Assembly (NCBI GenBank): GCA_046350615.1
Contig: JAXMAA010000002.1
Location: forward strand, 149,204 to 213,203
Direction: 5' to 3'
DNA from: Candidatus Saccharimonadales bacterium
Lineage (GTDB): Bacteria; Patescibacteriota; Saccharimonadia; Saccharimonadales; UBA7683
Length of the DNA stretch: 64,000 bases
Part shown: piece after piece, positions 1-64,000 of the stretch
Layout of the letters: each line of letters starts with the position of its first letter
Position numbering within the stretch: the stretch's first letter is position 1
The notes under the pieces: model-generated
Told to the model about the DNA's origin: nothing
Database searches by the model: none
Seen by the model: only the letters and a program-made list of their open reading frames with translations
Program-made: the position numbers and the translations under genes

Positions 1-555
1 CCTGCAGAGAAGGAGATTTTGGAAAAAGATACTATACAAGAAGCACCGGTCACCCAGCCATCCCCCGAAAAGATTGTGAAAGTTGCAGAACAACCGATTG
101 TACTGGATGATGATAGCACCAAAGTATCTACTGATGAGGAGGATGATGCCGAGAAGATCACGCTTACTAGTGAGTCCGAAGTGCTACAAGAAATAAAGGA
201 TGATGCCGATACTCCAGCAAGCAATGCTGTCGAGCAACCCGATGCGTCTTCAGATAAAGTCGAAGATACGACAAAAGCGAATGAATCAGATGCTTCGGGA
301 CAGGTTTATGCCAATAATTTAGTGCAATCAAGCAATCCCACCGGATATAAGCCACGCAAAACTCAACCAGCTTTGGCGGTATTTGATGCAGAGGATTACC
401 ACGGCGAGCTTCACGATTGGTCGCACTTGGGGGATCGTCGTGGTCGCCAGTGGTTGTTCCTGGGCGTGCTACTCACTATTTTGCTATTACTCCTAGTTAC
501 AACTATATTTCGACCAAGCTTTTTACCTGCCTGGCTGCATATCCCTATATTTTAA
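1..555 (+). CDS. hypothetical acidic protein with C-terminal TM anchor; probably 5'-partial
   Basis: Track ORF 19..555, but the frame stays open to nt 1. D/E/S-rich body followed by hydrophobic helix WLFLGVLLTILLLLLVTTIF. No family recognised. Confidence 0.4.
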   Translation, partial: PAEKEILEKDTIQEAPVTQPSPEKIVKVAEQPIVLDDDSTKVSTDEEDDAEKITLTSESEVLQEIKDDADTPASNAVEQPDASSDKVEDTTKANESDASGQVYANNLVQSSNPTGYKPRKTQPALAVFDAEDYHGELHDWSHLGDRRGRQWLFLGVLLTILLLLLVTTIFRPSFLPAWLHIPIF

Positions 556-607
556 ATGACAGCCTGAAACTTTAAGCCAACACGAATCTCAAAACTTACG
601 ATCTGTT

Positions 608-686
608 CTGTCATCTTGAGCGCGTCGAAAGATCTGGCTGATCTGCTATGTACTTATTAGATCCTTCGACAAGCTCAGGATGGCAG
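608..686. repeat. palindromic repeat element, intergenic copy (family GTCATCYTGAGC...GCTCAGGATGRC)
   Basis: Arms ctgtcatcttgagcgcgtcgaaagatct (608-635) and agatccttcgacaagctcaggatggcag (659-686) are imperfect reverse complements around a 23-nt loop. Related copies at 5831-5911 and 25146-25214. Confidence 0.8.
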
Positions 687-1154
687 GGGTGGAGTTTCGA
701 AATTCAGTTTTAGACCAACATGGACGGTTGGGCTGATATCTTCTGGTAATGCACTCAGCGGAAACCACCTAACCTCTAAAATTTCGAGGGGACGATTAAT
801 TGCAGGTTCCTTCATCTTCTTTACAGTAGTAGCAAAGAATGAAATGTGGGCAACGGGCCACTTGATGTTTGCGGGCAGCCGTTTCTCGCCAAGAAATTGA
901 AGAGGTTGATGAATTGATACGCCTGTTTCTTCAAGAGTTTCGCGCTTACACGCAGCTTCTGCAGATTCACCCTTTTTGACTCCGCCACCCGGCAGACTCC
1001 ACTTCTGTGTGCCAATGGCGCTCTTGGTAAGAAGAATATGTTGGTTTGATATGGCAATCACTCGAACTCGCCGTGAATTATGAATGAACAATCCTTTGAT
1101 TGGGAGACCAAAGGCATTCAGTAGTTTTGCGCAGCGTGCATAGAATAGCTTCAT
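675..1154 (-). CDS. NUDIX hydrolase
   Basis: Nudix box GGGVKKGESAEAACKRETLEETGV. The stop codon and last 5 codons lie inside the palindromic element. Confidence 0.85.
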   Translation of the reverse strand: MKLFYARCAKLLNAFGLPIKGLFIHNSRRVRVIAISNQHILLTKSAIGTQKWSLPGGGVKKGESAEAACKRETLEETGVSIHQPLQFLGEKRLPANIKWPVAHISFFATTVKKMKEPAINRPLEILEVRWFPLSALPEDISPTVHVGLKLNFETPPLPS

Positions 1155-3332
1155 GAAAGCAGTTCCAGCGGGGCAAAACTGGCATTGAGCTTTTTGACAC
1201 CTTTTCCGTTGAAGGCAATTGTAAGCATCTCTCCATCTGTTTCTACAACAGTGCCGAGGCCAAATAACTGGTGTTTTACTCGAGCCCCTACATCAACGCT
1301 CAGCGAGGCCTCCGGAATGTAATCTGGAGTTTCTGAAATTCCAGTCGGCTTAAAGACACTCTCGGTTGAACTTTGAGGCGCACTCTCGGTCTCGCTATCA
1401 ATATCACTTAAGAATCGAGTAGGGTTGTGTTGGCTTAAACCATAGAGCATTCGGCTGTTGGCATGATACAAAAATAATCCCCTCACGCGCACGAGTCATG
1501 CTCACATAGCAAAGCCGGCGCCTTTCTTCCATTTCAGCTGCGTCAAACAGCGCGTGAATGGGGGAATACAGATTCTTCCATGCCGGCCATGAAAACTACT
1601 GGGAACTCCAAGCCTTTAGCAGCATGCAGCGTCATGAGTGTAACAGCATCGCTCGCATCGTCGATTGGAATAAGCCCAGAAAGCAGGGCAATCTCCTTTC
1701 AAAAATTGGTCGAGCCCAACGCCGTCGGCTCTTTGGCAACTGTAATTAACTCTTTTACGTTTTCAATGCGTTCGCTAGCTTGGAGCGATCCATCATCAAG
1801 TATTCCGATAATTAGTTCGGCGGATCACCGCCTCTACGAATTGACTCACACTCAGCGGTAGTCGGTCATCGGCACTTTCTGTATCCACAGAAGGCGCTTG
1901 TTTGCGCAGATCATTCAGTAGATTCCCAAGTGCGATAAGTCCGGCAAATGCCTTACCTGTTACCACTGTGCAAAGTTGTGCCTGATTGAGCGCTTTGATC
2001 GAGTGATAGCTGATTTGCGCTCGCCCATGCAAAAAACTTTCTAAACTTTTGCGCCAATGCCGCGGGCTGGTACGTTCACAATACGAAAAACTAGTGTGAT
2101 CCTCAGGCTGATAAATCAAGCGAATATAAGCTAGAATATCTTTAATTTCTTTACGGTCATAAAAACGGTGTTAATGGTATCAATGCGGTATGGAACGCCA
2201 TAACGCAAAAATTTCCAAGCCACGGGTCTGGGCATTGGTTCGGTAAAGTACTGCAAAATCACGATATGGCCTCAGTCGCATATCAACCTGCGTTTTAATT
2301 TTTGTGATAATGCTTTCACCTTCATGGGCTTCGGATTGTACTCTTGAATAATCTGCACAGGTGAGCCGGCTCCGCTTTGGTCCAGAGTTCTTTATCAGAG
2401 CGTTGTTCGGCTTAGTGATTACCATATGGGCGGCATCTAGAATATTTTTGGTGCTGCGGTAATTTTCTTCAAGTTTTATTACAGTTGCCTTTGATAATGC
2501 GTTCAAAATTTAAAATGTTACGGAAATCAGCACCGCGCCAGCTGTAAATACTTTGCCAGTCATCGCCAACAACACACAAGTTCTCTTGTTGATTAGTAAG
2601 CAGTTTAATGAGTTTATACTGCGCGTTGTTGGTATCCTGATACTCGTCAATCATGATATGCGTGAACTGTGTAGACCATTTTTCTCTCAGCTCGGTGTGG
2701 TTGGCCAGCAGAGATACCGTTTTGCCAATCAGATCATCAAAATCCAGCGCGCCGGCTTCGCGAAGCGTCCTTTCATATAGCGGGAACACCTGCGCGGCAA
2801 CTTTTTGAGCGGGTAGCGTTGCTGTAGAGGTGTATTCTTCAGGCGAAATAAGTTCATTTTTAGCCCCGGAGATCATGCCCGAGAGCGTACTTGGCTTGTG
2901 CTGTTTTTCATCAATAAAGAGCTGTTTACAGGCCTGTTTGACCGCGCTTTGCCGGTCAGATTCGTCAAAAATGACAAAGTTACGCAGTATACCAATGCTC
3001 TCGCCGTCCTGACGTAAGATTCTCACACAAATAGAGTGAAACGTTCCCATGTAGGGCATAAAACTGCGATTTTCATGATTTTCACCCAAAAGCTGGGCCA
3101 CTCGTTCGCGCATTTCCTTGGCTGCCTTATTTGTAAACGTAACAGCTAAAATGTTATACGGGCTGGCTCCTTGTTGAATAAGGTAGGCGATTCTATGAGT
3201 AAGGGTCTTGGTTTTGCCACTACCAGCGCCAGCTAAAATCAAGACTGGTCCATCAAGTTGTTTGACCGCCTGTGTTTGTTTTTCGTTTAAACCCGCCAGT
3301 AAATCCATGCTGCAACCAGTATACAGCATCAA
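1151..3332 (-). pseudogene. pcrA: ATP-dependent DNA helicase PcrA/UvrD, reading frame broken many times
   Basis: The N-terminal 287 aa are intact (GAGSGKT Walker A, TFTNKAAKEM, DEYQDTN). The remainder is split over track ORFs 2180-2506, 1796-2119 and 1151-1492. Conserved motifs are readable only in alternate frames: EQRSDKELWTKAE about 2367-2411, RIVNVPARGIGAK about 2047-2085, MEERRRLCYVSMTRARE about 1495-1545. Confidence 0.85.
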
Positions 3333-3379
3333 ACCCTCCCAAAACGATTAACCAAAAACTCTCCCCATAATTAGAAAAA

Positions 3380-3414
3380 ATACTAAAAAGTGTCCAATTG
3401 GACGTTTTTTAGTA
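3380..3414. repeat. repeated palindromic motif, core GTCCAATTGGAC; candidate operator
   Basis: The 24-mer atactaaaaagtgtccaattggac (3380-3403) is identical to 13948-13971. Here it extends into a 34-nt near-perfect palindrome tactaaaaagtgtccaattggacgttttttagta. Confidence 0.6.
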
Positions 3415-3449
3415 CAAAATACGATATCTTCGAAGGCTGTGCATAAGTA

Positions 3450-3477
3450 TTGAGGTCGGCGAAGGGTGTGCTATACT
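3450..3477 (+). promoter_or_regulatory. sigma70-like promoter for the DUF348-G5 hydrolase gene
   Basis: TTGAGG (3450-3455), 16-nt spacer, TGc-TATACT (3472-3477). Confidence 0.45.
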
Positions 3478-3525
3478 AAATCTACACGCTGGAGGGTTTA
3501 CTGAGGTGCTCTCTTCACGAAATCT

Positions 3526-4671
3526 ATGAAGAAACGAATTATTTTTGCAGGATTAATAGTTGCGGCACTGGGGCTTGGCACGGCCTTTTGTTCGCAGCCA
3601 GCCGCACATGCCGGAAATACTCGAATAGTCACCATTCATATAGACGGTGAAATGCGTACAGTTGCTTCCGACGGCAAGACTGTTAAAGATGTGCTCGCAC
3701 AGACCAATGCAGTACTTGGTAATCACGATAAAACCGAACCGTCGTTGCATGATGAGGTCCGCGGCAATGACTTTACTATCAATGTTTACCGTGCACGCCC
3801 AATCACTGTGGTCGATGGCGCAAATAATTATACTGTTATGACAGCTGAACGTTCGCCGCGCGGAATCGCCGAAGATGCCGGTTTTGAGACAAAACAAGAA
3901 GACGAGTTTAACTTTAAACGTTCCGATGATCCATTTGCTGGTGCTCCTGGCACGCAGATGGTTATTAAAAGAGCCAAAACCATCACTTTTGATTTATATG
4001 GCACATCCCAGCCACTCAGTACGAACGAGACAACGGTTGGTGATCTTCTAAAAGAGCGCGGAGTCACGATTGAAAATGGCGACGAAATTAACTTGCCAAA
4101 AGCCGCACGCATAGTTGATGGCATGACCATCAGTATTGCTACCGTTCGTAGGGCAGTTGAGACCGTAGAAGAAGACGTACCGTTCTCTGAGGAGCAAATT
4201 AAAGATGCACAGCAGCCAACATCGTACCGAAAAGTTCAAACCCCAGGTACTAATGGTAAAAAACTTGTTACCTATGAAACCGTAATCCGGAACAATGGTG
4301 AACCGGTAAGAACAGCAGTGAAAGAGGTGGTAACAGAAGAACCGATTAAGCAAGTAGTTGTTGTGGGTGCTCGGACGAACGTTCCCTACACTGGCGGTGG
4401 TTCAAAAACAGAGTGGTTAACAGCCGCTGGTATTTCTGAGGCAGATTGGGGGTATGCTGATTACATTATAGGTAAAGAAAGCGGATGGAATCCTAACGCT
4501 GTCAACAAATCATCTGGTGCTTGCGGCTTGGCTCAGGCGTATCCGTGCAGCAAGGTGCCTGGCAACCCGCTTAATCCGGTTGATTCGTTGCGTTGGGTAA
4601 ATGGATACGTAAAACGATACGGCGGCTGGGCTGGCACTTATGAACACTGGCTCAAGTACCACAGTTATTAG
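3526..4671 (+). CDS. secreted cell-wall hydrolase, DUF348-G5 architecture (RpfB/YabE-like) with C-terminal lysozyme-like domain
   Basis: Signal peptide; two DUF348-like repeats (TVKDVLAQTN.., TVGDLLKERGV..); G5-like VQTPGTNGKKLVTYETV. C-terminus IIGKESGWNPNAVNKSSGACGLAQA...YVKRYGGW resembles Apf/transglycosylase-like domains. Confidence 0.7.
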   Translation: MKKRIIFAGLIVAALGLGTAFCSQPAAHAGNTRIVTIHIDGEMRTVASDGKTVKDVLAQTNAVLGNHDKTEPSLHDEVRGNDFTINVYRARPITVVDGANNYTVMTAERSPRGIAEDAGFETKQEDEFNFKRSDDPFAGAPGTQMVIKRAKTITFDLYGTSQPLSTNETTVGDLLKERGVTIENGDEINLPKAARIVDGMTISIATVRRAVETVEEDVPFSEEQIKDAQQPTSYRKVQTPGTNGKKLVTYETVIRNNGEPVRTAVKEVVTEEPIKQVVVVGARTNVPYTGGGSKTEWLTAAGISEADWGYADYIIGKESGWNPNAVNKSSGACGLAQAYPCSKVPGNPLNPVDSLRWVNGYVKRYGGWAGTYEHWLKYHSY

Positions 4672-4688
4672 CAAATTATATAAAATCA

Positions 4689-4697
4689 TGGTATAGT
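4689..4697 (+). promoter_or_regulatory. extended -10 box, leaderless start of the Nudix operon
   Basis: TGgTATAGT lies 6 nt before the ATG at 4704, with no Shine-Dalgarno sequence. Confidence 0.5.
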
Positions 4698-4703
4698 AAA
4701 GTT

Positions 4704-5207
4704 ATGCAGTTATCTGACAACTCTGAATATCGGGCCAGTAAGGATTGGCCGTACGCTATTTCTGCAGGCTGTGTCGTGTATCGATTCAAAGATGACAAGC
4801 TGCAAGTACTTCTTTTGAAGCGCGCCGCAGGTGATTTTCCAGAATTGTCTGATAACGATAGAGATACTTTTCATTTGCCAAAAGGTGGCGTAGAACGTCG
4901 TGAAACGCTTGAACAAACCGCACTACGAGAGACAGCTGAGGAGGCTGGGGTTGAGGTAGTGGTACGGTGTTATCTTGGATCTTCAATCAATGAATGGGTG
5001 AGTCATCAAGGATTTCAGCAGCATAAGACAGTCCATTATTTTGCAGGTGAGTGGCAAAAAGACCTGCCAAGCATGGACCAAGAACACTCTGCCAAGCTCT
5101 GGCTGCCCTACGGTGAGGCGCTACATGTATTACAGAAACAGCAGAATCCCAAGCGTGAGGAGCGGTTTTTGCAAAACTTACAAAAATACCTGGAAAGATA
5201 TGCTTGA
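4704..5207 (+). CDS. NUDIX hydrolase
   Basis: Nudix box LPKGGVERRETLEQTALRETAEEAGV. Confidence 0.85.
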   Translation: MQLSDNSEYRASKDWPYAISAGCVVYRFKDDKLQVLLLKRAAGDFPELSDNDRDTFHLPKGGVERRETLEQTALRETAEEAGVEVVVRCYLGSSINEWVSHQGFQQHKTVHYFAGEWQKDLPSMDQEHSAKLWLPYGEALHVLQKQQNPKREERFLQNLQKYLERYA

Positions 5208-5625
5208 ATTTGGGGACTTTCCCATATACTGGCTGCCGGAGAGCGAAGAAGACAGCCCGGTTCTAGAGTTATTTAGTGATCCTGAAGGCCTAGAATATAT
5301 CTATGCGAGGCCCAACTCTTATGTCAATTCTCATTATGCTATGGCGCGTATTGAACGCGCAGACAGTGTCTTGGTACTAAGCGATCTGCAGGGTGCTGGG
5401 TGGAGTGATGACGAGACGCTCGATAGTTTTTTGAATGGTGCCATAGTTTATCGTAGGGCCGAAGATACATTAAAGAATCTATCATTCATAGAAGTTCATA
5501 CACATGAATGGGCTGTTCGAATGGGGCTGTTTGAGAGAGGGTTCACCCAGAGTTCCCAGAACGTGATGCGGCTTGATTTGAATCATCTACGATCTAGGCT
5601 AGGGGCGTGCGATGCCAGCTCCTAA
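5200..5625 (+). CDS. hypothetical protein
   Basis: The in-frame ATG at 5200 overlaps the upstream stop (ATGCTTGA). The stop overlaps the rsmA start. Track ORF 5041..5625 is trimmed accordingly. No family recognised. Confidence 0.5.
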   Translation: MLEFGDFPIYWLPESEEDSPVLELFSDPEGLEYIYARPNSYVNSHYAMARIERADSVLVLSDLQGAGWSDDETLDSFLNGAIVYRRAEDTLKNLSFIEVHTHEWAVRMGLFERGFTQSSQNVMRLDLNHLRSRLGACDASS

Positions 5626-6463
5626 AAAATCGCTTGGGCAGCACTGGCTGTTTGACGAGGCAAGTCTAGATGCCATGCTTGTGGCTGGCGAGGTTACTAC
5701 CGAAAACACAGTCTTAGAGGTTGGCCCGGGTCTAGGCACCCTCACGGCCAAACTCTGTCAAAACGCCAAAGAGGTCATTGCAGTAGAACTCGACGATACA
5801 TTGGCTACTGAGCTAAAGGGTAATACACTTCGTCATCTTGAGCGAAGCAAAGCGCAGCCGAAAGATCTAGTCTCAAACACAGATCAGATCCTTCGGCAGG
5901 CTCAGGATGACATCACCAATCTCACAGTAGTAAACCAGAGTATTCTTGAATTCGATCTTTCAACATTACCCAAAAACTATAAAGTCATCGCTAACATCCC
6001 GTACTACCTAACTTCAAACCTGATTCGCCGCCTGCTAGAAAGCGCTAACCCCCCAAGGGTTATGGCGCTTTTAGTACAAAAAGAAGTGGCCGAGCGTATT
6101 GCTGCTAAGCCTGGGCAAATGAGCATTCTAACTGTTGCCACCCAGTTTTGTGCCGAAGTTGAGCTAAAAGAACTTGTCCCGGCTGAACTATTTACACCGC
6201 CGCCAAAAGTTGATAGCCAAATCATCCAAATAAAACGGCGTGAAACACAGCTTTTCCCGGATGTCGATACCAAAAAGTTCTTTCATCTGGTGCGAGCCGG
6301 CTTTTCTGAAAAACGCAAAAAACTCCGTTCATCCCTAAGTGGTGGCCTGAACATTTCAAAGGTTGAAGCCGACCAGCTTTTACAAAAAGCCAGCATCTCC
6401 CTAAATACTCGTGCGCAAGAACTGAGTCTCAGAGATTGGCACAACCTCTATAAGAACATATAG
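5612..6463 (+). CDS. rsmA: 16S rRNA (adenine1518/1519-N6)-dimethyltransferase RsmA/KsgA carrying a 27-codon repeat-derived insertion
   Basis: KKSLGQHWL, VLEVGPGLGTLT SAM motif, IANIPYYLTS. Confidence 0.9.
   Translation: MPAPKKSLGQHWLFDEASLDAMLVAGEVTTENTVLEVGPGLGTLTAKLCQNAKEVIAVELDDTLATELKGNTLRHLERSKAQPKDLVSNTDQILRQAQDDITNLTVVNQSILEFDLSTLPKNYKVIANIPYYLTSNLIRRLLESANPPRVMALLVQKEVAERIAAKPGQMSILTVATQFCAEVELKELVPAELFTPPPKVDSQIIQIKRRETQLFPDVDTKKFFHLVRAGFSEKRKKLRSSLSGGLNISKVEADQLLQKASISLNTRAQELSLRDWHNLYKNI
5831..5911 (+). repeat. palindromic repeat element inserted in frame in rsmA
   Basis: gtcatcttgagcg..ccgaaagatct (5832-5868) pairs with agatccttcggcaggctcaggatgac (5886-5911). 81 nt = 27 codons, RHLERSKAQPKDLVSNTDQILRQAQDD. 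Confidence 0.8.
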
Positions 6464-6609
6464 GTCGGTAGAGCTAGTACGGAAATTGACACCAAATTGA
6501 AGAAGAACAGAAGCGATGGAAAGACTTATTGTATGTCGAGTTGAAGCGGCTTAAGAGTGGATATATACCCGAAGGATGATGCACTTTAATATATTTAATC
6601 TAGCTGATG

Positions 6610-7956
6610 CTAAACTAGCTCACCAACGAGGTTAGTCTCCATTGCATCATAAAGTCGACGCAGATCGTTACTTGCAAAGACAACACCGAGACCGTCGATC
6701 GCTACTTCTGAGGGCTCAACTTTTTCTGCATGTATTAGGAAGTTAATCTTAGCTGCTAATGCATCCGGAGAAGTATTAATTGTCGGCAGACGTCGCTTGA
6801 TAAAGGGCAGAACTTCAGTAATTCGTGCACCTGCAGCATAAGTACCTGCAGCAACGGTTGAGTCGGCAAATGGTGCCTCTAGAATCACGGCTTTCCCGTG
6901 ATTTCCTGCAGCTAAAGCTACTTCGACTAAACGATCATCCGCAGTAGCTGAACCTAGTTGTGTGAGTACTGTTGCGGTTCTACCGACCATAAACTCTGCC
7001 AACCCTCTTGGAGATAGATCAGTAAGTCTAGCCGGTATAATATCTGCGGCATGTGTTACGACAGTGAATGGGCGATAAGGTATTTTATCATCTACACTAC
7101 GGGCGTGTTCAGCAAACTCTAGACTTCCTGTATTTTTACCTGTACCGAAATCTAGCAGAGCTGGTGCTAATCGATCAAGTGTGCCGTTCGCAGCCGCCTT
7201 ACCCCATTCCGTTGCATCAAAGTCCTGGTTAGGTTGGTTCCATGGTCCAAAGGCATTAGTAGTTTTATCACCCATTTTTGTTGCCCAGGTGCCCCTGCTA
7301 ATGCGAAGCCCACAAGAAACCATCACTTCTGCGATCCTTTTATTTGGGTTAGCAGCCAATTTAGCAGTTGTTATAGATCGTTCCATTTGATCTTTTGCAT
7401 CTGTTCCAGTCTGTCTTGCAGGATATTGTGAGCCCGTAAAAATTACACTTTTTGGAAAACCTTGTAACATGAAGGAGAGGTAAGATGCACCTCTAGTCAT
7501 AGTATCCGTACCGTGTGTGACTATTATTCCATCATACAAATCACCTGCTTCTTCCTCGATAGATACTATACTTTCAGCTAAAAATCTCCAGTGATCAACA
7601 GTCATTTGAGATGAATCAAGATTCATCAAGTCTATTAACTCAAGGTTGACACTCTCATCTTTAGGAAGATTAAGTGCCTTGAAACTTTCTTCCAACGACC
7701 CCTCCGGTGCATATCCATGGTCTGTCTCAGCAGACTGAAAAGTACCACCAGTACCAAGTATGATCAGATTGAGTTTTCCAGATTCTTTTGCAGCACGTAA
7801 GCGTTCACGAAGCCCACTCAATCGTTTTAAAAATTGAGGTTGCGAGTCAATCATTAAATCTTCATATCCAGGGACGGGAGTATTATCGCTACGCTCTATC
7901 GCTTCAGCGAAACTAACTAAACTAAAGTCTGGTGTTTGCTCTGATTGTAAACTCAT
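6610..7956 (-). CDS. asparaginase-family protein (type I asparaginase/GatD-like), divergent
   Basis: ILGTGGTFQS and IVTHGTDTM catalytic-threonine motifs. 448 aa with an N-terminal extension. Confidence 0.6.
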   Translation of the reverse strand: MSLQSEQTPDFSLVSFAEAIERSDNTPVPGYEDLMIDSQPQFLKRLSGLRERLRAAKESGKLNLIILGTGGTFQSAETDHGYAPEGSLEESFKALNLPKDESVNLELIDLMNLDSSQMTVDHWRFLAESIVSIEEEAGDLYDGIIVTHGTDTMTRGASYLSFMLQGFPKSVIFTGSQYPARQTGTDAKDQMERSITTAKLAANPNKRIAEVMVSCGLRISRGTWATKMGDKTTNAFGPWNQPNQDFDATEWGKAAANGTLDRLAPALLDFGTGKNTGSLEFAEHARSVDDKIPYRPFTVVTHAADIIPARLTDLSPRGLAEFMVGRTATVLTQLGSATADDRLVEVALAAGNHGKAVILEAPFADSTVAAGTYAAGARITEVLPFIKRRLPTINTSPDALAAKINFLIHAEKVEPSEVAIDGLGVVFASNDLRRLYDAMETNLVGELV

Positions 7957-8050
7957 AATGTAAAGATTTTATCATAATTATAATTTATTGTCAATATATT
8001 ATTCCAAAAATGTACTGATGACGTAACATTACACGTTTTGCGAACATAAA

Positions 8051-8079
8051 TTGAAAAAACTTGACGCTTATGGTATAAT
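8051..8079 (+). promoter_or_regulatory. promoter of ssrA
   Basis: TTGAAA (8051-8056), 17-nt spacer, TGg-TATAAT (8074-8079), about 35 nt upstream of the tmRNA 5' end. Confidence 0.6.
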
Positions 8080-8112
8080 GAAAATATAGAGTAGCTTGCT
8101 CTATCATAAAGC

Positions 8113-8530
8113 GGGGATGACATAGCTTTAGACGAAGAGACCTTAACAATCTGTACCAGCGTGTTGACTTACGAACATAATTCGTTTTTTAATTGCAAAC
8201 TTTGTTGCATCAGTACGTTCAGCATTCAACGGTGCTGTATCTAGCCTTGCTGCTATGATTCAGTCTCCTGTTGCTGTACGTGCGACAGCTGCCTAATTTT
8301 AGCGTAGCCATCGATCTCTTGACGTCAGATAGAGTCAGATCGGTGTCATATTTATCTGGCTTGGTTGGCTGCGGTTTATCAGCGTAGCTTTCGACATTTC
8401 ACTGATTACGGTTTATTGGTTTTTTGTTTGTTCTTACATCCAATAATTCGTTAAATCTAGAATAAACTACACACGTAGAAGGACAGATGTTACTTTTCGG
8501 ACGCGGGTGCAATACCCGCCATCTCCACCA
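8113..8530 (+). ncRNA. ssrA: tmRNA (transfer-messenger RNA)
   Basis: 5' GGGGATGACATAGCTTTAGACG and 3' GGACGCGGGTGCAATACCCGCCATCTCCACCA (T-arm, acceptor, CCA). Internal tag frame from GCA 8195 to TAA 8294-8296 ends in ..TAA-coded Ala-Ala. Confidence 0.9.
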
Positions 8531-8568
8531 CACTTCGCGCAAGGCTTCGTGTGGCAGGCCATATCATG

Positions 8569-8595
8569 AGCACTTCGAAGAGTGCTTTTTGTTTT
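8569..8595 (+). terminator. intrinsic terminator after ssrA
   Basis: agcact-tcgaag-agtgct hairpin followed by ttttgtttt. Confidence 0.55.
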
Positions 8596-8651
8596 GCTTG
8601 TGCTTGCATAACATAGGGCTGAAGAGTTTAATTATCTCTATAAAAGGAAAT

Positions 8652-9611
8652 ATGATGACAACGGATACACTTACAAAAGATTTATCTCAAGACTCTCACT
8701 ATGATGCGTTTGATCACACACTCCGTCCATTTGCAGTAGAACAAGGATATGAAGAATGGGGAGACTGGGCGGGTCACATAGTCTCCGTTTTTCATGAAAA
8801 ACTTCATGATTTAGAAGGCGAAAGTAACTTAACCCACGAAGAGGTGCTTGATGTAGGGCAATATTCTTTCGAGGTTGTTCGATCGGCTTGTGAGCTCGGT
8901 TACTTTAGTCGAGCTATACATCAAGAAGTAGAAGTGGATAGCCGCTTTGGCGCATTCTTAACGCAAACAATCTTAGGTGAAGATTATGAAGATCTAGAGG
9001 CAAGATCTAACTTTACTTTATCTCTACTAAAGAACGGACCAGAAAATTTACGCAAACTCCGTCGTGCGCCATTAAGAGACCGTGTTCGTGCATCACTCCA
9101 TTTTATACAGAGCGTGACTCCAGGATTTGAATCTGATGAACAAATCATGGATCTAGTAATATCTCCCGACTCTTCTGAGTGGAAACAAGCTCGAGAAGAC
9201 AGGGTCAAAGCATTGTATGAGCAATTAAAATATCTACCTGCGTTAGCAAAACAAGCATATTTATGGGGTAGAACTGGTTCAAGGGCATTCTTGCACGCTG
9301 ATATTGATGATCCGTCCACTATTGCACATCACGATGGGCTGGTGACTACTGATACGGATTTAGAGCAGTTAAAAATAGAAGCGGCAATGGAAGCTTTTGA
9401 CGATACGGAGAATGTTCCGACTTATAGTACGCTAGGACGAATTGTCATAAGACATAAAGGTCGGAAGATCGCTCGACAATATGGACTACGTCGAAATGAT
9501 TATGATTTAGAGTGGGTAAGATATCACAGTCAGGTTCAGATTAATCGAGCCCAGGAAGAAGACAGATTACGCACTGAGTTTCGTAGTAGCCCACCAGTAT
9601 TAGACTACTAG
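8652..9611 (+). CDS. hypothetical protein
   Basis: Track ORF 8487..9611 is trimmed to the ATG at 8652 (aaaggaaatATGATG), because its N-terminus overlaps tmRNA and the terminator. No family recognised. Confidence 0.55.
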   Translation: MMTTDTLTKDLSQDSHYDAFDHTLRPFAVEQGYEEWGDWAGHIVSVFHEKLHDLEGESNLTHEEVLDVGQYSFEVVRSACELGYFSRAIHQEVEVDSRFGAFLTQTILGEDYEDLEARSNFTLSLLKNGPENLRKLRRAPLRDRVRASLHFIQSVTPGFESDEQIMDLVISPDSSEWKQAREDRVKALYEQLKYLPALAKQAYLWGRTGSRAFLHADIDDPSTIAHHDGLVTTDTDLEQLKIEAAMEAFDDTENVPTYSTLGRIVIRHKGRKIARQYGLRRNDYDLEWVRYHSQVQINRAQEEDRLRTEFRSSPPVLDY

Positions 9612-9662
9612 TAATAAATTTCCTCTTTCAATAACAGGGATTATCCTTGCCGCTTGTTGGCA

Positions 9663-9691
9663 TTGACTTTTTAATATGCTCGTGCTATAAT
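9663..9691 (+). promoter_or_regulatory. promoter of the DEAD-box helicase gene with about 100-nt structured leader
   Basis: TTGACT, 17-nt spacer, TGc-TATAAT. The leader contains hairpin ccttgatt..aatcaagg. Confidence 0.55.
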
Positions 9692-9794
9692 GGATGTATT
9701 GTTCTAAATAAGAATCTAGGTTTGTTTGGTTTAATTCCTTGATTCACTAGCAACAATCAAGGTAAAAAATTAACAAGCAAAGGATTCTATTTTT

Positions 9795-11012
9795 ATGCCT
9801 TATAATTCACGTTCGTACGGCGGAAACCGTCGCAAACAATATGGCGGCAATCGAAACCGATTCAACAACCGTAACAACAAAACACGCAATATGGTAAAGG
9901 GGCGTGGTCAATATATCGATCCAGCCAAGTTTGTGCGCATGGCAACACCGGTAGAGATTGAGGAATATGTGCCAACTCACCTGTTTGCCGATTTTGCGGT
10001 TGACCAGCTTATAAAAGATAATCTGGTGCAAAAAGGCTATCAAGTGCCTTCACCAATTCAAGATCAAACCATTCCGATTGGCCTTGAAGGCAAAGATGTA
10101 ATTGGTATAGCCAACACCGGTACGGGTAAAACTGCTGCCTTTTCGCTCCCAGTTCTCGATCGCCTGATGCATGATCCGCACGCCAAGGCGCTCATTATTG
10201 CGCCAACACGCGAACTGGCGCAACAGATTGAAGATGAAATGCGCTCCATTGCCAAGGGTAGTGGGCTTTTCGGCGTACTACTCATTGGCGGTACTCCAAT
10301 GGGTCCACAGCTCCGTGATCTTAAAATGAAGCCACGAATTGTGATAGGTACGCCAGGTCGTATTAAGGATCACCTGGAACGGGGCAGTCTTATCTTAGAT
10401 CGCTTCAATCTTGTTGTACTCGATGAAGTAGATCGCATGCTTGATATGGGCTTTTTGCCAGATATGCAGTTTATTCTTGATAGTGTTGCACAAGATCGTC
10501 AATCATTCTTCTTTTCGGCAACGATGGACAGGACAGTTGATGGGCTTATTCAGAAGTTCTCCGACAACCCCATAACGGTTTCTGTAAAAACAGGTGATAC
10601 CAGTGATAATGTGCACCAAAATGTGGTTCATTACACCTCAAGAGAGGATAAAATTGAAAAACTGCACGATGCCTTAATTCAAGACCACGTTAAAAAGGTG
10701 ATTATTTTTGATGAGACTCAGCGAAGTGTAGAGCGTTTGAATACCGAACTTGCAAGCCGTGGTTTTGCAACAGATGCCATTCATGGCGGCAAAACGCAGG
10801 GTCAGCGGCAGCGGGCACTCAAAAAGTTTAAAGAAACCGACATAGATATATTAGTGGCTACCGATGTGGCTGCTCGTGGGATCGATGTAAAAGATATCAC
10901 TCACGTAATTAATTACGGCCTTCCGCAAACCTACGAAGATTACACACACCGAATCGGGCGCGCTGGCCGTGCTGGCAAAACTGGCTACGCACTCACGTTC
11001 ATCACAAAGTAA
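9795..11012 (+). CDS. DEAD-box ATP-dependent RNA helicase
   Basis: Q motif PSPIQ, GTGKTAAF, DEVDRM, SAT, HRIGRAGRAG. R/N/G-rich N-terminal tail. Confidence 0.92.
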   Translation: MPYNSRSYGGNRRKQYGGNRNRFNNRNNKTRNMVKGRGQYIDPAKFVRMATPVEIEEYVPTHLFADFAVDQLIKDNLVQKGYQVPSPIQDQTIPIGLEGKDVIGIANTGTGKTAAFSLPVLDRLMHDPHAKALIIAPTRELAQQIEDEMRSIAKGSGLFGVLLIGGTPMGPQLRDLKMKPRIVIGTPGRIKDHLERGSLILDRFNLVVLDEVDRMLDMGFLPDMQFILDSVAQDRQSFFFSATMDRTVDGLIQKFSDNPITVSVKTGDTSDNVHQNVVHYTSREDKIEKLHDALIQDHVKKVIIFDETQRSVERLNTELASRGFATDAIHGGKTQGQRQRALKKFKETDIDILVATDVAARGIDVKDITHVINYGLPQTYEDYTHRIGRAGRAGKTGYALTFITK

Positions 11013-11026
11013 TTCGCACTTTCTTA

Positions 11027-11055
11027 ATCTGTTTGAGGACTGTCCTCAAACAGAT
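11027..11055. repeat. REP-like hairpin, left copy
   Basis: atctgtttgaggac-t-gtcctcaaacagat: perfect 14-bp stem. The outer flank ttcttaa mirrors the right copy. Confidence 0.85.
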
Positions 11056-11069
11056 GGGCAAAATGTGAT

Positions 11070-11684
11070 TTATGAATTTACTAGATCTGATTTAATATCT
11101 TGAAGATCAGATCTTTTCTGTTGGTAAGATTTTAAAAATTCAAGGTAGTCTTGCTCAGACTTGAATAAATTGAGAATGGGCTCGGTCACAATCCATTCAG
11201 GAGTAGCGAGATCGCAGTAATACTTCAAACTCGAGTACTTATACCTGCGCCAGTAGCGGGGGTTCATGTGGATGTAGCGACTAATGTGATCAAGGTATGT
11301 TGCTGAGTCGATGTGACTTGCCTTGTATCTACTCTCAAACAAGGAGCCTGTGCGTTGATATTTATGGTTAAAGTATCTGCTATAGCTTGTCATGATCGCC
11401 CGCATAAAAGCAGACATAGCACCAGCCTCGTGTTGGTAGATGAGTATGTGAAAATGGTTTCCCATAAGACAGTATGCGAGTAGCTGGATGTCTCCGTGAT
11501 AATGCGGATACGTTTGCCCAACCTTATTTTTAGCTGGCTTCACCGAAAGATAGCGCTTAAATAAGCTGATAAAAAATAGCCGGTCAGAAACATCAAGAAA
11601 GATAGCTTGCCTGTTTCCTCCACGAGCGTAAATATGGTAGTAAGCTTCGGCGACGTCATGTTTAAGGATATTCCTGGACGGCAT
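11070..11684 (-). CDS. REP-associated tyrosine transposase (RAYT, IS200-like Y1 transposase family, COG1943)
   Basis: YHIYARGGNRQAIF, HUH motif MGNHFHILIY, GSLFESRYKA, catalytic-Tyr region YLDHISRYIHMNP. Confidence 0.85.
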   Translation of the reverse strand: MPSRNILKHDVAEAYYHIYARGGNRQAIFLDVSDRLFFISLFKRYLSVKPAKNKVGQTYPHYHGDIQLLAYCLMGNHFHILIYQHEAGAMSAFMRAIMTSYSRYFNHKYQRTGSLFESRYKASHIDSATYLDHISRYIHMNPRYWRRYKYSSLKYYCDLATPEWIVTEPILNLFKSEQDYLEFLKSYQQKRSDLQDIKSDLVNS

Positions 11685-11709
11685 AATTTTATAATATCAC
11701 AAAAACATT

Positions 11710-11738
11710 ATCTGTTTGAGGACAGTCCTCAAACAGAT
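11710..11738. repeat. REP-like hairpin, right copy (inverted)
   Basis: atctgtttgaggac-a-gtcctcaaacagat, followed by ttaagaa. Confidence 0.85.
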
Positions 11739-11787
11739 TAAGAAAATGTGATTTGACTTGATTATGGTTACGATTTAGCGTGGAGGG

Positions 11788-13086
11788 GTGATACGACGAA
11801 CAAAAAATACCATCAAAGCGCATGTTAAACGCAATCCGCATGTATTGCAACTGGCGACAAAAATTAAAAAACCCGCTCAAGCGCTTACGGCTGAAGATGT
11901 TGCCGAGGCACGTCATTATATCCAGCAGTTCTGGGTTAATTTAGAGCGATATCATCCGCACGATGAAGAGAGCTTAATTGGCTTGCCGAATGCCTATTTG
12001 GTGCCAGCACACGATCCTACGAGCACATTCAACTTTGACGAAATGTATTACTGGGATAGCTACTTTATGGTGCAGGGCATGCTAAAAAATCCAGATAAAA
12101 AAGAGCTGGTATTGGGTATTTTAGAAAATCTATTTACACTGTTTGGTCGTTTCAAAGTGATACCAAATGCCTCAAGAACCTATCTGATGGGCCGTTCGCA
12201 GCCACCACTTTTAACAAGCTTTATATTTGATGTGTACGAGGCGTACGGCCTTGATAAACGCTGGCTGGCACAGGCAATCGGCTATGCTAAACAAGAGTAT
12301 GAAACCGTCTGGATGGGCCAAGCCAAGCCATTTGATCATCAGGTATATCAAGGCCTTTCGCGCTACTACGATATTAATGTGTTGCACGATCTAGCCGAAG
12401 CTGAAAGCGGCTGGGACATGACAAATCGTTTCAATCGCCATTGTCTCGATTACCTGCCGGTTGATTTAAATGCGCTTCTTTATAAGTACGAGCGAGATTT
12501 TGCGAGAGCAGCCCATATCTTAGAGAATCTAGATGAGCAAGTATCTTGGGAGAAAATAGCCAAACAGCGCCACCAGAACATGCAAAATCTGATGTGGAGC
12601 AGTACAAAAGGCCTATATTACGATTTCAACTATAAAAAAGAACGCAAAGGGCAAGTCGCATCACTGGCAAGTTACGTGCCGTTGTGGGCAGAGCTAGTAG
12701 ATCAGAAAACAGCCAATCAGTTAGCAAAAAATCTGCGCCGTTTTGATGCCGATGGCGGCTTAGTTACCACCGATGGCCAGATGCTTAAAAGTGCTTTACC
12801 CCAAAAAATGCCACTGCAATGGGCCTATCCAAATGGTTGGGCACCTGTTCATTTTTTTGTAGTGCAAGGTTTGGAGAAATATGGATACCACGAAGAGGCA
12901 AAACGGATTGCACTCAAGTGGCTCAAAACATGCAATGATTGGTTTACTAAGCATGGTGTATTCTTGGAAAAATATAATATGATTCAGCCCACAAAGCATC
13001 CAGTAGAAGGCGTATATCCAAGCCAGACCGGTTTTGGCTGGACAAACGCAATTTTTGAACGCCTCTGCCAAGATTATCTTGATTAA
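11788..13086 (+). CDS. trehalase (GH37)
   Basis: YYWDSYF, RSQPPLL, ESGWDMTNRF, QTGFGWTNA. The GTG start is uncertain. Confidence 0.85.
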   Translation: MIRRTKNTIKAHVKRNPHVLQLATKIKKPAQALTAEDVAEARHYIQQFWVNLERYHPHDEESLIGLPNAYLVPAHDPTSTFNFDEMYYWDSYFMVQGMLKNPDKKELVLGILENLFTLFGRFKVIPNASRTYLMGRSQPPLLTSFIFDVYEAYGLDKRWLAQAIGYAKQEYETVWMGQAKPFDHQVYQGLSRYYDINVLHDLAEAESGWDMTNRFNRHCLDYLPVDLNALLYKYERDFARAAHILENLDEQVSWEKIAKQRHQNMQNLMWSSTKGLYYDFNYKKERKGQVASLASYVPLWAELVDQKTANQLAKNLRRFDADGGLVTTDGQMLKSALPQKMPLQWAYPNGWAPVHFFVVQGLEKYGYHEEAKRIALKWLKTCNDWFTKHGVFLEKYNMIQPTKHPVEGVYPSQTGFGWTNAIFERLCQDYLD

Positions 13087-13148
13087 TGAAAACGCTCGAC
13101 AGTTGCATATAAAGCCTTAATACTACATCGGAGAAGGTTGTTGGCTGC

Positions 13149-13157
13149 TGATATACT
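13149..13157 (+). promoter_or_regulatory. extended -10 box, leaderless pgeF
   Basis: TGaTATACT lies 6 nt before the ATG at 13164. Confidence 0.5.
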
Positions 13158-13163
13158 AGCTGC

Positions 13164-13928
13164 ATGGTAGTGGAAGACCAGCCAGCTTGCTTTGGCGACC
13201 GAGTTATTGGATTCGTTTCATCAATTGATGAGGGTCAAATGTCGCTTGGCTGGGACGACCCGGTAGAGGAAGTGTTGGCCAACAGAAGTTGCTTTTTGGG
13301 CGAGTGTGGTCTCACTATTGATCAGGCAACAATAGTACAAGTAAGATACACCCCAAGCTCTCGATACGATGTTATAAAAGAGGTGAGTGCTAAAGACTGC
13401 GGAGTTGGTATGCGCAGAGCCGATGGTCCTATTGCCGGCTGTCTTATTGCCGGCGTTCCAGGCGTTGCATTATTTCTACCTGTTGCCGATTGCATTCCTG
13501 CAATCTTGTATGACCCGAAAAATCACGTTCTTGCTCTCGCGCATTTGGGGCGGCATAATTCCATCGCCAACCTCACTACGAAAGTAGTAAAACATCTACA
13601 GAGTTCATTTAAGAGCAATCCCGCTGATCTTCTTGTGTGGCTTGGGCCAAGCATTAGCCCAGAAAACTATGCACTTGAGCGTGTTGATTTTGCGAAAAAT
13701 GATGAAAATTGGAAGCCTTACACCCAGAAGGTTGATAACGGTTTTTTGGTAGATCTGCGTGGCTACGCCCAGAACTCTTTCTTAAAAGCAGGTGTAAAGA
13801 AGAGTGGCATATTCCATTCAGGCAACAACACCGCCACTCATCCAAAGTACTGGTCGCATTATACAGAGGTAACCGTTCGCGGCCGCAAGCCTCCGCCTCG
13901 GTTCGCCGCTTTGTGCGCCTTAAAATAG
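13164..13928 (+). CDS. pgeF: YfiH/PgeF family protein (purine nucleoside phosphorylase / peptidoglycan editing factor, COG1496)
   Basis: VADCIPAILYD...ALAHLGRH matches the ADC.P...HaGwrG signature. Confidence 0.75.
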   Translation: MVVEDQPACFGDRVIGFVSSIDEGQMSLGWDDPVEEVLANRSCFLGECGLTIDQATIVQVRYTPSSRYDVIKEVSAKDCGVGMRRADGPIAGCLIAGVPGVALFLPVADCIPAILYDPKNHVLALAHLGRHNSIANLTTKVVKHLQSSFKSNPADLLVWLGPSISPENYALERVDFAKNDENWKPYTQKVDNGFLVDLRGYAQNSFLKAGVKKSGIFHSGNNTATHPKYWSHYTEVTVRGRKPPPRFAALCALK

Positions 13929-13947
13929 CGACCGTCATATCTTCTTC

Positions 13948-13971
13948 ATACTAAAAAGTGTCCAATTGGAC
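13948..13971. repeat. second copy of the GTCCAATTGGAC motif
   Basis: 24/24 identical to 3380-3403. Lies 37 nt upstream of the metG-leader -10 box. Confidence 0.6.
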
Positions 13972-14004
13972 AAAAAATAGTATAACTTAAAAATATAACA
14001 GATG

Positions 14005-14013
14005 TGGTATAGT
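14005..14013 (+). promoter_or_regulatory. extended -10 box of the metG transcription unit
   Basis: TGgTATAGT lies 6 nt before the ATG at 14020. Confidence 0.5.
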
Positions 14014-14019
14014 AGGTTT

Positions 14020-14091
14020 ATGTTTTATTCTGTGCAGAATGCAGCTTTTCGTGTCATGATGCCCCTTAGGGCTGTTATTTCTTTTTGCTAA
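14020..14091 (+). CDS. candidate 23-codon leaderless upstream ORF (MFYSVQNAAFRVMMPLRAVISFC)
   Basis: The ATG is placed exactly as in the other leaderless genes. Tandem ATG ATG at 14056-14061 abuts a small GC hairpin plus T-tract (14061-14086). Confidence 0.3.
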   Translation: MFYSVQNAAFRVMMPLRAVISFC

Positions 14092-14124
14092 CTTTCTATC
14101 AACTTAAAATCGGGAATACTAATC

Positions 14125-15570
14125 ATGACAAAACAGACTTTTTACGTTACTACCTCAATTCCGTACGCCAGCGGTAACCCGCATATTGGCAACGCCATAG
14201 ACCCACTATATGGTGACGTGATAGCGCGGTACTATCGACAGCAAGGCTACGACGTGGCATATAGCGCCGGTTCTGACGAACACGGTTCAAAGATTTATGA
14301 AAAAGCACTAGAAGCAGGTATTAAACCAGAAGAATTTATTGAAAAAATAGTGCCAGAGATTGAAAGTGGCCACAAACGTATTAATTCTCAGTACACACAT
14401 TTTGCACGCACCAATAGCAAGCAGCACATGAGTATTGCCGCTAAGCTCTGGAAGCAGATGGGTGATGACATCTACAAGTCAAAATACACTGGCTGGTACT
14501 GTGTTGGGTGCGAAGAGTATAAAACCGAAACCGAAGTGAAAGAAAATAAGGGTATATGCCCGCTGCACGATAAAAAATACGAAAAACTTGAGGAAGAAAA
14601 CTACTTCTTTAAACTCAGCAAATATCAGGAGCAATTGATTACACTCATCGAATCCGGTGAGTTCGAGGTTATGCCGGCTAATCGCAAAACCGAGATCCTG
14701 AACGTCATTAAAGATGGACTGACAGATATCAGCGTCTCGCGCCCGAAAAAGAAGTTACCGTGGGGCATTCCGGTGCCGGGCGATACTACGCAGGTAATGT
14801 ACGTGTGGTTCGAGGCACTCATGAACTATATTACGCTGCTCGATTACCCAAATGGCGATGACTTCAAAAAATATTGGCCAACCAACCTCCAGATTGTTGG
14901 TAAAGACAACCTCCGCTTTCACGCAGCAATTTATCCAGCCATGCTACTGAGCGCAAAGCTTCCGGTTCTGAAGCGACTGTTGGTGCATGGGCATCTTTCG
15001 GTTGGCGGCAAAAAAATGAGTAAAACTATCGGTAACGTCGTGAGTACTGAAGATATCGTTCAAAAATACGGCACTGATGCCTTCCGATATTACTTTTTGC
15101 GTCACGTTTCAAGTTATGATGACGGCGATTTCACCTGGGAGCGGTTTGATGCAGTCTACCATGGTGAACTGGCAAATGAGCTAGGAAACGCTGTGCAGCG
15201 CGTGGCAAGCATGATTAACCGTTATCAACAGGGTGTGATTGGCGAACATCTTGCACCAGAACATGACATTCAGCCCTATACACTGGCGATTGAAAACCAG
15301 CAGTTTGATAAGGCCCTAGAGTGGGTATGGGGCTTGGTTCGCGGTGTTAATCTGTTCTTAGAGCAGGAAAAACCATGGCAGCTTGCCAAAGAGGCAGACA
15401 AAACACACCTAAGCGAAGTTCTTAGCGCATGCGTGGGCGATCTCCTGCAAATAGCCGAGCTACTCGTACCGTTCCTGCCAACCACCGCCGAGACCATTCA
15501 ACAAATATTCAACGAGGGCCACGTCCATAACTACTCCGGCGTTTTATTCCCTCGTATCGAAGAAATCTAG
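14125..15570 (+). CDS. metG: methionine--tRNA ligase
   Basis: HIGH-type YASGNPHIGNA, Zn knuckle CVGCEEY..CPLH, KMSKT. Confidence 0.95.
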   Translation: MTKQTFYVTTSIPYASGNPHIGNAIDPLYGDVIARYYRQQGYDVAYSAGSDEHGSKIYEKALEAGIKPEEFIEKIVPEIESGHKRINSQYTHFARTNSKQHMSIAAKLWKQMGDDIYKSKYTGWYCVGCEEYKTETEVKENKGICPLHDKKYEKLEEENYFFKLSKYQEQLITLIESGEFEVMPANRKTEILNVIKDGLTDISVSRPKKKLPWGIPVPGDTTQVMYVWFEALMNYITLLDYPNGDDFKKYWPTNLQIVGKDNLRFHAAIYPAMLLSAKLPVLKRLLVHGHLSVGGKKMSKTIGNVVSTEDIVQKYGTDAFRYYFLRHVSSYDDGDFTWERFDAVYHGELANELGNAVQRVASMINRYQQGVIGEHLAPEHDIQPYTLAIENQQFDKALEWVWGLVRGVNLFLEQEKPWQLAKEADKTHLSEVLSACVGDLLQIAELLVPFLPTTAETIQQIFNEGHVHNYSGVLFPRIEEI

Positions 15571-15654
15571 CCATCACTCTTACTAATTATGCTTGCTTGT
15601 CACGAGCTTAGGAGCTATTATCTGTGTGAACCTATAAGATGAGGAGATTATTAC

Positions 15655-16131
15655 ATGGCTTCGAGATTTGAACAGGGAAGATATCCTGGTCGAGTTGCTA
15701 GAACAGCATTGTTTGGAGTGGCGCTTGTAGTGAGTGGATGTGGTGGCGGGAGCGGCGAGGTCCACGCCTCCGATGATGTAACTACCGAGGGCGCGTTTAT
15801 AATTCCGACCGCGGCACAGGTTGCGGCAAAAGAGGGTGGTTCGGTGAGTCAGTTTCCGGTTCCGGCTGATGGAGCTCCGGGTATTGAACGTTTTTGTGGT
15901 GAGATAGGCGCCGTTGTAACAGGTATGGGCACAACATCTGAAGGAGAATGGGTGGATTGCATAGTAAGCGATATGGAGTTGAGTATGGATCCTGACAGCA
16001 CTAGCAAGCTCTTCCTTGAAGCAGTTTGTAGAATTGCTGGCGGTACGGTCATTGAGGTTGCTATGAGACCTAATCAATCCCAGACAATAGCCGCTTGTCA
16101 TACTGGGCAAGCAGCTCTCGACGAAAACTAG
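15655..16131 (+). CDS. putative lipoprotein, Cys-rich, GC-rich
   Basis: Lipobox LVVSGC after a basic/hydrophobic signal. The overlapping minus ORF 15583..16110 was judged a shadow. Confidence 0.55.
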   Translation: MASRFEQGRYPGRVARTALFGVALVVSGCGGGSGEVHASDDVTTEGAFIIPTAAQVAAKEGGSVSQFPVPADGAPGIERFCGEIGAVVTGMGTTSEGEWVDCIVSDMELSMDPDSTSKLFLEAVCRIAGGTVIEVAMRPNQSQTIAACHTGQAALDEN

Positions 16132-16146
16132 GCTATATCCTGAAGA

Positions 16147-16719
16147 TCATTTACCAGTAGTAGACCAGTGCCAAGGTTCGAGCGCATGATTTTTGAGGTG
16201 ATACCTGGATGCGTTATTTTGAAGCCAAGGGTAACAAGGTGAATTTTCAAAGAACGCATAGCCACTGCAGGCGAAATCTATCGCTAAACCTTCGTTGTGA
16301 AGGCTTTTACCTGCGGGCTCGGTTGGCGGAGTGCAGAGATTGCTCGGTTTCTGGTATAAGTTGTAGTCGCCAAGGCCACAGTTGGCACCCCTAAGCTGCA
16401 GTTGGTACTCGCATGAGCGATATGCAACAGTAATTGCCATTGGCACGGCTTGAGATTGAGCCTCTGTAATGAGTGCTTCGACAAACGGCGCTAATTTAGT
16501 ATGAACTTGATTGCCGGCGACAGCGGCTAAATGTGAGCTTCCCCAGGCGGCATCATGGCATGAAATCAGTGTTTGGTCTGGTGCTGGCGGCAGCGTCTTC
16601 ACATACGAAACAGCGGCTTGCGTTTGAGTAAATAACGCACCCGAAACTACTATTAATTGTGCCACCCATCCTGTCATGCTTCTTAGTATATAGTGCGGAG
16701 TATGCAGTTGATAGTCCAT
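16147..16719 (-). CDS. D-alanyl-D-alanine carboxypeptidase, VanY/M15B family
   Basis: SCEYQLQLR, SLHNEGLAIDF, EPWHW zinc-ligand pattern, N-terminal TM. Confidence 0.75.
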   Translation of the reverse strand: MDYQLHTPHYILRSMTGWVAQLIVVSGALFTQTQAAVSYVKTLPPAPDQTLISCHDAAWGSSHLAAVAGNQVHTKLAPFVEALITEAQSQAVPMAITVAYRSCEYQLQLRGANCGLGDYNLYQKPSNLCTPPTEPAGKSLHNEGLAIDFACSGYAFFENSPCYPWLQNNASRYHLKNHALEPWHWSTTGK

Positions 16720-16801
16720 AGACTGCAGCTTGTTGTGCTATGCGGGGGCAAAGCTACCCTTGCCAGTTGCATTAGCAGGGGTCTTCACGCACACTAAAAG
16801 C

Positions 16802-17593
16802 ATGCAGTTTGTTGATACACATTGCCATATTCATGATCCGGAGTTTTTTACCGCTATGCAGGCCGAAGAAGCGCTGGAACAGGCAGTTAAGGCTGGGGTA
16901 ACTCGTATGATCTGTGTGGGTACGAGCCTGGAAGATAGCAGGCGAGCGGTGGCATTTGCTGAGGCGCATCCAGAGAATTGCTGGGCAAGTATCGGCATTC
17001 ATCCTCATGAAGGTTCAAAGTTAACGCCGAATGAAATCACGCGCCATCTTGAAGAACTCTCAATACTGGCTGAGCACCCAAGTGTAATTGCGGTGGGCGA
17101 GTGCGGTTTGGATTTTTACTATAACGATAAAAATGATCATTTGACGGCTCAAGAGGTGCTTTTAAAGGGTCAGAGTGAAATAGCTCTCAATTATACACTA
17201 ACGATTACATTTCATGTTAGAGAGGCGTTTGACGAGTTCTGGAGGATATTTGAAGGCTACAAGGGCGTAAAAGGGGTGTTGCATAGTTTTACTGACAGAT
17301 CAGCCCATCTGGAGCGTGCATTACAGCATCAATTGCTTGTTGGCATCAACGGTATTGCGACTTTTACAACGCATAATTGGCAGCGTGATCTGTTCAAAGC
17401 AGTAAAATTAGATAATTTTGTACTAGAAACTGATTCTCCCTTCTTGACACCAAAGCCGATCCGTGGTACTATGAATGCGCCGGAAAATGTGATATATATC
17501 ACAAAGTTCCTGGCAGACTTAAGGAGTGAGAGCGAAGAAGTTATCGCAAAAGCAACAACAGCTAATGCGACGAAACTATTCAATCTTGTGTGA
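16802..17593 (+). CDS. tatD: TatD family metal-dependent hydrolase
   Basis: MQFVDTHCHIHD, GECGLDFYY. TTGCAT-N17-CACACT lies 6 nt upstream of the ATG at 16802. Confidence 0.85.
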   Translation: MQFVDTHCHIHDPEFFTAMQAEEALEQAVKAGVTRMICVGTSLEDSRRAVAFAEAHPENCWASIGIHPHEGSKLTPNEITRHLEELSILAEHPSVIAVGECGLDFYYNDKNDHLTAQEVLLKGQSEIALNYTLTITFHVREAFDEFWRIFEGYKGVKGVLHSFTDRSAHLERALQHQLLVGINGIATFTTHNWQRDLFKAVKLDNFVLETDSPFLTPKPIRGTMNAPENVIYITKFLADLRSESEEVIAKATTANATKLFNLV

Positions 17594-17602
17594 GAGCGGA
17601 AT

Positions 17603-17896
17603 ATGAGTGAAACTCAACTAAACCCAGAAGAACAGCGACAGGCTCGACAAGAGGTCGAAGCTGCTTCTGGAGTGGTCGGAGTAGCAGGTGCGGAAAGACC
17701 TGAGATCACTGCGTCTAGCACTGATAATTTTCAGGCAGATCCCTTGCCAAGCCTTTTGCAGGATACACCTCCAGTCAAGCAGCCCGACCTTATGCCTACA
17801 GTGCCAGAGGTTGACGGCAGCGAACCGACTGTCGTGAGTTTGCTCGCCCGCAGAATGCACAAAAATCTTGCGGAGTATCGTAGTAATGCTGCGTAA
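17603..17896 (+). CDS. hypothetical protein
   Basis: ORF only. May be one gene with 17868..18305 if the A5 run near 17860 is miscounted. Confidence 0.35.
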   Translation: MSETQLNPEEQRQARQEVEAASGVVGVAGAERPEITASSTDNFQADPLPSLLQDTPPVKQPDLMPTVPEVDGSEPTVVSLLARRMHKNLAEYRSNAA

Positions 17897-18305
17897 GGCG
17901 CTACAGATCATTATGGGCGCTCCACAGCCTATGGTTTCATCGGCACAGATGAGTTCACATAAACGTGAGGCTCGCAGGAAAGAGTTGATCAGACAAGAGG
18001 GTGCCATTGGCGCTACCTTGTTTGGCAAAATTCCTGAGGGACATCAGCGTGAATTCTTCTGTCTTGATGAATATACCTGGATCTGGCACGAGAGTTGGAT
18101 TGATGAGGCAACGAAAGCCACTAAGACTATGCACGTACGCTACGAATTTCAACCACGTGGCGTGCTGAAAATTGTTGACGGTACCGCAAGCGGCTTTGTA
18201 AATGGTGACGAGCTGAAATACCTTTTACAATCAATGACAACCTACTACAAGCGAGTAAGCAAAGAGGTTTACGGAGTCACCCCTGCCCCAATCCAACTAA
18301 CCTAA
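17868..18305 (+). CDS. hypothetical protein (start uncertain)
   Basis: ORF with a plausible globular C-terminal part (EFFCLDEYTWIWHESW). No family recognised. Confidence 0.45.
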   Translation: MRSIVVMLRKALQIIMGAPQPMVSSAQMSSHKREARRKELIRQEGAIGATLFGKIPEGHQREFFCLDEYTWIWHESWIDEATKATKTMHVRYEFQPRGVLKIVDGTASGFVNGDELKYLLQSMTTYYKRVSKEVYGVTPAPIQLT

Positions 18306-18403
18306 CTTGCTGGAGGACGGACCCGCAGCAGTGGGACATTGCGGTAAGGGTGATGTTCGCCATTAGCGAGAAACTGTGTATTCGTCGCGATTCATGACAT
18401 ATT

Positions 18404-18412
18404 TGATATACT
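18404..18412 (+). promoter_or_regulatory. extended -10 box, leaderless cysteine desulfurase operon
   Basis: TGaTATACT lies 7 nt before the ATG at 18420. Confidence 0.5.
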
Positions 18413-18419
18413 ACAACAG

Positions 18420-19604
18420 ATGAAACAAGCAATATATCTTGACTACGCTGCGGCGACATCACTCGACCCACGTGCGTTTAAGGCGATGGAGCCCTATTTA
18501 AGTGCTGAGTTTTACAACCCATCGGCGGTGTATCAGGCTGCTCGCAAAGTGCGTACGGTGGTTGAAGCCGCCCGGGGCCAAGTTGCGAGCGTTCTGGGTG
18601 TAAAAGATCAAGAGATTATATTTACAGCAGGTGGTACGGAGGCAAATAATATTGCCATACATGGAGTGATGAGTCAGTTCCCAGATGGGAACATGGTGGT
18701 ATCGAGTATTGAGCACGAATCTGTGCTGGAGCCAGCCGATAATTATGAGCGAAGGCTGGCGCCGGTGACCGAAAAGGGTGTGGTCGATCTTGCTGCGCTC
18801 GAGCAATTAATAGATGAGAGAACGGTTTTGGTGAGTATTATGTACGCCAACAACGAGATCGGGACGGTGCAGCCGCTGAAACAGATAGCCGCAATTATTC
18901 AAAAAAAACGTGCTCAACGCTCCATTGACGATGGCAGACTGTTTACTGGGGACTATCCACTATTGTTCCATACTGATGCGTGTCAAGCTGCGAACTATCT
19001 TGACCTTTCCGTTACGCGCATTGGAGTGGATATGATGACGTTGAATGGGGGAAAGATTTACGCTATGAAACAAAGCGGTTGTCTTTTTTTCAGCAAAGAT
19101 ATTGAATTGGGAAGCCTCACACAAGGAGGGGGGCAGGAGCGAAGCTTGAGAAGTGGCACGGAAAACGTCGCTTCTTTAGTAGCTTTTGCGACAATGTTGC
19201 AAAATGTTCAAAAGGAACGTAAGGATGAACAGCAGCGACTACAACAGATGCGCAATGATATTTTTGCGACATTATCGCAAAACATACCAGAGATTTTGCT
19301 TAATGGTGATATAAAACATCGTCTTCCAAACAATCTTAATATTCTGGCGCCGGGTGCCGATGGCGAACGACTTCTGATGGAACTTGATGAACTTGGTCTA
19401 CAAGTTGCGACCGGAAGTGCTTGCACGGCAAGTAACGACGAGCCAAGCCATGTATTGTTGGCATTAGGCCTGAGCCGATCAGAAGCTGCGGCAAGTATTA
19501 GAATGACACTTGGGCGAGGGGTCGAGCAGTCTGATGTGCCAGAAATCATCTCACGCCTGACTACCGGTATTCAAAGACATATGCAGTATACTGGTAGCGA
19601 ATGA
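18420..19604 (+). CDS. cysteine desulfurase (NifS/IscS class V aminotransferase)
   Basis: LDYAAAT, FTAGGTEANN, PLP-Lys region NGGKIY, active-site GSACTA. Confidence 0.88.
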   Translation: MKQAIYLDYAAATSLDPRAFKAMEPYLSAEFYNPSAVYQAARKVRTVVEAARGQVASVLGVKDQEIIFTAGGTEANNIAIHGVMSQFPDGNMVVSSIEHESVLEPADNYERRLAPVTEKGVVDLAALEQLIDERTVLVSIMYANNEIGTVQPLKQIAAIIQKKRAQRSIDDGRLFTGDYPLLFHTDACQAANYLDLSVTRIGVDMMTLNGGKIYAMKQSGCLFFSKDIELGSLTQGGGQERSLRSGTENVASLVAFATMLQNVQKERKDEQQRLQQMRNDIFATLSQNIPEILLNGDIKHRLPNNLNILAPGADGERLLMELDELGLQVATGSACTASNDEPSHVLLALGLSRSEAAASIRMTLGRGVEQSDVPEIISRLTTGIQRHMQYTGSE

Positions 19605-20167
19605 GAAAGCTGGGCGTTTTTTTACTGGTTGCTTGCGCTGTACTGGCTAGTTACGCCGTGCTTATTAGCCTGTATTTACCAATAGAAGATCCACTCAAAA
19701 AAGCGGACGCAATTATTGTGGTAAGCGGCGGCGATACCAAGGGGCGCACTATGCATGGCGTGGATCTGTATGAGAAAGGCTACGCACCAAAGTTGATATT
19801 CTCAGGAGCCGCCAAAGACCAAGCCAGTATCAGCAACGCCAAGGCAATGATGGTAATTGCTGCGGCTCGCGGTGTGCCAACAGAGGCAATCTCGCTTGAA
19901 GAAACCTCACGTGATACCAAAGAGAATGCCGAAAGTACGCAGGCAATTGCTGCACAGTACAAAACGATTATTTTAGTAACAAGCGATTATCATCAGCGCC
20001 GGGTTTACCAAGAGTTTAAGGGTGCCTATCCTCAAGATACGGAGTTCATCAATTCACCTGCAAAAGATAAAAACTGGGGACGTAAGAGCTGGTTTTTAAA
20101 CCCCTATGGCTGGTGGATTTCGTTGACAGAACCGGCTAAGTTGCTCTTCTCGCGAGTTGGTTCATGA
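19601..20167 (+). CDS. DUF218/YdcF-SanA family membrane-anchored protein
   Basis: IIVVSGGD, LVTSDYHQRR. Confidence 0.75.
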   Translation: MRKLGVFLLVACAVLASYAVLISLYLPIEDPLKKADAIIVVSGGDTKGRTMHGVDLYEKGYAPKLIFSGAAKDQASISNAKAMMVIAAARGVPTEAISLEETSRDTKENAESTQAIAAQYKTIILVTSDYHQRRVYQEFKGAYPQDTEFINSPAKDKNWGRKSWFLNPYGWWISLTEPAKLLFSRVGS

Positions 20168-21285
20168 AGAAAGTGTTTGTTGGCATGAGCGGTGGCGTCG
20201 ATAGCTCTGTTACTGCGGCATTGCTTGTGGCGGCCGGCTATGATGTAACGGGCGTATTTATGAAGAACTGGGCACGGGATTTGCCCGGTTTCAAATGTCC
20301 ATGGCGCGAGGATCTGGCAGATGCCAAACGAGTGGCCGTTCAGCTGGGAATTCCGTTTAAAATCTATGATTTTCAAGATCAATATCGCTACAAAGTGGTA
20401 GATTACATGATCACCGAGTATAAAGCAGGTAGAACGCCAAACCCCGATATTATGTGCAACCAAGAGGTAAAGTTTAAGCTGTTTTTAGAAACTGCGCTAG
20501 AAGATGGAGCAGACTTAATCGCCACGGGCCACTATGCTCGAATAGGCAAAAATGCTAACTCTGAAAGTTCGAAACCCAGTCAACCACAAACTACCAACTA
20601 CAAACTACCAACTACAAACTACCAACTACAAACAGCAGCTGACCAAAACAAAGACCAAACCTACTTTTTATATCGTATGACTGAAGATGCGCTTTCTAAA
20701 ACTCTCTTCCCTCTAGGCGAGATGACTAAACCGGAAGTACGGAAAAAAGCTGCAGAACTTGGTTTAATCACCGCCGAGAAGAAGGATTCCGTAGGCATTT
20801 GCTTTGTCGGCGAGATCGGAATTAAAGAATTCTTAAAGAACTTCGTTTCAACTGAGCCGGGCGCGATTGTTGAAAAATCATCACGAAGAGTTGTTGGCGA
20901 GCACGATGGAGCCCTGTACTACACCATCGGCCAGCGCCATGGCCTCAATGTGGGAGGCGGGATGCCCTATTACGTGGTGGGTAAAGATATGGCAACGAAC
21001 GAAGTGTATGTGAGTACCGATCTGAACGATCCTGATTTGTGGCACCAGAGCATCACCATTACTGATGAGCATTGGATAAATGGTTTAGATCTTGGTTCTC
21101 AGATACCAGATCTCAGAGTGCGGACACGTCATAGGGGGTTACTAACAGAGGTAACGAGGGTTGAAGAGCAACCTGATGGCGGCTACGAGCTCACCCTAAA
21201 AGACGAAATCCGCGCACTAGCACCGGGCCAATCCGCAGTTCTCTATCAAAATGAGATCTGCCTTGGCGGCGGAATTATTGTCTAA
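20164..21285 (+). CDS. mnmA: tRNA 2-thiouridine(34) synthase MnmA
   Basis: PP-loop VGMSGGVDSSV, ATGHYAR, KDQTYFLY. Confidence 0.92.
   Translation: MKKVFVGMSGGVDSSVTAALLVAAGYDVTGVFMKNWARDLPGFKCPWREDLADAKRVAVQLGIPFKIYDFQDQYRYKVVDYMITEYKAGRTPNPDIMCNQEVKFKLFLETALEDGADLIATGHYARIGKNANSESSKPSQPQTTNYKLPTTNYQLQTAADQNKDQTYFLYRMTEDALSKTLFPLGEMTKPEVRKKAAELGLITAEKKDSVGICFVGEIGIKEFLKNFVSTEPGAIVEKSSRRVVGEHDGALYYTIGQRHGLNVGGGMPYYVVGKDMATNEVYVSTDLNDPDLWHQSITITDEHWINGLDLGSQIPDLRVRTRHRGLLTEVTRVEEQPDGGYELTLKDEIRALAPGQSAVLYQNEICLGGGIIV
20588..20633 (+). repeat. 14-nt tandem repeat (aaactaccaactac x3.3) inside mnmA
   Basis: Three exact units at 20588-20629 plus a partial aaac. Encodes TTNYKLPTTNYQLQT in a variable loop. 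Confidence 0.85.
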
Positions 21286-21360
21286 CATATGCAGAACTAT
21301 AAGACCAGACCTTCTCATTTGTCTGAGGACGATACTTCCAACGATCCTAACGAAGCATAT

Positions 21361-22005
21361 TTATAAGCTTACTCTCGCCTGTTTGTCTGGTAGATAGATG
21401 CCCCTCCTCCCTAGCATGTAAGAGGTGAGGTCTCCGGTGTCATCGGCGGGCTCAGATTCACCAGAGCGCCATACCTGGTTGCGGAGTGTGGCGTTGCCAG
21501 CACGGGATGCTAACACAGTACTCCTGTTAGCATGTAAATTTTCATTCGACAGGGCTCCAATAAAAGATTGGTTGATGACTGATTTGAAGAGTTTCCCGTG
21601 CACACTAGAGCTAACAACCGAGCACCCCCAAAGTTCAGCCTGAGAAACATTGGAATAAAAAACTCGAGAAGGCCCGTACCACCCATGAATAATGCCAGAT
21701 CTGCAGGCTTGTGCAGCGCGAAAAAAGCTGCCGACAGCTACAGATTGAGGGTCGAGAACTACACCAAAATCATCAACTATGATACCCGTGTAATTTTCAG
21801 GATTTTCTTCACAAATGTCCATTGCTCTTGTGTTGGTATGGAAAACTAAACAATTGTTGCCTACTAATCTGTAGAATGGCATGCCTGGGCGTTCGAGCTC
21901 TTCCCCAAGGCGGGTAAGGGCGCTGGTCGCGCGTTCTTGATCTCCTCCAAATCTGTGGGCAACAACTGCGTCAATAAGATCTATATCGTTTTGAGAAACT
22001 ACCAA
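21361..22005 (-). CDS. hypothetical protein
   Basis: 214-aa ORF; no family recognised. Confidence 0.5.
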   Translation of the reverse strand: MVVSQNDIDLIDAVVAHRFGGDQERATSALTRLGEELERPGMPFYRLVGNNCLVFHTNTRAMDICEENPENYTGIIVDDFGVVLDPQSVAVGSFFRAAQACRSGIIHGWYGPSRVFYSNVSQAELWGCSVVSSSVHGKLFKSVINQSFIGALSNENLHANRSTVLASRAGNATLRNQVWRSGESEPADDTGDLTSYMLGRRGIYLPDKQARVSL

Positions 22006-22084
22006 CTGTTCTGCGATGGCTTCACTCTAGCAACCTCAACACTATCTGTAAAGCATGAGGTTTTTGGTATAATGCTGTGTACGT

Positions 22085-23299
22085 ATGCAGCGTTTCTTTG
22101 GCAATTTGAGATTTTCCACTCGATACATTGTTCTGGCAGTGTTAATGGCTGGCGTGGTGTTTGCTATGGTGTTGGTATATGTTCAGGGAAGGGTTGAGAA
22201 GGTTTCGCAAAAAGAGCAGGGTGCGAAACCGGCGATTACTCCTGCGGCCAAAACTCCAATTGAGCCGCAACTTGCGCCGAGTGAGGTATTGAGTGGGCTT
22301 TCTCATCCGTGGGATGTGGTTTTTCTCCCTGATAGAACGTTGCTTTTTAATGAACGTGGCGGGCAAGTAAGTAAGTTGGTTGATGGTAAAAAAGTGGTAA
22401 TTGCGGATATTGCTGATGTCTATGCAGTTGGCGAGGGTGGTCTAACTGGCCTGGCGCTTGATGCCAAGTTTGCTGCAAATCGCTATCTCTACACTTGTTT
22501 TAATGCTCAAACAGCTAGCGGTCTAGATGTCCGCTTGGTACGCTGGAAATTAAGTGAAGATGCCACCTCACTTACCGATCGGAAAGATATTGTGGTCGGT
22601 ATTCCAAGTAATCGTAGCGGCCGCCACTCGGGTTGTCGGGTGCGAAGCGATGCGCAGGGAGATTTATGGGTTGGCACCGGAGATGCCGCTGTTGCGAGTA
22701 ATCCGCAAAGCCCCAGCAATCTTGGCGGGAAGATACTCCATGTAACTCGTGATGGTATGCCAGCTGGCGGCAATTTGCCCGCACCGTTTGATCCGCGGAT
22801 TTTCAGCTACGGGCACCGTAACGTGCAAGGTCTGGTGCTCTTTAATGAGCCACAAGACGGTGTGTACGGCTACAGCGTAGAGCATGGCACTGATAGAGAT
22901 GATGAAATCAATCTGTTAAAATCAGGCAACTTCGGTTGGGCGCCGCGTGTTACGTATGTAGAGAGTGGTATTCCTATGACTGATCTCACGCGTTTCCCCG
23001 ATGCCATTTCAGCAATCTGGAGTTCTGGCAACCCAACTATCGCTCCATCTGGAGCAACGCTGCTAAAAGGCGAGAAGTGGGGAACTTGGACCGGAGCGGT
23101 GGCGATGGCGGTGCTGAAAGGCAAACATCTGCGAATTATGCGGTTCGATGAATCTTATAAGTTGATAGAAGAGAAGGTAGTGCTTGGAGACTACGGCCGC
23201 ATTCGTTCCGCAGCAATTGATACAGATCAAGACCTTTATATCACCACAGATAACGGCAGCAATGACAAAATAATAAAAGTTACCCCTACGGGCAACTAG
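22085..23299 (+). CDS. PQQ-dependent sugar dehydrogenase (YliI/sorbosone dehydrogenase-like beta-propeller)
   Basis: N-terminal TM, GLSHPWDVVFLPD, GEGGLTGLALD, GHRNVQGL. Confidence 0.8.
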   Translation: MQRFFGNLRFSTRYIVLAVLMAGVVFAMVLVYVQGRVEKVSQKEQGAKPAITPAAKTPIEPQLAPSEVLSGLSHPWDVVFLPDRTLLFNERGGQVSKLVDGKKVVIADIADVYAVGEGGLTGLALDAKFAANRYLYTCFNAQTASGLDVRLVRWKLSEDATSLTDRKDIVVGIPSNRSGRHSGCRVRSDAQGDLWVGTGDAAVASNPQSPSNLGGKILHVTRDGMPAGGNLPAPFDPRIFSYGHRNVQGLVLFNEPQDGVYGYSVEHGTDRDDEINLLKSGNFGWAPRVTYVESGIPMTDLTRFPDAISAIWSSGNPTIAPSGATLLKGEKWGTWTGAVAMAVLKGKHLRIMRFDESYKLIEEKVVLGDYGRIRSAAIDTDQDLYITTDNGSNDKIIKVTPTGN

Positions 23300-23516
23300 T
23301 TCACATATATTTTCGGTATGAAGAAACCGTGCGGAGGCGAGGAGCGATATGCTCAACTCGGTGCACGGACCAATGAATAATCTTTGGTTGTGCACACCGC
23401 ACGGTTGTGTTTTGAGGAGGTCGAGCGGGTTTTTGTCTGTAGGTATTCGCGTTAGGGCGAACAGCTCGCTTCATTCCGCCAATGGCGAAACTACACCTAC
23501 CACGACTCAGCTTTGT

Positions 23517-23786
23517 CTACTTGCTGCCTTCGTTGCCTCGCATCCTGATGGCCTCGATGACCTGGTTGATGACAACAGCCGTAAAGGTAAAAAAGTAGCT
23601 GGCTGCTATGCAGCTGCACAACACGAAGAGGACCGGGTCCTCCAGGCGGAGAGCGGAGATCTGCATGAGCATCAGCCCCACCACGAGACCGATGAAAGCC
23701 CCGACCAGCGAGCTCCAACCTACGCCCAGGCCTCCCTTGTCGGAGTAGATCAGGCCGGTCCCGGTGACTTCTTGTTCTGTATCCAA
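23517..23786 (-). CDS. small two-TM membrane protein, GC-rich
   Basis: TTG start 8 nt after a strong GAGGAGG. Two hydrophobic helices. The competing ORFs in the same GC-rich patch look non-proteinaceous. Confidence 0.5.
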   Translation of the reverse strand: MDTEQEVTGTGLIYSDKGGLGVGWSSLVGAFIGLVVGLMLMQISALRLEDPVLFVLCSCIAASYFFTFTAVVINQVIEAIRMRGNEGSK

Positions 23787-23924
23787 GGTTCATTCCTCCT
23801 CAGGAATTGCCCGCCAACTTGACGAGCATATGTATTATAGCGCTTATGTAATAAAATGTCAATAGCTTACTCCTGTTAGTGCTTCTATGGAATTCTTTTA
23901 CTACCTCCGTTATACTAGATGTTA

Positions 23925-25901
23925 ATGAATGCACAGGAAATTAGACGAAAGTACTTAGAGTTTTTTGAAAAAAACGGGCATAAAGTGATCCCGCGGGCTT
24001 TGTTGGTGCCATATAATGATCCGACAACGCTTTTCACCGGTTCTGGCATGCAGCCGCTTATTCCGTATCTCCTGGGTGAGCCACACCCGGCTGGTACACG
24101 TGTAACGGATAGTCAGACGTGCCTGAGAGCAATGGATATCGAGGATGTTGGTGATGATCGGCACACAACATTTTTTGAAATGCTCGGTAACTGGAGTCTG
24201 GGTGATTACGGGAAGAAAGAGCAAATTGAGTGGTTCTTTACTTTTTTGGTAGAAATTGCCGGTCTCGATCCAAACAATATCTACATCACCTGTTTTATCG
24301 GCGACGAAGAGGCCGGTATACCACGCGATACCGAAGCGGCTGAAATCTGGCAAAGACTTTTTGAGAGTAAGAGTATAGAGGCAGGTATTGTGGCCATTGG
24401 CTCGCAAGAAGATGGCAATAAACGTGGGGTCAAACCTGGCGAGAGAATTTTTTATTATGATGACGGCGAAAACTGGTGGAGCCGCAACGGCGGTATAGCT
24501 AAAACCCCTATTGGCGACCCTTGTGGGCCAGACAGTGAAGTTTTTTATGATTTCGGCGAGGCTGCTCATAAGCCCGGCTTTGGCGAAGCCCATCCGGCGA
24601 GTGATTCCGGCCGCTTTATTGAGATTGGCAACCAGGTGTTCATGGAATATAAGCGTACTGAAAGTGGTTTTGAGAAGTTGGCTAAACCAAATATTGATTT
24701 TGGTGGTGGCTTGGAGCGTATTGCACAGGCGGCAATTAATTCATCTGATATGTTTAAGATTTCGATCTTGTGGCCAATTATTGAGGAGCTGGAGCGGATT
24801 TCTGGTAAAAAGTACGATAATCACCGCGAGAGTATGCAAGTAATCGCTGATCATCTGAGGGCCGCCACATTTTTGGCGGTCGATGGAGTAAAGCCGAACA
24901 ACAAAGAGCAGGGCTATGTGATGAGGCGATTGCTGCGGCGAGCCATTCGTTTTGCATTTGAGCTTGGCGTTGAGCAGAACTTTTTGCAAGATGTCGTGCC
25001 AGTTATCGCCGATTTATACAAAGATGATTACTCGGAAGTTGCCGCAAAACGCGATGAAGTGATTGATGTTTTGATACGAGAAGAAAAGGCCTTTCGCCAA
25101 ACTCTCAGAAAAGGGTTGAAGGAGTTTACAAAGCTCTTCAATCGCCGTCATTCCCGGCTCGATCGGGGATCTCGTGCCAATACTAACGAGATCCCCAGTC
25201 AAGCTGAGGATGACAAAGCTGCTGGCCTGTCGCATGGCGAAGCTATTTTTACTCTTTACGATACCTATGGGTTTCCGGTAGAACTTTCTGTCGAAGAAGC
25301 CTTTAAGCAAGGAATTGAGCTGGATGATACATGGCGAGAACAGTTTGAGGCGAAGATGAAGCAGCAGCGTGAACGTTCGCAAACGGCCGCCAAGGGTACG
25401 TTTAAGGGCGGACTTGGCGGGCAGCAGTTAATTCATAAAAAGTATCACACTGCCACGCACTTGATGTATCAGGCACTGCGTGATGTTTTGGGAGATCATG
25501 TCATTCAGCGTGGCTCAAATATTACCGAAGAACGCCTTCGGTTCGATTTTTCTCATCCTGAAAAAGTAACGCGCGAACAGTTAAATCAAGTAGAAGAGAT
25601 TGTAAATAGGGAAATTGCGAAAGATCTGCAAATTTCTTGGGCCGAGTATCCGACCGAAGAAGCAACCGGTTCTCTCGGTGCGTTGGGGCAATTCGGCGAT
25701 CGCTATGGTGATACGGTGAAGGTGTATTCAATGAAAGATCCAAAATCTTCTGAAGACGAGCGGCCCTTTAGTTTTGAAATTTGCGGTGGTCCGCACGTAG
25801 ACCACACCTCACAACTGCTGGAAGATGGCAAAAAGTTTAAAATCTTGAAGGAAGAAGCTAGTTCAGCTGGCATTCGCCGCATCAAAGCCGTTTTGGCTTA
25901 A
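23925..25901 (+). CDS. alaS: alanine--tRNA ligase, short form lacking the C-Ala domain, with a 23-codon repeat-derived insertion
   Basis: EIRRKYLEFFEKNGH, FTGSGMQP, HTATHLM, CGGPHV. TATACT at 23911-23916 lies 8 nt before the ATG at 23925; alternative ATG at 23919. Confidence 0.93.
   Translation: MNAQEIRRKYLEFFEKNGHKVIPRALLVPYNDPTTLFTGSGMQPLIPYLLGEPHPAGTRVTDSQTCLRAMDIEDVGDDRHTTFFEMLGNWSLGDYGKKEQIEWFFTFLVEIAGLDPNNIYITCFIGDEEAGIPRDTEAAEIWQRLFESKSIEAGIVAIGSQEDGNKRGVKPGERIFYYDDGENWWSRNGGIAKTPIGDPCGPDSEVFYDFGEAAHKPGFGEAHPASDSGRFIEIGNQVFMEYKRTESGFEKLAKPNIDFGGGLERIAQAAINSSDMFKISILWPIIEELERISGKKYDNHRESMQVIADHLRAATFLAVDGVKPNNKEQGYVMRRLLRRAIRFAFELGVEQNFLQDVVPVIADLYKDDYSEVAAKRDEVIDVLIREEKAFRQTLRKGLKEFTKLFNRRHSRLDRGSRANTNEIPSQAEDDKAAGLSHGEAIFTLYDTYGFPVELSVEEAFKQGIELDDTWREQFEAKMKQQRERSQTAAKGTFKGGLGGQQLIHKKYHTATHLMYQALRDVLGDHVIQRGSNITEERLRFDFSHPEKVTREQLNQVEEIVNREIAKDLQISWAEYPTEEATGSLGALGQFGDRYGDTVKVYSMKDPKSSEDERPFSFEICGGPHVDHTSQLLEDGKKFKILKEEASSAGIRRIKAVLA
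25146..25214 (+). repeat. palindromic repeat element inserted in frame in alaS
   Basis: gtcattcccggctcgatcggggatctcg (25147-25174) pairs with cgagatccccagtcaagctgaggatgac (25187-25214). 69 nt = 23 codons, RHSRLDRGSRANTNEIPSQAEDD. Confidence 0.8.
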
Positions 25902-25945
25902 TTTTGCTCAATACACTCACAGATGTAGTATACTTATTACTGATT

Positions 25946-27241
25946 ATGCTTGATAAAATTAAGAAGTTGAAGAATCTTAAGAACGTTACGGCCAAGTTGC
26001 CGGTGAGCAGCGGCTCGGATCGGTTATTGGTGGGGCTTGATGTCGGAACGGAGTACGTGAAGGCGCTGATTGCCAAGGTTGAAGGCGAGGAGCTGGAGAT
26101 TATTGGTGTTGGCCGGGCGCATCAATCTTTAAGCGATATGCAATCGGGTGCGATCTCTGACATTGCTGGCGTAGTAGGCAACTGCGAGAAGGCGCTGACA
26201 CAGGCGGAGGCTATGGCGGGTGTGAGTGCTCGGCAAGCGATTATTGGTATTGCTGGCGAGCTAGTGAAGGGTCTGACAACAACGGTGAAATATCGCCGGC
26301 CAAATCCAGAAAAGCCACTTGATGGTGCCGAGATTGAACTAATTATAGACCGAGCGCAGGCTCGGACTCTGGAGCGCGCGCAAAAGCAATTAGAGCTGGA
26401 AACTGGCAAAAAAGACGTTGAAGTTAAGTTGGTTAACAGTGCGATTGTTTCTATCCACATCGATACATACAAAGTCAGCAATCCGATTGGTTTTCAGGGT
26501 AAAGAAATTATCATTCAGCTCTATACTGCCTTTGCGCCGATGGTGCATATTGGTGCGCTTGAACGAACGGCGGCCGAGCTTGATCTTGATTTGATGGCAG
26601 TGGCGGCTGAGCCATTTGCGGTTTCAAGATCTGTTATCGGCACAGATGCGGCCAGCAGCTTTACTGCTATTTTAATAGATATTGGCGGTGGCACTACTGA
26701 TATCGCTGTGGTTGATGATGGCGGCGTACAGGGTACGCGCATGTTTGGCATTGGGGGGCGGGCGTTTACTAAATCAATCGCCTCAGAACTCGACCTTGAT
26801 TTTGCAGATGCCGAGAAGATTAAGCTTGAACTTGGCAAAAGCACGGTAGAAACGAGTGCCAAGGCGAAAGCACTCAAGGCGATCGATAAAACACTTAGCG
26901 TGTGGCTAGACGGAGTTGAATTGGCGCTCAGTGAATTCACTAATGTTGACCATCTACCGCATCGTATTTTACTCTGTGGCGGCGGTGCGAGTCTGGATCC
27001 ACTCATTAAAGCTCTTAAAGAACAAAAATGGTATAAAGAACTACCTTTTACCCGCAAGCCGACCATTGAACTCATTGATCCTGATCAAGTGATGGATATT
27101 AACGACGCTACCAATAAAGTAAATGATCACACCCTTATTACAGCGCTCGGTCTTCTTAGGGTGGGGTATGATACTATAATTGGGAGCGAAGGCCGCACAA
27201 ACCGGCTGAAAGAAAAATTTAACAAAATTCTCAGTGTATGA
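25946..27241 (+). CDS. ftsA: cell division protein FtsA (actin-like ATPase)
   Basis: LLVGLDVGTEYVKALI, ILIDIGGGTTDIAVV. Track ORF trimmed to the ATG at 25946, downstream of TATACT 25929-25934. Confidence 0.8.
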   Translation: MLDKIKKLKNLKNVTAKLPVSSGSDRLLVGLDVGTEYVKALIAKVEGEELEIIGVGRAHQSLSDMQSGAISDIAGVVGNCEKALTQAEAMAGVSARQAIIGIAGELVKGLTTTVKYRRPNPEKPLDGAEIELIIDRAQARTLERAQKQLELETGKKDVEVKLVNSAIVSIHIDTYKVSNPIGFQGKEIIIQLYTAFAPMVHIGALERTAAELDLDLMAVAAEPFAVSRSVIGTDAASSFTAILIDIGGGTTDIAVVDDGGVQGTRMFGIGGRAFTKSIASELDLDFADAEKIKLELGKSTVETSAKAKALKAIDKTLSVWLDGVELALSEFTNVDHLPHRILLCGGGASLDPLIKALKEQKWYKELPFTRKPTIELIDPDQVMDINDATNKVNDHTLITALGLLRVGYDTIIGSEGRTNRLKEKFNKILSV

Positions 27242-28918
27242 AAAAAGATGTAATTTATATTGATATCGAAGATGATATCACTGCGGTGATCGATAAGCTC
27301 AAAAACTCAAGCGAGAAGATTGTTGCGCTGGTGCCGCCAAAAGGTAATGCGGTTTTGCAGAGCGTAGTTAATCTGAAGCTACTCAAGCGCGCTGCGAACA
27401 ATGCCGGAAAGCAACCGGTAGTGGTTACAAACAACCAGGCACTTACCGCACTGGCGGGTGGGCTCGATCTGTATGTCGCCAAGAACTTGCAATCTAAGCC
27501 GGTGTTGGCAAGCAGTGTGGTAGAAGAACTTCCGGAGGACGAAGAGGCTGAAGTAAGCGATGACGCCGAGCTGAAAGATGCAGGCACTACAGTGTCGCTT
27601 AGTGATGATACTGATGGCGTGAGTGATTCTGATGAGGTTGAGCTGAGTGGCGATGAGCTGGCAGAGCTCGAGGCTGAAAATCAGGCAGATCAGCCATCTT
27701 CAGGTGTTGCAAAACAGAAGAGCCCGAAAGCAAAAGCTGTTCCTAACTTTGATGCTTTTCGTAAAAAAATATTAATTGGCGGAGGTGTTGCGCTACTGTT
27801 GTTGATTGTGTTGGTAGCAGTGTTTGGCCGGGCAAAATCAACTATTGTGGTTCGAGCCGAAACAACGCCCGTTGATGTGGCAATTGAAGCAAAGTTTAAC
27901 GCTAATTCAACGAGTTCGGATACGCAAACTTATAACCTCAAAGCAGTCTTTCAAGAAAAAAAGCAAACCGTTTCACAAAGCTTTACTCCAACAGGGGAGA
28001 AAGACCTTGGGACAAAAGCAACGGGAACAATGAGGTTCACAAAATGTAGTGTAGATGATCTGCTTTCGGGAACAAATACAACGATACCTGCAGGTACTGG
28101 CGTGAGCTCTAACGGACTTACTTTTATTACGCAGTCCGCTGTTACTGTGGAGCCGAGCAATTACCAAGGCCTTAATAACTGTAAATCGAACAAACCAAGT
28201 TCGGCTGTTCCAGTCGCTGCGCAAGATAATGGAGATAAATTTAACCTCAGCGCCCGTAATTACTCCGTATCAGGCTTCAGCGCAATTTCGGGAAGTGGAT
28301 CACAAATGACTGGTGGCACAAGCCGGATTGTTAAAGTGGTGACTCAGCAGGATATCGACAAGGCACAGGAGGCCTTAAACCAACAAGACACGAATAGCGT
28401 CAAGGAGGAGCTTAAAAAAGCCATGGGCGGGGGCACTACCGTTCTAGAGGATTCATTTAGTGTTGCAATTGCAAATGCAGTAAGCGAACCTGGGCTTGAC
28501 CAACAGGCAAACGATGCTAAATTAACCGCAGAGATAACGTACACACTACTCGGAGTACCCAGCAAAGATATAGGAGAGGCGCTCGACGCTTTTGTGGTGA
28601 CACAGATGAATGACAAAGATCGCCAAAGAGTGTACGATAACGGTCTGAAAAATATGAAACTAGAGAAAGTTGCGAGTGACGCACGGACGGCGACCTATAA
28701 AATTACCTCTGTGGCACAGTATGGTCCAAGTTTGACACTGAAGAACTAAAAAACCAAGTGACGGGCAAAAAGTTTGGTGAAGCACGCTCGTATTTGCAGG
28801 ATTTACCAGGTGTAAAGGGTGTTGATATAAAGCTCTCACCGTTTTGGGCTCGAAAGCTTCCGGGGCTAATCGTATACAGATATCACTGGATGTTGATAAA
28901 AATACGACCGGACAGTAA
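27238..28918 (+). pseudogene. hypothetical membrane protein, C-terminal tail displaced by two homopolymer frameshifts
   Basis: Track ORF ends at 28749, but a protein-like continuation ..KFDTEELKNQVTGKKFGEARSYLQDLPGVKGVDIKLSPFWARKLPG / ANRIQISLDVDKNTTGQ* is readable in the other two frames (shifts at AA 28728-28729 and G4 28862-28865). Confidence 0.6.
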
Positions 28919-28924
28919 CCCCGC

Positions 28925-30408
28925 ATGAGTTCGTATCTTGCTCTTGATATTGGTGAAAAACGGATTGGTGTTGCTCTGGCAGATACTGCCGCGCCCTTCC
29001 AGCTCCACTTACAACACTCGAGGCAGGCCCAGATTTAGCTGCCCAGTTTACGTCATTGCTGCGCCAGCATCAGGTAGTGAGTGTGGCTGTAGGCTTCACC
29101 CGCAATCAGAACGGTCAGCCAACTGCGCAGACTGATCGCGTGCAACAGATTGTGACACTGTTCAACATACCACCCCATATACCAGTGTACTGGCAGGATG
29201 AATCACTCACATCAGTAAAGGCCGAGGATGAGCTTAAAAAGCGCAAAAAGCCATACACCAAGGCGGAGGTCGATAGTTTGGCCGCCACCTTTATACTGGA
29301 GGATTTTATTCGCGAACAAGCTGTAACTACTGCCCAATCTTCAAGCCAAACAACTTTGCCTCAGCAAAAAGCTAAAAACCCTCATAAAAAGAAAGCACCA
29401 AAATCAAAAAAACGGGTGTTCTTGTGGTTGTTTGCAGGAGCAGTGTCTTTTGTGCTAATTAGCATAATTGCAGTAACTTTCTGGTATACACAATCTATTA
29501 AAGCACGTACAGGTGGCGATACTTTTACACTTGTGAACATCCAAAGCGGAAGCGGCACTCGGCAGATTGCATTGCAACTTGAGCAACAAAAAGTGATCAA
29601 AAGTGCTCGAGCGTTTGCTTGGTATGTTCGACTGAATGGAATAGCGAGTCTACAGGCAGGTGAGTATCGACTTTCGAGTAAGCAATCGGTTGCTGATATT
29701 GCAACTACTTTATCTGATGGAAAGGTAACTACGGTGAATGTCTTAATTCCACCCGGTCAAAGACTTGACCAGATCATAAAGATTTTAGAAAAAGAGGGCT
29801 ACAAAGAGGCTGATATTGAAGAGGCGCTTCAAAACGTTCGTGACCACCCATTATTGCGCGGTCTCCCGGCGGGCGCCAAGCTTGAGGGTTATCTTTTCCC
29901 AGAAACGTACAGTATTGAACCAAGCACTACGGCCGAACAGCTCATTCGCACGATGCTTGATACTTTCGAGAAGCGTATTACTACTGAAACGAGGTCGGGC
30001 ATCGCAGCGCAAGGGCTAACTTTACAGCAGGCGATAATTTTGGCATCAATTATTCAGAAAGAGGTGCCAGATGCTGAGGTACAACGAACAGTGGCGCAGG
30101 TATTTCTAAGCCGCCTCAGGCAAGGGATGGTGCTTGGATCTGATGTGACGTATATGTATGCAGCCGCCATGAGTGGTGAGGCTGCGACTCCTGCACTTGA
30201 TTCGCCATATAATACTCGCCGGATACAGGGGTTGCCACCAACTGCTATCAGTAATTTTAACTTCAGTGCATTGCAAGCGGTCGCTAACCCAACGAAAACA
30301 GATTATCTGTACTTTGTTGCTGGCGATGATGGCGTCACTCATTTTTCTCGTACACTGGCAGAGCACGAAGCGCTGGTGCAAAAATACTGCAAAAAGCTCT
30401 GTGGCTAA
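28925..30408 (+). pseudogene. ruvX-mltG: RuvX (YqgF) putative pre-16S nuclease/resolvase fused to MltG (YceG) endolytic transglycosylase; one frameshift near 28990
   Basis: MSSYLALDIGEKRIGVALADTA.. continues after a 1-nt shift as ..RALPAPLTTLEAGPDLAAQF..VGFTRNQNGQPT. No stop before the TM segment and the YceG domain (YRLSSKQS, LEGYLFPETY, ASIIQKE). Confidence 0.75.
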
Positions 30409-30443
30409 TTTTTTCAACAGGGATAAAAACAAGAGCGGATTAC

Positions 30444-30472
30444 TTGACGTACTACATTTCAAGTGATAAAAT
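30444..30472 (+). promoter_or_regulatory. promoter upstream of the LysM-CHAP hydrolase gene
   Basis: TTGACG, 17-nt spacer, TGa-TAAAAT. Confidence 0.5.
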
Positions 30473-30649
30473 TATATCTATCAATCACTTCGTTTCTTTG
30501 TCAAGCTTAGGTTTGCAAAACACGGTGGGAACAAGCGATTGGTCATATGTGAACAGTCGTACGAGATAGAACCCTAAAAAAGATAAACAATTAACTTACA
30601 AGGTCGGAATATCTCTTTTCAGCAATTGCTGAAGCAAGACGCAGTAGCT

Positions 30650-33241
<2,592 letters not shown>

Positions 33242-33835
33242 GTGCAGCGCGAGATCGAAGCAAAATTTTTGCGTCAAAATCATAACGAAGTTCGCCAAAA
33301 ATTGCGTAAGCTCGGTGCTATTTGTAAGCATAAGATGGCGCTTATGCGTCGGACGGTCTTTGATTTTCCTGATCGTAGGCTACAAGCTCGTGGCGCATGG
33401 GTTCGTTTGCGCAAAGAGCTTGATGGTTCGATTGAACTCATGGTCAAGCACGTTGCCTCTGAAAAGTTGGGTCAAACATTTGAACATCCCGTTGTTGTTA
33501 CGGATTATGAGGCCGCAAAGCAATTTTTGCTTTCGCTAGCGTTGGAGGTGAAGGGCGAGCAAGAATCAAAGCGTGAGGTGTGGCGGCTTGGTGAGGCTGA
33601 GATTATGCTTGATGAATGGCCATGGGTGCCGCCTTTTATTGAGATCGAGGCACCGTCGGAAGAAATTGTTAGAAATCTTGCGAAACAACTAGGTTTAAAC
33701 TGGGACAAAGCTAAATTTGGTGGAGTTACCCCTGTTTATATGGCCGAATATGCTATAGGAAAAGAAGAATTTGAATCTGCCGAGCTTTCCATGCAATTCG
33801 AGCAGCCGATACCCGCTATTTTAAAGCGTAATTAG
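33242..33835 (+). CDS. CYTH domain protein (class IV adenylyl cyclase/triphosphatase-like)
   Basis: N-terminal EIEAKF (ExExK) motif. The GTG start abuts the obg stop. Confidence 0.65.
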   Translation: MQREIEAKFLRQNHNEVRQKLRKLGAICKHKMALMRRTVFDFPDRRLQARGAWVRLRKELDGSIELMVKHVASEKLGQTFEHPVVVTDYEAAKQFLLSLALEVKGEQESKREVWRLGEAEIMLDEWPWVPPFIEIEAPSEEIVRNLAKQLGLNWDKAKFGGVTPVYMAEYAIGKEEFESAELSMQFEQPIPAILKRN

Positions 33836-33942
33836 GCTTAGGATGACCACCCAAATTGAGCGTATTTTGTTTGGCAAGATTTGCAAATATATTGTGCTTG
33901 TGCTAATAATGCGAAGTTAGATACTCACCAAATATAAAAACT

Positions 33943-35616
33943 ATGTCCATACTGCAACGAATAAAAATTGTTAAAAATCGTACTAACCAAAAAAGAGACA
34001 ACAAAGGAAGGTTTAGTTCGGGTTCTGGCGGTGTTAGGCTTGCTCAAGGCTTCAGTTGGAGGCGCAACATACCAGTAATTATCGTTGTTGCGCTTGTGGG
34101 CGGTTACTTTGTGTGGAGATCCTCAGCAAGTACCACCCCATATGATCACTCGTTAAGAAGTTGTGTCACAGCTCGCATTGCAACAAATACTTTAACTATG
34201 GACTACGCTATGAGTAACCCGCAATGTGCACTATATTCCAACGAGGCTTTTGTGTACCGATTATACCAAGCTGCGACTGGCAAAAACCCGAGCAAGAGCC
34301 AGTATCTTAGCTTGCTTAAAGTTCATCTGATTTACTCAAAGTCTCCAGAAAAGACGGCGCAAGTTGTTGCCGCTCAAATAACTGATCAAGAAGGTGCAGT
34401 TCCTCCGGGCGCGTATGTTCGCAACGCTTCGATAAATGGTTTGGGTTTTGTTGAAGACAAGAACTGGATTGCTCTTAAGACGCATATGCTCGAGACCGGT
34501 AAAGATACCCAAGGGGATATTTTATATGGTTATGTGCGCCAATCTACCTCGGCAAAATTTTTGGAACAAAATTTCAAGAACTACATGAGAACGTTTACGT
34601 TTTCAGAAGTTGATAAAGCAGTGTACCAAGCTAGTTCGGCTGCCGCTACATTAAAACCTTCTTGTGCGCTTTCGGTTACGCTTAGTGACGGTGTCTATAA
34701 GGCAGCTTGGGCAAGCTCCAGCCTTTCACAAACTGATAGATCGCTTCAAGTGCGACTACAGAATAGTGCCAGAGATGAAACGTATAAACTCTCGGCGTTT
34801 GGCGGTTCGCAGACGGTTAAACCAAAACCCGGCATTAAAAACTCCTATACCTTGAACATTATGCGCACCTCAGAGATTATTGCGAGCTGTAGTACCTTTG
34901 TAACGCCACCTGCTGAAACAGTTTCACCTCGAGGTACGTACACTGAATGGAATTGGACCTCCACGGTTCCTTTAACAACATTACAACACAGTCTTGTTGT
35001 TAATGAGGTGAAGACAGACGCGCCGTATTTTTGGTCACATCAATTTGGCTTTAAGGGTGGTGATGGGGGATATGTTGGACTGCAATCGAACGGTTCTCGA
35101 GTTGATGGTACGGTGGGCAAAACAGCAGTGTTTTCAATATTTAGCTCTGGTATGGAGGCATCGCCAGCGAAAGCATGCAAGATTGAGCAAGAAGGATTTG
35201 ATGGGTATGAAACCTCTGGCACGAGTTGTCGCATAACTTATGATTGGCAGCCAGGTCGTAAGTATGATCTTAAAGTTGCGCTGACGGCAAAAGATAACAC
35301 TGGCAACTGGTGGAGCGGTTCGATCAAGGATACGGTTACAAACCAGCAGACACTGATTGCCAAAATAAAAACACCAGTAAAGTGGACGGCCTTCAAAGAT
35401 TGGTCGGTTATGTGGACAGAATATTTTGGCGGACTTCCTGAGACGTGTGCAGATTTGGCATATTCGTCAGTAAACTTTTATCAGCCGTCAGCCAATGGCG
35501 GCGGCATTCAGCCTTCGGGTACTAAAAATGTACTCTCCACGGGTGATAAATGCAATAATTCAAGCATAGCCCCAACAAACTTTGGTTCTACTCAGAAGAT
35601 GGGCACGCAGCGTTAG
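33943..35616 (+). CDS. membrane-anchored secreted hypothetical protein (C-terminal beta-sandwich, possibly DUF3472-like)
   Basis: N-terminal basic region plus TM. The C-terminal region YFWSHQFGFKGGDGGYVGLQSNG recalls DUF3472, from memory only. Confidence 0.55.
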   Translation: MSILQRIKIVKNRTNQKRDNKGRFSSGSGGVRLAQGFSWRRNIPVIIVVALVGGYFVWRSSASTTPYDHSLRSCVTARIATNTLTMDYAMSNPQCALYSNEAFVYRLYQAATGKNPSKSQYLSLLKVHLIYSKSPEKTAQVVAAQITDQEGAVPPGAYVRNASINGLGFVEDKNWIALKTHMLETGKDTQGDILYGYVRQSTSAKFLEQNFKNYMRTFTFSEVDKAVYQASSAAATLKPSCALSVTLSDGVYKAAWASSSLSQTDRSLQVRLQNSARDETYKLSAFGGSQTVKPKPGIKNSYTLNIMRTSEIIASCSTFVTPPAETVSPRGTYTEWNWTSTVPLTTLQHSLVVNEVKTDAPYFWSHQFGFKGGDGGYVGLQSNGSRVDGTVGKTAVFSIFSSGMEASPAKACKIEQEGFDGYETSGTSCRITYDWQPGRKYDLKVALTAKDNTGNWWSGSIKDTVTNQQTLIAKIKTPVKWTAFKDWSVMWTEYFGGLPETCADLAYSSVNFYQPSANGGGIQPSGTKNVLSTGDKCNNSSIAPTNFGSTQKMGTQR

Positions 35617-35637
35617 GTAATTTGTTACAAGTTAAGC

Positions 35638-35665
35638 TTGAAATATCGAGAGGGAAGAGTAAACT
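35638..35665 (+). promoter_or_regulatory. candidate promoter for the structured element
   Basis: TTGAAA (35638-35643), 16-nt spacer, TAAACT (35660-35665). Confidence 0.35.
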
Positions 35666-35712
35666 AAAATACAAGTTACGTGCGCCACGTCTCGGCTGCA
35701 TATAACGCATGT

Positions 35713-36254
35713 TAACAAACTAAACGAGTATGAGTTGAGCACTCGCTCGTCAGGAGTTCTTGCTAATCTGTTTGCATGGATTATCAAGAACTCCTGACTG
35801 AGCGTGTCCTTGCTCAAGAGCAAGGCCTACTTTCAGCTAGGGGTAGCAATATCCGCAAGATGAGGGAGAGCTCATGAGTTTGTTCTCTGGCACCACCACG
35901 CTGGATTGTGAGCCACACTGGCGCACCGCCGGCGAGCTGGCCGCTACCTCCGGGATGATGACCGGAGGTTCTGAGGCGTAGATCGCGCTCTGCGTTCGAA
36001 GCTTCTTTGCCAGCCAAATATCTGATCACCCTCCCGCCGGGTGGGTGATCACTGCGTCAACAGCGACGCCACAAAATGGCGGAGCAGGAAGTGCTGAAAG
36101 TACGGAGGAGTAATATCTTGCGTTCGGACGTCGTAGTTGGGCTAGTTGTTTCGGCGGGGGCCGAGGCACACCAAAAACACCATCCGTCATCAAGAACCCC
36201 TCTAACCTGAAAGCACCCTGCTCCGCCAAGTGGCGAAACTCGTTTAGTTTGTTA
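35713..36254 (+). ncRNA. candidate large structured ncRNA (or ORF-less MITE), unassigned family
   Basis: A perfect 17-bp pairing of the ends, taacaaactaaacgagt (35713-35729) with actcgtttagtttgtta (36238-36254). GC-rich and hairpin-dense, with a long-range 11+5 bp helix 36078-36095/36212-36227. No credible ORF. Strand is tentative. Confidence 0.5.
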
Positions 36255-36267
36255 CTAAACTCCTATG

Positions 36268-36292
36268 TTACCCGAGAGGGTTATTTTTATTT
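36268..36292 (+). terminator. weak terminator-like hairpin after the structured element
   Basis: accc-GAGA-gggt followed by tatttttattt. Confidence 0.3.
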
Positions 36293-36319
36293 GTCAGCAC
36301 GTTATTTATCCGACATACT
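36291..36319 (+). promoter_or_regulatory. promoter of leaderless sbcB
   Basis: TTGTCA, 17-nt spacer, CATACT, then 7 nt to the ATG at 36327. Confidence 0.5.
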
Positions 36320-36326
36320 AGAGCAC

Positions 36327-37757
36327 ATGGCCTTTTATTTTTACGATCTTGAAACCTCAGGAATTAACGCTCGAGCCCAGCGAATAATGCAATTTGCAGG
36401 ACAGCGAACAGATGAGAACTTTCAATCGCTTGGCGAGCCACAAAATTGGCTAGTGAAACTGAGTGATGAGATCCTGCCAGATCCTGACGCAGTACTCATT
36501 ACGGGCATCACTCCGCAGAAAACACTTGAAGAAGGCTATAGTGAGGCGGAGTTTCTGAAGCTGTTTTATAAAGAGGTTTTACAGCCCGATACCATAATTT
36601 GCGGCTTTAATACTATTCGTTTTGATGATGAATTTATGCGCAATACCTTGTGGCGCAATTTTTACGATCCGTATGAATGGCAGTGGCAAGATGGTCGTTC
36701 ACGTTGGGATCTACTGGATGTTGTTCGCATGGTTCGGGCGCTTCGGCCAGATGGTATTACGTGGCCGGTTGATGAAAAAGGCCAACCAACCAACCGGCTC
36801 GAGTTGCTTACAAAGGCTAATGGCCTAGATCACGAGAATGCTCATGACGCACTGAGTGATGTGCGGGCAACAATTGCGGTGGCGCAGCTACTCAAGCAAA
36901 AGCAGCCAAAGATGTTTGAATATCTTCTTTCTGTGCGAATAAAGAAGACAGTACAAATGCTGCTAAATCTCGATGATCCTCAGCCATTTGTATATACATC
37001 TGGCCGTTTTGCAAACGCATGGCAAAAAACGACAGTAGTTGTGCCATTTGCTGAAGGTGAACACGGCGCGGTGCTTGTTTATGATCTGCGGCAAGATCCC
37101 GATCAGTTGGCCAAGCTTGATGATACTGAGTTGAGTCAAAAAGCATTCCAACGTGATTCAGAAACCGAACTGCTCCCGGTGAAGGCGCTGAAAGATAATA
37201 AATGCCCGGCTGTTGCACCACTTGGCGTGTTCGATACGGCATGTCAGAAGCGTCTGCATCTCAGTATGCAAACAGTTGAGGATAACCTGAAAAAGCTACG
37301 CCGTAATCAAGATCTGGTTGATCGCCTGGGGCAGCTTTTTACGAAACGAACTGAGGAGATGAAGGCAAAATTTCCAGCTCATGCAGATCCAGATTTTCAG
37401 CTGTACGATGGGTTCTTGAATGACGCCGACAAGGGGCGGATGAGCGCAGTACGGGCGGCAGATATGGATAGTTTGGTTGATCTAACGCTTGATTTTACAG
37501 ATGAGCGTCTCTCGCAATTGTTGCCTCGGTACAAAGCTCGCAATTTTCCGCGTAGCTTGACGGCATCTGAAAGGAGTGCGTGGGAAGAGTATCGCCGCAA
37601 ACGCTTGGCTCGTGGGGTCGAGGGCCAACTTTCGTTCGAAAAATTTGCTCAGCGGCTTGCCGAGCTAGTCCAGATTAAGGTTAGTGATGAACACGCTCAA
37701 TTTTTGCTTCAAGAACTCCAGCTATACGCCGAAAGTATCGCGCCAGATGAAAGCTAG
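36327..37757 (+). CDS. sbcB: exodeoxyribonuclease I
   Basis: FYFYDLETSG, FNTIRFDDEF, HDALSDVRAT (DEDDh), about 476 aa. Track ORF trimmed to MAFYFYD. Confidence 0.88.
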   Translation: MAFYFYDLETSGINARAQRIMQFAGQRTDENFQSLGEPQNWLVKLSDEILPDPDAVLITGITPQKTLEEGYSEAEFLKLFYKEVLQPDTIICGFNTIRFDDEFMRNTLWRNFYDPYEWQWQDGRSRWDLLDVVRMVRALRPDGITWPVDEKGQPTNRLELLTKANGLDHENAHDALSDVRATIAVAQLLKQKQPKMFEYLLSVRIKKTVQMLLNLDDPQPFVYTSGRFANAWQKTTVVVPFAEGEHGAVLVYDLRQDPDQLAKLDDTELSQKAFQRDSETELLPVKALKDNKCPAVAPLGVFDTACQKRLHLSMQTVEDNLKKLRRNQDLVDRLGQLFTKRTEEMKAKFPAHADPDFQLYDGFLNDADKGRMSAVRAADMDSLVDLTLDFTDERLSQLLPRYKARNFPRSLTASERSAWEEYRRKRLARGVEGQLSFEKFAQRLAELVQIKVSDEHAQFLLQELQLYAESIAPDES

Positions 37758-37778
37758 AATCTCTCAGAGTGCGAATTT

Positions 37779-38129
37779 TTAGAAAACCGCGCGTGAAGTT
37801 GGTGCGGCAATAACAGATTGACGATTTGGATCAAGTACGAGAGTGCCACCTTCATTTTGTTCTGCAGTCTGCCGCTCGGCGGTGATCTGTCGAGCGGTAT
37901 GCTCCAAGGCTTGCAAACGAAGCTGCTTAATCCATCTGAGCAAAAACCAAAAGGCAACAAGACCGATACCGATAGTTGGCCACATGCCGAGCATAATATT
38001 CGTACCAGGAACTGCACCGGCAATAATAAAGCTTGCAAAAGCATTTAACGGGTCGTTCACCCGACTGAGCGCATATCCGCATGCTACCACTAACACACTG
38101 CCCATCAACAACTTCCTCATGCCTCGCAA
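37779..38129 (-). CDS. hypothetical membrane protein
   Basis: Three hydrophobic segments; the overlapping alternative ORFs were rejected. Confidence 0.5.
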   Translation of the reverse strand: MRGMRKLLMGSVLVVACGYALSRVNDPLNAFASFIIAGAVPGTNIMLGMWPTIGIGLVAFWFLLRWIKQLRLQALEHTARQITAERQTAEQNEGGTLVLDPNRQSVIAAPTSRAVF

Positions 38130-38216
38130 CTCCTTATAACACTATAATAAAAGGTATGGGGATGGCTTGACAACAGCAAAACACAAGATTACGTTGTACT
38201 TTTTCCGACAAGTTTC

Positions 38217-39044
38217 TCAAATACGTACGAATGCGCCAATTTGATATGCGCCGAGTAGGCGAATATCTGTGGCATGGTGGGTTAGTTCTGCCATGATCGG
38301 TTTGATATCAGGGCAGGTACAATCAATGTAGTACATGTATTGCCAGGCAGCTCCGATAATCGGGCGGCTCTCAAGTTTCGTAAGATTTGCCTGATGCTCA
38401 GCAAACACGCCAAGTGCGGCATGTAGCGAGCCCGGTGTATCGCTTGTTCGAAAGGTGAGCGAGAACTTATTAGCACTTTTGTTTATTGCTTCTTGCCGTT
38501 GGAGTGCAATAAACCGCGTGTAATTTTGCTGATGTGTTTCAATGTTCCCGGCAATAATTTCAAGGTTGTACTTCTTTGCGGCAGCTTCGCTGGCTATGGC
38601 TGCCTTGCGAGGGTCGTTCCAACTTGCAACTTCTTGTGCGGCAAGTGCAGTATCTTGATGTTCGTGACGTTCAGCACGAGGTAATGTAAGGTCTAAAAAG
38701 GCTTCAGCTTCAGCTAATGCCGGTGCTTGAGAATACACATCAGTAATCTCCTCCAGCTTCGTGCCGGTAATACCAAGCAGTTGTAAGCCAACGTGCTCAT
38801 ATGCCTCGCCACTTATCCAAAATTGATATCTAAGTAATAAATCGTACACCTCGTTGATGGAGCCATAAAGTGAGTTTTCGATAGCTACGACTGCTTGCTC
38901 TACTTGATCGTTCTCTAGTTTCGAAAAGACTTCTTTGAAGTTTTTGCAACATACAAGGTCTGCGCTACTACCAAAGAGCTGATGTGCAGCAAGCGCGTGA
39001 AATGAGGTATCAAGACCTTGAATAGCAATTTTCACATCTGTCAT
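38217..39044 (-). CDS. pheA: prephenate dehydratase
   Basis: IAIQG..SFHALAA, ENSLYGSI, ACT domain TSDTPGSLHAALGVFA..NLTKLESRP. Start set at MTDVKIA. Confidence 0.85.
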   Translation of the reverse strand: MTDVKIAIQGLDTSFHALAAHQLFGSSADLVCCKNFKEVFSKLENDQVEQAVVAIENSLYGSINEVYDLLLRYQFWISGEAYEHVGLQLLGITGTKLEEITDVYSQAPALAEAEAFLDLTLPRAERHEHQDTALAAQEVASWNDPRKAAIASEAAAKKYNLEIIAGNIETHQQNYTRFIALQRQEAINKSANKFSLTFRTSDTPGSLHAALGVFAEHQANLTKLESRPIIGAAWQYMYYIDCTCPDIKPIMAELTHHATDIRLLGAYQIGAFVRI

Positions 39045-39149
39045 GGTAGCACACACCCCACAACAAACAACCATTAAAATAAACAAGATGCTGAATCACA
39101 GATATTAACAGATGATAAGTTGAGATCTTAAAAAACTTATAAAACGCCT

Positions 39150-39686
39150 CTAGTGTTTGTCGAGCGGGAAGCCTAAGAACTCCTTGATTTTATTGAACCG
39201 GTTTCGGTTAGTAGCAAATATACCTAGGCCGATCAGCACAAACACGCTGGCGAATACCCACCATGGCTGATATTCTCCGTCGAGCATCACCAAGAACGGC
39301 GGCCTCAGCTGGCCAGCAAATTTCGGAATTTCTACATGGTACCAACTGAAGAATACGCCGAGGCCAACAAATATAAATGCGCAGACATCAAAAAACGTCA
39401 GCCACTTTGGGGTGAACCGCCAGTAGCGCCGCACCCAAGCCGGAGCATGGTGTAGTACAAACTTCTTAAAACGGTCAGCCCAGTCAAATTCACTGGCCAA
39501 AATTGCCACACCAAGCAGAAAAATTGGAATACCCCCCGGCCCGGGCAATACCCCAGTAAATGGTGATATAACTACTAAAAACAAGCCAAGTACCAACACA
39601 AACGGCTGCCGCACTGTCTTCGGCTGCCGCTTCCACCAGTTGTAGAGATTATCCTTCATCAGTAACCACAAGTATACACTAGACAA
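39150..39686 (-). CDS. PGPGW-family transmembrane protein
   Basis: GVLPGPGGIPIFLLGVAILASEFDWA. Confidence 0.6.
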   Translation of the reverse strand: MSSVYLWLLMKDNLYNWWKRQPKTVRQPFVLVLGLFLVVISPFTGVLPGPGGIPIFLLGVAILASEFDWADRFKKFVLHHAPAWVRRYWRFTPKWLTFFDVCAFIFVGLGVFFSWYHVEIPKFAGQLRPPFLVMLDGEYQPWWVFASVFVLIGLGIFATNRNRFNKIKEFLGFPLDKH

Positions 39687-39737
39687 TCTGTGTGGCGTGA
39701 TCGTATCATTGACGTAAGTGGGTAGAAATGAGGTGCC

Positions 39738-40322
39738 GTGTCAACTGCTTCAGCTGGTGAAGGAATTTACGTTGGTTTTGAGGTAGCCCAAGAGAGGGGG
39801 TTGACCCAGTTTGTTAAGGGTATACCAAGGACTATCGGGGAGCCCGAAGACTTTCGAACACTCAGTATAACAGGTATGTACCCTGAAGAGTTGGCAGAGC
39901 GAGGCCTGGGGCGTCACGAGCGTCGACGACTAACCCCGTTAGTGAGGCACATACAAAGACGCATTTCGCACCTAGCTATAGTGGGCTCTACGGTCGAGCC
40001 CAATCAAGATGAGCTTGTAGCTCATAAAAAATTTGCTGCAATAGCTATAGATCCTAGCGAAGAAATGGTTGATGCGAGGGAAGTTATCAGCGGTCTCGTA
40101 TTGGATGAAATTGGTATCAAACTCCCAAATTATAACCCAAGAGGCTGGCATATATCTGTTGCCAGAAGATCAGGGCGAGGTGAAAAGCTGCCTCCTTACA
40201 GGAGGCCGATTCCGCCAAGTATGGTCGTAAGCGGGATTACGGTTGCTATACGTTCGGCAAAGGGAGACATGGCTAATGTGCGAGACTATGTAAACGTTCC
40301 TAGGCACAGGTGGCAAAGATAA
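39738..40322 (+). CDS. hypothetical protein
   Basis: ORF only. A single HISV motif is insufficient to call a 2H phosphoesterase. Confidence 0.45.
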
Positions 40323-40339
40323 CGTATAATAACCAGGAT

Positions 40340-43145
40340 ATGTCGGAGTTTATTTCTGTTCGTGGTGCACGGGAGCACAATCTAAAAAATGTTGATGTTG
40401 AGATTCCGCGCGAGAAGTTAGTGGTCATTACTGGGCTTTCTGGATCGGGCAAATCATCTTTGGCGTTCGATACTATTTACGCCGAAGGGCAACGACGTTA
40501 TGTGGAAAGCCTTTCAAGTTACGCACGCCAGTTCTTAGGATTAATGGAAAAGCCGGATGTTGATCAAATTGACGGTCTTTCACCAGCAATTTCAATTGAT
40601 CAAAAATCAACCAGCCGCAATCCGCGCTCCACAGTGGCAACGGTAACAGAAATTTACGATTATCTGCGTTTGTTGTTCGCACGTATTGGTGTGCCGCATT
40701 GTCCCATTGATGGCAACGAGGTGCGACGCTTAACGCCGCAGGCAATTGTTGATGAGGTCCTCACCATGGAGCAAGGTGCGCGCGTGATGATTTTGGCTCC
40801 CATTGTTGCAGCAAGGTCAATTCGAGCACATTCCAGGCGAGTATCAGCGAAGCGGTTTTGCTCGAGCTCGAGTTGACGGTGTTGTATATAGTCTTGATGA
40901 ATGGCCTGAACTTGATAAAAAGTTTAAGCACACAATCGAGATCGTGGTCGATCGTTTAACTAATGATGAGGCAAATCAAGGCCGCTTAGCACAATCAATC
41001 GAACAGGCGCTGGAGATTGGTAGAGAAAGCGTTACTGTGCATAACGCCGACACCAAAGAAGATCGTTTGCTCTCACAGCGCTATGCTTGTCCGGATCACC
41101 CCGATCTTGCTCTACCAGAGCTTGAGCCTCGTATTTTTAGCTTCAATGCGCCACAAGGCGCCTGTCCAACCTGTACAGGTTTAGGATCTCGGCTTGAGGT
41201 TGACCCTGAGCTAGTTATTCCAAATGGTAACCTAACTATTGCCGAAGGCGCAATCCGCCCCTTTAACCGGGTGAACGCAGATGCATGGTATATGAAGAAG
41301 ATGCAAGCTGTGGCAGAGAAGCACGGATTTAGTTTGCAGGTCCCAACAGCTCAGTTGAAACAAGATGATCTTGATAAAATTTTGTATGGAACCGGAAATG
41401 AGAAATACACTATTCAGCTTGGAAGTGGGCGTTATTTCGACACAACTTATGAGGGCGTTATTCCAAACCTTGAGCGTCGCCATAAAGAAACCGATAGTGA
41501 TTTTATGCGGCGAGATATCGAACGCTTTATGCGCGAGCGTCCTTGCAATACTTGTAAAGGCGCTCGTCTCAAACCGGAGGTGCTTGCGGTAACGGTCCAT
41601 GGTTCTTCAATCAAAGACATTACCGATCTTTCAGTGAGCGATGCACTTGCATTGCTTCAAAAGACAAAGTTCACAGAGAAAGAACAGTTTATTGTGGCGC
41701 AGGTGAGTAAAGAGATTATTTCACGCCTAACCTTTCTTAACAACGTAGGCCTGAATTATCTCAACTTAAGTCGAAGTGCTGCCACGCTCTCGGGCGGCGA
41801 GGCACAGCGTATTCGTTTGGCAACCCAAATTGGTTCTGGTTTGCAAGGCGTGCTATACGTGCTTGATGAGCCTTCCATTGGCTTGCATCAACGTGATAAC
41901 GATCGCTTGATTACAACACTCAAGCACCTGAGAGATCTCGGCAATTCAGTGCTGGTAGTTGAGCATGATGAAGATACCATTCGCGCGGCCGATTGGCTCA
42001 TAGATATTGGCCCTGGCGCCGGTGTGCATGGAGGCGCGATCGTAGCGGCCGGAACTCCCAGTGCCGTAGCTAAAAATACAGAGAGTATCACAGGGAGATA
42101 CCTGGCGGGTTCTGAAACAATCGGTGTTCCTCAAAAGCGCCGCAAAGGTAACGGCAGAGAACTGGTTATTAAGGGTGCGGCCGAACATAACCTTCAGAAT
42201 GTGAACGTGAGTATTCCTCTCGGTCAACTAGTGGTGGTAAGCGGAGTCTCCGGCTCAGGTAAATCCAGCCTCATCAACGATATTTTGGCAAAAGAGCTAC
42301 AGGCCAGGTTGCACCGCGCGCATTTGGTGCCGGGCAAACACGAAGAGATTCTTGGTATTGAGCATTTAGACAAAGCTATCATCATCGATCAATCGCCGAT
42401 TGGCCGCACACCTCGCTCTAATCCGGCAACCTATACCGGGGTTTTTACGCCAATTCGCGAATTATTTGCTAACACCCCTGAAGCTAATATTCGTGGTTAT
42501 AAAGCTGGACGCTTTAGCTTTAATGTGAAGGGCGGCCGCTGCGAAAATTGCCAAGGCGACGGCATTATCAAAATTGAGATGCACTTTTTGCCAGATGTTT
42601 ACGTTACGTGCGAGGTTTGCAAAGGCCGCCGCTATAACCGCGAGGCATTGGAAATTACCTATAAAGGTAAAAATATCTCCGATGTGCTGAACATGACAAT
42701 CGAGCAAGCGGTGGAGTTTTTTGAAAACCAACCGAGCATCGCCCGTAAGATGCAAACCCTTAATGATGTCGGTCTTGGCTATGTCAAACTTGGCCAACCC
42801 GCCACAACACTCTCTGGCGGTGAAGCGCAGCGTATTAAGTTGGCTGCTGAGCTTTCTCGTCGTGCTACCGGCAAAACACTGTATATCCTGGATGAGCCAA
42901 CCACTGGTCTGCATTCCGCGGATGTCAAAAAACTGCTCGAGGTTTTGAATGCGCTGGTAGATACCGGCAACTCCATGGTCATCATCGAACACAATCTTGA
43001 TGTGATTAAATCAGCCGACTATATTATCGATATGGGTCCAGAAGGCGGTGCTGGCGGTGGTCAAATTATGGCCGAAGGCACGCCAGAGCAAATCGCCAAA
43101 GTCAAAGCTTCCCATACTGGAAAATACTTGACAAGTATGTTATAA
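40340..43145 (+). pseudogene. uvrA: excinuclease ABC subunit A, one frameshift near 40804-40810
   Basis: [27 protein letters not shown] in the first frame. ..[24 protein letters not shown] onward is in the second frame (track ORFs 40310-40876 and 40803-43145). TATAAT at 40325-40330 precedes the ATG at 40340. Confidence 0.9.
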
Positions 43146-43152
43146 TAAAAAA

Positions 43153-43710
43153 ATGAATACAGTAGCATCGAATGAGGCGGGTTATGATCGAAGGCCGAGC
43201 TTTGAGCGGCTCATCGGGTTGCAGGACGCCTTTATAATTGCTCAAATTCGTGTTCAAGCTCCAGATTTATTGCAATGGTACCCTGACTATGAAGCCTATT
43301 TTGATGATTTTCTAGATCAATACGTTTTGGGTGACAACCCACCGTCTGGCATTCCGCTGGAGTGTAGATTTTTTGTAGATACTGGTGAAGAGCGTGCCGA
43401 AGCTGTGCTTTCTGCTCATGATGCCGTCATACATAGTGCAAGATTGATGGGTCTCACTAAAGCGGATAAAAAAAGAAGTTTTGATGAAGCTGTGTTTTCA
43501 TTGGCACGGGATATCCCAGAAGAGTTCTTGGGAGATCCGCTTACGCTAGCTCGTTTGCTCAGCGGGGTGAAGAACCCCTTGGATGGACAAGGAAGGAGTT
43601 ATATGACCATAGCAAAATCTATGGGTTTTGATGTTGAAAGTGACGCAGTACGAAACCACCCATGCTGGCGGCAGGCCACAGCACTTGGTTCAGCTGCGCT
43701 CGCGGGATAG
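43153..43710 (+). CDS. hypothetical protein
   Basis: ORF only. Confidence 0.5.
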   Translation: MNTVASNEAGYDRRPSFERLIGLQDAFIIAQIRVQAPDLLQWYPDYEAYFDDFLDQYVLGDNPPSGIPLECRFFVDTGEERAEAVLSAHDAVIHSARLMGLTKADKKRSFDEAVFSLARDIPEEFLGDPLTLARLLSGVKNPLDGQGRSYMTIAKSMGFDVESDAVRNHPCWRQATALGSAALAG

Positions 43711-43718
43711 TATTACTG

Positions 43719-44372
43719 TTATTCAGAGCGTTTTATAATCGAACGGATTTTTTTGATAGTGAGAGCAGGGAGCTTTTTTACTTTTTGGCGGTTTTCGGCC
43801 TCTTTTAAGAAGTGGTGGAATGCCGGCAGTAAACTAATCAAGACCACTAAAATAATTGCCGGTTCAAGATAGTCTTTGGGGATGAAGTTGCCCAGAAAGT
43901 AGCCCAGATAGGTGATACCCAGTGTCCAAAGTGCTCCTCCAATGACGTTGTAGCTGAGAAAAGTACGGTAGTTCATGCTGCCAAGACCGGCAACAATTGG
44001 TGAAAAGGTCCGTACAATCGGCACAAATCGTGCTAATATGATGGTTTTTTTGCCGTGCTCTTCAAAAAAGGCTTCAGCCTGTGCGATATACTTTTGCTTA
44101 AAGATTTTGCCATCGGGTCTCTTGAGGAGACGTGGCCCAACACGTTTGCCAAATGCATATCCAACACTATCGCCAATTACTGCCGCAATAAAACATGTGC
44201 CTGCCAGAAGATGAACATTTACAAATCCTTGGCTGGCCAAAAACCCGGCCGTAAAGAGGAGGCTATCTCCTGGCAAAAAGAAGCCCACCATCAGACCACT
44301 TTCGGCAAAAATAACTCCCGCTACGACAAAGATGCCAGCGTGAGCAATTTTTTCAGCAGAAATGAATGACAT
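43719..44372 (-). CDS. DedA family membrane protein
   Basis: GLMVGFFLPGDSLLFTAG, ARFVPIVRTFSPIVAG. Confidence 0.85.
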   Translation of the reverse strand: MSFISAEKIAHAGIFVVAGVIFAESGLMVGFFLPGDSLLFTAGFLASQGFVNVHLLAGTCFIAAVIGDSVGYAFGKRVGPRLLKRPDGKIFKQKYIAQAEAFFEEHGKKTIILARFVPIVRTFSPIVAGLGSMNYRTFLSYNVIGGALWTLGITYLGYFLGNFIPKDYLEPAIILVVLISLLPAFHHFLKEAENRQKVKKLPALTIKKIRSIIKRSE

Positions 44373-44453
44373 TAAGTCCGAGTATATCAGTTTTCTTGCT
44401 TCAAAGATATCTGTTATAATAAAGGCACCGAAAAGCAGAGGAGTTTGAATTAC

Positions 44454-45173
44454 ATGAGTCAGGATGTCCAGTTACAGTCAGAAAAAAGGGAAAGTCTTGG
44501 TAAAAAGGCCGCTGCAAAGCTTCGCGCCGAAGGCAGCGTGCCGGCTGTTATCCAAGAACACGGTAAAGAATCAACGAGCCTTCTTGTTGAGGGTGGTGCG
44601 CTACTTAAGGCATATCAACAGGCGGGCATGAGCCAGGCGATTGATCTTACGGTTGGGGGCGCCAAAAAGCTGGCCTTAATTAAAGAGATTGAATTTGTAC
44701 CGCTGAAGAATGAGGTGCAGCATGTTGTTTTCCAGGCGCTAAAGGCTGATGAGCCCGTTGACGCAGAAGTGCCGGTGCATATTGTTGGTGAAATTCCTGC
44801 GGAAACAAACCGATTAGTGTTACTTAAAACGCTTGATACACTTGAAGTACGAGCTTTACCAAAAGATCTGCCCGAGGCATTAGAGGTTTCTGGTGAGAGC
44901 CTGGTAGAAATTGATGACCGCTTAACGGTAGGAGATATCAAATTGCCAGCAGGAGTTGAGCTAGTTGAAATTTTGGCTACCGAAGATGATGAAGAAAAGC
45001 GTGAAGAATTTTTGAGCCAGCCGATTGTGCTTGTAAAAGATGCGACGGTTGTTGAGTCTGATGAAGGAACCGAGCTTGCAGAAGGCGAGTCTGAAGCCGA
45101 TGCAGTAGAGGCTGAAAACGGTGGCGCAACAGATAAGTCTGAAGATGCTCTCAAAGAAGATTCAGCCGAATAA
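44454..45173 (+). CDS. rplY: 50S ribosomal protein L25/general stress protein Ctc with acidic C-terminal tail
   Basis: RESLGKKAAAKLRAEGSVPAVI. GAGGAG lies 10 nt upstream of the ATG at 44454. Confidence 0.85.
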   Translation: MSQDVQLQSEKRESLGKKAAAKLRAEGSVPAVIQEHGKESTSLLVEGGALLKAYQQAGMSQAIDLTVGGAKKLALIKEIEFVPLKNEVQHVVFQALKADEPVDAEVPVHIVGEIPAETNRLVLLKTLDTLEVRALPKDLPEALEVSGESLVEIDDRLTVGDIKLPAGVELVEILATEDDEEKREEFLSQPIVLVKDATVVESDEGTELAEGESEADAVEAENGGATDKSEDALKEDSAE

Positions 45174-45175
45174 TG

Positions 45176-45691
45176 CTAACGAACAAATAACCCTAAAAGT
45201 AGACCCATCCCAATTATAATAAGCGGATTTACCTTCTTGTTTACGGCAATTGCCGCTCCTACTGCAATAAGTGCATAGAGCAAAGAGAGTTCATTTGCCG
45301 CTAGTATCTTAATGCCAATTGCTACTAACAGGCCGGCTGAGGCAACGCCAACTGTATGTACAAAATGCTGAATAACGGGCTTGTTTATCCACTTCTTCAG
45401 ATATCTACCACTTAGTATGGCGAGCGTCACAGGCATAGTGTAAATGGCAAAAGTGCTCAACCAAACCACCGACCAATAGACCGACTTGCCGTAACCAATA
45501 AAGGTAGCCGGGCTAAAAGCCTGTGGTCCCGGGCTGGCAAAACCAAAGCCAAGGTAGCTCACGTAATCTTGATTTGTAATCCAATGCAGCTGCGTAACAC
45601 CAATCTCATAAAATAAACCTTGAGCACTACCCGAGTAGCTGGTGAGGCTTATGATTCCGATGTGGACTAATATTGCAAGAAGATCAACCAT
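45176..45691 (-). CDS. chrA: chromate transporter (CHR) family protein, C-terminal-type half
   Basis: ASPGPQAFSPATFIGY; multi-TM. Confidence 0.75.
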   Translation of the reverse strand: MVDLLAILVHIGIISLTSYSGSAQGLFYEIGVTQLHWITNQDYVSYLGFGFASPGPQAFSPATFIGYGKSVYWSVVWLSTFAIYTMPVTLAILSGRYLKKWINKPVIQHFVHTVGVASAGLLVAIGIKILAANELSLLYALIAVGAAIAVNKKVNPLIIIGMGLLLGLFVR

Positions 45692-46250
45692 GAGTTGCCC
45701 GACTCTTAATCAGAAAAGCTATAATGCCAGCTATGCCAAACCCAAAAATTATACCTAGTGTTGGTACATAGCCTAGATAGTACAAGATGCCAGCGACTAC
45801 TGCGACTAGCCACAAAATTGGAGTGCTAATATAACGCCGAGCAATTTTGTATCCATTCCCAATAATAATGCCGCCGACTGCCGCTTGAACACCAATTGTA
45901 TAGCTACCTATATTAGTTTTGGCAAAATAATGAAAGTAGATAAAACAAAAAATCAGAGTCAATACTAAAGATGGGAGAAGATAACAAAAAGTTGCGAGTA
46001 CAGACCCAAAAACACCTTTTAGAAAGTAGCTTGTTTGTGCGGCAACAATTACTTGCGCCGGTCCCGGAAGTGCCTGCCCGGCCGCCATCGCAGTCTGAAG
46101 CTGCTCTTCACTCAATAGACCCCGCTTCTTCGAAAGTTCTTGTTCAACAAGCAGATATGTGGTTGACCACCCACCATACGCCTGTGCTCCAAGTTTAAGA
46201 TATAGCTGGCACAGCTGCCCTCGGCTGATATCCGCACGTTGTTTAGTCAC
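45684..46250 (-). CDS. chrA: chromate transporter (CHR) family protein, N-terminal-type half
   Basis: LKLGAQAYGGWSTTYLLVEQE, GQALPGPAQV. Confidence 0.75.
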   Translation of the reverse strand: MTKQRADISRGQLCQLYLKLGAQAYGGWSTTYLLVEQELSKKRGLLSEEQLQTAMAAGQALPGPAQVIVAAQTSYFLKGVFGSVLATFCYLLPSLVLTLIFCFIYFHYFAKTNIGSYTIGVQAAVGGIIIGNGYKIARRYISTPILWLVAVVAGILYYLGYVPTLGIIFGFGIAGIIAFLIKSRATHG

Positions 46251-48072
46251 GATAGCCCTCGGCTTGCTTACTAAACAGGTTGTGATATATGCCCGATTTG
46301 TTCTTCATTAAAGTTGTATGGTTGCCTTGCTCTAAAATTTTTCCTTGATCCAGAACTACAATTCTATCAGCTCGGCGTACGGTACTGAAGCGGTGACTGA
46401 CGATAATAGCAGATCGTGATTTGTAGGTGTCAAAAATTGAGTTGAAAATTTTATACTCCGCAGCGGCATCAATTGCCGAGGTTGGCTCATCTAAAATTAC
46501 CACACCAGCATCACGATAAAATGCACGAGCGAGCGCAACTCGTTGCCATTGACCGCCGCTTGGTTCGATGCCTTTTTTAAAACTTGCATCTAAAACTGTG
46601 TCATAGCCATGTTTGTATTTTTTGGTCAAAGTATCAACGCCACCAAATTGTGCAGCCTGATTGCGCAGTGAAGTGCTTGGTTTTTTCTTTGATCTGCCAA
46701 TAGTTATGTTCTCACCGACAGAAAACGGGTATTGGTTGAAATCTTGAAACAGCGTTGCAAGCTTTTCGTACCAGCTTTCAATCGCCACCTCTTTTAGATC
46801 TACACCATCTATCAAAATTCGCCCGCTAGTTGGGTGGTAGAAGCGTAACAGCAACTTAATGAGAGTACTTTTGCCTGCACCGTTTTCACCAACAATTGCG
46901 ACATGTTCACCACTTGTTATTTTCAAGTCGAGATTTTTAAAAACAGACTCAGCCTGACCTGGGTATGCAAAAGATACATTCTCAAAGATGATTTCCGGGC
47001 TAGAGGAAGTGATTTTAATACTGGGCTGCTTGTCGGTAATGTTTGGTTTTTTATCAACTAATTCAAAATAACTACCAGCAAATAACAAGCTTTCTTGCAT
47101 TCCCGAGAGTGTGCCCAATATTGCATTCAGTGCTCCGCCAATTCTGAGGAGCGCGCCAGAAAGAAAGAAGTATCTCTCGAGCGATATAGTATGCGATAGA
47201 AATTGTCTGAGCAGCACAACCGATCCAATGGTAGTACCAACAACCTCAATAATTTTAGTTGGCACCAATAATCTGCTGGCGTGACGATACTGTGCTTCTT
47301 GTTCTTTATAGAATATGCTGTTGAGGCTCTTAATTTTTCCGAGCAGAAAATCAGTGGCCTGTGTAGCTCGTGCTTCAAGTTGCCCCTTTGCATTACGGAG
47401 TATCCAATCAATGCCCCAGAATACATGTCTTTCATCTCCCTTGGCATCCCAAACGAACCAAAGCATCTTGGCCATACGACTTTCAGCTACAAGTGTTGGG
47501 AGTAGGAATATTGCAATAAGCGGCACTATCCACCAGGTTATTTGCGCTACCAGTATGGTGATTGCTAGGAATCGCAAAATTCCATACAGAAGATCTAAAT
47601 TCATGCCAGAAAGGTTGGCGATTTGCCAGGTATAGCCACTACTTACCTTATTGATAGTATTTCGCATTTCTTTATCGTAGAAGTCTCCGAGGTCGATTTT
47701 GCACAGCGTTCTCATGTATGCATCGGTCGACCAGCGAACGAACGCAAAGTATACCAATCGTTTCCCATAGCTCATCAGCAAAAACCCTAAGCCCGTGAAG
47801 ATGGTTGCGATGGCGTCAATAAATAGCCAGAGCCAAATGTCACTTGCGTGGCCGGATGTAGCAAACTCAGCCAATTTTGCACCCAGCCGGGCAGTTGCAA
47901 AAATTGCAGTTAAAAAGCTGGCTATTTCTAAAAAAGCACCAGCCATAAAGAACATAGCCCCAAGCGGCCGAATCCTTAGTGAAATCTTGTGCATGCGGAG
48001 ACTTAGTCGCAAGTTTTGAGAAAAGCCGAGTTTTGTTTGTGATTCCTCAGTGTCAGGCATGTCGTTACTCAT
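46243..48072 (-). CDS. ABC transporter permease/ATP-binding protein (type I exporter half)
   Basis: GENGAGKST, PSGGQWQRVALAR, VILDEPTS. Confidence 0.9.
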   Translation of the reverse strand: MSNDMPDTEESQTKLGFSQNLRLSLRMHKISLRIRPLGAMFFMAGAFLEIASFLTAIFATARLGAKLAEFATSGHASDIWLWLFIDAIATIFTGLGFLLMSYGKRLVYFAFVRWSTDAYMRTLCKIDLGDFYDKEMRNTINKVSSGYTWQIANLSGMNLDLLYGILRFLAITILVAQITWWIVPLIAIFLLPTLVAESRMAKMLWFVWDAKGDERHVFWGIDWILRNAKGQLEARATQATDFLLGKIKSLNSIFYKEQEAQYRHASRLLVPTKIIEVVGTTIGSVVLLRQFLSHTISLERYFFLSGALLRIGGALNAILGTLSGMQESLLFAGSYFELVDKKPNITDKQPSIKITSSSPEIIFENVSFAYPGQAESVFKNLDLKITSGEHVAIVGENGAGKSTLIKLLLRFYHPTSGRILIDGVDLKEVAIESWYEKLATLFQDFNQYPFSVGENITIGRSKKKPSTSLRNQAAQFGGVDTLTKKYKHGYDTVLDASFKKGIEPSGGQWQRVALARAFYRDAGVVILDEPTSAIDAAAEYKIFNSIFDTYKSRSAIIVSHRFSTVRRADRIVVLDQGKILEQGNHTTLMKNKSGIYHNLFSKQAEGYRD

Positions 48073-49840
48073 CTAAAAATCCTCCCGATTGATGTGCCCA
48101 GAGTTTGGCATACGTACCTTTTTTCTCCAGCAACTCTCGGTGCGAACCTTCCTCAACGATCTTGCCTTTATCCAGCACAATAATCCTATCCATCTTCTGG
48201 ATAGTCGAAAGACGGTGAGCAATTACGATTGCCGTACGTCCTTCCATTAATTTCCAAAGTGCATCTTGAATGAGCGCTTCACTCTCGCTATCAAGCGCAG
48301 ATGTCGCCTCATCAAGCAGTAAAATTGGCGCATCTTTGAGCATAGCTCGTGCAATGGCTACGCGCTGTTTTTGGCCGCCACTTAATTTAACACCGCGTTC
48401 TCCAACTAGTGTTTTATAACCTTCAGGAAGTTCGCCGATAAACTCATCTGCGTGTGCTAAGCGAGCAGCTTTTTGCACTTCTTCGTGCGAAGCATCAGGC
48501 TTGCCATAGGCTATATTTTCGGCGAGACTGCGATGAAACAAAAGCGGTTCTTGTGGCACGTATGCAATATGTTTGCGCAATGATTGCTGAGATAGTGTGC
48601 TGATATCAATGCCGCCGATACGAATTGACCCGCTGTTTATATCCATAAAGCGCAGCAACAGCTTGGTTATAGTTGTTTTGCCTCCGCCACTCATCCCGAT
48701 TAGGCCTATGCGTTCGCCTGGCTTAATGTGAAGGTTAAGGTTTTTGAAAAGGGGTGCTTTTTCTTGGTCGTGGGCAAACGTAACATCTTCAAACTCAACA
48801 GATGAATCCTGAAAAACAGTTCTTGTGACGTTTTTATGATCAAGAACTTGTGGTGTAATTGCAAGGATATCTGCCATGTCATGGGCATCACCAAATACAC
48901 GAGTGAATGTTCGGAATGTATTATTGAGATCCCATAATCTGCGCATGATTGCTATAGTAAAGTTAAGTGCGAGATAAATAACGCCAACCTCGATTGCGCC
49001 GTTCAGGGCAAGCACGATCGAGATAATGATCACCGCAATATTAATACTGCGCTGCAAACCGCCCGTTATCAACTCCTGCCACATGGTTAGTTTCATGGTT
49101 TTGATTGATTGGTCAAAAACCGCATCTACTTTTTGGGCCATTCTTGCTCGTTCACGATCTTCGCCAGAGAAGGATTTTACGGCAAGAATATTTGATATTG
49201 AGTCTGCAAGCTGACCCGTACGTTCGGTTTCTGCCGCCGCCCATTTTTTATTGTATGGTACAAGCTTCCTTCTGTAATACCACGTAATTGGTATATACAC
49301 TGCGCTAATAATAATGATGGCAACTGAGACCAAAGGTGCTTTTGGTGCTAAAATAACGGTAGTAGCTATCACCGAGACAATCAGCTTGAATACGTTCCAC
49401 GTTAAGGCATCGGTTAGCCTCTCGTATGAACCGACAAATTTGTTCACCTGGTTAACTAGTGAGCCTGCGAAGCGATCGTTAAAGAACCCGGTACTCATTT
49501 TCTGGAGATGATCAAAAGATGACAAAGCCAAGTCACGCATAATGCTCTCTTGTGTGCGCCAAAAAATAGGGATAATAACGCGGTTCCATAAAAGATGCCC
49601 AAAGACTTCACAAATAACTGCACCAAAAAGAATAAATGCAATGTTACTTTCTCGTAAGCCAGCAATATCACCACTGGCAAGCTTGGTGATGACAAAACTG
49701 ATAATAAGTGGTTGAGCAAAATCTTCTACCAGTTGCGCGACAATCATTAATGGGTAAATAGTCCCGATTTGTTTTTTATAGGGTTTGGTATGTCGCCAAT
49801 AATGGCCGATTATTTCTTTTGCGTTGCTGAATGATTGCAT
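48065..49840 (-). CDS. ABC transporter permease/ATP-binding protein (type I exporter half)
   Basis: GMSGGGKTT, LSGGQKQRVAIAR, LLLDEATS. Confidence 0.9.
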   Translation of the reverse strand: MQSFSNAKEIIGHYWRHTKPYKKQIGTIYPLMIVAQLVEDFAQPLIISFVITKLASGDIAGLRESNIAFILFGAVICEVFGHLLWNRVIIPIFWRTQESIMRDLALSSFDHLQKMSTGFFNDRFAGSLVNQVNKFVGSYERLTDALTWNVFKLIVSVIATTVILAPKAPLVSVAIIIISAVYIPITWYYRRKLVPYNKKWAAAETERTGQLADSISNILAVKSFSGEDRERARMAQKVDAVFDQSIKTMKLTMWQELITGGLQRSINIAVIIISIVLALNGAIEVGVIYLALNFTIAIMRRLWDLNNTFRTFTRVFGDAHDMADILAITPQVLDHKNVTRTVFQDSSVEFEDVTFAHDQEKAPLFKNLNLHIKPGERIGLIGMSGGGKTTITKLLLRFMDINSGSIRIGGIDISTLSQQSLRKHIAYVPQEPLLFHRSLAENIAYGKPDASHEEVQKAARLAHADEFIGELPEGYKTLVGERGVKLSGGQKQRVAIARAMLKDAPILLLDEATSALDSESEALIQDALWKLMEGRTAIVIAHRLSTIQKMDRIIVLDKGKIVEEGSHRELLEKKGTYAKLWAHQSGGFLDE

Positions 49841-50020
49841 TTTTTTAGGAATACGGCCTCCTGCCGTTGTTACGATTTACTGAAGGGCTATAATTTTAAA
49901 AAAAGTAAGTTTTAGTTAATGAATAAGTTGTACTCGGGCAAACGAATTGCTTGGTGGTACGGTGATTAAAGTGTTCGACATCGTTTTGCCCTTTCCTATT
50001 AGTTTTATATCAATCTTGAT

Positions 50021-50029
50021 ATTATACCA
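50021..50029 (-). promoter_or_regulatory. extended -10 box for the ABC exporter operon
   Basis: The minus strand reads TGgTATAAT, about 180 nt upstream of the start at 49840. Confidence 0.4.
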
Positions 50030-50088
50030 CCTATGTCAAGCGCCGTACAATAAACTATTAAAACGACGCCATCAACAGATAAGCAAGC

Positions 50089-50120
50089 ATCATAAAACTC
50101 ACGATCGTGAGAAATTGGAT
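50089..50120. promoter_or_regulatory. candidate operator, copy 1 (ATCAT-N4-CTCACGATCGTGAG-N4-TGGAT)
   Basis: Perfect 14-bp palindrome at 50098-50111, between the regulator stop and the ABC operon. Confidence 0.55.
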
Positions 50121-50123
50121 ATT

Positions 50124-50585
50124 TTATATAAGGGCCTTGGCTTCAGATAATTGGACCTCTTTCTCTAACCCGAGGGCCTGTATCTCGGCTCTTAGATATT
50201 CTTGGTGGTCAAACTTAGTCACCCAGACGCTCTTTTGAATTTGTTCGAAAGAAAGCTCTTTTAGTAGAAGGCAGAGGTGGTCGCGTTTTTTACGATCCGC
50301 TTCAGGAATATCGAATATTATCATCAGCACGCTTCCTGGCAGAGTAGGCGCGGTGAAAGGCAGCATGGCGTGGCGGCCTTTTGCCGTCAGCTCTGGCGCG
50401 CCCACTTCATTGATGATAATAAGCCCTTGCCGAATAGCTCGACTAAAAGCATTATTTAATTGTCTTGCAGAGATCTCGTGATTACTGGCAACATAGTTAA
50501 CAAGTGCAGCGCGATAGAGCCGTTTGTTGTGATCTGGCAATAGATTTTCAAGTAAATACCTTGTCGTTGTGCCGTATCTTCCCAC
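50124..50585 (-). CDS. PaaX-like transcriptional regulator (wHTH plus Cas2-like central domain)
   Basis: The C-terminal VLMIIFDIPEADRKKRDHLCLLLKELSFEQIQKSVWVT matches the PaaX/Cas2-like signature (..fDIPe..rk.Rd.l...L...gf..lQ.SVW). GTG start. Confidence 0.65.
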   Translation of the reverse strand: MGRYGTTTRYLLENLLPDHNKRLYRAALVNYVASNHEISARQLNNAFSRAIRQGLIIINEVGAPELTAKGRHAMLPFTAPTLPGSVLMIIFDIPEADRKKRDHLCLLLKELSFEQIQKSVWVTKFDHQEYLRAEIQALGLEKEVQLSEAKALI

Positions 50586-50596
50586 ATAGAAATTAT

Positions 50597-50628
50597 ATCA
50601 TTTATCTCACGATCGTGAGTTCTATGAT
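50597..50628. promoter_or_regulatory. candidate operator, copy 2 (ATCAT-N4-CTCACGATCGTGAG-N4-ATGAT)
   Basis: Fully symmetric 32-bp site (core 50606-50619) abutting the regulator's own TGaTATAAT box (50592-50600 region). Lies in the divergent gap to trhO. Confidence 0.6.
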
Positions 50629-50670
50629 ACTTTCTTTTGTGAGGGATAAGTTTTTGGTATGATATAACAG

Positions 50671-51574
50671 ATGAAGAAATCGACACAGCAGGAACCAAAA
50701 GTCATTTTGTATTATAAGTTTGTACCGGTAAATGATCCGAACATTACTATGCGTTGGCAGAAGGAACTATGTGCCCGGCTTGGCTTGAAGGGTCGAATTA
50801 TTATTTCACCACACGGCATTAATGGAACACTTGGCGGAGGTATTGAAAACCTCCGTGAATATAAGCGTGAGATGAACCGCTCGGTGCTGTTTAAGGGCAT
50901 CATGTACAAGTGGTCTGGCGGAAATGGCGAAGAGTTTCCGAAGCTTTCGGTTAAAGTTCGCGATGAGCTAGTGGCCTTTCATGCGTCAGATGAAATTGTG
51001 GTATCGGAGCAAGGGATTGAAAATGGCGGTGTGCACCTTAAGCCCGAACAGGTTCATAAGTTGATACAAGACCGGGGTGATGAGGTGATTTTTTGATGGC
51101 AGAAATGCGTACGAGGCGCAAGTGGGAAGATTCAAAAACGCAATTATTCCGGCCGTAGAAACTACGCCAGATTTTTTAAAAGAACTGGAAGATCCCAAGT
51201 ACAATGCCATTAAAGACCGACCAATTATTACCTACTGTACGGGTGGTATTCGTTGTGAAATTCTTTCAGTTTTAATGAAGAACCGCGGGTTCAAAGAGGT
51301 TTATCAAATTGATGGTGGCATCGTGAAGTACGGCGAAAAATATGGTGATGACGGATTTTGGGAAGGCACGCTGTATATTTTTGATGGCCGCATGAACCAT
51401 ACATTTAGCAGCCAGGCTCGTGATCTTGGGGAATGCATCCACTGCAAGGCCAAAACTAGTCGATTTATTAATTGTGCTGACAAAAGCTGCAATAAATTAA
51501 AACTGGTTTGCGGCAATTGTACTAACCGCACGTTTTGCGAGCAACATCAGGCAGACGTAGTGCGCACGGCATAG
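50671..51574 (+). pseudogene. trhO: tRNA uridine(34) hydroxylase TrhO (rhodanese, UPF0176/YceA), frameshift in a T6 run
   Basis: ILYYKFV...GRIIISPHGINGTLGG, then DEVIF-stop. Removing one T at 51089-51094 gives [31 protein letters not shown]. TGgTATGAT lies 7 nt upstream of the ATG at 50671. Confidence 0.85.
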
Positions 51575-51701
51575 ACTTCGCCCTAAAAGGTAGTAACTGA
51601 TACGATTTGCATAGTTGCGATAGTAAATTTGCAGAAATATAAATGGTTGTGCTATTATCCCACTTGTAAGTTATAAAATAATAATCAAGGAAAAATGTGC
51701 C

Positions 51702-53072
51702 ATGAACGCTAGCAGGCAACTACTAATTAATCAGCATAAAAAGAGTGTTCTTGTGTTGCTTGGCACTGTGCTCACGATAGCGCTCCTGTTTTCAATCGGG
51801 TTTATTCGGGTAGTGCAGGCTGCGCCGGGTGTTCCTAGAGATCCGGTTAGAATCTACAACGAAGATTTTGAGAATAACCACAGCACATCACCAATTCTAC
51901 TCACAAGCTATACTGGGGTAGGGGGTGTTACCTATACAGCCGCGGCTCCGTGGCTGACATCCTGTAATGGCGAAGTCATTTATTTTGCGATGGACAATAG
52001 TGAGTTTGATAACAGCAATTGTTCAGTTGGTGATGGTACAAACAGCTCGGGCGCTTTTGATTACGTAAGGCGCATGGCACATGCGCTTGGCCAGTTTGGT
52101 GGTGCGACAGATCCTACTTTGAATCGTGCGTTAACAGCATATACCGATAATGGAAATGTGAGCGTAAACCCAGGTGCGAACCTTGTGCAGTTAGAAACTG
52201 CGCAATCTATTAACTTGCCAAACAATAATCGCCGATTTCTTATCGCAAGCTTGAGCGCAGCATCAGTAAACTGTGAACTCGGCAGCACACACCCGGCAAA
52301 GTTCATATTTTACTTGCTTGATGGTAGTGACACGCGGCGAATTAACCAGGATGCGCTTAATGTCTGTACTGATGAGCAATCTCAGCAAATCACTCCGCCC
52401 TCTCTGCAGTCGAATAGCGCCACCTCGCCATCGGTTTTGCCTATTTGGGTTGCAAAAATACAAACAGATCGGGCACTGCTAAGCCAGGCTAATTCAGTTG
52501 GTGTTCGTGTTGTGAACGAAGAGGGCGATGGAATTGGAAACGATAATGCACTTGATGATATCTCAATATCTGATGCATCGCCTCACCTTGATATTACGTT
52601 TGAACCCGATACTGTTGAGATTGATAAAACCTCGCGTATGACATTCACAGTTACCAACACCAGTGATCTTTTGGCTAAAGAGGGCTGGTCATTCACAAAT
52701 AATTTACCAGAATCATTAATGGTTGCCGAAAACCCAGACATTCAAACTACCTGTACTGCCGGCAGTATCATCGTTTCTGAAGATAAAAGGCAATTGGCCT
52801 ACGCGGGCAATTTAAATCTTGGGCAGGTTTCGTGCACGCTTACCATTAGTGTTACCTCAAAGACGGCACAAACCTATATCAATGGTCCTGCCTTGCTCGC
52901 GAACGTTGTCGGTTTACAACTTCCTGAAGATGCACCAGTTACTTTCGTGCCGTTTGCACCGAATACTGGTACGACAAATACGAACTTTACATACTATGTT
53001 GGCATTGCCGGTGCTGGTGCTATAGCTATTGGTTTGCACCGCAAGCTGAAAAAACTTCGCCGACGCGCTTGA
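51702..53072 (+). CDS. cell-surface protein with C-terminal sortase sorting signal (APNTG)
   Basis: N-terminal signal/TM. The C-terminus is FAPNTG + hydrophobic YYVGIAGAGAIAIGL + basic tail RKLKKLRRRA. Confidence 0.7.
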   Translation: MNASRQLLINQHKKSVLVLLGTVLTIALLFSIGFIRVVQAAPGVPRDPVRIYNEDFENNHSTSPILLTSYTGVGGVTYTAAAPWLTSCNGEVIYFAMDNSEFDNSNCSVGDGTNSSGAFDYVRRMAHALGQFGGATDPTLNRALTAYTDNGNVSVNPGANLVQLETAQSINLPNNNRRFLIASLSAASVNCELGSTHPAKFIFYLLDGSDTRRINQDALNVCTDEQSQQITPPSLQSNSATSPSVLPIWVAKIQTDRALLSQANSVGVRVVNEEGDGIGNDNALDDISISDASPHLDITFEPDTVEIDKTSRMTFTVTNTSDLLAKEGWSFTNNLPESLMVAENPDIQTTCTAGSIIVSEDKRQLAYAGNLNLGQVSCTLTISVTSKTAQTYINGPALLANVVGLQLPEDAPVTFVPFAPNTGTTNTNFTYYVGIAGAGAIAIGLHRKLKKLRRRA

Positions 53073-53134
53073 CAGTTGCACTAAGCATAAGTAGTATAGA
53101 TACCAGAAGTAATTCTAAACAAACACAATTAAAA

Positions 53135-54421
53135 ATGGATACACAAACAAACACAGCTGTTTTGCGTGGTGGATTTCAGCCTCGCGACCATAGCACTCCT
53201 CGCAGAGTGTATCTTGATACGTATGCTCGCCGTAGAACTGGATTGACAGATGAGCAGCTCGCTGCCAAGGCGCAGCTTGAGGCGAAGCAGGCGGCAGAAC
53301 AAGTTGTGCAATCTGCAGCGTACTACGCACCTCAACCTACTTTTATGGTTGAGCAGCCTCCAGTTGCAGCATCTAACCCTCTCGTAACTCACGCTGCACC
53401 GCAAACTGTATTGCAACAACCAGCAGTTGTAGCAGCCCCTATCGCCAACCAGCCACAGACCATAGCCTCGGCACAATCTTTCGTGCCAGTTCAGTCTCAG
53501 CCACAGCACACAGCAGCTCAACCAATCACTACTCAATCGCAGCAATCTAAACCGGCCGTACATAAGACGTATCTCGATACACTGACACGTCGCCACCAAA
53601 CTGCTGTAGCCGAGGCTCCAGCCCAGGAAGAAACGGTTTTTCAGCCAACATTGAGCGAAACGACACAAAATCTGCTGGAAGATACGGAATCTCAAAAACG
53701 AATTGAGGCAAATCTTCGCGCACTCTATGAAGATCGCTCACTTACTAATCAGCTGGCTAAGAGTACAGCCAGTGCTTCGGCGGCACATGTTCGAACAATT
53801 GTTGGGAGCGCCCTTGCCTGCGGTATTCTTGCGATGGGTATTTTCAGTTTCACCACCAGTTACGACACACAGCCGGTTGTGGCGATACCAATCGGAGCGC
53901 CAGTAATTGAGGTTGAGGCCCCTACTTCTCAGCCAACTGGCGGAACCCCAGTTGCTCAAAATAACAGCACAGCCCCAGTAGTTGACCCAAGCCATCCTGT
54001 TCGTTTGGTCATGAGCAGCATCGGTGTTAACGCTCCCGTTGAAGGTTTGGGTACTACACCAGAAGGCTTAATTGCCGTGCCAAAGGCGTACGGCGTGGTT
54101 GGCTGGTACAACAAGGGCGTGGTGCCAGGCAAAAAAGGGCCCGCGGTATTAGTCGGCCATTACGCAGGAGGCGGTGGTGCTGTGTTCGATAAACTCAAAG
54201 ATGCTAAAAATGGCGATTTAATTACAACTACAAACGGCCGTGGTGAAAGCTTCACGTATCGTATTGTGGCCATGAATGAATATGCCAAAGATGCAGTTCC
54301 CATGGCACAAATCTTCAAATCAGGAGATGAATCTCGCCTAGAAATCATCACCTGCGCCGGCCAATGGCAAGCCAAAACCTACGATAAACGTCTGGTAGTC
54401 ACCGCCGAGCTTGTGAAATAA
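53135..54421 (+). CDS. sortase (class E/F-like) with long Q/A/P-rich N-terminal region
   Basis: Catalytic pattern LVGH...EIITCAG...RLVVTAELV, with a TM before the domain. Alternative TTG start at 53069 overlaps the upstream stop. Confidence 0.8.
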   Translation: MDTQTNTAVLRGGFQPRDHSTPRRVYLDTYARRRTGLTDEQLAAKAQLEAKQAAEQVVQSAAYYAPQPTFMVEQPPVAASNPLVTHAAPQTVLQQPAVVAAPIANQPQTIASAQSFVPVQSQPQHTAAQPITTQSQQSKPAVHKTYLDTLTRRHQTAVAEAPAQEETVFQPTLSETTQNLLEDTESQKRIEANLRALYEDRSLTNQLAKSTASASAAHVRTIVGSALACGILAMGIFSFTTSYDTQPVVAIPIGAPVIEVEAPTSQPTGGTPVAQNNSTAPVVDPSHPVRLVMSSIGVNAPVEGLGTTPEGLIAVPKAYGVVGWYNKGVVPGKKGPAVLVGHYAGGGGAVFDKLKDAKNGDLITTTNGRGESFTYRIVAMNEYAKDAVPMAQIFKSGDESRLEIITCAGQWQAKTYDKRLVVTAELVK

Positions 54422-54496
54422 GCTTTGTTGCTTGTGCTTGCTACAAATACCCCCGAGGTGTATTAATAGTATTCAGGGATAAGCAAGGAGAGAAGA

Positions 54497-54958
54497 ATGT
54501 TCAGAAGAAGTAAAGAAACTCACAATAATGAGCAGATGGTTCCGGAAGGCCAGATGGCTACTGCTATTCTTCGTTTTGCAGATGTTGTTACTGAAGCGCG
54601 GTCGGGGCCAGAGTTAGAGGTGGCTGAGTTCATGGAGCGCTTCCCTAGATGGAGTATAGACGTAATAATTGGGGACGGTGAAGCTTACAAGTTCTTCAGA
54701 AGAAGCTTTGGAGACACGAAGCTGCCTGAAGATGCATTGTATAAGAAATTTGCTGATGAAAACCTTTACTTTGACGCTGAGTTGATGAATATTTTTGAGA
54801 CAAGCAACGTCAGGGGCGAGGTGGGGGGCGGCGCTTATTTCGAGCTTCGTGTGCCTGTTGCACCATTTTGTCGAAATGATGTAGCTAGGGTTGCTGCTGC
54901 CGAAGACTACCTTTTGCAAGCGGAGATAATTCGGTCTCCTATGACTTCAGCCTTATAG
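54497..54958 (+). CDS. hypothetical protein
   Basis: ORF only; GGAGAG lies upstream. Confidence 0.5.
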   Translation: MFRRSKETHNNEQMVPEGQMATAILRFADVVTEARSGPELEVAEFMERFPRWSIDVIIGDGEAYKFFRRSFGDTKLPEDALYKKFADENLYFDAELMNIFETSNVRGEVGGGAYFELRVPVAPFCRNDVARVAAAEDYLLQAEIIRSPMTSAL

Positions 54959-54991
54959 GGTTTAGTATATCGCATTTGCTATGATTAATGT

Positions 54992-56578
54992 GTGAATAAA
55001 AAGTTGGAAGCTAAGTTGAAGGAGTTGCCGCGGGAGCCGGGGGTTTATTTTCATAAGTCTCAAAATGGCGAGATTATTTATGTTGGCAAGGCGGCGGTTT
55101 TAAAGAATCGGGTGAAGCAGTATTTTCAGAAATCTCGACCGTTTGATCCTAAAACAGAAGCTTTAGTAGCGGAGATTACAGATACCGATTGGATTACGGT
55201 AGAAACCGAGTTAGACGCATTGTTTTTAGAAAGCGAGATGATAAAGCGCTACAAACCGCGCTACAACATTTTGCTGCGTGACGATAAAAGCCAGATCTAT
55301 ATTAGAATTCCAATGAAAGAAACGTATCCAAGCGTCACGTATACTCGTGGTCCGCTTGATGATGGTGCCCAGTATTTTGGGCCGTACTATAACGGCTGGG
55401 CCATTAAAAAAGCTATGAAATATTTGCGGAAAGTTTTTCCATACTCTACCCACGAGGTGCTGCCCAAACGAGTTTGTTTACAGTATCACCTCGGGCTTTG
55501 TCCGGGAGTAGAAGAGGCGAAGATTAGTGAAAAAGAATATAAAGATTGTCTCAGAAAACTCATGTTATATCTCAAGGGCGGTAAAAAACAGGTGATAGCT
55601 GAGATAGAAAAAGAGATGAAAGCTTTTGCCAAGTCCTCACGGTTTGAGTTGGCGGCCGAAAGAAGAAACCAGCTGAACGATCTCAGGGCTTTGCAGCGGC
55701 AGATTATTTTTAGCGACAAAGAATTCATGGATTTAAGCAAAGATCAAGCTTTGAGCGGCTTACAGCGACTGTTAACGCTTTCAGATATTCCAAAACGGAT
55801 TGAAGGGTATGATATCAGCCACATGCAGGGCACAAATAACGTAGCAAGTATGGTGGTTGCAACAAATGGCTTAGCAGATAAGGCACAGTACCGAAAGTTC
55901 AAAATGCGGATACCCGGCAATAACGATTTTGCCCATATGAACGAAACAATGTTGCGTCGATTTTCGGGCCGACATACCGATTGGCCGAAACCAAGCCTGA
56001 TTCTTATCGATGGCGGCAAGGGGCAACTCAGTGCGGCACTTGATGCACTCGATGAACTGGGTGTGAGTATTCCGGTGGTTGGACTTGCAAAGCGTGAGGA
56101 AGAAATTGTCGTGCATAAATCTCGCTCGCATGTGGTGGTGGATACCGATGCTATCAAAGCGTGGGCAAAGGAGAAAAACCCTTTTGACGAGCCGACAGTA
56201 CAAGCCGATCCTGGCCGTGGATTGGAAAGCAAATATGTGTCGCTTCGAGTACGAGAGGATCAGCAGCCGGGCATCACTGGCGATAGTGAGGATTTTCTGG
56301 TTGTTCGGCTGCCAAAGAATAACCACATCGTAAAATTACTGCAGCGAATTCGCGACGAATCACATCGTTTTGCCGTGAGCTATCATACCCACCTCAAGCG
56401 TACCGGCCAAGTCAAAAGCATCCTCGATGACATCCCCGGCGTTGGCCCAGCCACACGAAAAAAACTGTTAAAAGCATTCGGCTCAGTTGCGGGGATTAAG
56501 GAGGCTCAAACCTCCGAAGTCGCCCAACACACCGGCCTAATCAAAGCTAAAACGATAAAAGCATACCTCGATAATTAA
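54992..56578 (+). CDS. uvrC: excinuclease ABC subunit C
   Basis: GIY-YIG (GVYFHKS..IIYVGKA..LKNRV), UVR-like ERRNQLNDLRALQ, RNase H-like IEGYDISH, C-terminal HhH. Confidence 0.9.
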   Translation: MNKKLEAKLKELPREPGVYFHKSQNGEIIYVGKAAVLKNRVKQYFQKSRPFDPKTEALVAEITDTDWITVETELDALFLESEMIKRYKPRYNILLRDDKSQIYIRIPMKETYPSVTYTRGPLDDGAQYFGPYYNGWAIKKAMKYLRKVFPYSTHEVLPKRVCLQYHLGLCPGVEEAKISEKEYKDCLRKLMLYLKGGKKQVIAEIEKEMKAFAKSSRFELAAERRNQLNDLRALQRQIIFSDKEFMDLSKDQALSGLQRLLTLSDIPKRIEGYDISHMQGTNNVASMVVATNGLADKAQYRKFKMRIPGNNDFAHMNETMLRRFSGRHTDWPKPSLILIDGGKGQLSAALDALDELGVSIPVVGLAKREEEIVVHKSRSHVVVDTDAIKAWAKEKNPFDEPTVQADPGRGLESKYVSLRVREDQQPGITGDSEDFLVVRLPKNNHIVKLLQRIRDESHRFAVSYHTHLKRTGQVKSILDDIPGVGPATRKKLLKAFGSVAGIKEAQTSEVAQHTGLIKAKTIKAYLDN

Positions 56579-56625
56579 ATTACTAGTGCTTGCAAATCAT
56601 CAAATGAATTAGCACACTCTAAGTA

Positions 56626-57192
56626 ATGAGTAATATAGAGTTTGGCGAACGATGGCAGGATTTCGAAGGAGCTGAATGTGAATTGGTGGCGAGCGTGGCT
56701 CGTCAAGCGTGGGAAATCCTAGCGTCTTTTGGTGAAGTAGACACGACTGAGGTAGATGCCGGTGAAGGGGATGTTGAGTTTTCTGGCCTTGCCACCCCTA
56801 CAATCTATCCTCTCAGTAAAGGACGCGAATTATATTGTGATCAAGTAGCATACGATAACGAAGGTGAAATTATTATGGAACCTGGCATTGTAGTGCTGCA
56901 CATATTACATTACGGAGGCGAAAAAGAGGCTTCAAGAACTGTATTTAGACTTGAGACACACCTTGAGGGTGCGGCTGTATTCGACAGCTGTATCTCTATT
57001 GCTACAAAAATTACCGATCCCGAAGAACTACTCTTACTGTCGGTTAAACTAGAGGGTATTAAACAAGCATTCTGGGCCGACTTACCTATTCAACCACCTG
57101 ATTCAACCCACAAACTCCATTTGTTTGGCTTACCTGTATCTCATCTTGCTGCTGAAACTGCTGCTTTTTTGGAAGAGGGCGGCAATGCTTAA
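56626..57192 (+). CDS. hypothetical acidic protein
   Basis: ORF only. TTGCAA-N17-CACACT lies 7 nt upstream of the ATG. Confidence 0.5.
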   Translation: MSNIEFGERWQDFEGAECELVASVARQAWEILASFGEVDTTEVDAGEGDVEFSGLATPTIYPLSKGRELYCDQVAYDNEGEIIMEPGIVVLHILHYGGEKEASRTVFRLETHLEGAAVFDSCISIATKITDPEELLLLSVKLEGIKQAFWADLPIQPPDSTHKLHLFGLPVSHLAAETAAFLEEGGNA

Positions 57193-57209
57193 TTTGGTAC
57201 ACTAGATAC

Positions 57210-58427
57210 ATGTTATCCGCAGAGTTTTTTATAGGTAATCGGGCACGGTTGGTTGGCCTGCTTGAGGGCGATGGGATTGCTGTAATCACAGCTAATGGGC
57301 TGATGCAGCGGAGTGGGGATAGTGCTTTTAAGTTTCGTCAAGAGAACAACTTTTTCTATCTTACTGGCATTGAAGAACCAAATATTGTGCTGGTGATTGA
57401 TGCTAAGAACGGCGATGAATTTCTGATTTTGCCTCAGCAAACTGAAGTTGAGCGGTTTTTTGGTGGTGGGATAAATCGCGATGAAATCGCAAAAATATCA
57501 GGTGTGATGACAATATGTAGTCATGTTGATGGTTGGAACAGGTTTAAAAAATTGCAACTTGGTCGCAAAAAAATATATACCATCCCAAGCTTGCCAACAC
57601 AACTTGTCCGTCAAGAACGCTTATTTACGAGCCCGGCACGAAAGCTGCTTATACAAAAACTTAAACGGCTTTCTGCGTTACCCCATGAGCCACTGCATGA
57701 GCAACTCATTAAACTTCGTATGATCAAACAACCGGCCGAGATCAAGGCAATACAGGGGGCGGTTGATATTACACGGGCAGGTATTGACCAGGTGCGCGCG
57801 AAAATGGCGGCCGGAATGTACGAATATGAACTGGAGGCCGAGCTTGACTATGCTTTTAAGCGCGCTGCAAGCAGGCACGGGTTCTTGCCGCCAATTATGG
57901 CAGCTGGCAAAAATACGACCATTTTACATTATCAAGCCAATCGGGCGCGGCTGAAAAAAGACGACATTCTGTTGATGGATATTGGTGCCGAAGTCGCAAA
58001 TTACTCGGCAGATATTAGTAGGACATACAAAGTTGTGGGTGCATTCACTGAGCGTGAACAAGCGGTGTACGATTCGGTGATGTCAGTTCACCAAGCAACG
58101 ATGAAGATGTTGCGGCCGGGGCTTCATTGGCGAGAACTGGCCGTAAACGTTGATACACTCATGGGCGAGCAGCTCATGAAGCTTGGCTTAATTTCAGAAA
58201 ATACTAGGGCAGCCGTTCGCCGCTACTTCCCACATGCTATCGGGCATAGTCTCGGGTTGGATGTACACGATGCGTGCGATTATAAGATCCTCCAAGAGAA
58301 CATGGTGATTACAGTGGAGCCGGGTATTTACATCCCTGAAGAGGGAATTGGCATACGGGTTGAAGATGATGTGCTCATTACTCAAAATGGTGCCAAAAAT
58401 CTTTCGGCAGATATCCCCTATGCGTGA
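57210..58427 (+). CDS. pepP: Xaa-Pro aminopeptidase (M24B)
   Basis: DIGAEVANYSADISRT, HAIGHSLGLDVHD, VEPGIY, RVEDDVLIT. Confidence 0.9.
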   Translation: MLSAEFFIGNRARLVGLLEGDGIAVITANGLMQRSGDSAFKFRQENNFFYLTGIEEPNIVLVIDAKNGDEFLILPQQTEVERFFGGGINRDEIAKISGVMTICSHVDGWNRFKKLQLGRKKIYTIPSLPTQLVRQERLFTSPARKLLIQKLKRLSALPHEPLHEQLIKLRMIKQPAEIKAIQGAVDITRAGIDQVRAKMAAGMYEYELEAELDYAFKRAASRHGFLPPIMAAGKNTTILHYQANRARLKKDDILLMDIGAEVANYSADISRTYKVVGAFTEREQAVYDSVMSVHQATMKMLRPGLHWRELAVNVDTLMGEQLMKLGLISENTRAAVRRYFPHAIGHSLGLDVHDACDYKILQENMVITVEPGIYIPEEGIGIRVEDDVLITQNGAKNLSADIPYA

Positions 58428-58449
58428 GCTGTGCTAGAATAAGCGTAAG

Positions 58450-58824
58450 ATGAAACGGCAATTTGCTCAGTTCCTGATTCGTTGGGGGTTAAATACAGTT
58501 GGTCTTTTTGTGGCAGCACATTTTCTGAAAGGCCTTTCATACCAAGAAGAGTGGCGAGTATTGGTGGTTGCGGCATTAGTGCTCTCAATTATCAATGCGC
58601 TCATTAAGCCATTTGTTGTGATTCTCTCACTACCAGCACTCCTGGTGACATTGGGAATATTTAGCATCGTTATCAATGGTTTTATGGTGTACCTTGCTCA
58701 CTTATTGTACTCACCGTTTCAAGTGAGTAGTTTCGGTACCGCAATACTTGCCGGTTTGGTGGTTGGCTTGGTAAACTATACAGTAACGCGGTTGTTTGAT
58801 ATTGCCGCAAAGGAAGAGGTATGA
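58450..58824 (+). CDS. phage holin family 4_2 / YvlD-like membrane protein
   Basis: ALIKPFVVILSLPALLVTLGIFSIVINGFMV. Confidence 0.65.
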   Translation: MKRQFAQFLIRWGLNTVGLFVAAHFLKGLSYQEEWRVLVVAALVLSIINALIKPFVVILSLPALLVTLGIFSIVINGFMVYLAHLLYSPFQVSSFGTAILAGLVVGLVNYTVTRLFDIAAKEEV

Positions 58825-59039
58825 ACGATATTTTCCAGATCATCACGATTAGTTCTGCAGTACTCATGACACTCATGATTTTGTTGCAAACACGAGGCGC
58901 AAGTTTGGGTGCTGGTTTTGGTGGTTCTGGCGAGCTGTTTACGGCTCGCCGTGGTGTTGATAAAACTATGCATCAGATAACCATCATTCTCGCAATTCTC
59001 TTCATTGGCTCGCTGGTGCTCGGCATTGTTCGTGCTTAG
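58821..59039 (+). CDS. secG: preprotein translocase subunit SecG
   Basis: LLQTRGASLGAGFGGSGELF; two TM helices; 72 aa. Confidence 0.8.
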   Translation: MNDIFQIITISSAVLMTLMILLQTRGASLGAGFGGSGELFTARRGVDKTMHQITIILAILFIGSLVLGIVRA

Positions 59040-59053
59040 TTTTTCACTTTGTT

Positions 59054-60823
59054 ATGCCTGATTTTTCAAAACAACGTACAAAGACATCTGAGCTTGTCAA
59101 AAAGGTTGGCACGCGTGCGGTTGATCTTCAGGCAAAATCATCTCAACATCTCAAAACTCATGTATTAAAACGTACCACACGTATTGCAGGGTTGCGGCGT
59201 TTTATCGCTGGCTGGCTTATTTTGGTTCTTTTCATGAGTGTAGCAACGCTTGCAACACTCGTGCAGCTAACGCGTGAATCTCGATCAAATGCGCCTGAGA
59301 ACGGAGGCACTTATACTGAGGGACTCATTGGTACCATTAATAATTTAAATCCGCTTTTTAATAGCGGTTCGGTCGACGAGAGCGTTACTAAATTGATGTT
59401 CAATAGCCTTTTTCGCTACGATACGTCGGGTGCGCTGGTTCCTGATGCAGCAAAAGAGATTCAGGTAGATGAATCACGCAAAGTCTACACGGTAACGCTA
59501 CGTCAAGATGTTCGCTGGCATGATGGCCAGCCACTGAAGGCTGAAGACGTCGCGTTTACTATTAATACTATTCAGAATCCCGCAACTCGTTCAACACTGT
59601 TCGCTAGTTGGCAAGGAGTGGTCGTTAAGGCTGTAGATGATTGGCGCATAACATTTGAGCTTCCAGCACCGTTCGCGCCGTTCCCCAATGCCTTAACGGT
59701 TCCAATTATTCCAAAACATGCGCTTGAAAATTTTAAACCTGACCATTTACGAACAGCTGACTTCAACACGAGCCCAATTGGTACTGGGCCTTTTGTGTTC
59801 AATGCGCTCCGCAATGAGGGTGTTAAGGAGCAGCAAATTGAGCTGAAACGAAATCCTCATTACTTCCGCGGATCACCTCGCCTCGAAAGATTTGTACTTC
59901 ATACATATCCTGATGACGAGCATCTTTCGAGTGCATTGAAGCAGCGTGAGATTACCGCGGCCGTCGACTTAAAATCGGATACAGTCGAAGCGTTCGCAAA
60001 AGACGGCAGCATACGTCCAACAGATATTCCATTAAATAGTGGGGTGTTCGCATTTTTCAAAACATCACAGCCCATACTCGCTGATGCAAACATTCGTGTG
60101 GCGCTCGCAAAAGCAATAGATCGGCAGGCGATTCTGCAGCTCTTCAAGGCGCGTTATACGCCGCTAAAGACCCCGCTGCTTCCATCTCAACTTGGCTTTG
60201 ACAGTAGTTTTTTGCAGCAAACGAATGTAGCTGAAGCCGAGCAAAAACTCGATGCCGCAGGCTGGTTAAAGCAACCGAATGGTATACGGGTAAAAGACGG
60301 TCAACCGCTAGAATTTGGCTTGACAACAGTCAATACGGCACAATATAGCGCTCTGGCCAGCGAGCTGCAAAAGCAATGGGCAAATATAGGGGTCTCTATT
60401 AAGCCTCAACTCTTAACGCCAGAGCAGCTACAGCAAAATGCACTTGCTGCCCATGCGTATGATATCTTGCTTTATGGTGTCTCACTCGGATACGACCCCG
60501 ATGTATATGCGTATTGGCACTCTTCGCAAGCTAGATCTGGTGGCCTAAATTTTTCAGAATGGAAATCTGGTCGAGCAGATGCAAGCCTTGAGGTGGCTCG
60601 AACCCGGCTCGAACCCGTTCTGCGGCAAGCTCGCTACAGAACATTTTTAGACGAATGGTTAAACTCGGCACCAGCAGTGGCGTTGTATCAGCCGCGTGTG
60701 AATTACGCCTACCATCAGAATGCTGCAGGCTTTGTTGCATTCCCATCAACAAATGCCTCAGAGCGCTTAACAAATGTTGAAGAATGGACAGTGAACACAC
60801 GATCAGTCGATAGAACCCCTTAA
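59054..60823 (+). CDS. ABC transporter substrate-binding protein, family 5 (peptide/nickel type), TM-anchored
   Basis: GGTYTEGLIGTINNLNPLF, VRWHDGQPLKAEDVAFT. No cognate permease in the window. Confidence 0.8.
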   Translation: MPDFSKQRTKTSELVKKVGTRAVDLQAKSSQHLKTHVLKRTTRIAGLRRFIAGWLILVLFMSVATLATLVQLTRESRSNAPENGGTYTEGLIGTINNLNPLFNSGSVDESVTKLMFNSLFRYDTSGALVPDAAKEIQVDESRKVYTVTLRQDVRWHDGQPLKAEDVAFTINTIQNPATRSTLFASWQGVVVKAVDDWRITFELPAPFAPFPNALTVPIIPKHALENFKPDHLRTADFNTSPIGTGPFVFNALRNEGVKEQQIELKRNPHYFRGSPRLERFVLHTYPDDEHLSSALKQREITAAVDLKSDTVEAFAKDGSIRPTDIPLNSGVFAFFKTSQPILADANIRVALAKAIDRQAILQLFKARYTPLKTPLLPSQLGFDSSFLQQTNVAEAEQKLDAAGWLKQPNGIRVKDGQPLEFGLTTVNTAQYSALASELQKQWANIGVSIKPQLLTPEQLQQNALAAHAYDILLYGVSLGYDPDVYAYWHSSQARSGGLNFSEWKSGRADASLEVARTRLEPVLRQARYRTFLDEWLNSAPAVALYQPRVNYAYHQNAAGFVAFPSTNASERLTNVEEWTVNTRSVDRTP

Positions 60824-60872
60824 CTGCTGACAATTATCCGAATTTAGATTACAATACTATTCGTCCAATTAA

Positions 60873-60959
60873 GCGCGAGTGGCGGAATTGGTAGACGCGC
60901 TAGCTTCAGGTGCTAGTGTACGCAAGTACGTGGAGGTTCAAGTCCTCTCTCGCGCACCA
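60873..60959 (+). tRNA. tRNA-Leu (anticodon CAG), CCA encoded
   Basis: Cloverleaf folded by hand: acceptor gcgcgag/ctcgcgc, anticodon loop ttCAGgt, long variable arm gtacgcaagtac, T-arm ggaggttcaagtcctct, ACCA. Confidence 0.9.
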
Positions 60960-61068
60960 AGATTGTATCTGACGATCCATTATTCGGTGACCATATAGAC
61001 GAAGATAAAGTAAATATGGTTAGCGATGATGTGTTTAATAAAATTGCTAGTAAAATTCAAGAGCAGAT

Positions 61069-61542
61069 ATGAGAGATATAGATTTAGACGAACTCAAGAA
61101 GTTTCTTATGAGGGCAAACATGCCTCACGCTACAGGTACGGCGAAAACTGTTAAAGAAAAAGATGGTTCACGGACTATTGAGTTTAGTGATGGCGACTAC
61201 CGAATGCATGACAACTTCTTTGGTGGTGAACCCTATGGTGGACGCCTGGTTGTTTTTTATAAAGAGCAGCCGTTGTTTCTTGAGGTTTATTATGGGCAGA
61301 CAACCCGTCCAGCAGATGCTGTTTATGATTTCCTGAGAGAAGCCCTACAACACCCAGGAGAAGACAATCCATTTCGTGGACCTGCTGAATACAAAAAAGG
61401 TAGCCTGACCTACAAAAGCACTACGGAGGGCGACGTTGCAAACCATAAGGTTAAAGAGTTTATCTATCACGGAGATGAAGAGATTTACTGGGCAGTAGTT
61501 ATGGGCGGTTTAGTGGATCAAAACGCTAGAGGAGCGATGTAG
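61069..61542 (+). CDS. hypothetical protein (possibly DUF5680)
   Basis: FSDGDYRMHDNFFGGEPYGGRLVVFY recalls DUF5680, from memory only. Confidence 0.5.
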   Translation: MRDIDLDELKKFLMRANMPHATGTAKTVKEKDGSRTIEFSDGDYRMHDNFFGGEPYGGRLVVFYKEQPLFLEVYYGQTTRPADAVYDFLREALQHPGEDNPFRGPAEYKKGSLTYKSTTEGDVANHKVKEFIYHGDEEIYWAVVMGGLVDQNARGAM

Positions 61543-61891
61543 TCTAGCGTCTAACAATTGCTTCGCTGATAACAGCACAAATCCTTGCACTCTGAGGAAA
61601 AAGGAAGCTGACTGATTCATCTTGAACGAGGGCTTCTATTAGCTCATTGCTACGAGGGCTGAGTGTGCCTAACGTGGCTATCATGCCTTCTGCATCAACA
61701 GCGTTGGCCTGATTGATCGCCAATGATGCCAATGTGTTTGCTATTACTCCGACTGAGTGACCACGCTCTTTTGGTTGTAGAGTATAAAATTGCTCGCCGA
61801 AAAAACCAACTATCTGCTCGAAAATCTACTGGGTTTTCTCCTGGCGAACTCATGGTTAATATTATACAACATTTTTGCTACACTTGTAGGT

Positions 61892-62224
61892 ATGATTCAT
61901 CAGTTAAGAATTTACCAAATCAACCCAGAACTAAAAACCGAATTTGATACCCGTTTTCGTAAGCACGCTGTGCGGATTATGCAAACCTACGGATTCGATA
62001 TAAAAGCTACGTGGTATTCAGAATCTGCGGATAAAACAGAGTTTGTGTACATATTAGAGTGGTCGGATACCGAGACACTTGAGAAACAATGGACAGCTTT
62101 TATGGCCGACAAAGAGTGGGATGGTATCAAGCTGAAGTCTCGTGAACAGTATGGCGAAATGGTTTTGGCTAAGGTGCGCGATCAAGTTCTAGAATCTACA
62201 GATTGGTTTATGAACAAGATCTAG
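61892..62224 (+). CDS. NIPSNAP family protein
   Basis: MIHQLRIYQINPE...FVYILEWSD. Track ORF trimmed to the ATG at 61892. Confidence 0.65.
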   Translation: MIHQLRIYQINPELKTEFDTRFRKHAVRIMQTYGFDIKATWYSESADKTEFVYILEWSDTETLEKQWTAFMADKEWDGIKLKSREQYGEMVLAKVRDQVLESTDWFMNKI

Positions 62225-62467
62225 CCCAACCCCATCTTGATATGGCACATCTCACGACAGGATAGAAGAGAACAAACAGTTACACGTCAAGACTTTGTCG
62301 TTAAAAAATAGATTTCTATCTTGATAGAGTATTTTGCAATATGAGTTAGGTAATCATTCCAAGTGGAGCTTGGCGAGGTGATAAGAAGTGGCCAAAATAA
62401 AAGAAAGCCGGCTGGCCTCCGCTATCCAGCAGTGGCGTCCGACGTTTCTATTTACAATGTACTCTAA

Positions 62468-62869
62468 TTACCTACTAAAGTCAATATGCTTTTCTTCACG
62501 TGTAATCACAATAAATCTCTTGGCTGATTTCGCTAGGGTAAATTGACGCTCAACTTCTTTTAGATGTTTATATGTTGGAACTCGGCCGTCCATGCGTCGT
62601 AAGTCAAGCACAATGTTTGGTGATTGCTTGAGGGCAAGACGCAGATTATTTTCAATGGTCCGTGAGCTTTTGCCTGTAGGGCTCTTTATCTCCCAATGAA
62701 GTCCATTCATCTCAATATCTGGGGTTTTTGTACCCTTGCGTCTGTCGGGTACAAGAAAAGTTACGTCACTACCAAGCTTAGCCGCCAAATAATCAACAGC
62801 AATCTTTTCATGGACATCTACAAAGACGCCTGGGGGGACTACGATAACACCTATTCGTTTTCTTGCCAC
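62468..62869 (-). CDS. stand-alone PD-(D/E)xK nuclease-fold protein (CdiA-CT tRNase-like)
   Basis: KTPDIEMNGLHWEIKSP gives the PD...ExK catalytic pattern. The overall layout resembles the CdiA C-terminal tRNase family, from memory. Confidence 0.55.
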   Translation of the reverse strand: MARKRIGVIVVPPGVFVDVHEKIAVDYLAAKLGSDVTFLVPDRRKGTKTPDIEMNGLHWEIKSPTGKSSRTIENNLRLALKQSPNIVLDLRRMDGRVPTYKHLKEVERQFTLAKSAKRFIVITREEKHIDFSR

Positions 62870-63092
62870 TACTAGAGTAGTTTACCACGTGAAGCCACGT
62901 TAATCGGATGCAATTCGCTGTGGAGGTTCAAGCAGCTTCTAGCGAGAGTGATTATATTGTTTCAGAAGGCAGCGTCAAGGAGGTTTCGAGCGTAATTAAC
63001 GATATTCAAGCCAGATTTTTCATGAGTGAAGTAAAAAAAATTATACCTTTATGTTAAGATAATGCATATGGTTAAGGTGAGGATTGTCGAGC

Positions 63093-64000
63093 ATGAGTAA
63101 AGTTGCGGAGTATTTAAGACAACATGTGGTTGGCGAGGTGTCGACCTCTTCTTCGGTTCGGAAGTTTTTTAGCACCGATGGGAGTGTGTTTCAGGTGACC
63201 CCGCAGGTGGTGGTGTATCCACGATCGACCGATGATATTCGTAAGATTGCCAGGTTCTCTTGGCAGCTTGCTGAACGTGGCAAAGTCGTACCGATTACGG
63301 CTCGTGGTGCTGGGAGCGATCAAGCTGGCGGGGCGCTGGGCGATGGTATCATCTTGGCTTTTCCAGCCCATTTAAATAAACTTCTTGAGCTCGATACAAA
63401 AAAGAACATTGCGCGGGTACAGCCGGGTATCAATTACCGTAACTTTCAAGATACCATCAAAACGCATGGTCGATTTTTACCACCCTATCCGAGTTCAATT
63501 GATTTCAGCACTATCGGTGGTGCAGTCGCCAATAATGCGGCAGGTGAGCGAACAGTTAAATATGGCGCAACTCGTGAGTTTGTACGTGGGTTGCAGGTTG
63601 TGCTTGCCAACGGCGAGCTCATTCAGACTGGCCGGCTCAGTAAGCGTGAGCTTAATCATAAAAAAGGCCTCTCAACGTTTGAAGGCGAAGTCTATCGGCA
63701 ACTCGATGGTTTAATATCTGACAACTGGGAGCTCATTCAAGCTTCGCACAAAAATACCTCAAAGAACTCTGCTGGGTATGATCTCGCTGATGTGAAGCTG
63801 GCCGATGGTACTTTTGACCTTACTCCATTAGTTGTTGGTTCGCAGGGTACGCTTGGTATTGTTTCAGAAATCGACCTGGCTATTGTGCCGAATAATATGA
63901 ACCGTAGTTTAGTGGTTGCTGGCTTTACAGCGATAGATGATGCCAGCTCTCTAGTGAATGATATTTTAAAGCTTGCTCCAGCAGCTGTTGAGATGGTGGA
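63093..64000 (+). CDS. FAD-binding oxidoreductase (GlcD/D-lactate dehydrogenase-like), 3'-partial
   Basis: The frame is open from the ATG at 63093 to the window end. VVYPRSTDDI, ARGAGSDQAGGA, GGAVANNAAG, VVGSQGTLGIV. Track ORFs 63114-63371(-) and 63385-63714(+) are shadows. Confidence 0.8.
   Translation, partial: MSKVAEYLRQHVVGEVSTSSSVRKFFSTDGSVFQVTPQVVVYPRSTDDIRKIARFSWQLAERGKVVPITARGAGSDQAGGALGDGIILAFPAHLNKLLELDTKKNIARVQPGINYRNFQDTIKTHGRFLPPYPSSIDFSTIGGAVANNAAGERTVKYGATREFVRGLQVVLANGELIQTGRLSKRELNHKKGLSTFEGEVYRQLDGLISDNWELIQASHKNTSKNSAGYDLADVKLADGTFDLTPLVVGSQGTLGIVSEIDLAIVPNNMNRSLVVAGFTAIDDASSLVNDILKLAPAAVEMV

Follow-up and report, generated by a model that had tools for sequence, protein, structure and literature searches.

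The window, i.e., the whole 64-kb stretch of DNA that was analysed, contains on its minus strand a gene for a small PaaX-like protein, here termed mini-PaaX (50124-50585), which is bracketed by two copies of one palindrome. On one side lies the divergent neighbour trhO (tRNA U34 hydroxylase; 50671-51574, plus strand), which appears in the window as two reading frames; its T6 run at 51089-51094 corresponds to T8 in the orthologous locus L081. On the other side, a two-gene ABC exporter operon of the half-transporter type (591 and 609 aa) occupies 46243-49840 of the minus strand.

The mini-PaaX gene and its palindromes

Mini-PaaX starts with a GTG codon and is 153 aa long, with a winged helix at about residues 1-80 followed by a Cas2-like domain at about residues 86-150. 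The latter is matched by Pfam PF20803 (PaaX_M) at residues 88-150 with E=1.3e-13 and 51.3 bits, against a cut-off of 24, and all 53 homologues bear the same precomputed domain; the Cas2 profiles stay below threshold (PF09827, 23.5 bits vs 23.8; TIGR01573, 20.3 vs 24.5). No winged-helix family was returned by the Pfam scan of the regulator. The AF2 model (pLDDT 86) has helices at 25-36 and 40-52 and a beta hairpin at 56-66, and its N-terminal domain superposes on the winged helix of DtxR/IdeR with 2.5 Å over 71 residues. The C-terminal domain superposes on Cas2 with an rmsd of 2.6-3.3 Å, including Cas2 in Cas1-Cas2/prespacer complexes, and Foldseek ranks E. coli PaaX (8a39) and Rv0674 (3kfw) highest among the full-length matches. 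The relative orientation of the two domains is not fixed by the model, whose pTM is 0.47.

The protein ends at residue 153, directly after the Cas2-like domain; the C-terminal helical domain of PaaX is absent and no sensor domain is evident in the regulator. Scans against Pfam, NCBIfam, PADLOC and PHROGs gave PaaX_M and weak Cas2 matches only, with no known transposase or recombinase domain. Nor did an affiliation with phages or defence systems emerge, as there were no PHROGs matches, only the weak Cas2 match in PADLOC, and no relatives in viral contigs. Three acidic residues (D92, E95, E148) are invariant. In an alignment with a Cas2 homologue, D92 falls on the YDV aspartate of strand beta-1, the metal-binding aspartate of Cas2. 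At 50% identity, 3225 clusters with an E-value of 1e-10 or better make up the family; in the representative library, the 150 top-ranking relatives have lengths of 65-239 aa. In the library of papers searched, no description of this family or of a palindrome-gene-palindrome arrangement was found.

The palindrome has a perfect 14-bp core, CTCACGATCGTGAG, found at 50606-50619 upstream of the gene (copy 2) and at 50098-50111 downstream of it (copy 1, which is promoterless), confirming both locations given in the original prediction. The distances were each one nucleotide shorter than claimed: 12 nt, not 13, separate copy 1 from the stop codon (50124-50126), and 20 nt, not 21, separate copy 2 from the start codon (50583-50585), so that the centres lie 19 nt past the stop and 28 nt ahead of the start. 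These are the sole matches to the 14-mer in the 64-kb window, even with up to two mismatches tolerated, and it is the sole 14-nt palindrome that recurs there. In 100 shuffles of the window the 14-mer occurred 0.10 times on average, and two hits were reached in one shuffle. Palindromes with perfect arms of at least 6 nt are not generally enriched (23 in the window vs 9-24 in the shuffles).

Each core is the middle of a longer tripartite element, which extends over about 50594-50631 for copy 2 and about 50086-50123 for copy 1. The outer half-sites noticed earlier are real and match an outer arm that recurs throughout the family 13-19 nt from the dyad. Full symmetry over the 32 bp at 50597-50628 does not hold: symmetry is limited to the pentamers ATCAT/ATGAT and the 14-mer, and is broken by the 4-nt spacers (TTAT/TTCT); in an inverted-repeat comparison, this region gave 17-nt arms that are 82% complementary. 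The two copies can also be aligned with each other as a 47-nt inverted repeat (50076-50122 vs 50595-50641, 81%), and their outward flanks are alike at 24 of 30 positions. This two-copy palindrome repeat is the only repeat within 49800-50700, and no known RNA families were found in 49700-50800.

The core is preserved in two orthologous loci, L081 and L082, whose regulators are 66-68% identical to the window protein. Upstream of both genes the 14-mer of copy 2 is identical (4965-4978 in L081, 193-206 in L082) while the flanks have diverged, and the counterparts of copy 1 are CTCACGATCGTaaa in L081 and tTCACGATCGTGAG in L082.

Next to copy 2 lies the extended -10 box of the regulator promoter, TGaTATAAT, on the minus strand (50592-50600). 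As proposed before, it adjoins the palindrome, reading from 50600 to 50592 at a distance of 5 nt from copy 2, and the same 5-nt distance from the core is found for the boxes TGaTAAACT and TGtTACAAT of L081 and L082. Only 6 nt separate the -10 hexamer from the GTG, and the mRNA is therefore probably leaderless. Across the family, 38 of 41 loci have a -10-like hexamer (at least 4/6) in the upstream copy's inward arm, beginning 16-18 nt from the dyad. Scores of at least 5/6 were reached on this arm in 22/41 loci and on the downstream inward arm in 11/41, compared with 1-4 loci for each class of outward arm. A -10 box is thus a consistent feature of the upstream copy's inward arm and of no other arm. 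The location of copy 2 in the regulator's own promoter fits the suggestion of autoregulation, and the position of the upstream site points to autorepression.

Paired sites and a residue-base code across the family

The arrangement seen in the window is common to the family. A 10-mer or longer word was common to both flanks of 61 of the 77 family genes vs 25 of the 457 control ORFs, and for words of at least 12 nt the counts were 50/77 vs 4/457. Each site is a palindrome in three parts, about 38 bp in all: the 14-bp core has CGATCG or CGGCCG at its centre, A/T spacers flank it, and the outer arms stand about 22-24 bp apart. A conserved central palindrome is present in addition to the arms, and the upstream site overlaps the gene's own -10 box. 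Most elements read TTTT-core-AAAA. Extra copies within 4 kb on either side were absent from 46 of 48 loci.

The positions of the two copies are likewise constant. The centre of the upstream copy lies most often 28-32 nt ahead of the start codon, and that of the downstream copy at a median of 20 nt past the stop (13-26 nt in 34/43 loci). In 27 of 40 loci the upstream copy falls within a divergent promoter region. The downstream copy is present regardless of the orientation or function of the next gene, which is convergent, and 29-110 nt away, in 17/40 loci; outward transcription of both neighbours is seen in the window and in 16/40 family loci. The two copies do not keep to one mutual orientation, whether that of terminal inverted repeats or that of direct repeats, the pairs being inverted in 16 loci, direct in 10 and ambiguous in 17.

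The core sequence follows two residues of the Cas2-like domain, which in the window protein are D102 (codon 50282-50280) and K118 (codon 50234-50232). With Lys, Arg or Leu at position 118 the centre is CGATCG and with Gln it is CGGCCG, a rule that holds in all 68 loci (41/41 in the sample, 22/22 outside it and 5/5 in a blind test). For position 102, Arg goes with GTCCG (21/21), Asp with CACG (7/7) and Asn with GACG (6/6) in the sample, and in the blind test the rule held in 4/5 cases, the failure being the distant member L167. Among 167 loci, TCACGATCGTGA was found only beside genes of the Asp102/Lys118 type, almost always as a pair. Furthermore, on a tree built with the code columns masked, the minimum number of changes is 8 for residue 118 and 15 for residue 102. 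Several paralogues occur per genome, each with distinct sites.

No column of the winged helix shows comparable covariation with the core. For the outer arms, covariation with residues of this domain was sought as well and was weak (z <=6.7), possibly blurred by the variable length of the spacers. These observations suggest that the centre of the site is read by the Cas2-like domain rather than, as usual, by the helix-turn-helix; because the AF2 model leaves the orientation of the domains unfixed, this assignment comes from the covariation only.

A chance origin, or a dispersed repeat that is common and has nothing to do with the gene, might find some encouragement in the one shuffle that also gave two hits. 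However, the palindrome is no dispersed repeat, its two copies in 64 kb both hugging the regulator, and the same 14-mer stands at the same place in two orthologues. This conservation, together with the pairing counts and a core that can be predicted from the protein sequence, refutes such an origin, whose chance of being correct we consider negligible. The same three lines of evidence support the view that the palindrome is an identifiable operator of the regulator. In our judgement, then, the small PaaX-like protein probably binds the two palindromes that bracket its gene as its cognate sites, and site, gene and site would form a self-contained cassette of about 560 bp.

Another explanation is that the palindromes act as hairpins, either as intrinsic or bidirectional terminators or as RNA or ssDNA stem-loops (loop GAUC/GGCC plus the upper stem) bound by the RRM-like Cas2 fold. 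A terminator scan did select copy 1 on the regulator strand, with a 5-bp stem, a 4-nt loop and then TTTTATGATG, although the match is a weak one (a 5-bp stem followed by TTTTAT). The downstream copy, some 20 nt past the stop, is suitably placed, upstream copies often lie 22-55 nt past a co-directional gene, and the covarying residues belong to a ferredoxin-like domain, a fold that often binds RNA. Moreover, in several loci (L074, L011, L035 and L036) the outer arms differ between the two copies while each copy is still perfectly palindromic. This is left unaccounted for by one protein reading both sites, against which it counts, and it hints at a hairpin, or at correction of the palindrome by template switching.

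Formation of a hairpin is possible, yet no U-tract consistently follows it: over the next 8 nt the mean is 2.9-3.2 T, and only 8/43 loci have at least 5 T. A typical intrinsic terminator, i.e., a G+C-rich hairpin plus U-tract, was rejected for the lack of U-tract enrichment in the 43 downstream copies, and the order TTTT-core-AAAA is wrong for a terminator on either strand. Compensatory changes, striking in a few loci, do not exceed the background of unconstrained positions across the family. The upstream copy precedes the gene's own transcription start and would be untranscribed in the 27/40 loci with a divergent promoter region, and the PaaX family binds duplex DNA. Hairpins of either kind are therefore very unlikely to be what these palindromes are for.

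Neighbouring genes and empty sites

The original prediction joined the regulator and the ABC exporter into a compact sensor-efflux module. A ligand-sensing repressor would control both itself and the adjacent exporter, with copy 1 filling the spacer of an exporter promoter whose -10 box is the TATGAT arm. The order trhO-regulator-ABC does recur (in the window, L081, L082, L008, L009 and L164, and inverted in L005), and at these loci both neighbours always point outward, as they do when operators flank a repressor gene; the similar outward flanks of the two window copies agree with such a role. The synteny is only partial, however, as in 21 related loci trhO and the exporter are directly divergent, with neither regulator nor palindrome between them. 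The exporter is thus a neighbour of the cassette and not its constant partner, and across the family the neighbours are heterogeneous housekeeping genes.

Furthermore, the exporter operon has its own promoter, TTGACAtaggTGgTATAAT, on the minus strand (50021-50039), which is kept in L081, L082, L005 and L008. It is followed by a leader ORF of 21 aa (MSNTLITVPPSNSFARVQLIH; 49916-49981, minus strand) with the Shine-Dalgarno sequence GGAAAGGG ahead of it, and short ORFs are found at this position also in L081, L082 and L005. The extended -10 promoter and the leader ORF persist in loci that lack the cassette, as does the Shine-Dalgarno block. In three orthologues, about 58, 68 and 90 nt separate copy 1 from the exporter transcription start downstream of it, a distance that is not fixed and that argues against a spacer function. 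Outward-facing promoters in the arms were also considered and rejected, since -10 scores are low there and unrelated to whether the neighbour is co-directional or convergent. Together with the missing C-terminal ligand domain of PaaX, these findings make a sensor-efflux module improbable. The trhO gene, too, has a separate promoter outside the palindrome, TGgTATGAT (50656-50664, plus strand), 6 nt ahead of its ATG at 50671, and the TATGATATAACAGATG block at this promoter is kept in L081, L082 and the loci without cassette. Some local influence on the transcription of trhO or of the exporter may nonetheless exist.

The cassette is accessory: here it lies in the divergent trhO/ABC promoter region, which is empty in most relatives. 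Presence/absence polymorphism of the kind expected of insertion sequences is evident from the 21 empty trhO/ABC sites and from the scatter of cassette loci on the TrhO tree, where the window and L081 are sister to the empty L083 and L111. Multiple copies and duplications were not found in the 8-kb loci and the one 64-kb window, which holds no paralogue.

The cassette is possibly mobile, or selfish, with the palindromes as ends that the protein recognises for movement or maintenance. Besides the patchy distribution and the clean empty sites, one slot hosts cassettes of five different specificities, and the protein of L008 is nearer to those of L014, L015 and L012, which stand in other contexts (58-62% identity), than to those of same-slot cassettes. 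In four groups the cassette is inverted within an unchanged context, and its ends are sharply drawn, with fixed positions at the start and stop codons. The occurrence of several paralogues with distinct sites in one genome fits this explanation as well, and the Cas2-fold domain with its invariant D92, E95 and E148 might be a site-specific nuclease or recombination factor. One option is that a circle bearing one palindrome integrates into a matching chromosomal palindrome and so regenerates two copies. Insertion of this kind would account for boundaries that stay fixed, for inverted cassettes and empty sites, and for the fast joint diversification of protein and site.

Several findings are opposed to mobility. 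No known transposase or recombinase domain is present by the scans named above, viral contigs hold no relatives, and neither the 64-kb window nor the 4 kb on either side of 46/48 loci contains solo palindromes or additional copies. With the criteria used, no solo palindromes were found in the empty trhO/ABC sites, nor was a target-site duplication or scar recognised there. The flanking sites remain intact, which would be odd for the targets of a nuclease, and all comparable pairs with at least 67% protein identity have common flanks, so that no recent movement is seen. On balance, mobility is a minority explanation that we regard as rather unlikely. Slightly more doubtful still is its strongest form, in which a previously unrecognised, self-propagating mini-cassette of Patescibacteria would use the Cas2 fold as a reprogrammable base-reading head at the dyad, possibly one that cleaves DNA or promotes recombination.

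A possible mechanism and its relatives among known systems

If the palindromes are binding sites, as is favoured here, a dimer of the protein would span the tripartite element of about 38 bp, with the two Cas2-like domains on the dyad reading the 14-bp core. Residues 98 and 102 of helix alpha-1 would read the bases 4-6 nt from the centre, residue 118, at the tip of the beta2-beta3 hairpin, would read the central two base pairs, and the two winged helices would contact the outer arms 13-19 nt from the centre. The upstream site covers about -46 to -8 of the gene's own promoter, so that bound protein should occlude RNA polymerase, and the outcome would be negative autoregulation.

The downstream site, which is promoterless and starts at the stop codon, would be a second operator belonging to the cassette itself. 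Most likely, it tethers repressor for cooperative looping, or bound protein acts there as a roadblock, insulating the cassette against the genes around it. Rayleigh tests at periods of 10-11.2 bp found no helical phasing between the two sites (p=0.3-0.9), and looping that depends on phase hence gains no support. The tight placement at the stop codon also counts against a mere second-operator role, which leaves it unaccounted for.

The closest known relative is PaaX, which has the same order of a winged helix and a Cas2-like middle domain. PaaX binds the long dyad operator TGATTC-N27-GAATCA, of about 39 bp compared with about 38 bp here, and represses its own promoter, Px, by steric hindrance that occludes RNA polymerase (PMC9493321); a similar autorepression is predicted for mini-PaaX from the position of its upstream site. 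Mini-PaaX differs in being half the size and in lacking the C-terminal domain with which PaaX binds its inducer, phenylacetyl-CoA (PMC9493321). Its promoter is probably leaderless, and its sites have a conserved 14-bp palindrome that covaries with residues of the Cas2-like domain where PaaX has the N27 centre. Throughout the family a second site directly follows the stop codon, and no paa catabolic genes are found near the regulator, the genes alongside being trhO and the ABC exporter in the window and housekeeping genes in other loci.

The C-terminal domain also relates the protein to ferredoxin-fold proteins such as Cas2, the adaptation subunit of CRISPR, and the VapD toxins, through the weak HMM matches to Cas2 and the superposition. 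In Cas1-Cas2/prespacer complexes, the N-terminus of helix alpha-1 of Cas2 contacts the backbone of the duplex. Here, in contrast, the domain is fused to a winged helix and appears to read bases specifically, for which we know of no description in Cas2. No cas genes were found in Pfam scans of the five window genes that flank the palindromes and of 79 immediate neighbours elsewhere. Lrp/AsnC (FFRP) proteins likewise combine a winged helix with a ferredoxin fold, and some are weaker full-length Foldseek matches (2p5v, 2dbb and 4pcq). Their RAM domain is used for oligomerisation and for binding ligands rather than for reading bases, and mini-PaaX has no Pfam AsnC_trans_reg match.

With regard to arrangement, a repressor gene between two similar operator regions is known from the lambda cI immunity region (OL/OR), and auxiliary operators that work through looping are known from the lac, gal and deo systems; as an auxiliary site, the second copy could raise the occupancy of the promoter site. 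The present case differs in that the second site is promoterless and lies about 20 nt past the stop whatever gene follows, that there is no helical phasing, and that no oligomerisation domain beyond the dimer is evident. The TnpA proteins of IS200/IS605 and the REP-associated RAYTs offer another parallel, namely a ferredoxin-fold gene of about 150 codons bracketed by cognate palindromes, which are specific to the lineage and stand in housekeeping surroundings. The invariant columns of mini-PaaX, however, include neither a HUH motif nor a catalytic tyrosine, and the palindromes are not dispersed but number two per locus, with no multi-copy elements seen.

Bacteria of the Candidate Phyla Radiation have tiny genomes with few recognisable regulators and hardly any experimentally defined operators. 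A large uncharacterised family is now tied to a defined DNA element of about 38 bp, and because the two-residue rule predicts the core from the protein alone, operators could be predicted across thousands of uncultured genomes. The predictions are directly testable with the point mutants K118Q, D102R and D102N. If the code reflects direct contacts, the Cas2-type ferredoxin fold would be a sequence-specific reader of DNA, which would bear on how PaaX is seated on its long operators and on the roles of Cas2-like domains outside CRISPR. Finally, the flanking sites and the patchy, invertible distribution of the cassettes raise the question of whether these small proteins are regulators of the host or semi-autonomous elements.

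Paired palindromes and their position relative to the regulator gene

The 14-nt palindrome core CTCACGATCGTGAG occurs twice in the window, at 50098-50111 (copy 1) and 50606-50619 (copy 2), and encloses a minus-strand ORF of 153 codons with a GTG start (50124..50585). The original prediction had located these elements correctly to within one base, with the gaps to the gene being 12 and 20 nt instead of 13 and 21. No third match was found in the 64-kb window when up to two mismatches were tolerated (0.10 expected), and the 14-mer is no dispersed repeat there; it is the only recurring 14-nt palindrome of a window in which perfect palindromes in general are not over-represented. The outer half-sites, ATCAT/ATGAT pentamers, are present as described, and the full symmetry claimed for the 32-bp stretch fails because the spacers are not complementary. 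The encoded regulator has a match to Pfam PaaX_M (E=1.3e-13), which represents the Cas2-like middle domain of PaaX, and, just under threshold, to the Cas2 profile; an identical protein exists in a Candidatus Saccharimonadales MAG record.

A genome-collection scan for relatives returned at least 80 loci, almost all in Saccharibacteria or Patescibacteria MAGs, where a single genome often has several. At an E-value of 1e-10 or better the family counts 3225 clusters, of which the best 150 all have lengths of 65-239 aa. In most family loci the same palindrome stands both upstream and downstream of the gene, in mixed relative orientation, with a centre that reads CGATCG, CGGCCG or, rarely, TGATCA, and some palindromes are perfect over 38-54 nt. 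A shared 10-mer or longer is common to both 120-nt flanks in 61/77 family genes, compared with 25/457 other ORFs of the same loci, and the corresponding counts for 12-mers are 50/77 and 4/457. Once aligned on the dyad, the element spans about 38 bp and consists, on each side, of the 14-bp core (positions 1-7), a spacer (8-12, usually TTTT...AAAA) and an outer arm (13-19). Of 48 loci, 46 had no additional copy in the 4 kb on each side, and among the 167 fetched loci TCACGATCGTGA occurred only beside matching family genes. Two orthologues, 66-68% identical to the window regulator, lie in the same trhO-regulator-ABC context (L081 and L082, the latter judged from fragments of neighbouring genes only); the upstream 14-mer is identical in all three loci despite diverged intergenic DNA; downstream, L082 has a copy with one base changed and L081 a partly degraded one. 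Some members come from MAGs labelled as non-Patescibacteria (L011 and L025, Limnocylindria; L074, Pacearchaeota archaeon), which may reflect binning contamination or a wider distribution. Moreover, an identical cassette (upstream site, regulator gene and downstream site) with identical flanks is found on two contigs of one MAG (L006 and L007, CAYZCZ01 contigs 33 and 28), by either assembly redundancy or segmental duplication.

The upstream dyad lies 28-32 nt 5' of the start codon, and in 38 of 41 loci the inward arm of this copy carries, at 16-18 nt from the dyad, a -10-like hexamer (scoring at least 5/6 in 22 of them), with the start codon 6-7 nt further on; none of the remaining three arms has a consistent -10 in the family loci. 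In the window this box is TGaTATAAT (50600->50592, minus strand), followed by ttctat and then GTG, and the mRNA is probably leaderless, because there is no space for a Shine-Dalgarno site. A protein bound to the 38-bp element would cover about -46 to -8 of its own promoter, the classic position for repression by occlusion. PaaX is reported to repress its own Px promoter in this way (PMC9493321). The autoregulation proposed for copy 2 therefore agrees with the box on its inward arm and with the same layout throughout the family, and the reading of the palindromes as specific sites of the encoded protein, with the upstream one governing its promoter, is well supported at the sequence level. As for the downstream dyad, it lies 13-26 nt past the stop codon in 34 of 43 loci (median 20), and therefore the element begins at the stop codon.

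Proposed recognition of the core by the Cas2-like domain

Over its full length the regulator best matches the structures of E. coli PaaX (8a39) and Rv0674 (3kfw). Its N-terminal domain has a further match in the DtxR/IdeR winged helix, and its C-terminal domain in Cas2, Cas1-Cas2/prespacer complexes included. When mutual information was computed between the columns of the protein alignment and the consensus bases of the half-site, two signals stood out, and both fall within the Cas2-like domain. The column of K118, a residue of the Q-x-S-V-W motif at the beta2-beta3 hairpin tip, varies with the central base pair, so that Lys, Arg or Leu goes with CGATCG (27/27) and Gln with CGGCCG (14/14). The column of D102, a residue on the exposed side of helix alpha-1, varies with core positions 4-6: Arg goes with GTCCG (C at position 4 in 21/21), Asp with (T)CACG (7/7) and Asn with GACG (6/6), and R98, one helical turn away, covaries too. 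We infer that these pairings follow the textbook preferences of Arg for G, Asn for A and Asp for C. All six combinations of Lys or Gln at 118 with Asp, Asn or Arg at 102 occur, and a tree built with both columns masked requires at least 8 changes of state at residue 118 and at least 15 at residue 102. The residue-118 rule was kept in 22 further loci outside the sample from which it was derived, and in a blind test on five proteins (one just 32% identical), whose DNA was fetched only after the prediction, it held in 5/5 cases and the residue-102 rule in 4/5.

The winged-helix columns showed no comparable covariation with the core and a weak one with the outer arms. The simplest reading is that a Cas2-like dimer placed on the dyad would read the core, with the winged helices reaching the outer arms. 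The geometry of the PaaX operator, TGATTC-N27-GAATCA (PMC9493321), agrees with this arrangement, although its centre is not sequence-specific, opposite to the core of the family element. Two paralogues of one MAG (L011 and L025, DATHJH01) have the common core TGTCCGGCCGGACA and quite different outer arms, which suggests that the arms help to keep paralogues distinct.

The window contains a second exact repeat, the 22-nt ACTAAAAAGTGTCCAATTGGAC, at 3382-3403 (between uvrD-like and G5/DUF348 genes) and 13950-13971 (upstream of a metG-like gene). Both are intergenic tripartite palindromes with the half-site GTCC of the Arg-type cores and a different centre, AATT. The repeat is absent from the 167 fetched loci; it might be the distant target of a different regulator or of a paralogue not seen here.

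Neighbouring genes and distribution of the cassette

Copy 1 had been proposed to fill a promoter spacer of the adjacent ABC exporter operon. The exporter has instead its own conserved promoter, TTGACAtaggTGgTATAAT (50039->50021, minus strand), and copy 1 lies upstream of it at a variable distance. This promoter is followed by a 21-aa leader ORF (49981->49916, minus strand) with the Shine-Dalgarno site GGAAAGGG in front of it; orthologues and cassette-free loci have the same site and likewise short ORFs, an arrangement reminiscent of the leader-peptide attenuation of heterodimeric ABC exporters, e.g., B. subtilis bmrBCD. A metagenome scan with TrhO as the query returned at least 80 loci, with the regulator in 0/80 among the matches listed. 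In at least 21 of them the exporter is the direct divergent neighbour of trhO, 97-484 nt apart, and these 21 cassette-free intergenic regions contain no palindrome and usually the same leader Shine-Dalgarno site. Five of the cassette-free regions (L083, L098, L145, L147 and L155) have a conserved hairpin in common, G(T/A)(T/A)CGG-N5-CCG(A/T)(A/T)C, followed by GCGAGTAGAGGA, which could be a structured leader or another regulatory element. In the window, trhO itself (50671..51574, plus strand) is split into two reading frames, with a T6 run at 51089-51094 versus T8 in L081, and this is either a homopolymer error of the MAG assembly or a real frameshift or pseudogene.

Across the family, a mixed set of housekeeping genes makes up the neighbours (NDK, aminoacyl-tRNA synthetases, tyrosine recombinase, YebC, LepA and others). 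They face outward on both sides in 16/40 loci, against a background of 21%, and the downstream gene is convergent, just 29-110 nt past the palindrome, in 17/40. Thus, the trhO-regulator-ABC order is retained in orthologues, but the exporter is not a constant partner, and the sensor-efflux module of the original prediction does not hold as the general function of the regulator.

In the TrhO tree, cassette-bearing loci appear in three separate places, and the empty loci L083 and L111 form the sister group of the window locus and L081. Compared with the window and L081, L005 has the cassette in the opposite orientation, flanked by the same outward-facing pair of genes, and inversion between unchanged neighbours recurs in three more context groups (L001 versus L002/L003, L032 versus L036, L028 versus L034), an outcome expected of recombination between two self-complementary repeats. 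The trhO/ABC intergenic slot holds cassettes with five different core specificities, and L008 is nearer to cassettes of other slots than to those of its own. Another conserved context, between nucleoside diphosphate kinase and tyrosine recombinase (phage-integrase family) genes, is occupied in L002, L003, L004, L010 and L019, where the cores differ among loci (GACGATCGTC, GAACGATCGTTC, CTCACGATCGT, GTCCGGCCGGAC). The fixed boundaries, patchy distribution, inversions, movement between slots and rapid joint diversification of the protein and its four half-sites would all suit a semi-autonomous cassette; this explanation is nevertheless considered improbable, as the search for a catalytic domain, solo sites and recent copies found none.

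The downstream site and the nature of the cassette

The role of the downstream site is less certain than that of the upstream one. Looping is plausible, as is tethering of the repressor close to a promoter site under the constraint of its -10, and the downstream copy is slightly more symmetric than the upstream one (p=0.04). A roadblock or insulator would also fit, in agreement with the position at the stop codon. The alternative that the palindromes act as hairpins is not favoured; it draws on a few loci in which the two copies differ and each is nonetheless perfectly, or almost perfectly, palindromic. These are L074 (2139-2180 / 2744-2781), L011 (2302-2347 / about 2897-2935), L035 and L036, which have the same core with different spacers and arms. 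This pattern is not accounted for by one protein that reads both sites; a hairpin, or template-switch correction of the palindrome, could account for it.

The window regulator belongs to the PaaX superfamily by two of the three PaaX domains, and differs from PaaX in having neither the ligand-binding domain nor the paa gene context. In the searchable literature no description came up of this regulator family, of operators that bracket the gene, or of a Cas2-like domain that reads bases specifically. Judged from sequence, the cassette is classified as a putative repressor with its operator, whose recognition mechanism would be both unusual and testable.
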